From Bispira polyomma (Eukaryota): 64,000 bases of DNA. The position numbers and the translations under genes were made by a program. Under the pieces are notes generated by a model. The model had not been told where the DNA came from and did not search any database. It saw only the letters and a list, made by a program, of their open reading frames with translations. The stretch covers positions 28,644,001 through 28,708,000 of the forward strand of contig OZ287753.1 in the NCBI GenBank assembly GCA_965649765.1, in the 5' to 3' direction. Of the stretch, positions 1 to 64,000 are shown in pieces (position 1 is the first letter of the stretch; each line of letters starts with the position of its first letter).

Positions 1-10550: not shown

Positions 10551-13500
10551 AGATGGTACTTTAACTATGATTTTCACATCTACTTAAAAGATAACTGTTA
10601 TATATATATGTGTGTGTGTCTGTTTTTAGCATTGAGAGCTATCAGGACAGGATGTGCTACAATATGTACCATAAAAAGCGAGGACTGTTCCTGATCATTA
10701 ACAACAAGCATTTTGATAAGTGCACTGGTCTTAAAACAAGGTAACAATGCACAGAAAACTTGCGACAGCCTAATTTTGCCACACACCCAGAGAGGATATT
10801 TTGAATGAGGATATATAATGATTATTATATTAATGATGATATACAGTCTAACCTCGTTAAGTAGACCTCTGTACAGCCAAATTCCCTTTTATGTCGACTG
10901 AATTCTACAGTCCTTTAATCTGTAGGCTTTTAAAACAAAAATCAACACTGTTAGTGAAAATTATGCTTAAAAAGAGGTATATCTCCTATAGTCTCTTGTG
11001 GTTTGACTGTATGACTATTTACAATACATAAACAAAGATGTGCAACCATCATACAGTTGAACCCCTTTAAGTCGAAATACTACTACTTAAGCAGGATTTC
11101 CACATAACATGGAAATGACTTAACAGAGTTCTATTTAAAGGGGTTCAATTGTATTGTATTAATAGTCTGGTGGAAAAATGGAAATTTTGGCTGAGCCTCG
11201 TTTTGTGAGATAAAAAAAGTTTTATTGCTTTTGTTTGATCTCATAAAGCTGGGTTCACGACTTACACCTGTATGGAATTTTTTTTCTTTTGACGATAGTT
11301 CAAAATGGCTGCTTACTTACTCATGATAATTCATTAAACTCATATTAAATTGGATTTTTTCTTGCAAAGTGCATTTTAACACACACAGATCAAAGTCCAT
11401 TTCAATCATAGTTTATGGACCAACCTACCACAATATATTAGATACTCACCTTCTCTTCCAAACTTTTAAAGCAAGTTCAATTAATTATGATGCTGATTCA
11501 GGATCCTTTGATCTGGATGAAATTGGTGATGAATAAATTTGGATATGAGATTGATGTGATACTTGGCAGTCATTTTAAATATTGTCAATAAAAAAGGATG
11601 CTAGTTCTACACCTTGTTTTTATGTAATCAGGATACCCGCCTCCCACTTCAGTGACTTACAAAAACGATGTTCATTCATGTATGGCAATTAGCCAGTCGC
11701 AGAAACATTCCTCAATGTAAACAGTAATTTTGTTTTTAACCCACAGTGATTTCTGGCTGAAATCCCAGGTAAGCGTACTTCTCTCCAGCCATTGCGGAAA
11801 TTTAGAAATAACGTAAGTTTCTGCAATGAATGTGACACTGCAAGGGCATGGCTAAACTTTCCTCCATACATATTAATATGATCTGACTGACTGCGAGTAA
11901 AAACTGGATTTGATTGGTGATGAACGCACATTGTCACAGTGGCAGATACGTGCTGGGTAAGCAGAGATAATAGCAAGGCCAACGTGAAAGTGGGAGCCAC
12001 CCTTAAAATTAGGTCTACTACGCTACCAGAAAAAAAACCCAATAAAATGTTTGTTATCTTATAAAACAAAGTTTCCTGCTTTTCCACCATACTATGTGTT
12101 CAAATGAAATCACTGTAATTTAAAATGAAGTTAATGTATCTATAAGTGCAATATCTGGTGTAAAGCTTTTGACCTTGTGGTCACAACTACAATTTTATTA
12201 ATACTTAGAATTTTGTAACAGTACGTGGAGCTTCTATTGTCCGAATATGTTGGGAGAACAAGATTTATCTTAAAAAATAGAAAGTCAATGTAGAAAAGGT
12301 ATTTAAGTATAAAACAATGTAAAAATGGAAATTTAAGAGAGTTAAAATGAGTTAATAAAATAAAAAATTCGGATGACAGAAGTTTTGATAATCGAGGAAC
12401 TACTGGACTGAATTAGTGTGAAGTGTAAATTTGTAATCATTCCATGTAATTTCTCAGATTCAGTGATGATTTTTGCAACATACAGTGTACATATTAAGCA
12501 TTCGTATTCACAAAACATTCCTAGAATACAATTCTTATAATTTTCAGTCTTAGCTAATCAAATTCTTTGATTTTTAGCCAATCAAATTGGTTGAGACAAA
12601 AATTTAAGACAAAAAATCTTTGTGAATACCAGCCCTGAAGTCTGACTAGATTAGATAAACCTGTCCCTGAAGTTAATGGGACATTGAACACTTTGTTGTC
12701 CTGTTTTGTTTTATTACTAAGGATATTGTGTGTTTTTAGAGCAGGCACGGACAAAGATGCAGAAAACCTGAACGAGACATTCCGTAAACTTGGATTTGAC
12801 GTCAAAGTTAAGCACAATAAAACAACAACTAAAATGTTAAAAGTTATGTCGAAAGGTAATGAATTTTAAAACTGTTATGATGAATCATAATTATTGGATA
12901 TCTTTAAAATTGATTGTATATTATGTAACTAAATTGTAAATGTCTTCTGTTATTTATAAACTTTCATCTCATTTTCTTGGTTTTGGTTGAGTATATCACA
13001 TTGAGTATATCATATATTTGCCCAGTTGCAAGCCATACCTTCTTGTTTATTGATTATTATTTTATTTCTACAGCTGCAACCACTTATGACCATAAGAATG
13101 CAGACTGTTTTGGCTGCGCTATACTCAGTCATGGAGCAGAAGGCATGGTATATGGTACAAACGGGGTGATCAGTGTGGGACTCTTGGTGGAAGAGTTTAG
13201 TGAAGAGAAATGTCCTGGATTGAAGGGAAAACCAAAGATATTTATAATACAGGTACATCAACTGAAAATTATATTTGTAAATATGAAGACAAACTTGAGA
13301 AAATAACATCAGAATGATCGTTTCTGGAGCTGAAGCTTTCCAATAATAACAAAAAACAGCGGCCTATATGATACCTGTAAATCCATTTAACACACTTTCT
13401 TCTTATTATTATAGATATAAAATCTGTAGTGATGTGGACTTGAAATCGTGACAATTAAATATTACTGTTTTGACTATGACTACATGTAATCATTGAAATC

Positions 13501-16285
13501 ATTGAAGTCTATACGTTTCTAATTTAACTTAACAGCATATAACTCTTTGAAAATGACATAAAAAATGATATCCATAAGTACAACTTTAACCCATATGTTA
13601 TCGCTCTGCTACATTAGGACAGTTTCAGGTCATCCGGTAAATATGGCTCTCATGCCTTTGCAGTGGGAGCTACTTCAGAATGGAATAGCTAGTCTTCCTT
13701 CTCAAATCAGAGAGCTTTAACTCTGTCATCCTTCGGAAGTAGGCGTGAAACTTACCTCTTATTTAAGGCCCAGTCACACAGCAATAAGACCTTTTAAAGA
13801 TGGCCTTGGACCTAAAAATCATAGATGTCTGACATAATCCTTAATATTCTTACAAAAGTCATTGAAAGGTATTTCAAGGGATTTTTATGTTTGTGGTTCC
13901 GGTCGTGGCTAGGTTGTTATGTTTACAAGTAATTCCTTTCTGCGACCACAAACATCTGCAGTACAGCCGGGTAGTTGCAGGTAGTTGCAGAGTAGTTGCT
14001 GACTAGTTGCGGAGGTGTCATACCAGTGGCAGACCACCAAACTCTGACACAAACAGTAGTTTTTTATGACTCTGATCTGGAATTGGATTAGTGTGTAACT
14101 AGTCGCCAACCACTAACTTACAACAAAAGCAATATATTATTCGATGACACTGCTCGTAAATCAATTCTCAACCAACAGGGGATTATTCGCACAAAGTATA
14201 ACTAGTCTTCCATAGGCTTTAATGATCTTCAATGATCTTAAAATGATCTTTAAAACATTGGACTTTACTTCCCCCTTTTCAGATATGGCTCTGGATGTAT
14301 TCCCTGGAGATTGTTTTCAGTGTATTAGAAGCTATTACATTGCAAGTCTGTCTTATATATAAGTTTGTATGTTTCTACATATGCTTTATGCTACTATATA
14401 TACATAGGCTTGTCGGGGTGTGAAGTTTGACTTTGGGGTGGATGTACCTTCGAGTGATGACCCAGAAGCCTTTCCCCCACTATCTAGTGAACACAACCAC
14501 CAGATGTTACAGGTCTTCCAGGAAATGGAAGACAAAGAAACCATGTTCTTTCCAATCCCTGCCGAATGGGACACATTGTTTTTATATTCAACTTTACCAG
14601 GTAGACCTTTATTTGCACTAAAACTATTTCTTTTGAGTCATTTATAGTTTTATTTTTAATTTACATTTTTTTTCGGAGTTTCTTATAACCAGTCGAATAA
14701 CAGGTTGTTGGTTGGTTTTATAAACCATCAACCAGTGAAGGAAAAGTCAAGCTTTTAGTCGTCATAGTACATAATGAAAGTGTGGTCTCTGTGGCCTAGT
14801 GGTGTCGGACTATGGATCTCAGGAATCTTGAGATCCTAGGTTCGATCCTCGCTGCAGGCCTGGGGATTGTACCTTTGGACAAGGTACTTTACACATAGTT
14901 GTCCCTCTCTACCCAGGTGTGTAAATGGGTACCTGGCCGCTAATGGGCGTTTGTCTGAGCACCGTATGTGGCAGCACGGCTAGTATGCTCACAGAGGAAG
15001 CTGAGACTGTACAATGGCTGACAAGTTGAAGAACCTAGGCTGGGGTATTAATGTCATAAGCGTATAACAGTGATGTTGATAGTGCGCTATATCAAATGAA
15101 TAATTATTATTATAATTATTTTTAGAATCAAAGTTTCATAGAATAATGAATAAAGTTGTAAAGTTTCTGCCAAGACTTATGTGAATTTGACTTTAAAAGT
15201 ATTCTTTTTAGTTTCAGTGGATCTTCTATTATCTGAATATCATGGGAGATTAAAGTATAGTTCGGATAATAGAAGGTTCATAAATAGATATTTTATGAAA
15301 TAAATATATGGTTAAAAAAATTGCTATTAGTAAGTGAGAAATGTAAGATTCATCCACTTTAAATTGTGTACTAAACAGTCAATATTTTACTGTAAGAAGC
15401 CTGTATTGTAATAGTACTTTTGTGTTACTTTGTTTCTGCTTTTTTTTTTTGCAGATATGTCTGTTGAATATTTAAATTCCTTAACCCTTTCGAGCAAAAG
15501 AGAAAACTATTACTGAATAAAATTTCACTAAAACACCAGAGACTATTTTGCAGCATTCAATAATGCCCTCACGTATATAATTTTTCAACCAGTCTGCTGT
15601 ACTAACAATTTCCTAATGCAAGGAACTGAAAGGAAAATAAAATAATATTTTTGAGGGTGTCGACTGCTTGCTGACAGACATAGCTTCTGGGAGTAACAAA
15701 TTCTGTTGGCTGCTAGGGTTAAATCTAGTAGGAATTAACAAAATGGAAGATGTATTTTAATACAAAACAATAGGAAACATTAATTGGAGTTTATAAAGTA
15801 ATATATTGGGATTATACCACTCTCTCTGAATAGTCCATGGGTTTTTAACTTAAATTTCAGGAAGTATAGGGGATGGGCTCTAAAAAGAATGTGGCTTTTT
15901 CATTCAAAATTTAAACAGTATTTATAGGAAACTGGGGCTGGGCTTTTATGAAAGCATGGGCTATTCAGAGCGAGTTTATGGTAGAGGTTCTACTGTACTA
16001 TAGGATTCTTTCATCAAGTTATTAATATATCTTTGTTATTCATGTACTATAGGTTACTTCTCCTGGAGAAACAGTAGGGCTGGTTCCTGGCTTATACAAG
16101 CCTTATGTCGAGTTCTCAATAAGCATGGAAGGCTCAGAGACTTGCTGTGGTTATTGACCAGAGTGAACTATGAAGTGGCCTACAATTTTGAGTCTTTTTC
16201 CAGCAATGCAACATGTAATGGCAAAAAACAAGTCCCCCAAATAGTTTCTATGCTACGGAAAGAGTTATACTTTGAACCGAAATAA
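9255..16285 (+). CDS. Effector caspase (caspase-3/7-like, peptidase C14A), 6 coding exons, ~283 aa
   Basis: join(9255-9274,10630-10740,12740-12855,13074-13252,14408-14600,16053-16285) = 852 nt, all GT-AG with matching phases. Motifs YNMYHKKRGLFLIINNKHF, RAGTDKDA, LSHG, GKPKIFIIQACRG, GYFSWRN...GSWLIQAL, KQVP...SMLRKELYF. Exon 1 is the least certain. Confidence 0.92.
9291..9452. repeat. 33-bp minisatellite, 5 copies, derived from a MITE terminus
   Basis: CATAGAACCTCTATTTTCAAAAACTTCTGTTAT starting at 9291, 9324, 9357, 9390 and 9423. Confidence 0.92.
10630..10740 (+). CDS. Caspase exon 2 (IESYQDRMCYNMYHKKRGLFLIINNKHFDKCTGLKT-R)
   Basis: TTTTTAG acceptor, AAG|GTAAC donor; first beta strand of the caspase fold. 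Missed by the ORF track. Confidence 0.92.
12740..12855 (+). CDS. Caspase exon 3 (AGTDKDAENLNETFRKLGFDV...)
   Basis: RxGTDxDA motif; TAG acceptor, GTAATG donor. Confidence 0.93.
13074..13252 (+). CDS. Caspase exon 4 (catalytic His, SHG)
   Basis: DHKNADCFGCAILSHG...CPGLKGKPKIFIIQ. Confidence 0.95.
13767..14260. mobile_element. Probable non-autonomous Harbinger-like fragment in a caspase intron
   Basis: Starts TAA|GGCCCAGTCACAC, with internal TAGTTGC repeats. Matching right end not found. Confidence 0.4.
14408..14600 (+). CDS. Caspase exon 5 (catalytic Cys, ACRG, and intersubunit linker)
   Basis: ACRG...PIPAEWDTLFLYSTLPG; TAG acceptor, CAG|GTAGAC donor. Confidence 0.93.
14782..15121 (+). mobile_element. 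tRNA-head CORE-type SINE with (ATT)n tail
   Basis: A box TGGCCTAGTGG, B box GGTTCGATCC, CORE-like CCTTTGGACAAGGTACTTTAC...CTCTCTACCCAGGTGTGTAAATGGGTACC, tail GCGCTATATCAAATG(ATT)n. Confidence 0.8.
16053..16285 (+). CDS. Caspase exon 6 (small subunit, stop TAA)
   Basis: YFSWRNSRAGSWLIQALCRVL...LTRVNYEVA...KQVPQIVSMLRKELYFEPK*. Missed by the ORF track. Confidence 0.95.
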
Positions 16286-16327
16286 TGCATGTTGCTTTTT
16301 TGCATTTTGTGTCAAAAATCACCGATA

Positions 16328-16499
16328 CAGTAGAACCTCTATTATCCGAACATGTTGGGAGAGCAAGATTTTGTTTGCATAATTAGAAGGTTCATAAAAT
16401 AGACGAGACATTTGTGTGTTAAACAATAGGAAAATATATTTAAGAGAATGAAAAGGAGTTATTTGGATAACAGAAGTTTGTATAATAGAGGTTCTACAG
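16328..16499. mobile_element. Tc1/mariner-pogo-type MITE (TA|CAGTAGAACCTCTATTATCC family); further copies at ~12223-12405, 21625-21801, 39785-39974, 45885-46054, 51994-52173 and 53939-54124
   Basis: TIR CAGTAGAACCTCTATTAT / ATAATAGAGGTTCTAC(A/T)G flanked by TA; conserved interior TGTTGGGAGAGCAAGATTTTGTTT. Confidence 0.85.
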
Positions 16500-17271
16500 T
16501 ATTTGCACGTATACTTTTTGAGACCACTAAGGCTCCATTCAAAGCCAAACCCAGGCATAAAAATATTTAGAATTTGTGAAAATGGATTACTGTAATAGGT
16601 GTACGTTTCTTGTATGTTAGATTGTGGCATAGACATTCTTTCAAATTATTCCATTCTGTGCTTTTTACATTTTTTTTTATAATTCAGCACAAAATGCATG
16701 GTATATTAATTGTCACCAGATATTGTACACCTTGCACATTTTAGTGCGTTAGCTGTCACTTGACCAAATTTTTGTTATAAAGCTGTTTTTATTCTAAATT
16801 CCTTCTGAGGGCCATTACAATTACTTTAATTTGCTTGTGATGATTTTTAAACATATCTTTTCTTTACACCCACTTATTCAAACATGACAAGCGATACTGT
16901 GATAAAAGTTTGTTGTGGTGCTATCTGGTATAAATGTGATTGATTTTAGGATAATTTAGGAGACAAGACTGCCGCCACTTTGTACAACAGAAAGACTGCA
17001 TACTCTAAGATTGCTCATTAAAATGATATTGATATTTTTACAGTGATTATATCATGGGCCATCTTCAAACATTTTAACAAGACAATTCTTAGAATTTTCT
17101 TAGTCTCAGCCAATCACATTCAATGGAAATTTTTTTCAGCCAATCAAATTGATTGACATAAAAATTTAAGAATAAGACTTTGTGAATACTAGCTAGCCCA
17201 GGTGACAAAATATTAAGTCTGTGGGACTGGACCATTGATAAAAAGGCGAGTCCTAACAAAATATCTTCATT

Positions 17272-17578
17272 TGTGGCCTAGCGGTTAGAGTGTCAGACTT
17301 TAAATCTTAGGGCCCCTGTTCGATCCCCGCTGCAGGCCTGGAGACTATACCCTTGAACAAGATGCTTTACACAAAATTGTTTGTCTCTACCCAAGTGTAT
17401 AAATGGGTACCTGGACGCTGGGCGTTTGTCTTTGTGCACTGTATGCTTCCTGAGGGAGCTGAGACTGAACAATTGGTTGACAAGTGGAAGAACCCAGGCA
17501 GGGGGTGTAAAGTGTAAAGTTGGCGGAGACCTCAATAGAGGCGATATCAGACTATAACCTACACACATTTACATTTAA
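17272..17578 (+). mobile_element. CORE-type SINE with (CATTTA)n tail
   Basis: Same head and body as the 14782 copy; tail GAGACCTCAATAGAGGCGATATCAGACTATAACCTACACACATTTACATTTA. Confidence 0.8.
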
Positions 17579-18289
17579 ACATGTTGGTTATATACTACTT
17601 CTATCGTCATGCATGCTTTACTATTGTTTGGCTTCCAAATTCAAAACACTAAGCAACTGTCATACTCAAAAGGTCTTTATCACAGTCCGTTATAACATCA
17701 TCTTGGCACCAAAGTAAGTAGATTAATTGTTTCGAATAGAATAATTTTTTTAATCTTTTTGAACAAAGTATAAAACACAGATGCTATAACACATCATGTA
17801 ACAGTGTTGCCTTTCTTTTACATTTATTTGTAAAGATTTTATGTTTTGATCTGGATTATTGAAACTCTGTATATGCGAAAAACTCACAAGGGTAAACATG
17901 TAATTTTAGGAGTAAGCTTCGAGTTTTCTTTACTTTTAAAATGATTTTAGCTATTTTTAACAAGTTACAAGTTGGTGATTGCATTTCTTACTATTACTGT
18001 AAACCTTTAAATATTTAGACAATGCCCAGCCTTTTGATAGGCAGTAGTGAAATGCTATTTTAAAATGGAAGCAAAAATTAGTGCCTCAAGAATTATATTT
18101 AAAGTGCAAAAAGTATGAAATGCTAGTTTCTATTCACCTATAAATAAAACAGCTCACATTAATTACCACTAACAGATTTGTCGTATTCAGACACTTTCCT
18201 TCTTGGAAAATTGCTTTAATTGGGCAAATGTTATGACCGGCTTGGATTTGTACTTTTTAAATGTCTGTAAAGGATGTAAAGTCCGTCTG

Positions 18290-18470
18290 GATGCTACGGG
18301 GTGAGTTAACACCCGGTCTGGTGACTTGCTGATTAACCAGCTGTTAACCCCCTACCCTAACAACCTTGCTATGCCTATGGACTTTACGATTGGATCACTA
18401 ATTTTGCTGTTGCGCTTTAGAAGATGCATCAATGAAGCGTGTTAAAAATGCATAATAATAATAATAATAA
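18290..18470 (+). mobile_element. Retroposon (LINE-like) 3' end with (TAA)n tail; minus-strand copies at ~34540-34685, 24738-24812 and 40630-40680
   Basis: Shared GCTGTTGCGCTTTAGAAGATGC...ATCAAT(G/A)AAGCG...TTAAAAAT ending in (TAA)n; copies are truncated to different 5' lengths. Confidence 0.6.
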
Positions 18471-21400
18471 AACTTCTTATAATATGTGTTTCTAGTCAAG
18501 TAGACTATATTCTTGTGTCTTTTGTGTTTTAAAGTGCATTTTGTTTTCTATTCCACAAACTACTGTTTCTTATGACAAAAGAATAAAACAGCTCTACAAA
18601 GCACATAGTTATATTTTCACACGCTATGTGTATATATGTATCTGTATATAATACTTTTGTTCACATTTTATAATAAATGCAAACTTATATACCAAAAAAA
18701 AAAAAAAATGTTTTAAATTCATTCATTATTACAATATATTTCTAAACATTCTCCAAGTCTTTTCACACTAGATTAATACAAAGTGGCAATACATATATCA
18801 AGCAATACTGTTTGCAAATTAAGTTAATGGTCAGAAAACCCAAAGTGGGTTGTGTATTTATTACAGTAACCTAGTAGACATGCATGTAACATTACTGTCT
18901 ACCATGTGATGTCACGTTATGCTACAAGATTATTCTAACCATACTACATGTATGTCCAAACAGAATTTTGGTACAAAAAACAATTTTTAGAATCAGCCAT
19001 CAGTCTTCTGACAATCAGTATGTGTATTGAGGCTTTACTGTACAATGTTACATAGTAGTCGTTATTTATTCCTTCTGCTTTGCAAAGTGCATATGAGATC
19101 AATAGTTCAAAAATATTCTCAAAAAACATCAACAACCCCACAACATTACCAAGCTTCGTATAGCAGGAATTTGTTAGGTGCTGAAAAGTTTAACTTTTAG
19201 ATAAACTTTACAAATGGTCACAAGCAATGTCCAAGCATTTTCTTTCCACCTTGAATACATATATAAACAGCCACCTGCTGTAGCAAGACAAGGGTCTCAC
19301 AGGGGAGTTGATACAAAGACACCCATTAATGGTTAAGGGTGTACAACACTCAATATATCTTGATACATTTTTTTTTCTCAATACATAGTAATACAACATA
19401 ATTGGAAAAGCAATAAGTAGGGAGTACATCATTTTAGAGTAAAATATTAGAATTATCACTCACTTCTTGGTATTCTAGAAATAAAGCATTAGAGCATACA
19501 AGATTTTTGTCAGCAACAGAACCATAAATAAAGCAAGGGATGCACCCGACACTGAATAACTTATATCTTACTCCAATTTTCATCATGTTTACATTTGGTT
19601 AATCTTTTTTCAAGATCACTGCCGCTGAGTTTTTCAGTGCAAGATTTTGCACATGGGCAGAAACTCTGTTAATTCTGAAACTTGCTTTTATTTTTTCTCC
19701 ACATTGAATATGATCGAATATATTTGAATACATATTGTGAACATGACTTGAATATCGCAATAAGATTTTAGGTATAACCCTCACCCTTACTAATAGTATC
19801 AAGATACTGTGGGATTTCTATTATCCGCTCTTGACTTTGTCAGAACAACAATTGGTTCAGAATTTGTTTTTTTTTTCAAATAATAGAGGTTTGAATGAGA
19901 GAAGTTATTTCGTTATGACATATAGGGCCTTTGCATTCTTACATTGGCAAGAGGCTAAGTTTAAAAAATGTTTAATGTAAAAAATTATATTTTAAAATAT
20001 AAGATTATCCCCAGTTTTGTTACATGTTTGTTTATCTCAAGTTTAGAGTGTTTTAACTAAATGCCAATTATCGTTCACCAAAACAATCTACTTACTGATC
20101 ACACAAGCTTCTTTTGGGATCACTTTCACAAGTGTTTCTGAGAATATGAGAACTTTTAACTTTAGTGTTCATTGATGAACAAATACTTTACAAGGTATAT
20201 TAATTATGTACTCTAATAAATACGCTGCTACCTCACAGTATTAGTAATAAAAAATTGCAAAACACAACAAAACAACTTCAATAGAATTTGACTTAGAAAA
20301 CAATAGAAAATTAGCAACAGAACTTCCATGTCATTTGATTTAAAGTTAGTAAGGCAAAGATGGACATACTAAACCCGATTCTATTGTAATAACATATGAT
20401 ATTTAATTGTAACAATTTTAGAAAAAAAAATAGTTAAGGTTGGTATTTAACTGCACGTTTATGAACAAAAGTGTAGGATCTAAATCATTTTACCCAAAAG
20501 AATTTAAGAAGTAAATGATTTTATCAATAAAATTGACTCTTTTTTTAAAGTATTATTTTTTAAATAGTGTAAATGTAGCACTAGACTGCCTGTAATCACC
20601 CTTAATTCAAAGTACATTACTACACACAATCAAACTAATTTATATTTCATTGTTACATAAAAAAAAATGGTATTTCTGGAATAACACGTTTTTTTTTACA
20701 AACAAATTTCCTGAATTAAAAATAATAAACACCAACACTAAATAAAACTGTGCATTGATAAAAAAAAAAAACTGAGCTTTTATGTCACTTTTTCAGAGTA
20801 AATAAACAAAATGGAAGCACATTCAAACGAAAGCACAAACTTTGATTTTGTAACCAACAACTCATTAAACTTGCAATTCAATAAGCATCATCATTATATA
20901 TATAATCATCACAATAATAACACGTAAATAACAAAAGGTCTTGTGCTTGCTACACATTCATATAGAGATAAACGATACAATGTATGTTAAAAGGTGCACT
21001 ATTTATTCTCTTGGTTCTGAAAAAATATTTTCCATTTGCAGAAAATATTTACAATACAAAAGAGACCCTATTATCAGAACTTTTTGTACAAGCAATACTT
21101 CGTTTGATTAATAAAACATTCATAACCTAGCAAAACATTTGTATAAAAATATGTAAATCTGGAGTACCATAGTGCCCATAAAATACAACATTTATTTTAT
21201 TGTATCGTTTTAATGTGAGTTGTATTTTCTGTGAATTAGACACATGTCACTATAATACATGAATTAAATAAATATAAAAATATTTGGATATAACAGAAGT
21301 TCTTATAATAGAGGCTCTATTGTATCACTACATTTGCCTTGGGTATTTCTGGCAATATCACCATCTAAAACACATAGCATGGGGGTCTCAACTGTTGGCC

Positions 21401-23457
21401 ATAATTTTGGCATATAAGCGTTCGGTGTCGATTTGGCATCATAAGGGTTAATGAAGCAACGAATACACAAGACATCTGCACAATATTACAAAAGGCACTC
21501 AGTTGCTACATTTTCCTTCTCTAAATGTTTAGCAAATAAATGTATTTCAACCTCTGGGTCCGTATTTCTCAAGGATCTTAACCTCACATTGACTTATTGT
21601 ATCTTTTTGTGAACAACAAACATTTAGTAAAACCTCTATTATTCAAACATTCGATTGTATGAAACCCATTTTCACTCTCCCAAATTTATATTATTATTAA
21701 TATTGTTTCATACTAAACTGCATCTTCTAGCTGATGAACATTCTATTATCTAAACAAAATATTGCCATCAAAACTTGTTTAGGAAAATAGAGGTCCTACT
21801 GTATTCAATTCTAGGACTACATTGTTGTTGAAAGCTCCATTGACAACGATTGGTAACTTACCCAGGTAAAATTTGAGGTTAAGCACAAGTTTAAGCGATC
21901 CTTGCCAACATAACGGAATAGCAATGACAGCACATGGGGTATACCAGCACAAGGCATTTTGGTACATTTATATGTTTTTAAGCATATACAATTACATCTC
22001 AAACTAGAATGACACTCCGTAGAGTGCATACCTCTGCCAAGGCACTACAGTGCCAAAAAGTGTAAAAATATTTTTACATTAGTAAAACACCCCATAATCC
22101 CTTCACCAAATTTATTGTGAAGTTGTTCGGGAGTTTTTGCGTAATCCTAGTAATAAATAGGACAAACGAACCAACAGACACAGGCCAAAACATGGCAGAG
22201 GTAAATATCATGTAGGTGTACATAAAGCACTGATTAAATATATCTATAATTATTACAAATCCTTCTAACCACAGAAATAGGATATGGTGGGTGCACAACC
22301 AGCTGATAAACAGACATATGAAACACATAACTACTCAAGTTATCAAACTTTATTATAGTAGGGACTGTGTTGGAATGATTTAAATTAGAATCACAGATGT
22401 AAAAATTCTACAGCCAAGGATGAGGTCATCACACTATGAAAAAGTGAAAGTAATAATATGGCACTAAATATGAACATTCTGTGATAAAGAAATGCGTTGA
22501 TACACGTGTACTCGGATATAGTTCAGATAAGATTTTGAGATCAAAAGTCATAGCTCCAAAGTCAAAAGGACCAAATGAGGATAGACCACAATACCGAACA
22601 TCTAAATCAGTTTGTGAATATCTTTGCGAATGTCTGTACCAAATCTGACCTTCATTTGATATGCAATTCCTGGGATCTAGTTTGGACAAAGGTTAAAGGT
22701 CAAGCTTTATTTATCTAAGGTCAAAATAAGGTCAAACACAGATATATTGCACATGTAAATCCCCTACCAAAATATTTATGCAATAACCATGAAATTATAT
22801 TGATTAACTCTAGTTTCCAAGATTTACTTCAAACGACAGGTTCAGGGTTATAATACCAAGTTCAAACCATGTTGTTGAACAACTTCTGCACAAAAGGAAT
22901 ATTTTGTATCGAACATGATATTCCTGTGGCAAATAGTTCTTTAGATGTAGTCCAGTTCTGTGTTTTTTCTCAAAGATTCTTATTCTTAAATTTTTTAGAA
23001 TTGACTCTATGTAAATATGGCCCCTGATTAGAAAAATGCGTGCCGTGTAGATGACAATACAACAATACTCATTGATGGCTGATGGCTCAAAACTAAAAAC
23101 TTCATCTCTAAGACAGCTACATTAAATCCATATATACATGGAGAACCTCGTGCCTACAACTGCATTTTTATATAGATACTAGATAAACTAGATATGTTTT
23201 TTACATATCATGGAAAACTTCTATTTAAGACCATTTACTCTCGCCAAACAGAGTCAATAAACTAAAATATAAATGATTTTAATTCTGTTGATTCTACCTG
23301 CAAAAAGACTACTACAAAAACAATCCAGTTTGACGTGGAAAAAAATCCGTCCATGTAAATCCAAGCTATATATTAGGGTGACAAGTTAAAGTTTTCAACA
23401 CCAATAATGCTCAACTATTGGCATAAGCAAATTAACTAAAATATTTGTTTTATATTG

Positions 23458-23870
23458 CCGAAATCATCTGCAGAAGCGCCCATGCTCACATTATCGCCCA
23501 ACCCCCAAAAAACCTCCTACAACCCAATTTACCCATAAAAACACACACCAGAAGTGACATATGTAAATTAAATACCTAATAAAAACTACTTTCCGTTGTT
23601 TAATACATCCATATTATATTCTTTATAGTCAAGTCTTTAGTCTTTTTATGACGTCAGTAATCAATGGCAAATATGTAGGTTTAGGTGTTAAAACTGGATA
23701 TACTGTATAATAAACATTTAAAATGAAGGAAAATGTCATTATGATGTTTTCTTATGTTATTTTAATTACAGAGGGCCAATTGCAATCGCCCATGCTCACA
23801 TTACCGACCACCCCAGGTTTCACTCCATTTCGACCAATTGCCCAGTAGGCACTTCCGTGGATGATTTCGG
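23458..23870. mobile_element. MITE with CCGAAAT... termini (second, interrupted copy at 35200-36628)
   Basis: TIR CCGAAATCATCTGCAGAAGCGCC / GGCACTTCCGTGGATGATTTCGG|TA; subterminal GCCCATGCTCACATTA repeats. Confidence 0.7.
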
Positions 23871-24331
23871 TAAACTATGCATTATGTGCTACTGTGAAGG
23901 TTGTATTACACCACCAACCTATTCAAACAACCATGTTTAACCCACTTCTAAAGATTTTAATGAAATGCAGGTTTGACCGAAACCTTTATACATATAAATA
24001 CATTTATTCTATATGGTGTGCTCTACGTCGATTATAGGTATTCTCTATGGGAATTATATATTACGTCATGTGACAACTTCTAAGCCAATGAAATCTTAGG
24101 ATTCTCTGCTGAGAGGTATAATAATCATACACTTGTACTATAAACACTGTATCACTGGATAAAACTTTTTTTTGGGGGGGGGGGTTTTCTACAAAATGAC
24201 TGCTAGTCAGGTATAAAAAAATAAACTGTAGTTCTATGGATAAAAATACATAACTTTATTCTTGCATTTTAGTAGCACTATGTGTCACTTTTTTGGTAAT
24301 TATTGTTTCTTTGTGTATTTCCAAGTGTTTA

Positions 24332-24425
24332 TTAGGCCTCTCTGCTTGCCTTGATGATTTCTGTGAAGTTTAGTGGTTCAAATGCAAACCCTTCACCCCT
24401 GTAAAACTTCTGCTGGAACTCAATC
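24332..24425 (-). CDS. V-ATPase a last coding exon ([20 protein letters not shown]...*)
   Basis: 94 nt; CAG acceptor, stop TAA at 24332-24334. Confidence 0.94.
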
Positions 24426-27400
24426 CTGGAAAATAAAGACATATACATGCATGTAACATTCAGTCAAGTCCCTTTAAGGTCAGAACTCAGTTATCACAAC
24501 TCAACTTGACCTAGCGCATCGGAGAACTGATGCATATTTGAATCTACCAGAAGGTAAAATCTGACCACAGCAAAAGATTACCAGCCCATGATTTCCTATA
24601 GGTTGGTTTCACAAACCTCTACGACCAATACTAAGCGAGATATAGGCAATTTAGATTTAGCCATCTACATTTGACCTTGAATGAGGGGCCAAATCAAATT
24701 GGACCACATCAAAAGATTCCCAGGCCTTGATTTCCTATTATTATTATTATAAATTTTTAACGCGCTTTATCGATGCTAGGCATCTTCTACAGCGCAACAG
24801 CAGAATCATTGGTCCTATAGGTTGGTTTGGCACTCCAAACCTCTAGGACCAATAATAAGTGAGATATAGGCACTTTTAAGTTTGGCCATCCGCATTTGAA
24901 CTTGAATGAGGGGCCCAAGGTCAAATCGGACCACATCAAAAGATTCCCAGCTCCTGATTTCCTACAGCTTGGTGTCACATCCAAAACCTGTTTGACGAAA
25001 AATAATCGAGATATAGGCCATTTTAGGTCCTTTTTAATCTCTACACACACTGACGCGGCGGCGGCGGAGGGGGCAGCGGCGGCGACATTACGGTGACTAC
25101 ACCATAGCATCAACCGGAGTTTTTCCGGTGGATACAATAATTGTAACTAGGCTAATTTACTGTAATTTCCAATACACATCTATACTTGTTGCGTGACCTT
25201 GACTAAATTGCATGAGGTGAGCCAATTTTAGTGTTGCCTAGATGATAAATCCTTCCGGCCAATGAGATTGAAAATCTCAATTGGCAAACTATTATCACCT
25301 GAATTTACCTGGTGTTACCAGGTCACCAGGATTGTTTGGATAATAGAGGTTCTAATGTATATTCAAGTCTAAATCGAGGTTTCAAATATAGTACTCAAAA
25401 TAAATAAAGCTTTCTGGACGGGTATTCTCAAAATATAGTAATGCTTAAACTCCGACTCAACTCGTGTAAATGCTGTGCGGAACTTCCACAGCGGAAGTCC
25501 TTGTATATGGAACAAACCCATACTTGTGACTATTAATTTTAATAGAGCTTTCATGGCTGAAGTAAAATATGCAGTCAGATTTTATTTAACTTCACTCTAG
25601 CCAGAGATATGGGGGATTCAAATTTGAGCTTGAGATCTTTCGAGAATACAGTAGACTCTCTGTAACTCGATTTTTGCAATAAATCGAACCATAATTAGTA
25701 AGTCGCAACAATTGTAATGCAAAGACAATGTATCAGTGGAAGTTTGATCTTTGAAATTACGCATCAATCAAACCTACTATTAAGCCACAAGATGTTCTTT
25801 TTAAGTCACTTTTTGACAACATTAGTCGAATCAGAGCCAGGACCGTAATTGTTTCACAAGAGATGATTATACGAGTCCATTGTTGTTTTGTTTGCCGGTG
25901 TAGGCCATTTACTTTGAGTGTGTCTTCAGTTACAAGATTGGCTGTAGTAGAGATGTCAGCCTTTGTATTTAACATTAACACATACACTCATCAATGTATG
26001 GGGCCCTGGACTTTACCTTTTGGGTCCTGGAGACTTCCATACTAAGGTCTTCAATCACTGTTCAGTACTTACCAGTGTAACCTAAGGGTGTGTAGAAAGG
26101 CAGACAGTCCCTCCATGATCAGCAGGATGACGATAGTGGCGCCAGCAAACGCAGGAAACACCGCAAACAGGATAAAAAAGCCATGGAGACCATCCATCCT
26201 TAGACCAATACTAAACACCATGTTCCACAGCACCTCGGACAGTTCTGGAAAATAAAACACCAGGAGCCATAATTTAAACAACAGAAATAACATGGGCTCT
26301 GCTGTAAACTTAGAAAAGCGGATTGCTACTGCTGGGATTCGATCCTGGGTTGTCATGGGATCTTGAGATTAATAGTCCAGTACATTAACTTTTGAGCTAA
26401 AAGGGGAAAACCCCCCCAGAAGCCTGAGTGTATGATGCGCTGATATACACGGATATTACAATACTCACAAAAGGTGTTAGTCTTAACTTAACAATAAGCA
26501 AAAATCTTTTCTTACTGTCACTGGGGCTAAGTCCAAAATCTCAACATTTATAGCCAAAATCAAATTATTTTAAGCTTTAGATGAAGTTAGGACTCAGACC
26601 TTTCATGAATACATCCCCTGAGCCTTAGCGCAGTGACACTAATCTTGCTTAAGCGAATTTAAAACACAAACAGAACAACAAGAGGAGAATGGCCTGGCGG
26701 CCATATCATGATGATGCGACTACAAAGCAAGTTACTGATGAGTCTGAAAATAGTAAACCAGTTACTATTTAGCAGTCAAATAGTGGGCGAAAAAATCAGG
26801 GAATGCTGCTTAACATTTTATTTGGAAGTAATAAACTGCTATTTTACCATTTTTCAAGTTTAATCACAGTTTCTAACAGCCGTCGGCTCATTTTCAAACG
26901 TCCTGTTAGTGGACACTTCTTTTTACTGGACACTAGTTTAAAAGTTGTTTATTTTCACGACAACAATACCATTTCTGGTGACCATTAATACATATGATGG
27001 ATCAAACGTAAATGTTTCATTTTCCTATATAAATATGGGTGTTTTCAATTCAAGCTTTAAAACTGTTGTGAAACCTCTTTTTGGAAGCATAACACCCATT
27101 ATTTAGAGGAGTATGTGTATCTTTTGCAAATTATAAAAAGTGAATCCAGCTAAACTGCATTTTAACAATATATTATACATGTTATAAAATATAGCAGATC
27201 TTTTTTCCTTGCTTATACACAGCCTCGTTTTAAAGTATTACGTCAGTTTCGGGCCTGTTTTTATTGAGATCTACCTACTTATTTTTGTATATCGTTTTCC
27301 TTAGAAATCTATGAATATAATTAAATGAAGAAAGCAAAAACCCCAAATAGAAACAAGTATCCTTTCAATATTTGATTTAAAAAAATATCTTACATTATTG

Positions 27401-30400
27401 GCACAGAAAACGGGTACAAATATATATGGTTTTCGCGGTATTTTCACTGCAAACCCAGACAAGGGACGTAGCTGTTTCCGGAAATATCAAAGAAAAGGTC
27501 TTGATCGTTGGAAGGTTCTAGCAACATTTTGTGTATTGATTAACCAAGAGTGAACCTAGTCTTTTGCGTCTTTGTGAGAATAAATTAGCAAGAGGGTATT
27601 GATCGTGCCACTGCGCATGCTCGGAAGATCACGTGCCCATACTCAGTACTCTACTTTCATTAACAAAAATATCCATCAATGAAACAGCTGATTAGATCAC
27701 TTAATTTATTCTACAAAGACGAAAAATTGTCTAGAAACCGAAAAACCGGAAATGGGTGGTAATGGAACCTTCAATCATAGCTCACAATCCCCCCCAAACA
27801 GAAAATGGCGGTTTCTTACTTATTTCTAGCTATATTAACACCAAATTACAAATGTACTATCACTGAAACAGACTCCAAATGTATGCCAAATATGAAAGCT
27901 AAAATCCTTCTAAGTTCAGATATTACCCTGTCTACACAGTTTAACAATGATGTAACCATGGTTACCATGATTCTTCCACTATACACCCCTCTAATCTATA
28001 GGAAAGCATGATCATGCCAATAAGCATTGACATAATCATGCAAAAACTGGAGGGGAAAGTAATACTCGAGAGACATAACCTAGAATCTCAGATATTTCTC
28101 TTTGAACCCAGAAAATTGTGCATGCTTTTTTTTATTAAATATTTTTCAACATTAGATACCTTCTAACCAAAATTGGTAAAAGTGCAAGCACCCAGACTCA
28201 AGTTATTTATTAGTGTGCGATTACTCTGGCTGTATTTTGTACAGATTTGTGGCATCCCTAGTTAGAGCATAGGTTAAAAATGTAAGAATTTCCTCTTTGT
28301 TAACATAATTTCTTGTAGTACCCCATGGCCTAGTGGCTAGGATGTTAGTCTGATGTTCAAAAGGTCCCTGGTTCAACTCCCAGTACGTCCGTTTTGGAGA
28401 ACAAATGTCTATATAAGATGCAATGCGATCACTGTCATGCACTAAATAAACACCGCAAACAAACAAACATTTTTTATTAAATATTTTAATTACTCACGTG
28501 TATGGGCCAAACTAAGAGCCCAGAGCCGGAGATAGGAGGCCGTGTGTGATATACACCCCAGGCAGTACTCTATGGTATGGATGGCTTGGCCTATGAAGAC
28601 CTCACTAAACTCAAACTGAAAACACAAGAACAAGAATATGTGAGCCAATTTATAGAGTGCCAAATTAATGAGAACATCCACTGATATCCCAAAAGGGAAG
28701 GTCCAAGGGTGAGCAAAAGGTCATCACCACAATTTTACTAACTTTATTTAATGAAGACAATTTATTCACTGTTACCTTACATCAAAACATAGCAAGTAGC
28801 ATTTGTTTAATGAAAACATCTGCCTAACAATGTGGACTTTTACAAAATAAACAAAAGGGCTTTGAAGAGTTATATTTCTGATAATGAAAGTTACTATATT
28901 GATAAAAATTTCTATACATATTTGTGGTATAAACCCCTGCACTAAAACAAAATATGTTTTATTTACTATGTATAAATATCTCATTATCGACCCTTAAGAC
29001 CAAAAAGAATAAATAGTGCTGACAACAAAAACTGATTTTTCCAAGTACCAGTTACACTTAATTAGATTTTATTGTTACTCATACAACATCATCACTCTTG
29101 TGTAAAAAAAATTAACAAGGCAGTATGTAACCAAATTTTCATAATTTTAATCACATTTCATTGAAAAAGTTTTCTGGCATTTTGAAAAAAAATATCAGTA
29201 AACAAATCCTATTCATTCCTGTAAAGGTGTTTAAGCATCCCTAGACTTCCATCAGCCAATGAGAATGCTTGATAGAAGGTTACCTCTTCCTCCTGGATGA
29301 TCACAAGGTCCACTGTTATACCGTTCAGCGTGCCTCTGTGGTTTAACATCTCATCATCCCCATCCTCTGTGGTACTGGCACCGGGGTCCTGGTTCAAATC
29401 CAGAAACTGATCCTGGCTTAAGAGCTAGCAGAAACAACAAAAGGTGTGAACGCTGCTCACAGAGTTGTAAACTGATCCATAACTGAGGACAATACATGTA
29501 TAGAATGTTTGATTATATTCAATTTTTAAAATTTTATTTTGAGAGTTTTTTTTTTGGCTTTTGAAGATTCATAACTCCCAACATCCTATTAAATTTTTTT
29601 ACCTATTTCGACAACATATAAGAAAGGTACTAAAAACCAGTTCATATATAATCATATTTTAAAGTTCACACTGAAGAAAACAGTTCTCAACATAATCACC
29701 TGGCAATAGATATTTGAAAGAAACATGATAACAAGTAGAAATCTAACATTGTAAAATCAATTTAATACATTGTACATTTATCAAACTTTATCTAGTATCC
29801 CAAACATTAATTAGCTTTTTCTTGGGTGTCCTAGTACAGCCAACCAGCACTATTAACTGTCACTCCCCTGAAAGATGAGAGCAGCTTATGGACAACCATA
29901 TCATGTTTAGAGTTATGGCTCATGTATACATTTTTGTTTCTCGTTTTATGTATCATTAAACGTTTAGGGTAAGAACCGACAAAAGCCCACTTTCGCCCGG
30001 AATTTTCTTTTGGAAACCGGTTATAAATAAAACAAATGGGGTTTAGACCCAAAAAGGTGGGTTGTGCAATTGGTATCAGGGATAGGGTCCAGCAACAAAT
30101 TTCAAGTTTATTTTTTTTGTTTGTACAGATACACCTCCACCATAAATTTGGTAATGATAGCTGCAATACTTTTCCTTTAAATGTCCGGAAACCGTTTCCA
30201 AGATGGCGGCCATCTTGTTTTTCGGAATGGACCCAAATACAATCCCAACCAAGCTATTGACATGATACACCTCCACAACAAATTTGGTAATGATAGCAGC
30301 AATACTTTTCCTTTAAATGTCCGAAACCGTTTTCAGGATGGCGGCCGCGGCGTTTTTCGGAATAGGTCCAAATACAATCCCAACCAAGCTATTGACATGA

Positions 30401-33400
30401 TACACCTCCACAATAAATTTGGTGATGATACCTCAAATAGTTTTCCTTTAAATGTCCGGAACCAAAATGTTGATGAACGGACGTCGGCCACATCAATCTA
30501 ATAGGCGCGTTGGTTACACGCAACCCACCCAAAAACACTATATAGAGGTGGTCTTGAGCAGGTTTGACTGTACTACATTTCCCACATGCATGACCAGGAA
30601 AGGAGACATTAACCAGGACCAAAGGGGTGAGAGGTGAGAGTGACCCTTATTGAGAGACCAGATAATTAACGGTGACCTTTAGAAGTGATACACAGCAGTA
30701 AACAACCATAAGTTATGTCAATGCTAAACTTCTCTAGTGATATACAGTATATGTCCAGGTATCCAGGTATGTGGTCTCTGTGGCCTTGTGGTTAGAGTGT
30801 CGGACTTTGGATCTGAGTAATCCCAGAGCCCTAGGTTTGATCTTTGCTGCAGGCTTTGAGATTATACCCTTGGACAAGGTGCTTTACACAAAGTTGTCTC
30901 TCTCTACTCCGGTGTATAAATGGGTAACTGGCCGCTAATGGATGTTAGTCTTTGTGCACTGCATGTGGTAGCATGGCAAGTATGCTTCCTGAGGGAGCTG
31001 AAACTAAACAACTAGAAATAGGACGCCCTGTTAAGAGTAGCTGCAACATATGAAAAGAAACAGGATAGCATAGAAGAAGACACATTAGCATGTGTAATGT
31101 CCACCCCATGAACCTATTGAAACAATTGCATAGTAGTCTTACAGGACTGTTTTGTTTGTAAAATATATCAACGATGCTCCAAAATTTATTAGTATACATG
31201 TAAATTATTTGAACTGCACGGACAAAATACCGAGGGGACAAAACGGCAGTCAAAATTGCAAGGGGGACAAAATGCTGTCTAACTAAATGGTACATAACAC
31301 ATTTACACAAGCACTGCCTAGTAGTGTACACCATGTAACAGATTCCTGAAAAAGCCCATCAGGAAAAATGTCCATCAAGTGAATCCCATCAGCAAAAAAT
31401 CCCATCAGGAAAATTGGCCATCAGCTAAAGTGATGGGTGGGAAAATTGGCCATCAATTTTGCAAAATTTCTTCACAACAGATAATGTAGCTATAATTTAT
31501 AAAAATCTGATGTAAGGTAATGATAAACTACATTTACAATTGATTAAGGTCCACTTTTATTTCAGGTTTATGTATGAGTTTCATAAGTTTATTTATTTAA
31601 ATCAAAGGAATAGTGCATAAATTTCATGTTATTGTATTTGTATCAAAAGAAGGGTGCACAAGTTTCCTAATTTTTTATTTACACCAAAGGAAGGGTGTAT
31701 GTGGTGTGTCTACTCAGACGAGATCAAGAAAAAGCTATTGTTTGTTGTATAATCTGTGCATGAATTCTTTGAAAGCTCAGAAGAAATCAATTGATGGGCA
31801 GTGTGTGAGAGTAATAACAAATTGCTCTATCTCGCACGGTTCAGGAGATAGAAGCAAATTTGTGTTTTTCCAGTTTTGGCAAAAATTCGAAAATATAAAA
31901 TGGCCGCCATTTTTGGGGAAAGGAAAATTTTTTGAAAATTGTCTATAGTATCCTGTGGGTCAAAAATTTCGACGAAATCGCTCTATCTCGCACGGTTAAG
32001 GAGATAGAATAAAATTTGTGTTTTTCCATTTTTGGCCAAAATTCAAAAATACAAAATGGCCGCCATTTTTGGGGAGAGGAGCATTTTTTGAAAATTCCCT
32101 ATAGTACATTTCTTAGATACCCTATGGGTCGAAAATTTTGATGAAATCGCTCTATCTCGCACGGTTAAGGAGATAGAAGCAAATTTGTGTTTTTCCATTT
32201 TTGGCAAAAATTAGCTATTACTCACTTAGCTATAGTTACAAAGCTATTACCGACCAAAAGCTATCCTGGCCAAACTATTGACACAATTGTCCTTCATATA
32301 AATTTTTGTGAAGCTAGAAAACATTGTTTTCCTTTAAAATGCTTAAAATAAAAAAGCTACTCAAAGTAGCTGAGTAGCTATTACTCAGTCAGTTCTATAG
32401 CTATTATCATTAAAAGCAATCCCAAGCAAGCTATTGACCAAACTATTGCTCATACCAAATTTGGTAAAGATAGGATAAATACTTTTCCTGAACATAAGTT
32501 AAATACTTTTCTTTTGAAATGCTTAAAATGAAAAAGCTACTCAAAGTAGCTAAGTAGCTATTACTGAGTGAGTTTTTTTGCTATTATCACTAAAAGCAAT
32601 CCCAAGCAAGCTATTGACCTAACTATTGGTCATAACAAATTTGGTAAAGATATGTCAAATATTTTCTCTTAAAATGCCCGGAAACCAAAGAAGTACATAA
32701 AAGTAAGTAAGTAGCTATTACACAGTTAGCTATAGAGCTATCTTCACCAAAAGCAATCCCATGCAAGCTATTAACCCAATAAACACCCATACCAAATTTG
32801 GTAAACATAGGATACATACTTTTCCTTGAAATGACCGGAAACCAAGCGTGACGGACGGCAGACGCCGGAAAAAGCAAAAATAATATGTCCACCCCCCACT
32901 GGGGTGGACATAATTAGTTGACAAGTGGAAGAACTCAGGCTGGGGATGTAAGCTGTAAAGACGCCTGAGACCTCAATAGAGGTAATATCAAATTATAAAC
33001 CTACATATATTTACATTTACATATTAGAGGTCTATCCCATAGCACTATTGTTAACATTGTTAACATGTTAGTGGTTCATTGTACCGCTTACCGATTCTGC
33101 TCTCATCTTTGACTTGTGCCTTTGACGAAGGATTAGTGGTTTGGCCAACAGCATCACTAAGGCACAGACCAGGGCAGTTAACACCAGGACTATCTGCAGG
33201 TATTTCTGAAAAACAAAACACATACATATACAGTAGACTCTATATATCTAGAACCAGTGTAAGTAGAAGTTTGCTACAAGTAGAAACCTATTTTTATTTG
33301 GTCCCAAGAGTTTACAAATACTAGCATTATATTAGGTGTAAGTAGAACTAAATCCTTTGGATATTGGAGGTTCGACTTACACAGAGTCTACTGTAGTATA

Positions 33401-36400
33401 AAAAGCACTTTCTTGCTACTTCATCATTTCATCTTATACATTAAAGAAGTTAGCACTGTAGCATGTTAGACGTGTATGTACAATGTCTGCTTATTATCAT
33501 TTATCAAAATAGTAAAAATAATTCTTAGAACTGTCATTAATTATAGTGTAGTGCCCCTTTTCGATATTTTAACGTTTTAGGTACATGTTGTACTCAATAT
33601 TTTACTGCTGGGATACAAAAGATGTTATTAGATGTCTTGAAAGTGGACACAACCCATCCTAATTATGTATTATATAATAGCAATAAGATGGAGCATACCT
33701 GTCCAGGAAACCAAGGTAAATTACTCTTAACATCATCCTCTTTGTAACTAAACAGGAACATGTTTATGTAACCTAAAAGATGCCAAAAACAACAACACAA
33801 TTTTACTGCAGTGAGGAATTTAAATTTTACTGTGTATGTAAAACACAGTAGCTACAATGGACTAGAACCCATAATATTTGATTTGATGAATTATTTCTAT
33901 ACTCTCTCATTTTTTTTTGCGTAAAATGTACCCAACAACTGCTACAACTGACTTTGTCAGGAGTCAACTCGGTCGAAATGAAAATTTCCGACACTACCGG
34001 AGCTGACTCCCGTTTAGTACACACCATTATATAGGGCATGTACCTAAACAACAACAAGGAGCTTCTTCCCATGTTCTGTATTACGAAATTGACCGCCAAC
34101 CAGTACACAGTATTCGATTTTCAGAGATTTTTTACACAGATTTTTTTATGATTTGGTTTTGTTTTTTGGATGATTTTAACGATATCTGCTGGTTAATCTT
34201 CACCTGTACTGCTTCTTTTTTTCTAGTTAGGAATTTTAATAACAAAAAATTTCAATTTTTTTTTACTATTGTTTTATACAGAAATGCTTCTTCTATTTTA
34301 CCTACCTTCTGGTTTTGAAGAAAAAAGCTTGCCAGAGTTCATTCACTCCCAACTTCACTTAACCACAATAAATAGTTTGTGTAAGTGTAATGAATCTAGA
34401 CAGTTTTAAGATTCACTCACCTCCTACCCAGCCTTAATATATGTACTTGTTATTACTCAAACCAGCAAAATCTTAGCAATGTTACTCTCAAAATTACCCT
34501 TACTTCAGCCATTATTAATAGAAATCTCAGCAGTATATATAATAATAATAATGCATTTTTAATGCGCTTTATTGATGCCAGGCATCTTCTAAAGCGCAAC
34601 AGCAGAATCAGTGATCCAATCATAAAGTCCATGGGCATAGCAAGGTCGTAAGGGTAGGGGGGTTAACAGCTGGTTGATCAGCAAGCAATATATATATGTT
34701 AGTATTTTCCTTTATATTCTATACTATACATAATAATTAAGTTTTCTGCGTGGCCAATTTTTAGACTTTGCTACGCATACTTTTACCAGCATAGCTAATT
34801 TTGAATAAGTGGTGACTTCCACATGATTCTGTAGTTACCAAGTCTTAAACACAAAGCTTAAACTCATACACCTTACACATAAATTTCCCTATTATTTGAA
34901 ATATGAAAATGTGACCATGTTGCTATTCATTTTATTAATGATATAATAGCCCTTCAGTTTAGAACTCAAAGATGTTGCAGTTTTGTGTGAAAATCCCAGC
35001 TTACGGAGCCTTAAAGTCCGAGGTGATAACAGATACAAAGAAGTTCAGACACTGTACAAGCGCAAGAAAATTTCACTAATTTACAATTTTTCAGAAGTTC
35101 ACTGAAATAAATTTTCAACTTCTTAACTAATTTTAGTTAAAATATTACTACATGTTCAAATTTACATTTGCAATGAATTTTCACTGTTGCAACTAATTAC
35201 CAAAGTCATCCCAGGAAGCGCCTGTTCTTGCATTATTGCCCACCCTCTAAAATGTGCCAACAAGAGAAGAATGGCATGGCAGCCATATCACGATAATGCC
35301 ACTACAAAGCCAGTTACTGACGAAAAACGAAAATAGTGAACCTCTCAGTATCTATTCATCTTCAGTGGGCAAAAGACATGGGCGAAACATCAGATAATAA
35401 ACGGCCTGAAAATAGTGAACCATTAGTAAAATCAAAGGGGTGTTAAAAATAGGTACATTGTCTAGTATCTTCTATTTTCGCTCACGCTTTATGAAAATGT
35501 TGTAAAAATCTTACCCTAACCATAAACTTTTGCGAAACTGTCGAGTTCAGACAATACATCAAATTTGAATGACTGCCAAATAGAATTCACAGTACCTTTT
35601 CAATTGTGATTCTATTTAATGAAGGTAATGCTGTCACATATTTTACTATATTATTATATGGCAATACATCGATATGTTTTCCGGTTTTTTCCTTGCTTAT
35701 ACACAGGCATAACGGGTCTGGGGATTTCCTCTTTTGAGGTATGACGTCAGTTTCGGCCTGTTTTTGTTGAGAGTGACTAACTTCAATTTGTATATTGTTT
35801 TCATTAGAAATGTATTAATATTCGTTAAATGAAAAAATCAAAAACACTAAATGGAAGCAATTATCCTTATATATGTTTAATATTCGATTTTAATTAAAAT
35901 ATCTCACATTATTGTACATATATATCCACTCTTGCCAACTTTTATTTGGAACTGATTATCCTGTCGAAACAAGCCCCTGCTAGACATATAAATGAGCCAA
36001 GATCTGTTAGAAAACTGTGATTAAACAAAGCAAAGTCTTCGTCAGAATAAATTAGGAAGAGGGTATTGATTGTTTCACTGCGCATGCTCAGAAGATCACG
36101 TGACCTTACTACGTACTCTAATTTCATTCACAAAAATATCCATCAATAAAACAGCTGACAAGATCGCTTAATTTTTTTTATGAAAACGGAAAACTTGTCT
36201 AGAAACTGAGAAACTGGAAATGGGCGGTAATGGACCCTTCAATCAATGCTCACGATCCCCAAAAAGTCAATGACTGTTATTTACTTATTTCTAGCTATAC
36301 TAACACTAAATTAAAAATGAAATGCACATAAGCATTGGCATATTCATGCAAAAAGCTCCTAAACGCTCAATTTTACACAAAACAACATGTATATATAAAT

Positions 36401-39400
36401 ATTATTACCCATTAACTACATTTCCTTGTTTAATACATTCATTTTATATTATTTTAATCCATTGTTTATAACGTAAACAAATCACATAGTTTTTGGCATG
36501 ACACAGTTTGTTGACCCCGTTTGCTGGTGACTTACATTATTATGGCCCATGCTCACGTAATCGACCACCCCCAGTTTCACTACAACTTCGACATATTGCC
36601 CAGTGAGCGCTTCCGCAGAATATTTCGGTAGCTAAAATAAACCCAGGTGCAAATTTCCTTTGTGCAGTGACTATTTTTTAATACAAAGATAGGTTGCAGT
36701 AAATATTCTGAGATTACAGTGAGTTCAACATTTAGACATTTTAACCGCTGTTTGGATTTGAACTTTTGTAACCATACTTACCAATCAGGATATTTGGGGC
36801 CTCATTAGATCTGCTGGCATCATACAAGATCCACTTAGAGATGATCAAACAAACCATATAGCCAAACATACACAGAAGAAACACCAGCATGGGGATGAAC
36901 TCACAGAAAATGTTCAGATACTGCTTAAACTTGCTAGAATAAAAAAAAAAAAATAACATACAAGTGTCCTGTACAAGTTCAGATTTTGTACAACTTAAAT
37001 AACTTGTATGACTGAGTTGTACAAGTTATAACTTGTACAATGTCTGATGTCATGTGGTGCCTATTGGTTAAGCAGATGGTCTGGTGATCAGAAGGTCGCC
37101 GGTTCACCTTAAAGTGAGGGAGTTGGTCTGGTGATTGGTAGGTCCCTGGTTTGACTTCTGCTAATGTCGCTGGGTTTACTGGTGCGAGAACATCCTTGGG
37201 AAAGACATGAACACCCCATTACATTCAGATGGCGACCGAGGTCATGTTGTAGGACACATATAATCAGTTGATTGACTAGATTGTTGCACTTTACAAAATA
37301 CCGCGCATCAACAAAGTGTGATAAATATATACAATACACACTTGTACAATACATTGATTCTACACACATTTCCCCAGACAAAACATAACTTCGGTGTAAC
37401 ATTTTTTGTGTGAGAATTACACAAAACCTTTGCAACCAAACAGTCACTATTATCCTGATCAGTTGTTTCTCAGTTTGGACTGCATAAATTGCTGAAAAAA
37501 ATCTTCTTATTATTTTAAAACAAAGTCCATGATCAATTGTATTATAAATGATTATTATACAAGACAGGGAAGTTGATAAATGGTGAGCATTTAGTTAGGA
37601 GAACGATAGGTACAGGTACTGGATAGCGTTACTTGGACAGTAAAGATAAGGCTATCCAATGCTTTCAATAAATGACTAAGGTAAATACTGTTCCCTTGGT
37701 TCCATCAACTAACTCTTACTTAATGGAAATTAATTATTATGAGGCAAATTATTCCTCACAGCTACCTTTTCACGTCTTAACTTGTTGCGTGACCGTGCTG
37801 AATTGACTTGGGGTGGTGAGTAAGATTTGTGTAACCTAGACAACATTTCATCCTAGCCCATGAGATTAAAAATCTCAGTTAGCAAACTGTCATCACCTGG
37901 TGGTACCTGGTAGTGGGGTGACGACACCATTCTATTGTGACACCTGTTATCTGTCACATCACAGGCATGGTTTTGGCAAAGAGGCTCATCAGACACTGAT
38001 ATGAGGTGTTAATTTTAAAATTATAAGACTCAGTTGTGAGGTGTAAGTGTGGAGGTCAACAGGGAAGTTTGAATCAGATTTGGTGTGAGGGAGCCTTATC
38101 TCGGGAATTATATAAAACAAAAACACTTTTACTTAATAGAAAGTTAATTTTATCTGATTGTCTTTTTTTTTTTTTTTTTTTTTTTACTAAAAGGCATTAC
38201 AAACAGCAATAGATCAAACTGACATGTGGTTGAAGATACCGAGACAGACCCCAAGCACCATCTGTGTGACGCCAAATATGATTGAAATCTTTTCTTTGTA
38301 AGAGTTGGAATATGTGATCTTGTTCTCGGATATCTGCCAGATCTACAAACAAAATAAATAAAAATATCATCAGCATTACTGCTTTCTTTGGTACAATGAT
38401 AAAATCTCACCTATCTCCACATAGAATAGATAGTTCATGGATGTGTCAGAGATGATGTGGCCATCAGCCCATACAGTATACTGGAATGACTTTATATTGA
38501 CTAAAAATATATTTTTTAAATTTTAAATCTGATTGGCTGAGACTGCAAAAATTCTAAGAATGTTAGTGAATACGGACACTGGACTTAAGCCTCTCTCAAA
38601 AATTGGACTGTTTTGCAGAGCCTTGAATTCTTCATTGCAGCATTAGTTGTCACTGACATATGGCCCATTATAAAGGGTTTAAATATAACTTACAGGGTCC
38701 ATGCCAAAAGGATAAGGTGCTCCGCCATACACCTCACTGTCATTAGCATCTAACTGCAACAACGGGTTCACTCTGGTGTAGTTCAAACTAAAATACACAA
38801 GTACATACACATTACATGACATCACTACATCTCTATTCAAGTACATACACATTACATGACATCACTACATCTCTATTCAAGTACATACACATTACATGAC
38901 ATCACTACATCTATATTCAAGTACATACACATTACATGACATCACTACATCTATATTCAAGTACATACACATTACATGACATCACTACATCTCTATTCAA
39001 GTACATACACATTACATGACATCACTACATCTATATTCAAGTACATACATTACATGACATCACTACATCTATATTCAAGTACATACATTACATGACATCA
39101 CTACATCTATATTCAAGTACATACATTACATGACATCACTACATCTATATTCAAGTACATACATTACATGACATCACTACATCTATATTCAAGTACATAC
39201 ACATTAGATGACATCACTACATCTATATTCATATATTTAAGTACATACATTACATGACATCACTACATCTATATTCAAATTTTATATTATATAACACCTA
39301 TTATTGAGCACCTTATGCCCTGGTCACACTGAGTATGTTTTGGTTTACATTTATTTCATTCTTTTATTTTATAAAAGTAAGCAAACGAAAATAAACAAAG

Positions 39401-42400
39401 TAAAAATATGGAAAACAAAATCGTTTTTATCACGTTTGTCATGTATATTGAGACACATAGCACATAAGTTTTTAACTACATTTGTGAAGTAGAGCACGTT
39501 TCAAATTTGTTTTAATTACGTTCTATAAAATTACATCACCCATTTGATCTTGTTTGCCAAATTTCACATACGCTTTATTCGTTTTACTTTCCTTTTATAC
39601 ATTAAATACGCAAATTTTACTTACTCATATATACCCTTCCAAGCAGACCCAAAAATATTGAAAGACTTGGCAAAACAGTCGTTGTAGATAAGTCCCGCAT
39701 AGACTGAAAAGATCCCCATAAGTAGGATGACGTATCTCCCAGCATAGATCATACTGAAGATCTAAAACACCAACAATAATAAAATTAAAAACTCTATTAT
39801 CCAAACTTTTATTATCCAAATATTTGATTTTATAAACTCATATTTACTCTCAGAAACTGACGTTTTTCCTATTCTTTTTCACACTACAATGACTCTTCTC
39901 CTATTTCACGAAGCTTCTATTAACCAAACAAAATCTTTCTCTACCAACACGTTCAGATAACCAAGGTTCCACTGTAATATTAACTAGATGTTGTTGGTGC
40001 CACAGGCACATCTTTGAAGGGGAGAAAACTTTTACAACATTTAACCTCTTTAAAATGTATATTAATGATGTTGATTAATACACTATTATCATGTAACTGC
40101 GACTTGTAAAACAGTAGCAGAATTTCGAAAATGACGATTTTTTAAAGAAAATGCCTATCTTTGTAAATATGATTTTGAATTTAAGAAAAATAACAGCAGA
40201 TTAATCGTTTCTAGAGTCGAAGGTCTCCATCAATATCAAAGAACAGTGGCCTAAAACTCTTACAAGTCTTTTTACACACTTGTGTATTATTATTATAGAT
40301 TGTTTGCTGATAATGATTTGCAGCTAATTATTACATAAAAGGCCTTTATAGTGAAAACAACAGTAGAACCCTTTATTTAACAGAACAGTTTTGTTATCAA
40401 GAGTATAATGTCCTACACTTCAATTACTTGGTGGAAAGAAGTATAATCATTTTGCAAAACAATATGCTATCTAGCATCTTTCTAGCATATCTCGATGTAC
40501 AATCAATCTCTTAACAAATATCAGCTGTATATTCTTTTAATGTTCATGTAAACAATGTTGCACCTTAATTTCATTCAGTAGTATTATTTGAAAGTTTGTG
40601 CTGAAAAATTATATTGTATTATATATATTTTTAACATCTTTATTGATGCCAGGTTTCTTCTAAACAAAACGACAAAATCAACTAGACCTAGCGCAGAACC
40701 GATGCATATTTGTATCCACCAGAAAGACAAAGCACCCTAGGTAGCAACCACCCTAGCTAGCACTCAAGCTAGAAGCCTATGATTTCCTATAAGGCATTTA
40801 TGCTAAAGCCTTCGATAGCACAAGTGGGTTTCACATTGCAAACATGTGGGACCAATAATAAGTGTGAGATAGGCAATTTAAAGTTTGGCCTACCTGTTTG
40901 ACTCAGGCAAGCTTTTGGAATAAAGAACATTTCCTGTAAATTTCAGGAGCCTAAGTGTCAAAGTTTTCCCAGGAGAGCGATAACGGCAAAATCTCTACAC
41001 ACACTGACACGGTGGCGGCGGTGTAATGAAGACAAATCCATAGTATCCACCGAAGTTTTTTGGTGGATACAATTAACTGATCATGAGTCCTAAACCATAT
41101 AGCCTGGGTCATCATCAGTAGGCAATGGCATGGTCACATCTAGCCCAAGGATGTTATGCCACCAATAGACTTAGCGGCATCAGCAAGAGTTAAACTGAGG
41201 ATCTTCCAACTCCCCAAATAAGAGTTGAACTGGGGGACCTTTTGATCACCAGACCTACTCTGCAAATGGGAATTAAACTGGGGGACCTTCTGATCACCAT
41301 ATCCAACCCCCTTATCATGGGAGACCATACAAATAGGACACACTTTGCAAAAAGTACAACAGCACATAATGTATTATTGTGAATTATAAATATTTACACA
41401 ATTCCTTCCTTCTCTTGTATTTATTCAGAGATTTTTGGTGTTTTAATATGACTCACGTCACTGCTCTCCATCATTTTGCGTATCCTGTCCTCATACACAA
41501 CCATCCAGAGAGCAAACAAGAACATGATTAGTCCGTGGCCCGCATCTCCAAACATCACAGAGAAAAGGAATGGGAATGTGATGATAGCAAAGGGTGCTGT
41601 CAAATACAAAACACAGGGGGCTATAAGTATTAAAGTATGCGACCAATGCCTTATTGATAATTAATCCTCTAAGACACGTACACTTTCCGAAAGGGATAGT
41701 CCTACAAAAGCCTGGGTCACCATCAGAAGGCAATGGTGTGTTTACATCTTGCCCAAGGATGTTATCCCACCACTGAATTAGCGGCTTTAGCGGCACTAGA
41801 GCTAGACAATTTACGATCACCAGACCAACTGACCCAGTGTGAGTTGAACTGAGGGCCTTCTTATTACCAGACCAACTCTCTAACTACGAGGCCATGGAAT
41901 ACCACATGATAGTCCTAAGGCCTAGGAGTGTAGGCGAGTACAGAAGCACAATTTTAGCTACCTAATTGGTTTTGTACATTTGTCGGAAAGCAGCTTGCTT
42001 GAGATTGTATTTTGAGGTTGCCTTTAAAATCTCAGGAGTTCTGTTACTTTGTTTCAAATAAATTCCACAGTTGACAAATAGTTTAAGTAATAGGAACTTA
42101 TACATCAAAACTATATTATTGTGTCCGGGTCATAATAGTGTCCTATTTAACAGCCAGTTTTTAGGTAGGGTAAGTAAATGTTTGTATTGATGTTTTCAAA
42201 CTTACAAGAATAAAATTCCTGATTTAAGGTCACAACTTAGCTTTTTTTTAATAGATATAATATTTTGTGTTCAATTGAATAGAAATAATCAAGAAAAAAA
42301 TCAAAATGGCCACACACTTGTGACTCGGACACAATTGTGACCACTTATGTAGTACGTCTAGTAGTAGTAGTAGTACACATTACCTGGATTGACCTCTTTG

Positions 42401-45400
42401 TAACAAGCCACACCGTAGGCATCAATGATATTCTGGTAAGCCTTGGTGAACTTGTTTGTCTTGTGGTAGGTGGGGAGTTGGTCATGGGCGATCGGGTGGA
42501 TGAGACAAGGGGCGGAAACACCAATCTTGGCCTACAGTGAAAATAGGTTAAAAAAAAAAGACAGTAGAAACCTCTATTACATCTAAAGGCAGTAAAGGAG
42601 GTTTCAAGGAAAATGTGTTGATTATAGTCGGTGTGCGTGCTTTTGATATGTGCTTATTTTCGACTGACTAGTTCCCAATGCTCTAGTTAGGTCCGGTAAA
42701 AGTCTATTGACCTAGCTACTGATATAGAACTACAAATACGTGTTATTTTGTGTACATGTGTACTTTATTTGTTAATAACCAGGGCAATAACAGGTGATAT
42801 ACTTGTAAACATGGTTCCTCTTACGTTATTGATAACTGACACATCGAGGATATATGTTTTGGAATGTAGTACATAGACTTTTATAAGACACAAGAATTAG
42901 GCAGATATGTAGTTAATGTGTTATAAGGTGAAAACCCTCTATTATATGTATCTGACATGACACGGGCGTGTCTGCGCGATTCTGATTGCTAGAAAGCTTT
43001 GGTAAAATTCAGTATAGACCCATTTGGCTGTTCTATCAGTTCCCCATGCAAATGTAAGTAAGATGGAATAGCCTATGTTTATGTATGTTTGAGACTGCAA
43101 AAGTTGGTTATTTTTTAGATGTGGGTGCTTTTCTGCTAATAAGCCAACAGTGCATTCTAGCTTTTTCTATATATTTTTCTTTACAAATAAAGAGTGGTGA
43201 TTACACTGCATATGTTGTTTCACCGGTTATAGCCAGTACAGGCTGTTGTTGATAATGTGTTTAAAAATGGTCTAACATTCATATCTCTTAATATGTAAAT
43301 GTCATGAGTGTATTATAAGGGTGCACAGGTTGGGGCACAACACCCTCTTAGTATTTTATATTTGGAGGAAATTTTGGCCCTGCACTCCAAGTTGGTAAAG
43401 TCAGTAAACTTGTAATTATATACAGTATTATTGCATAGATCATATATAACAAGTACCAAAGTAGATTATAATAAAAGTTTAAAATCCCACTGCATGTTTA
43501 TTATTGTTGCACCTTATTAAGGGTTAGGGGGAATCCAACCTTCGCAGTAGGATTTTTTTATTATAATTCAGATCATTGGTCCACCGTTTTCCCGCTAATT
43601 TTTCTTGGGATCCAATGGGTTAAGCTGTTGTAGGAAGTTAACTTACCGAGGCATTGTTGAGTACACTTTGGACTAGTCCCAGCGACTCCTCAGGGAGGTA
43701 ACACTCTGCTATGTAATTCTGGCCCTCAGTGTGAAACATGTTCATAGTGTGGTAGATGGCCTTGATCTTTAGTACCTATTTATAGACAAAATCACAAAAC
43801 TAGATGGACACTCTAGAACGCATGACGAAGCCACAATGCCAAAAATTAAAAACAGATATTATACGGATCTACCCTTCTATTTGGATCTGCTCCAAGTTTG
43901 AATGGAATATTATATTCCATGGCCTACGCCCCATCCCTCCACCAACTTCCATGTAAAATTGGTCCAGTAGTTTTTATATAATCCTGGTGAAAAAGAAACC
44001 ATCCAGCCAATGGAGATGGAGGGGGGGGGGGGGGGGGAACTTAACCTTATTTGTGGAGGTAACAAACATATTAATATTGTTTTAAGCAAGTTATCTAGAG
44101 TGGTAATCATAAAAGGTATTAGCCAAGTCCTAAATCTACTATGTTGGTTCAGGCTTTTGACTAACAAGAGGTTTTCTTCTCTGGAGTAGAATTCTCCAAA
44201 GAAACTCAAGCTCATCTCGGACTCTGTTATTCAGGGTTAGATTTCTTCCAGAAGATATGTATTTCTTGCGGACAAGTGGAAGAAACTGGAAGAAACAGAG
44301 TTATTCACTAAACATGGAAATAACCTATACTTGTCACCATCCATTTTAATAAAGCTTTCAATGCTGAATTCAAATATGGACTCAGATTTTACATTGCTTT
44401 ACTCTAGCCAGAGATAGGTGTACCTTGGATTAGTGTTGGTTTGAGCTTGGGAAATTTACAGAATATGACCACTGGTGACATAAAGAGAATGCCCTAGGAT
44501 TAGTGTCAACTGTGCTCTTAAAACAAAGAGTAACACAAGACTATCATATATAATTCAGACCAAAAGGTATGTTGGTTAACTATAAAACAATTGAATTTAG
44601 CCAAATAACTGTTATTAAAGCTGTATACTGTATAGCTTACAGTTTAAGTTCAATTTTTGTACCAACTCTCAGTAGTTAACCTAACTTTACAGAACACCTA
44701 TATATTTATTGCCTACTATCCTTTTAACTTCAAAATCAATACATCTTCATCATTTCTACTTTAGAGCACTTTACTTTATACTATACAATCATGTACAAAG
44801 ATTCTAAGAATCCAAGGACAGCAATACATCGGAAATGTTTTTGTGCAATGGTGATCTATTTTAACTTTAAAGGGTGAATTCTATTCTGCAAGTGAGTACG
44901 TTAATGACCATACTGTCTGAAAAGCCATGGAGGTTACAGAGAATTGCTCAATTGTCACGTTATTACCACATATTCCTGAATTCACAAATTCAAAAAGTTT
45001 CAAAATTAGCATAAAATATCTTTTGATATTTACATATCATCTTAAAAACATCTGGAAAACTACCCCAATCAGCGACTATAAAAATGCCATTAAAAAAGAC
45101 CAGAAATTTCTCAGCCACTTACTTTAATGTACCAGGTATTAAGATTGTCAGCCACTGTCTCCAACACCCTTTGTCTCTGTTCCACAGATTTTCCTAAAAC
45201 CTAAAAATTAAAAAAATATTGACAAGTTAAGGCCATCATAGACCGCCGACTACATGGCCTAAGAAAAAACTAAAAATAAGAAAATATGTAAAGATTATAT
45301 GGACTGCTCCCAACAAGACACTACACTACAGGAAACAGCACTTTACGTTATGTCGTGTATATTTTTTGATATTGTTCTGTATCATATTTGATATGGATTA

Positions 45401-48400
45401 TGTTGTGTCGTGTTTGATGTAAATAGGACTGTCATCCGGTGTAGAGCCACTAGGAACGACACGGCAGTTTTAAATTTTCAAGCACTAACTGGGACCTATA
45501 ACTAATATTGTTCCAGCTAAAGAAAGCTTTACTGAAAAGTTTACTGAAAGAGATTTTGTCTTTTTCTTTAATAAAATAATGTGACATCTATTTTAAAAAC
45601 TTTCTATGATCTATAAAAATCTGGTACTCTTAACATTTTTTGACAATAGAATTTCTACTGTATTTTATAAAAATAACAACACTAGTTTACAGTTTAAACA
45701 ATTTCACCTAAAATATTTCCAAATGGTGTAACATATGTAATCTAATTGTATAAATAAGTGAATGTATATCCCATAAACCTGTTAACCATAACTAAAAAGC
45801 TTTACTGAAACAACTAATAAAATAAAGTTTCCGTATTGACTTAAAAAAATATTACAATATCAGTTCAACAAGTAACTTTTTGTACAGTGGAGCCTCTGTT
45901 ATCCAAACATGTTGGGAGAGCAAGATTTTGTTTGGATAATAGAACAGGCATTTTAGTATAACAGAATATGAAATTGTAAATTTAGGGGAGTGAAAATGAG
46001 TTCATAAAATCAAATATTTGGATAATAAAGGTTTGGAGAATAGAGGTTCTAATGTACTTTAAACTCCACTAGTGACTTATGGAACTAACATGTTCGAGGT
46101 CTTGTAGTCTAGACATCACACCAATCGCCATCTCTCTGCGGTCATCCATCGTGTCTGGACAGGGATACAATGTGGCTCGGTACCTAATGGTGGTAACACA
46201 TGGAATAGGGAGGCATAACTACAATATTTAAAGAGCAAAAATATTGTAAAACCTGCTGTAGAACAGTGAAGGTGTGACCTTGACCATAACAATTCTATTG
46301 GATTAACAATATCATTGGAAGAATAACTACTACTTTTTATCAGGGATGTGACAGAGCTCCCGGTTACTCGATAACAGGCCCAATTTGTTTAGAAACCGAA
46401 GTCAAACGAGCAATTCGGGGACTTGATAAACGTGTACATTTTATAGTTAAAATCTATTACATTATCATTTATAATGCTAATTCACTTTGGTCAAAACAAT
46501 AATTTTGGTGTAATTTTTGCAGCTAATATAGGTTTTTATCATAATTTCCACTATTCATCAACATATTTGCTTTTTTTGTTTAATAGGCTTTGCCTACATC
46601 AACCGCCATATTGCTGGACTGGTTTCTTGGGATTGGTTCCTACTGAATATGCGGGAACTTGGATTCGAGACGGTTAGACGTTTTGGGATAATTGGGGCCG
46701 CATTATTGGGCCCGTTACATCCCTACTTTTTATCCAATGTATAACACAGACTTTCATAATAGTAGTCATAATCACATCTGTCATGTTTTTAAAATCACAT
46801 ATATATGCTAGTTCAAGAATATATAAATTGCAATAGAAAATACTTTACTTGCAGATAGGATGTCTGCCATAAAGTCTGCCCGATCATTGATTTTAGTGCC
46901 ATAAATAAAATTAATTGATATTATTTGTATATACATTTATATATCTATACCTTTAAAGACAACTAATTCTGTAGCAAACCATCGCAAGAACAAATGTGTC
47001 TTTGTGAAGATTTTGTTAAATGTTACTGTGATTTTAACAGTTACCAATTTATGTACAGAATAAAAAAAACAGATTAAGAAGCATTTCCATTGTCAGATTG
47101 TTTAATTTGATATGTTATTTTCAATTCTCTCACATTCATATTCAGCCCATCCTTCACCTACCTATATTTGGTATCCCAAATCATTAATTAACCTTTCCTT
47201 GACTGCCCAAATACAGCCAACCAGCACCAGTTAACTGTCATTCCCCTAACTTTTCCATTATTAATTTATGCTAAAAGACATTACCCTTCACAAATCTTCC
47301 TAATTTTGGTCTTTAGCTGTTCACCTTGGAAAAACACCATAAACACAGACTTTCTCGCACAATCTCCCTGAAAACACATACAAGCACAGACTTGGAATAA
47401 GAACCCTAAAAGTTTTGTGCTGGGATTATCAATTGTTAGTTATCTTAGCTCACATATATAAAATATGTTACCATTAAACTAATTCTTTAACTTTTAGTAA
47501 GAAATTCAAATATTTAGACAGATTTTGCCTAGCTTTCTTGCACACAAAGATAGATCAGGACATATTTTCCTGTCTTTCAGCTTCAGACCTTTGATAAATG
47601 CTGGTTCAGGTGCAACTTCTCAAAGTTTGACCATCTGCTTTAAAGGATTGAGTGTCCTAATGCACAGCAAACTTCGGCTGTAAGTTGAAAACAATTGTAA
47701 GGCCTTAACATCTACTGTGACGTTCTCACTATGGCGGTATCGAGGTGGGATTAGATAAATTGCCTTGTAGTGCAGACTACCCCATCTCAAACTTCCCATA
47801 AGCTTAGCTTCCTCCTAGAACCTTCTGAAGTGGGCCGTGGAAAGAAATCTAATTGCCCTTTTTCCCATTATTTCCGTATCACTACTCTAAGTCTCCCATG
47901 CCAGTAATTGTCTGTTCCCATCTGTAAAACTTATCAAGTTTCAGGGGAATATTTCTCCTTGATGGAAAAGTTGATTTAAAGAAAGGAAATACTACTTACA
48001 GGACTTTCTTCGAAGACTTACCATACCGCTGATATGTAAACGGGCAATAGGAGACATATTTTTTGGGCAAAGTGACGACTTTTTCAGCGTACATACTGTT
48101 TCTTCAAGGACAAATTCATCTTTGGTATATTAATTCACGTAGTTGTTAAATACAAATTAAATTAAATATTGACCTTTACATATTTTCAAATTAACCCTGA
48201 GGAGTAATCATTGGGTTGTTTGAAAGAAATCAGAAAATCTGATTGGATCAGACTTATTTATTAACGAACATACTGTGGCAGAATTCTCTAATGGTTCATC
48301 AATGTCTGCATGCTTGATAAACACATTGCCACGGCAGGCAAACCAGAGCATCCTCATAAAACCCTCTGTTCTTTCTCTGGCAATCACCCCGGCAACGTAC

Positions 48401-51400
48401 CTAGTCACAAATACATAGAAACTGTACAGATAAATATCTAGTGAACCTTTTGTGATGACACAAATGGGGAATATTTTTTAATGTATACTACATTGTAAAC
48501 TTCACTTTATTCCAGGGTTAGATTTCTTCCGGAAGATACGTACTTCTTCCAGACAAGTGCAGGAAACTGGAAGTAATAAAAGAAACAGGAAATTCTGAAA
48601 AATTTTGCATGGAAAATCAGTTAATTTGGGGAAATAGGCTGGAGAGAGGTGGCAGAGCGAATTTTTTGAGGCAACTCATTCCACACAGTAGGAGCTCTAT
48701 AAGCAAAACTATTGTTAAAATGTTTTTGTCTCTTTGTTTTTTTGTAAAATTATTCAATGCAAATAATTAAGCTCTGCCGAAGCTCACGGCAAGGAAAACC
48801 TACCTTATAAAACCTTAGTTAGTAGTATAGTCGCCTCTTGTCGATACAATAGCCTTATAGATTCGATATTTGACACTTTCCCGTATTAATCAAATGTCTT
48901 TCTTATCATTTACATGTCAAAATAATATTTTAACATGTGTTATATATAAAATCCAACTTCAAAATTTTCACCAAAGTATCTATTTTTAAAGATAAAATAA
49001 GCCTATGAAGAAAAGGTTAAAAATATCAAACTTACTAGACAACAAGAGGAGAATGGCCTGGTGGCCATATCATGATAATGCCACTACAAAGCAGGTTACT
49101 GACGAGTCCTGAAATAGTGAACCAGTCACTAGTCAGCGATCGAAATGGATTTTGAGGACAATCTACTGTGGGTACCCAGTTAGGTAAATCAAAGGCGAAA
49201 TTCAAAGTAAAATCTAAACCATATGTATAAAAAATGTTTTGATAATTTATTTTTCATATAAGTTCGCCTTAAAACCTGATAAAAACAATTTTTTATATAT
49301 TTTGGTAGCTCACAAAAGTTGGTTTGTTTACCTACAAAATTATCGGGTTTTTGGACAGCTCTGGAAACGACCAAACCATAATTTATTTTCCAATTTTAAT
49401 ATATTCATTTTTAGCTGTTATAGCTTGCAAAACGTCCGAAATTAGTCCGAAAATAGTGAACCAATAGTTACTATCCCTATAGACAAAAGAAAGTACTAGT
49501 CATCAGTACAGAAGCCACTATAGCACCCCCAACAAATCTATCACACTTAAATTAATTCCTTGCTAATCAAAGGCCATGTTTAATTCAATAACAAATTTTT
49601 TTTTTTTTTACTAAACTGTCACTGGTCTATGCACAAACATTTTACAAATCACAAAAGGTGTACATAGATTACTTGAATCCTTTAATAATCTAAATCACAA
49701 AAGGTAAATACAATGGCACTCAGCTAAAATGGCTTACAAGTTTTAAGCTTATTAATACACATATAAATAGAGAATAAATTTATTTGTTTCCAGGGAATGT
49801 ATTATTTTGCAAGGGGATACAAAAATTTGGCAAGCCCTCCCTGGCCATATTTTGTATCCCCACACACTTTTTTTAGTGCTACACTGGTACACTTAGTTCA
49901 ATTATAATTGTTACCAAACAAAAAAAAAATACATTTCCTGCCATCATAAACCATCCATTTCTGACGCCATATGGTTTATTTCTATTGTGACACATATAGC
50001 TTCTGTAATTTTTGTCCTAAATATTCCAATTAACCTGTATGCAACATATGGGGTTCACCATATATTTTTTTCTCTGCCTGATACAGTAAGGAATCTAAAC
50101 TTTGCTCCTGTATCTAAAATTCATCACCACCCCTATGATTTAAGCCAAATAAATAAAAACTTGTGAAAAATAAATGGTAAGGAAGGCAAATTATTCATAA
50201 AAATATTAATTTAAGCAAATATTTACCACAATTCTACCCAAAACACAACATTGTCTAGGTTGCGAATTTCAGATGGTGGCAAATTTTACATTCCTTACAG
50301 CCACAACCACCCAATAACCAAAGTATGTTTATACATGTTATATATCTTCCCAAACCTAATGTTTGTCATGTATATTATATATTCCTTTTGAAACCATTTG
50401 AAATGGGCTGTAATGGAACCTTCAATCAAATATGAGGATCCCAATATTTAAAACTTCAATAACTTCTACTATACTGCATACAATCACAGCAAATTAATTT
50501 TGGACCAACTAGAGACTAAAAAGTGTGTATATACCAAATTTAAGAGCACAACTCCCTACATATTCAGAAATTACCCTGTTGACTCATTGTAACCATGCGT
50601 AACCAAGGGTATTTCACTATTCTCTTTCTCCAGGAAAGCATGATTATGCCAATAAGCATTGGCATAATCATGCAAAAAGGCTTTATCATTTAAAATAACC
50701 AGATTCTAAGGCACATAAACTTCAGACAATGATAATATAGAGTAATTTTACTATTTCCGGCTTCCTGGTTACAGAATATTTAAGGTAGAAACGAAAATAA
50801 TGGATAGGGTTGCAACTAAAATTTATAAAAGTAGTAAACATTTTTAACTCTGGTGAATATTCACAGATATTAAAGGGGAATGACTACCTAACAATCTCAA
50901 ATGCATTCCAAAAGCTAATTCACTAAGATAAATCTTCAGAAGCTATTTGTTTAAGGGCCTTTCTGAAATGTTCGGCCATGTTGGATTTAACAGGAAATCA
51001 CCTAGTCCTATGTTTTTCAAGATATCTAAAAAAATCAACAGTTCAGACCTGTTTTTATTTATACTGAAATGTCAGGCTAAGATTGATGTTTATTTTGACA
51101 TATGATTTGTAGGGCCAGCACTTCACCGGACTTTAGTTTAGCCCAAAAGGCTATAAGATAATGTATAGTAAAATTAATAGTGGTCTCACTCCAATAGCTC
51201 ATGTATCTGTTAAGACAGGCTTGGTCCACACCATGGAGACGCTGGCAAACTGAACCACCTAAGGTGGAAAAGTCTTGCTGTACAGATAGGTTTTCAGCTT
51301 TTGTCTGAAACAGGCTAGAGAGGTGGCAGAGTGAATTTCGTGAAGCAACTCATTCCACACCTTAGGACCATTCTAAGCAAAACAATGGCTAAAATGTTTT

Positions 51401-54400
51401 TTTTAGATTTATCAATTTATGGTTTGAAAATCGGAATATTTAAAAATACCCTGTCAGACCTACTTTGCTTAGCATTGTGCAAGAGTGTATAAAGAAAGGG
51501 GTATGGGCCGAAATACAATGGAAAAGGTAAGTTTAGAAACTTGTAAACTAAAATAGCTGTTTTGAAATATAACTCACCCCAGGTAAGTCCTTCTTTCCAC
51601 GTCGACTCCCTGCTGCATACTGCTCAGCTCAAAGTCGCCCTGTGCCTGTGGATAGCCAACAAGCCCACCCGGGTCATCTATTACGTTTAGCCCAGACTGC
51701 AAGAAAACCACCAACCAACAACGACACTAAGAGAGCATAGCCCCCATTAAAATACGCACAGCACTTAAGAGAATATAGCTTCCCCCCTTAAAAACAAGCA
51801 CAACACTTAAAAGAGTATAGCTTCCCCCCCTTAAAACAAGTGCAACACTCAAAAGATCATAGCTTCCCCCTTTAAAAACAAGCACAACACTCAGGAGAGC
51901 AAAGCCCAACCCATATCATGCTTAATAAACACATATGACATTAAATCACAGAGAACAGCCCCCTCCCCTCCAAGAAAAAGGGGCCTATTTATACAGTAGA
52001 GCCACTGTTATCCGCGAAATGTTGCGAGTCTCCGAGGAAAATTTTGTTTAAGTATAAAACAATAGGAAATCAAGTGATGCTAGATATAAACTTGGTAATT
52101 TTGGAGAGGTAAATATGTTCATACATCGTCAAATATTTGGATAACAGCAGTTTAGATTACAGAGGTTCTACTGTAGCATTTCAATAGAGACCATAAGTGA
52201 GCATTTCCATGCAGGCAATTTTCTGAGGTAACCAGCCAACGGCAATTCCATCACTTTCATTGATTTATAAGCAAGTGTTTCCATGTGAGCAACGCAGACG
52301 GGCGGCGGGCAATGTCAGGCAATTTTTTTGGTACCTGGAGCAAAAAAAAAATCGCCTAGCAATGCCTGTCGCTGTGTAAACATTGCCGATTCTTTAGAAT
52401 TAACTCAGGAATTAGAGAAGATCAAAAAAATCGTGAAAATATGGTGAGAAAGCTTATTTTTTTTTTTGGGGGGGGGGGGGGTTATTGTGCTTTTTGTTGC
52501 ATCCAAATCGGTTCAGAAATGGGTAAAATATTTCCATTTTGGTTGAATAATTCTATAGATACATAAAAATTGCCGATTGCCCGTTGAATGTCGGCAGATC
52601 GCTGTCGCCAACTGCCGACACGCAAACGCACACTTATAGATTTTACAAAGCTTGAGTTCGTATTTTGAAGTAAAACATCTAAGAAACTCAAAATTTGAAT
52701 ATTTTAACCAAACTTTTCTTTAAAAATCAGTCCCATGTTTTACTGCATCATAATAAACATCAACAGAACAAGCAGACGGCAACAAAATTAAGGCTTTGAA
52801 TTTTTCATATTTCCACAACTTTAACATCACATATTACAAATGTCACTTCATAAAAATTATAACTACCAAGTATAGATTACATATAAATATTTCAAATTAA
52901 GCTGAAACCTGTATAAAGGTTTAACAATAAAATCTGCATAAAGAGCTTATAATAAAGCATAAATAGTATTTCTTACATATCATCAGGCATAAAAACTTTT
53001 AAGGTACAGGTAGAGAAAACAAAATCTTCCAAATCAAGCCAAGACTTATTTTGATATTATATCCAACAGAAAGAAACACAATGTCATGTAACAATAGCGG
53101 TTAGAAAGCTGTAAACAATGCTTTGAATTTATTACAAATAATGGTAAAAACAAATTTGCCACTATAAATAAAATACTACAGTAAAGTGATATTTCATTGC
53201 TCGCATGCAGTGTGGGAATCATAGGTAGTGGACGATAATATTTTTGGTTGAAAAAAATCACTGTGATTTCTGATTTTAGGTGATAAAATAAAGCAATCAG
53301 TGGCAAATAGAGTTTATATCTAGCATTAGAATTTTTAATTGAGCCTGAAGCCAACAGAAACAAGAGTTGTCTTTTTTAAAAGACACCTGTGCATAGTATG
53401 AATTACACGTTGGTATGGCCACTATATTTTCAGGCACCCAGACACCACTCAGTTTGGACAGGTCAATTGCTTTCAACCAATTCATTGGGGCTTTACATAT
53501 TATCACTAAGATGGTGGCACCCTTTTCAGAATAAAAACAATATCAGGCTGTGCCTGATAAAATTTACCAATATCTTCTAATGCATCTACTAAAAACTGCA
53601 GTACTTTCCATGTCATCCACAACTTTAAATAGCCTAAGGTTACTATTGACTTATGAAAAAAGGCATAGAGGAAAAATGAAAAAAATAAACTATCTTGGTA
53701 AATGGAAGGGATTTTATATATTGAAAGAGCCGTGATTATGTGCAAGCTGTTAGCTCGAGTGATTAGAATGTAAGAGGATTGGTTCCCTGAACTCCATGTG
53801 CCAGAAATTGGTCAACTACTTTGGTATAGGGAATTCCAAATTGGCAAGGGGGGTAGGCGAGTTTGAAGAGATAGGTTTTAAGTTTTCAGATAGACAAAGT
53901 TTTGCAGAAAGAAAAAAACAGAAAAATAAATCATATTACAGTATAACGTCTACTGTCTTAACTCCAATTAACTGAATATTTTATTTTCTGAACTCATTTA
54001 TTCTCCCAAATTGATAGTTAATTTTCTATTATCTTCCATTTTATGAACATTGAATGTTCAACATTCTATTATCTAAATAGATTAGCAACTCTCTCAAGGT
54101 GTTCGGATGATAAAGGTTCTATTATAATTTTTTTTTTTTCAATTTGTTTGTTCGATATAGAAATTTGCAAAAGGGAATCTGTATAAAATAAGTCATAGCA
54201 ATATCAACATAATTTTGTATTGGCATTATGGAAAACATTAGAAGAGATGGAACAAAATATAGATCCGTATATCTAGCTGTTAACATGTATTCTGTGGGCC
54301 TTTCAAAATTGACTTGAAATTGAAAGGTTTGTAGGAAAAAGGAGAATTTGCAAAGCTAAAAACTAATCAATACCAAGAGCAACTCTGCATCAACAGATGA

Positions 54401-57400
54401 CAACTTTCTTTACAAAAGTCAATGACTTCATCATATTGATAGGATATCATGTCTAATGTGTGGGCTTTAAAATCAATAAATGTAAAATTATCCAGGGGAT
54501 TCTATTTTTCCACAGTGGTTTTCTTGTTTGTAGGGAGTAGAAACTAGGTATCAATATTGACACTTGGAAATTTTTATTTGATTTGCAAACAGAGTTCAAA
54601 GAGGGAGAATTCTGCAAAATGATCTAAAGGAAATACATGTACATGTAGTCCCACAAAGGCATTATCCTTTAAAATCTACCCTGGAGAGAGTAAAACTGAA
54701 AATACTGGTTGGGTTGAACTATGCCGCCTCCTTGCCTACTGAAGTTTGACTTAAAGGGGTTTAAATTGCATAACAAAATGCAAAACCTTTACAATCCAAA
54801 CATAAAGGGAAGGGTGAGAATGCAAAGTTCTAAAAGTAAAAGTAAATGTTGAATTTAATAGTACACATAGTCAGATACTGTTGTAATACGCTTGTCAAAA
54901 GAATGCACAAACACCCACTACCATATTATTTTCACTTACTATTTATCAGGACAGACATTTTATCCTTAATTACAATTTTCACACACCAAAGGCATCCCAA
55001 TTAGAGCAATACAATTATATTATAATAATTGGAATCCAATCACAAGGTTCTACAAGCCACATATATTTAAAGTAAATTAATTATCCACCCCCCCAAAAAA
55101 AAAAAAATTGATGTTGAAATTTACTAACAAAAAAGCAAAACCGATTTTTTTTTAATTTTTGGAGTATATTTAACATAGGATAAATTACAAAGAATGAAAA
55201 GAAAAAAGATAGTATTAACATATAGTATGATTTTCAATAAAATAACTAATGCTATTACAGTGACACATTTACAGTGATGCTTTTAAAGATAATAGAAGTA
55301 TCATTATTTACAATACACGTCACAAATATACGCCACAACAAAATGATAACAGTCACAAATTTATGCGAGTTATAGATTGTCGAAGTGAATTTTGGTAAGG
55401 GTGAAGTAAAGTGAAAATGTAACTGTATATTTCAATTCTGAAAGCTCTGCTAAAAGGAATATTTACATAAACAAGAACACATTTTCCTGGCTAGGTTAAA
55501 GGAAAATCTGGCTGTATATTTAATTTCATTATTATAATGAATAGTTTAAAAGCATAGCTTATTTCCACATACAGGACGTTACAGATAAATTTTATTTGAG
55601 CCGAGTCTAAGTTCAAGTTTTTCTCTTGAGTCGAAAAATAAAGACCTTGGTCTTTACCAAATAACTTAACTGTGACTGTTTTCACTTAAATAGTACACAA
55701 GTATGGTGATTACCGAGTAGTGCTGTCACGCATAAAAAGCCAACCAGAGTTTCTCAGATGATTGCAAATACATTTTCGTATACTCAAGTTGAACCCGCTT
55801 GACTACAGACAGGTTATGAAATGTATAGACGGCATCTTCAGAAATAGATTTAACTCGAAATAGAAATTCCATCAATGTCATTAAATATAATTCTTCAAAC
55901 ATATTTCTGCAAATAGGTACACTTCGATAAGAACTTATTCCACAAAATTTGTACAAGTATATGTATAGAGCAATATAATTGGTTGAAAAAGAAAACATGA
56001 CCCCCAAAAGATATAATATGTAAACTGCAGCGCCATTGGTATAAAATATATTTTTTTCTTTGAGACAAAAGTAAAAGACATTTATTTTCATAGGCAATTC
56101 TCATGGAATATGTCACCCTCCTTGAATTCGCATTCATGAATTTATATGCCAGTCAGGGAGTAACCCTTTGACTTGACAAGTTATGGAAACAGCACTTAAT
56201 GGTGATCTGGGTGGTTTTTTGTGTTTTTTGTCTGTATAATTTGTGATTAATATTTTTCCGCTTGTGTAAAAGTAAGAGTTTAGTTTATCTGCAACAAGTT
56301 GAAACAATATTTTAAAATTAATTTAATAGCATCAGAAATGTCAATTAATTACCCAAAAAAAACCACAAATCACACAACAACATCACTAGTGACCATACAA
56401 AGAAATACGTACAATGCACACAATAGAAGACACAATACACAAAAGAAAACAAAAACTAAAGATAAATGACACAAAAGAGAAAACAAAATTATTTTTAACA
56501 CAGTATTCATTGAACTACACATAATATAGCCGGGGGCAAGACTAATTAAAACTTAAGTTGGTTAATTGGTTGGTGGTTTATATGCAAGTCACACTTGAAT
56601 AATACATACATGTACAATACACAACATATATATATGTTGATAGACAGATACAATATAACTACATCTATATATTTGTACTTGTAACCTTTTACTGTAATAT
56701 ATTCAATGAAGACATTTTTAATGTCAACGGAAATTACAAAGAAAAAATTAAATAAATTAGCAGTTTTACTGAATTTAAAAGTAAACGAGGTCACTGTATT
56801 GTTCAAAAGAAAGGAGGACTATATTGTTTATAGATATCTGCAATACCTTTGCTTTACATTTGTATTAAATTTTCTTTCAAGCATGAAAACATTTTAAAAG
56901 CAAAGCCTCATAGTTTAGCCTTTAAAAGGGAATCATGACTGCAAATTTGCATCTGTTGTGGCCATTTTGTTTTCAGAATAGGGTCCAAAGTTATTCCAAA
57001 GTAAAGAAGTAGTCAAACAGAATTAAATTTGATTTTTCACAGGCTGAAGCTGAGGTGGCCATCTTGTTTTTCTTCTCTGTATCAGGTCAATGTTACAGTT
57101 ATCGGAAAACAATTTATCATAGTACCAATATTCAAAGAAACTATTTCGTAATTGTTTTAATGTAGGATTTATGACAGAAAAATATATATATTCCAAAAGC
57201 ATCCAATGAAATCGGTGTTGTAAAAAAAATAAATTACCAAACAATATCATGCCAGTCTAACTGTGTACAAATATGGGAAAATAAAATCATCTTTAATGCA
57301 GGAAGACTTCAATAACGAAGGTCTTTGGATACCTAATTATCCCAACACTTTTTAACTATGAAATCAACAAACCACAAGTAGCCCTGCTTAAAAATGCATT

Positions 57401-60400
57401 CATATATAAAACTAAAGAGGTTCATACAACTAACTAAAACTTAATAGATACCACTAATATATTATCTCTTGATCATCTTGAGACAACTATTGTCATGAAT
57501 ACCAAGAATCCAAGACCTATCATGGTATCCAGCATTCATTTGGCAAAGTGGTATTTTGGCAGAAATACTATATCTTAAATGGATGCGGTCAACTTTAATT
57601 ATTTTAAAATAATTTTTTGGATGGGAAAAGAAATCCCCGTGTTATATTAATTTTTTTTTAAGAAAAATGGAATTTTATGTTACAAAAATTCCACTTTAAA
57701 ATTCAAGAAACAAACTTAAGGTCAATCCTAGATCAGATTTTCTTTTTGCAGAGCCTCATCAACAAGTGGCTATACTAAATATAAAGCCTAACATTATTGA
57801 ATTTATTTTTGTTTTCATATTCAAAAGTAATTTGAAAGTCCCAAAGTTTTACCCTGCTTAGAGTAATATGCACTAAGATTCTCATTAATAAATGCTCCTT
57901 AATAAACAATTCTAAAACTGAGGCTCAGTATTAAACTGAATTTGTTTAACCTTTATGAGCCAAAATGTTAAAATTATATGCTTGTATTTCTTTCATTAAC
58001 TAAAAGAGCAATCAGTAGAGTGCAAACTTTTCCCAAGGCTCAGTAAAGTGAAATAGTGAAACAGCTGAATTCACTGAACAATTTAATGACTTCTGCCTTA
58101 ACCCTTGCCTGATCTCTTCACCGAATTCCATGTGTTAAACTGGTTCAATATTTTTTTGTGTAATCCTGGTGACAAACAAACTAACCAATTGACATATGCA
58201 AAAACAAACTTGTAAGTCAGGCTTACGTTTTGTTATGTTGTTCACCAATAAAAGAATTTTTCAAAGTAAGATTATTACTTAACTGGTTTAATTTTGAAGT
58301 ATGTTAAAACAAGCACAGACAGAATTTAGTATTTTACAATAAAAGCTAAAATTAGTGTGAAAACCTTTTTAAATCAAAAGAACAGAAGAGTTAATGTATT
58401 TAGTGTCATATTTGGACACAAACACCATCTCGAGAGAGAGTTGTCTTGTATTCACAAAAGTAATGACATCACTTAACAAATAATTAAGTACTGCAAACAT
58501 AGCACACAGCTTTACACTTAATGACCTTAATTTACCTGGCCCTACAAAGAGTCATAAAAACATAGATAAATGCATGTTAGATCTATTGAAACAGTAAAGG
58601 ACTTACAATACAGTAGACTCTGTATAAATCGAATCACAAAAATCCGAGGTAATTGGTTCGAATTACACCGAGTTCGAATAATTACTTTCGTGGGCTTTGG
58701 GTCAAGTCCGTCGGAGATTGCATGTGAATAGGCGATAATAGGTGATTTATCGCAAAACTCAACAATAAAAGCAGAATAAAATAAACTTTATCATACAAAT
58801 CATTTGTTTTATTGTGTTTCAATATATAAACATTAAAGAACACCTAAAATAACTGAAAACATCTTTATACAAGCACTTTTACATATAATGGACATACCTC
58901 TTATGCAAAATTAAATCCTTACTCTAATCTAAACATTTAAAATTAAGGTCAACAGCTCATTTTTGTTTAAAGTAGTCTTTGATAGTGGACTGTTTCTTAG
59001 AGGCATCAGCAGTCTTATTCACAAGAATTTCGATTTTAGTGAGACATTCAAGCTCCTCTCGAGTGTTATTAATAGATTCTATCCATCTTCTCATTTTGTG
59101 GCACATCTTTTCCACCTCTTCTTGACTGGGCATAGGTTCTTCCTGGGGTTCATCCTCATCTTCCTGGTCACTTTCCTGGTCATCCTCCTCTACTCCTTTA
59201 ACCTCCTGGACAATATCATCATCTGTTGGCATTTCAGATGTGATGAGCTCATTGTTTATCTGTGTGTATTGAGCGAATTCCTCACTTTCCTCACTGTCTG
59301 CTGGTTGAATGAGCTCACTGGGAGATTGATACTCCCTGAAGGCCATGTGAAGCCAGCAGTTAGCTATGGTCTCCTGTGTAACCGTCATCCAAGCTTGCTG
59401 GGACTCTCTTAATGCATCTAGGATGCTCAGACTGAAGTCCACTCCTTTGTCCAATGCCTCAATATGTTTTTTATTGATTGAGGTGCCATAATGATGCTTA
59501 AAGCATCTAATAATCCCTTGGTCCATGGATTGAAGAACACTGTTACAGTTTGGAGGCAAGAAATACATTGTGATAGCCTTCAGACCACTCACCGACTTGG
59601 GATGGGCAGAGCAGTTGTCTAATAAGAGGGCAATCTTCCTATTTTGGAGGGACATCTTGCTGTCTAACTTCCTCAGCCAGTCTATGAAGAAGTCACCAGT
59701 CATCCAGGCCTTCTTGTTTGCCTTATATTCCGTTGACAGAGTCAGGTGACCTCTAAATGACCTTGGTTTTTGTGATTTCCCTATGCAGAGAAGGGGTACT
59801 TTATCAGAACCATCCATGTTTGAACAAAACATGATAGAGATTCTTTCTTTGGACATCTTGCCGCCTGCACATTTTTGGCCTTTAAAAGCTAGGGTTCTGT
59901 TAGGCAGAATTCTATAAAAAAGGCCAGATTCATCGCAGTTGTAGATGTCCTTGGCCTCATACTCCTGCAGAATCTCTGTCCATACAGTCTGATGCCAGGC
60001 ATCCACATCTGGAATTTGGACTGATCTCTCCTCTCCTTGAATTGACCTCAGCCTGATATTGTATCGCTCCTTAAAACTTGTCAGCCAGCCCTGGGAGCAC
60101 TTGAAGTCAAGATATCCCATGTCTGTGGCGAATTTCTGGGCCTTCTCAATCATCAGAGGACCACTGATGGCAGCTCCTTGATCCATCTTACTGGTGAACC
60201 ACTTCAACAGAGCAGCACTGACATCTTCATATTTACCCACTTTCATTCTTTTTCTTGCTAAATTTTGATCCCCACTTTTAAGTGTTTGTTTAATTTTGTT
60301 TGAATTTTTAATCCATGTACTAAGGGTATTGAGTGGTACCCCATATTTCTCAGCAATAACCTTTTTTTTTCCTCCCCCATCAACCTCTAACAGTGCTTGG

Positions 60401-63400
60401 TACTTCTCATGAAGTGGTTTAGATGTAACTTTCCTTTTAGTCGCCATATTATCATAAAGATGCGTACAGATAGAAGTTATAAAACTCAATGACTTTAGAC
60501 CAATTCTTACCCTGTTTTTATACACACTGGTGTTTTTTAAGTGCACTTGTGTAAAATACTGTTAATCCTATTAATTTACAAAGATTTCTTTAGATGTGCA
60601 AATATTTGTTAAGTGTGAAGTGTCTGATGTTGAGAACAGAAAAAATTGTCGGCTACCTTAATTGCAATCGTTTGAATTTGAAACGGAGAGAATAATGGAT
60701 GCTATACCGTATGTTAATCACGCCAACAAGATCAAACATGGCTGCGCCCATGTAATCAACAAAACAATGACAAAAAGCTAGATTTTCAAAGGAAATTAAG
60801 GGCTTTGATGGATTAAACAGTGGTCAGGTTAGTGTAACTGTTGATTTATGTGTGAGACAAAGCCCTGTAATCTGTTGTTTAACTTTGACCGCATTGATAA
60901 AACATGGCTTCAAATAACGTGGTCATAATCCCTTTTCAAATATTTGCCAAAGGTTTTTAGTTTGGTTCGAATTATCTCTTCAGTTTTTAGTGTAAAATTC
61001 ACACTTGGGATAGCAAATTAGGTTCGATTTAAGCCGAAAATAAGCTTCGAACTTTCGAGTTAGACCGTGATTTTATACTAAGGAAAGTTGGTACATGAGA
61101 TTTGGTTCGAAATGTACCGAAAATCGAATAACAGTGAATCGACTTACACAGAGTCTACTGTATACCAAAATTGCATCATTGGCCTTTTCTGAAGCAATTT
61201 TCTGTGTCCGCTGTTTTTTTAATAATTATTTTTTAAATTATGCCTGATCACCCTTCTGTCTCATATATCTTGTTTTAGGCCTAAAAATGCGATTTAAAAT
61301 GATTGGATAGCTTTGCCCCCCCCCCCCCCCCATCCTATCCCACACAAAAAAAGTGTCCTTGTAAAAGAGCACTTGAGTTCAAGATCGGCTCTCTGAATTT
61401 TATTTATTATAACTGGTAAAATGAATGGCTACCTATTATATCAAAGTGTTCTATACTCACAACCAATTTAACTTTATTGATTTCCAAAGATTTAACTTCC
61501 ATCTTAAAAGCGTATTCAAAAAAATTTCACTAGAATAAAGAGCTCCAACTTTAGACTATAAGTATACAGTTCAACTCCTTTAAGTAGAACTTTGTTCAGT
61601 CAGTTTATGTTTGTGTTGTAAAAAATTTGTTTCCCCCTTCCCCTTATTTCTTCGAAAGACATATTCAGAAACATTCTTATACAGCCATTCTTAGAATTTT
61701 AATTTTTCCTAGGTTCAACCAATGAGATTGCTTCAGACAGTTAGACCAGTCAGTTAAATTTTTTTATACAACCATTTATGGTAAGAAGCTTTGGTAATAC
61801 CAGTAATTGGTCTCTTGAGTTTCAACTTAAAGGGGCTTTACTGTACTTCTAAAACCGCCCAAAAATTGATGAACCCACTAACCTCTAACATGAATTGCTC
61901 TGTGTATGTCAAGACAAATTTCAGTTCATACAGCTCAGTGTAATTTCGCTTCAGAGCGTCAATGTTGTTGTTGAGTTCTTTCATTTCACTCTCATGTTTC
62001 TCAAATTGAGCCTAGAAAACATCACACAAAAGTATATAATGTACGCTTCACATTATAATTGTATAGAGAGATGGTAACAGACGTATTGAAAATTGTCTTG
62101 TAGCACTGGAAATCCTATTTGTAACTTCCCTATGATTTAGCTTCCTTCTCAAACCTTCTGCAGTTGGCCCTGTGAGGCAAGGCGGAAACATCGGCCCTCC
62201 CGTTTTTGAGCATTTCTGTATCACTACTGTAAGTATTCCGTCTCAGTAATTAGCTGTTTTCCCAAATCAATCCCAAGGTATACCAATGATAAGTTGATAA
62301 TGGAGAAACTATTTGCAATACTTTTCCATTACATAAGCACAAATGGTTTTCACATTGGCAGCCATTTCCAGACATCCCATGTCTTAAATTTGGTCAATAT
62401 ATCTACTATACTATTCCTTTAAATTGCCTGGAAACCACTTTTATGTTGATGGCAACAGCAGCCATTTTAATTTCAGGAATGCACCCTAAAATCAATGTCA
62501 ACCATGTTCTACCAATGTATTAAATTTGGAAACAATATCTGCAACACTAATCCTTTGATTGACTGGAAAGCAAACTTGGGTGACAGGTCCTTATTAGGGG
62601 AGACAGGGGGACATCATAATTTCATACTGACCTCTAAATCGATCATGTCTCTTGGTGCTGGGGCCTCTGGGTTAGAGCCAACCTCTTGAACCTGACCATC
62701 CTTGGAGTTGACCTCTTTTTCAAAAAACCCTATTTTTAATATTCAATAAAACTTAACTTGTAAATGTAAAATATAATCTGAAACTAAAATTAATAAAATC
62801 AATTTTGTATAAATAAATTTATCCATGTACATTTTGCATAACATTCCCTTAAGATAGCACGGCCCTATAAGACATTAATGACACTTTTCTTAAGTTTCTG
62901 GTATTGTAATATCATAAACAAAGAATCAAAGTTTTACTATTTTTGCAGTTTCTAAGTGATCCAAATATTTTTATTTTTAAGTGAAGGTCACTTTTCCATA
63001 TCAGACTAACTTTGTTTCATTTATAACTGGAAACCGATTCCACTTTCCAAGTTACAACAAACACTTCTAAGTCCTAACTTGTTTGTTTAATTGTAATGTA
63101 TAGTTGTTGTTTTTTTAAAAAATATACAAAGGGTTAATGAGCGCCTTATCCACTTGATACAACGTGCACATTAAGCTACTGCATATAATTGTTTACAAAT
63201 TATTTTTTTCATGCAAGACATCTTGTTCCTTCTGGTTTCACATAATTTAATCACAATACATGTATAAAAGAACATGTTAATGTTCATCATTTTGTATTGA
63301 GCAGAGCATTAGCTAAAAATTTCTCTATTTGAGGTATTTTGTTAACTGTTGGTGTAGCAGAGACTTGATAATAGTATTTTTAACTGGAATGCATCCATAC

Positions 63401-63589
63401 AATCAAGTTGTATAAAGATCTACTCTAGGTGAAGTGTTTATCAGAAGCTCGGATGTTTTGTACTCTGTAATATTCCAACTATAACATTCAAACAAATGGT
63501 AAGTACTTACGCAGTTGCCGCTCCATTTCTTCGCAACGTCTGATTTCATGAACAAACTTTTTGGAAAAAGCATTTTGTTCAGTATTTAA
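24332..63589 (-). CDS. ATP6V0A1: V-type proton ATPase V0 subunit a (116-kDa; ATP6V0A/Vph1/Vha100 family), 5'-partial, 21 exons in the window
   Basis: complement join(63511-63589,62632-62729,61883-62011,51578-51696,48274-48400,47285-47367,46090-46183,45123-45200,43647-43775,42384-42531,41457-41596,39625-39761,38694-38787,38224-38342,36782-36933,33699-33772,33092-33205,29284-29424,28498-28615,26073-26244,24332-24425) = 2439 nt, all GT-AG and in frame. Motifs [63 protein letters not shown]. The symbol marks the family; paralog identity is not resolved. Confidence 0.96.
24505..25138. mobile_element. Non-autonomous Helitron/Helentron-like element with internal tandem repeats (related copy at ~40680-41072)
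   Basis: Shared ends GACCTAGCGCA...GATGCATATTTG and terminal hairpin (G)TATCCACCG...GGTGGATACAA; repeated TGATTTCCTA.AG.TTGGT blocks. Confidence 0.6.
26073..26244 (-). CDS. V-ATPase a exon (LSEVLW...[15 protein letters not shown])
   Basis: 172 nt; CAG acceptor, GTAAGT donor. Confidence 0.96.
26677..28043. mobile_element. Helentron/HINE-like element, family A copy 1
   Basis: Starts AACAAGAGGAGAATGGCCTGG, ends in hairpin GCATGATCATGCCAA-TAAGCA-TTGACATAATCATGC followed by AAAA; subterminal CATGAT.ATGC repeat. Confidence 0.7.
28498..28615 (-). CDS. V-ATPase a exon with the essential Arg ([26 protein letters not shown])
   Basis: 118 nt; CAG acceptor, GTGAGT donor. Confidence 0.96.
29284..29424 (-). 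CDS. V-ATPase a exon (acidic cytosolic loop)
   Basis: 141 nt, phase 0/0; TAG acceptor, GTAACC donor. Confidence 0.8.
29975..30532. mobile_element. Helitron-like element carrying ~135-bp tandem repeats (3 units)
   Basis: GATACACCTCCAC...AAATTTGGT...TTTCCTTTAAATGTCCG recurs at ~30128, 30264 and 30399; imperfect terminal hairpin near 30505-30530. Confidence 0.65.
30771..33022 (+). mobile_element. CORE-type SINE split by a 1.9-kb insertion (SINE parts 30771-31010 and 32913-33022)
   Basis: The halves rejoin as AAACA|ATTAGTTGACAAGTGGAAGAAC, matching GAACAATTGGTTGACAAGTGGAAGAAC of the intact 17272 copy. Confidence 0.8.
31011..32912. mobile_element. Helentron/HINE-like element with two internal satellite arrays
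   Basis: ACTAG start; subterminal ATGTCCACCCC (31097); terminal hairpin TATGTCCACCCC-CCACT-GGGGTGGACATA; inserted between A and A with no TSD. Internal ~160-170 bp (GCTCTATCTCGCACGGTT) and ~160-180 bp (AGTAGCTATTAC) repeats. Confidence 0.75.
33092..33205 (-). CDS. V-ATPase a exon ([30 protein letters not shown])
   Basis: 114 nt; CAG acceptor, GTAAGC donor. Confidence 0.9.
33231..33393. mobile_element. MITE sharing termini with the Tigger element at 58611-61160
   Basis: TA|CAGTAGACTCT ... CGACTTACACAGAGTCTACTG|TA; the right 21 bp are identical to the Tigger right end. Confidence 0.85.
33699..33772 (-). CDS. V-ATPase a exon (YINMFLF...FPGQ)
   Basis: 74 nt; TAG acceptor, GTATGC donor. Confidence 0.9.
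35259..36351. mobile_element. Helentron/HINE-like element, family A copy 2, nested in the CCGAAAT MITE
   Basis: Same termini as the 26677 copy; interior 35690-36310 aligns by eye with 27200-27850. Confidence 0.7.
36782..36933 (-). CDS. V-ATPase a exon ([19 protein letters not shown]...KW...APNILI)
   Basis: 152 nt; TAG acceptor, GTAAGT donor. Confidence 0.93.
37050..37250 (+). mobile_element. SINE with duplicated tRNA-like heads; minus-strand copies at ~41095-41325 and 41700-41906
   Basis: Repeated GGTCTGGTGAT...AGGTC.C.GGTT modules followed by AACATCCTTGGG...AGA..TGAACAC.CCATT body. Confidence 0.6.
38224..38342 (-). CDS. V-ATPase a exon ([28 protein letters not shown])
   Basis: 119 nt; TAG acceptor, GTCAGT donor. 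Confidence 0.93.
38694..38787 (-). CDS. V-ATPase a exon (...PYPFGMDP)
   Basis: 94 nt; TAG acceptor, GTAAGT donor. Confidence 0.9.
38799..39278. repeat. 38-40 bp minisatellite, ~12 copies
   Basis: GTACATAC(AC)ATTACATGACATCACTACATCT(C/A)TATTCAA tandem, nearly perfect. Confidence 0.95.
39625..39761 (-). CDS. V-ATPase a exon ([26 protein letters not shown])
   Basis: 137 nt; TAG acceptor, GTAAGT donor. Confidence 0.94.
41457..41596 (-). CDS. V-ATPase a exon ([21 protein letters not shown])
   Basis: 140 nt; CAG acceptor, GTGAGT donor. Confidence 0.95.
42384..42531 (-). CDS. V-ATPase a exon ([10 protein letters not shown]...[14 protein letters not shown])
   Basis: 148 nt; TAG acceptor, GTAATG donor. 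Confidence 0.93.
43647..43775 (-). CDS. V-ATPase a exon ([12 protein letters not shown]...YIAECYLP)
   Basis: 129 nt; TAG acceptor, GTAAGT donor. Confidence 0.92.
45123..45200 (-). CDS. V-ATPase a exon ([26 protein letters not shown])
   Basis: 78 nt; TAG acceptor, GTAAGT donor. Confidence 0.9.
46090..46183 (-). CDS. V-ATPase a exon (YRATLYPCP...RLQDLEH)
   Basis: 94 nt; TAG acceptor, GTTAGT donor. Confidence 0.93.
46341..46725. mobile_element. hAT-superfamily MITE
   Basis: TIR CAGGGATGTGAC / GTTACATCCCTA with a perfect 8-bp TSD CTTTTTAT (46333-46340 and 46726-46733). Confidence 0.85.
47285..47367 (-). CDS. V-ATPase a exon ([23 protein letters not shown])
   Basis: 83 nt; CAG acceptor, GTAATG donor. 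Confidence 0.93.
48274..48400 (-). CDS. V-ATPase a exon ([10 protein letters not shown]...[12 protein letters not shown])
   Basis: 127 nt; TAG acceptor, GTATGT donor. Confidence 0.93.
49041..50675. mobile_element. Helentron/HINE-like element, family A copy 3
   Basis: Same first ~90 bp and a perfect terminal hairpin GCATGATTATGCCAA-TAAGCA-TTGGCATAATCATGC; different interior. Confidence 0.7.
51170..51400 (-). mobile_element. L2/CR1-group LINE 3' fragment (second fragment at ~48635-48730)
   Basis: Translates as [36 protein letters not shown], the typical ORF2 C-terminus of this group. Confidence 0.7.
51578..51696 (-). CDS. V-ATPase a exon (variable N-terminal loop, SGLNVIDD...RRTYL-G)
   Basis: 119 nt; CAG acceptor, GTGAGT donor; phases 0/2 link the neighbouring exons. 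Confidence 0.85.
51724..51908. repeat. ~42-bp degenerate tandem repeat, 4-5 copies
   Basis: CACAACACTTAAAAGAGTATAGCTTCCCCCTTAAAAACAAG units; these explain the 14-aa periodic ORF 51727-51909. Confidence 0.8.
52197..52633. mobile_element. Harbinger-like MITE
   Basis: TAA|GTGAGCATTTCCATG ... CACGCAAACGCACAC|TTA degenerate TIR; internal GGCAAT/ATTGCC repeats. Confidence 0.45.
58536..58541 (-). CDS. Candidate 6-nt V-ATPase a microexon (Gly-Gln)
   Basis: Minus strand CTAAC-ATGCA-TTTATCTATGTTTTTATGACTCTTTGTAG|GGCCAG|GTAAAT; phase 0/0 matches the flanking exons. Confidence 0.45.
58611..61160 (-). mobile_element. Full-length Tigger/pogo (IS630-Tc1-mariner) DNA transposon, 2550 bp
   Basis: 27-bp TIRs CAGTAGACTCTGT(A/G)TAA(A/G)TCGA(A/T)TCAC with 3 mismatches; TA on both flanks; subterminal TTGGTTCGAA repeats; single transposase ORF. 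Confidence 0.93.
58957..60447 (-). CDS. Tigger/pogo-family transposase (CENP-B-like HTH + DDE_1), ~496 aa, intronless
   Basis: Likely ATG at 60447 (MATKRK). [21 protein letters not shown]; [17 protein letters not shown]; triad YNCDESG / LLLDNCSAH / QSMDQGII (DD31D); acidic tail; QSTIKDYF C-terminus. Confidence 0.92.
   Translation of the reverse strand: MATKRKVTSKPLHEKYQALLEVDGGGKKKVIAEKYGVPLNTLSTWIKNSNKIKQTLKSGDQNLARKRMKVGKYEDVSAALLKWFTSKMDQGAAISGPLMIEKAQKFATDMGYLDFKCSQGWLTSFKERYNIRLRSIQGEERSVQIPDVDAWHQTVWTEILQEYEAKDIYNCDESGLFYRILPNRTLAFKGQKCAGGKMSKERISIMFCSNMDGSDKVPLLCIGKSQKPRSFRGHLTLSTEYKANKKAWMTGDFFIDWLRKLDSKMSLQNRKIALLLDNCSAHPKSVSGLKAITMYFLPPNCNSVLQSMDQGIIRCFKHHYGTSINKKHIEALDKGVDFSLSILDALRESQQAWMTVTQETIANCWLHMAFREYQSPSELIQPADSEESEEFAQYTQINNELITSEMPTDDDIVQEVKGVEEDDQESDQEDEDEPQEEPMPSQEEVEKMCHKMRRWIESINNTREELECLTKIEILVNKTADASKKQSTIKDYFKQK
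61883..62011 (-). CDS. V-ATPase a exon ([14 protein letters not shown]...[15 protein letters not shown])
   Basis: 129 nt; TAG acceptor, GTTAGT donor. Confidence 0.93.
62632..62729 (-). CDS. V-ATPase a exon (FFEKEV...[14 protein letters not shown])
   Basis: 98 nt; TAG acceptor, GTCAGT donor. Confidence 0.93.
63511..63589 (-). CDS. V-ATPase a exon ([27 protein letters not shown])
   Basis: 79 nt; CAG acceptor, GTAAGT donor. Confidence 0.93.
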
Positions 63590-63713
63590 CTGTAATATAG
63601 AAGTTACAAATTGTTTACAAATCATTCCACCCAGTTTAGCCAAAGCCAGTCAGTTATTAAAAGCTTTTAAAAGGGCTAAGCATGGTTTTAATTGTACTTA
63701 GGTTGGGTTGACC

Positions 63714-63790
63714 CAGGGTTGTTATATTTCCCGGGAAATACTGTATTTCCCGGGATGGCGGGAAATACTGGGAAATACCGGGAAATACTA
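63714..63790. mobile_element. Probable hAT-type element end with GGGAAATAC subterminal repeats
   Basis: CAGGGTT start followed by four GGGAAATAC and inverted TATTTCCC motifs; the other end is not seen. Confidence 0.4.
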
Positions 63791-64000
63791 GACAGCATGG
63801 CTATTCAGTTATTAATGCTTTAAAAAAATATATGATGGTCCTTAAAGAAATATATATACACATATATATACTTGTATATGCATATATTATTATTGTTATT
63901 ATGTGGATATACACATAAGTATTATATAGGGAAGGAAAAAACAATCATGTCCATCTTTATTTTAGGTCATTCAGTATGTTTTACTATTTTTGGGTGGCTT

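Follow-up and report, generated by a model that had tools for sequence, protein, structure and literature searches.

A six-base segment, GGCCAG, on the minus strand of a long intron in a V-ATPase subunit a gene raises the question of whether it is a microexon that adds glycine and glutamine to the protein, or a pair of splice-like sites that stand side by side by chance. The segment lies in the window, a 64,000-nt stretch of the genome of the annelid Bispira polyomma, next to a Tigger transposon, and an earlier note had proposed it as a candidate microexon, possibly a neural one of the kind controlled by SRRM3/4-type proteins carrying an eMIC domain. Annelids are a phylum with little-studied microexons, and none of the 12 papers listed in a literature search on them dealt with annelid microexons. 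On sequence grounds, we find an unused decoy somewhat more likely than a spliced-in exon.

Results

The host gene was modelled with tblastn and splice-site placement as 21 exons that join into an open 804-aa frame, and that frame together with PF01496 profile matches along the gene identifies it as V-ATPase V0 subunit a. The features of the gene and of its paralogue on C13 that matter here are as follows.

64000-24331, minus strand: host gene, divergent V-ATPase subunit a paralogue, with its start codon 1,241 nt past the window end
62011-61883, minus strand: exon 4, ending ...FMLE, phase 0
61882-51697, minus strand: intron 4, GT..AG, phase 0, 10,186 nt, A+T-rich
51696-51578, minus strand: exon 5, variable loop, starting SGLN
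near 29424-29284, minus strand: additional host exon encoding an acidic loop ahead of the last membrane segments, found after the 21-exon model
C13:24393950-24394062: exon 5 of the C13 paralogue, starting with eight codons that end in CAG

The additional exon has several possible acceptors (29424, 29412 and 29388) and a donor with C at position +5. Intron 4 is 7.6 kb long when the Tigger is left out.

Two V-ATPase subunit a genes were seen in the 1.035 Gb genome, the window gene and the one on C13. The C13 paralogue shares about 85% identity with a1-like proteins of annelids and oyster and, in what was only a quick tree, falls with siboglinid and alvinellid annelids (support 94). The window gene shares 45-56% identity with each of the 32 other sequences compared and sits on the longest branch (1.58), which makes its place in the tree unsure; it appears to be a fast-evolving duplicate. 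Exon 5 has an 87% identical counterpart in a relative, P0121, the sole match among 50% representatives, and this is a 75-aa ORF in which the intron runs into exon 5, so that it holds no exon 4/5 junction. Exon 4 as a protein query had no match among three candidates, exon 20 returned 790 matches with no close orthologue among the 120 listed, and an alignment search with exon 5, covering proteins of at least 133 residues, found none in 192 candidates. Both paralogues were searched for a second, mutually exclusive exon 5, and none was convincing.

The proposal presumed that isoforms vary at the junction of exons 4 and 5, and in homologues they do. Mammalian a1 chains in the PDB differ there by seven residues (AELHHQQ present or absent), oyster subunit a isoforms also by seven, two siboglinid proteins have quite different loops, and sandfly proteins have alternative loop sequences. 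Across 60 homologues the loop is 16-80 residues long, and it is predicted to be disordered: the AlphaFold2 model of an annelid homologue (not the window's protein) gives residues 144-175, which follow closely on the junction, a pLDDT below 50. The parallel drawn with vertebrate ATP6V0A1 was right about the seven-residue difference, but the six-residue difference among the mammalian a1 chains is located in the C-terminal loop. Nor does the C13 a1 orthologue in this genome offer a cassette: the first eight codons of its exon 5 match the optional seven-residue segment of oyster and mammalian a1, and they run on into the rest of exon 5 without a break, so that they do not form a cassette of their own and probably reflect an old alternative acceptor. 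Gly-Gln was found at the junction in none of the homologue loops compared, among which there is no orthologue of the window paralogue.

We take exon 4b of the C. elegans gene unc-32 to map to the same loop. That exon is described as neuron-specific and under a CELF protein (PMC3585155), SRRM4 is said to regulate ATP6V0A1 splicing in a statement that leaves the exon unnamed (PMC13387927), and a neural exon-skipping event in ATP6V0A1 is mentioned in PMC8638120. In passages of PMC11393946, PMC2835735 and PMC10352029 we found no exon positions, and our literature search turned up nothing on a microexon at the junction of exons 4 and 5.

Read directly from the window, the minus strand carries CTAAC, TGC, a U-rich tract, TAG, GGCCAG and GTAAAT in that order, each element in the place that had been claimed for it.

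58580-58576, minus strand: CTAAC, branch-point-like, at -39
58574-58572, minus strand: single UGC (TGC) at -33, after the branch point and before the pyrimidine tract
58570-58542, minus strand: U-rich pyrimidine tract and TAG acceptor, acceptor score 10.3
58544-58542, minus strand: TAG acceptor triplet
58541-58536, minus strand: GGCCAG, candidate 6-nt exon (Gly-Gln), phase 0/0, the top microexon-like site among the host gene's 38,495 intron bases
58535-58530, minus strand: GTAAAT, donor-like, after the exonic CAG, score 6.45

The candidate has the size and frame of a microexon, being six nucleotides and hence a multiple of three (3n) between AG and GT flanks; the intron is in phase 0, and translation across the inclusion gives FMLE-GQ-SGLN, as the earlier note had it, and meets no stop. 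Its flanking sequence is single-copy in a genome search. Contigs of three DNA runs cover 58160-58625 and agree at every letter, but they possibly come from the assembled sample, so their agreement argues only against assembly error. In the same runs introns and repeats are covered in the manner of genomic DNA, so that they are uninformative on splicing; neither a second allele nor a Tigger-free allele was found among the matches listed in them, whose contigs drop rare variants.

To score the splice sites we used matrices from 37 acceptors and 36 donors, a small set taken from the two paralogues. The candidate acceptor, at 10.3, stands above 22 of the 37 modelled acceptors and above the acceptor of exon 5 (9.6), and is the second strongest of the 26 intron sites that score at least 6, exon-5 acceptor included. 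The 39-nt zone free of AG upstream of the candidate is longer than that of 25 of the 37, and a CTAAY at the candidate's distance was found in none of them. The donor (6.45) is above only eight of the 36 modelled donors, whose +5 base is G in 33, T in two, C in one and A, as in the candidate, in none. The additional host exon, with its C at +5, has a donor that scores the same as the candidate's.

These scores bear on the improbable reading that GGCCAG is a real microexon included outside neurons or constitutively, with no part for eMIC, so that the normal protein would read FMLE-GQ-SGLN. The acceptor that beats that of exon 5, the strong branch point and the exonic CAG before GT, which supports pairing with U1, are consistent with it, and a loop as variable as 16-80 residues suggests that two extra residues would be harmless. 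A strong donor alone is reported to be able to drive microexon inclusion without SRRM4 (10.1101/2024.09.17.613571); the candidate's donor, however, falls in the weaker quarter of those modelled, the gene's frame is open without the six bases, and the class of similar sites described below has no excess of 3n lengths.

The same bases admit a further, very improbable reading with two versions. In one, CAG|GT at 58536/58535 would be a recursive (ratchet) splice point that regenerates a donor, the intron being removed in two steps and the mRNA left unchanged; in the other, the TAG would be a poison acceptor, with translation beyond it reaching a stop after four codons. CAG does stand directly before GTAAAT, downstream of a branch point and tract, and the phase-0 frame opened at 58541 does close after four codons. 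Yet a recursive site has a strong acceptor directly before the donor (YAG/GT), and here the CAG scores only 2.4 as an acceptor, behind the TAG at 10.3, the first AG after the branch point. Recursive splice sites favour far longer introns than this one, which is only 10 kb, or 7.6 kb without the Tigger.

How readily such a site arises by chance was estimated from the intron itself. Among 1000 dinucleotide shuffles at relaxed scores, a 3n microexon-like site appeared in 495, one with CTAAY in 14 and one with UGC as well in four; at the candidate's own scores, the corresponding numbers of shuffles were 28, one with a branch point and none with UGC too. In 1.088 Mb of scanned strand-bases three stop-free 3n sites reach both of the candidate's scores and only the candidate has branch point and UGC, although the thresholds were set after the candidate was known. 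Extrapolated to the 38.5 kb of host introns, the chance of such a site is about 1.5-5% per gene, which is notable for one gene and common over a scan of many windows.

The neighbouring transposon lies in the same sense as the host.

61160-58611, minus strand: full-length Tigger/pogo DNA transposon, 2,550 bp, with TA on both sides

It has terminal inverted repeats, the TA duplication and a stop-free 534-codon transposase frame (60561-58960) with DDE_1, HTH_Tnp_Tc5 and CENP-B_N, and full-length copies elsewhere, found by scoring 40 of 261 candidates, are 98% and 97% identical to it, from which we infer that it is young. Its end is 30 nt from the CTAAC and 70 nt from the candidate exon, the two distances that the earlier note had given. 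A microexon derived from the Tigger was ruled out, all signals lying outside the element and the flank being single-copy in the genome search, and a fusion of host and transposase is unlikely, with in-frame acceptors before the transposase that score 1.5 and -4.6. The element also carries AATAAA at 58813, which could cause premature polyadenylation. More ends of the form CAGTAGA/TCTACTG-TA occur at window positions 52000, 52173 and 33240 and at C13:24393800, suggesting many small Tigger-type elements in subunit a introns, one of which ends about 25 nt before the acceptor of exon 18. At the G+C-richer start of the window there are open frames on the minus strand at 1510-854 and 3376-3032, which we take to be transposon- or retroelement-associated, a MADF-like and a gag-like piece.

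Neural microexons of the proposed kind depend on an eMIC domain, and the genome encodes one in two exons on C8, as had been presumed for this animal.

C8:35482011-35482175: eMIC/SRRM_C exon of a Srrm234-like gene, profile over the cut-off
C8, about 35490407: following eMIC exon, beginning SARKRPVPY

The claimed UGC signature fared less well: a UGC does lie between branch point and acceptor, but it is the only one within 80 nt and stands at -33, upstream of the tract, so that the signature is weaker than claimed. Fly eMIC exons are described as having very weak acceptors, long AG-free zones, UGC near the acceptor, UCUC-rich tracts, strong CUAAY branch points and weak donors (10.1101/2021.02.24.432780). 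In vertebrate work on SRRM4 targets, a UGC was walked through the interval that separates the tract from the AG; UGC is reported in 74-79% of targets, is not strictly needed and may sit near the branch point, while the response mostly suffered when UGCs were inserted immediately downstream of the branch point, and donor strength has the largest influence (10.1101/2024.09.17.613571). Against this pattern the candidate has the strong CUAAY branch point and the long AG exclusion zone (CTAAC at -39, 39 nt), and it has neither the UGC near the acceptor nor the weak 3' splice site (10.3). Its donor score of 6.45 is to be read against a published rule that varies by phylum, with strong donors in mammals and weak ones in flies.

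Two in-frame cassette-like exons, of 33 nt and 24 nt, were seen on the plus strand at C9:60538968 and 60543462, in an intron of a BAR-domain gene that we take to be Endophilin B. The putative 24-nt microexon has UGC at -16 and -13, a CUCUC tract, an acceptor of 3.5 and a donor of 10.6 (GTAAGT), which would be the textbook eMIC layout and the opposite of that of GGCCAG, if from a single example; judged by its sequence, it is a better neural-microexon candidate than GGCCAG. Four genes are described in which fly and mouse share the position of an eMIC exon, and Endophilin B is among them. In the C13 gene, the homologous intron 4 has a single-copy 24-nt in-frame candidate at C13:24383714, plus strand, that scores 11.1/8.5 and has neither CTAAY nor UGC.

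Genome-wide, we counted the pattern CTAAC..TTTNYAG-[3-27 nt]-MAG|GTAA and, as a control, the same pattern read backwards. The 3-27-nt class has 100 matches against 115 in the control, and the 6-nt class 17 against 11 (one-sided p=0.17). By hand count, 25 of the 100 have an AG-free gap, the 75 with an AG between branch point and acceptor having been dropped; nine of the exon lengths among these 25 were re-derived by script, and the candidate's separately. A length divisible by three is found in nine of the 25, candidate included, where nine are expected (p=0.57), and since nine of the 25 allowed lengths are 3n, the class has no frame bias. A stricter pattern with a GTRAGT donor gave seven against one and was not used, because six of the seven are one repeated sequence.

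The context of ten class sites was examined with flanks of 10 kb on either side. The other 3n sites with UGC number four: two lie in sense introns, one open and one with a stop, compared with about two of five non-3n controls; one is surrounded by exon-like pieces of a gene on the opposite strand, and for one no clear host was seen. Most of what the class shows is what chance would give, and the class may hide a few real members. Assuming that between a fifth and a quarter of sites placed at random would lie in sense introns, one or two of the roughly nine 3n AG-free sites of the genome would be in frame and stop-free by chance. The candidate motif exceeds chance locally and not genome-wide. 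Of the two sites in sense introns, the one with a stop, a 24-nt site with all features at C5:46861976-46862042, plus strand, lies in a 773-nt intron of what is presumably a PP2A-A (scaffold)-like gene, named from peptides, and would add a stop, so it may be a decoy or a poison exon. The open one, an 18-nt in-frame, stop-free candidate with CTAAC, an adjacent UGC and a very strong donor (13.1), occurs at C12:47316922-47316983, minus strand, in an intron of a gene that we take, again from peptides, to be aldo-keto-reductase-like.

Discussion

Our preferred reading, by judgement and not as a computed posterior, is that GGCCAG is probably an unused decoy, chiefly because its motif class is no commoner than the control read backwards. 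A good acceptor and a modest donor would have met by chance in a 10-kb A+T-rich intron, exon 4 would normally join exon 5 directly, and GGCCAG would be skipped or included only at noise level, six bases being presumably too few for exon definition of the ordinary kind unless a dedicated activator takes part. The strong acceptor, the distal UGC and a donor without G at +5 would make a poor fit to the eMIC pattern, and the Tigger would be an unrelated recent insertion that supplies none of the motif's bases.

Several observations count for the decoy besides the class standing at control level (100 against 115, 17 against 11) with no enrichment of 3n lengths. Of the four other 3n sites with UGC, one sits among opposite-strand pieces and one adds a stop; the UGC is at -33 where the putative Endophilin B exon has it at -16/-13, and not one of the 36 donors has A at +5. 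The host is a duplicate on a long branch, and in duplicated genes tissue-specific exons are reported to be less common (10.64898/2026.09.05.749416). Moreover, a young insertion of 2.5 kb has been tolerated 30 nt from the branch point. Counting against it, the motif is locally rare (14 in 1000 with the branch point, four in 1000 with UGC too, one in 1000 at its own scores with a branch point), in frame and stop-free at a junction that varies in homologues and whose loop is predicted to be disordered. Furthermore, the genome encodes the eMIC domain, UGC is reported as not strictly needed and may sit near the branch point, fly eMIC exons have weak donors and strong CUAAY branch points, a presumed real exon of the host uses an equally scored donor without G at +5, and another member of the class lies in a sense intron, in frame and without a stop. 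A real microexon of any kind is accordingly possible, though we hold it to be unlikely.

Among the readings as a real exon, the one that was originally proposed, a lineage-specific neural microexon under eMIC control, is distinctly unlikely in our estimate. In that reading the Srrm234 isoform that carries the eMIC would bind close to the branch point and promote U2 recruitment in neurons, and Gly-Gln would lengthen the disordered loop in the cytosolic N-terminal domain, with sorting or the binding of partners possibly tuned as a result. It draws on the CUAAY, the 39-nt AG-free zone, the UGC between branch point and AG and the stop-free 3n length, a combination matched in full in four of 1000 shuffles, and on the eMIC exons in the genome. 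It draws also on reports that name mammalian ATP6V0A1 as an SRRM4 target (PMC13387927), that describe neural exons arising repeatedly in the same gene families (10.64898/2026.09.05.749416) and that give C. elegans unc-32 its neuron-specific exon 4b (PMC3585155). On the other side, the UGC position, strong acceptor and modest donor are unlike the published layout and the putative Endophilin B exon, the class has no genome-wide enrichment, the host is a divergent paralogue and not the a1 orthologue, and the homologue loops compared, with no orthologue of this paralogue among them, have no Gly-Gln at the junction. In its specific form, a young lineage-specific 6-nt eMIC neural microexon with a branch-point-proximal UGC in a fast-evolving annelid subunit a paralogue, we regard it as doubtful to the same degree.

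If GGCCAG were a true neural microexon, a loop that worms, insects, molluscs and vertebrates vary otherwise by splicing would have one more recurrent neural exon gain, and the recent Tigger 30 nt upstream would be a natural experiment, with and without, on the birth or loss of such exons. Two more residues in a disordered loop, if they are included, would probably have little effect, and the exon would belong to an already known kind. If it is the decoy that we favour, its value is in calibration only: a branch point, a UGC and AG-6 nt-GT recognised by eye are insufficient in an A+T-rich 1-Gb genome.

Comparison with known systems

The transposon shares with Tigger/pogo elements (Tc1-mariner superfamily) the inverted ends CAGTAG.., the TA target duplication and the CENP-B_N, HTH_Tnp_Tc5 and DDE_1 domains; there is nothing unusual in it, and no part of the candidate exon or of its signals falls within the element.

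With known isoform variation in subunit a, in mammalian a1, oyster, siboglinid, sandfly and unc-32 exons 4a-c, the candidate shares the junction and the low-confidence loop. That variation consists of extensions of seven or eight residues or of whole alternative loops, in the conserved a1 gene, whereas the candidate would be a two-residue cassette in a divergent paralogue, a case seen in no sequence that we retrieved.

Neural microexons controlled by eMIC proteins (SRRM3/4) have in common with the candidate a 3n length below 27 nt, the CUAAY, the AG-free zone, a UGC between branch point and AG and a vesicle-related host, and the regulator's domain is encoded in this genome. The candidate departs from them in a UGC that stands at -33, before the tract and not close to the AG, in an acceptor that is strong and not weak, in a U-rich tract with a single CUCU and in a donor without G at +5.

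Decoy (pseudo-exon) pairs in long introns share with the candidate the good acceptor and plausible donor, a frequency at control level and the lack of frame bias; compared with the typical decoy, GGCCAG stands at the high end of its class, in frame at a junction known to vary.
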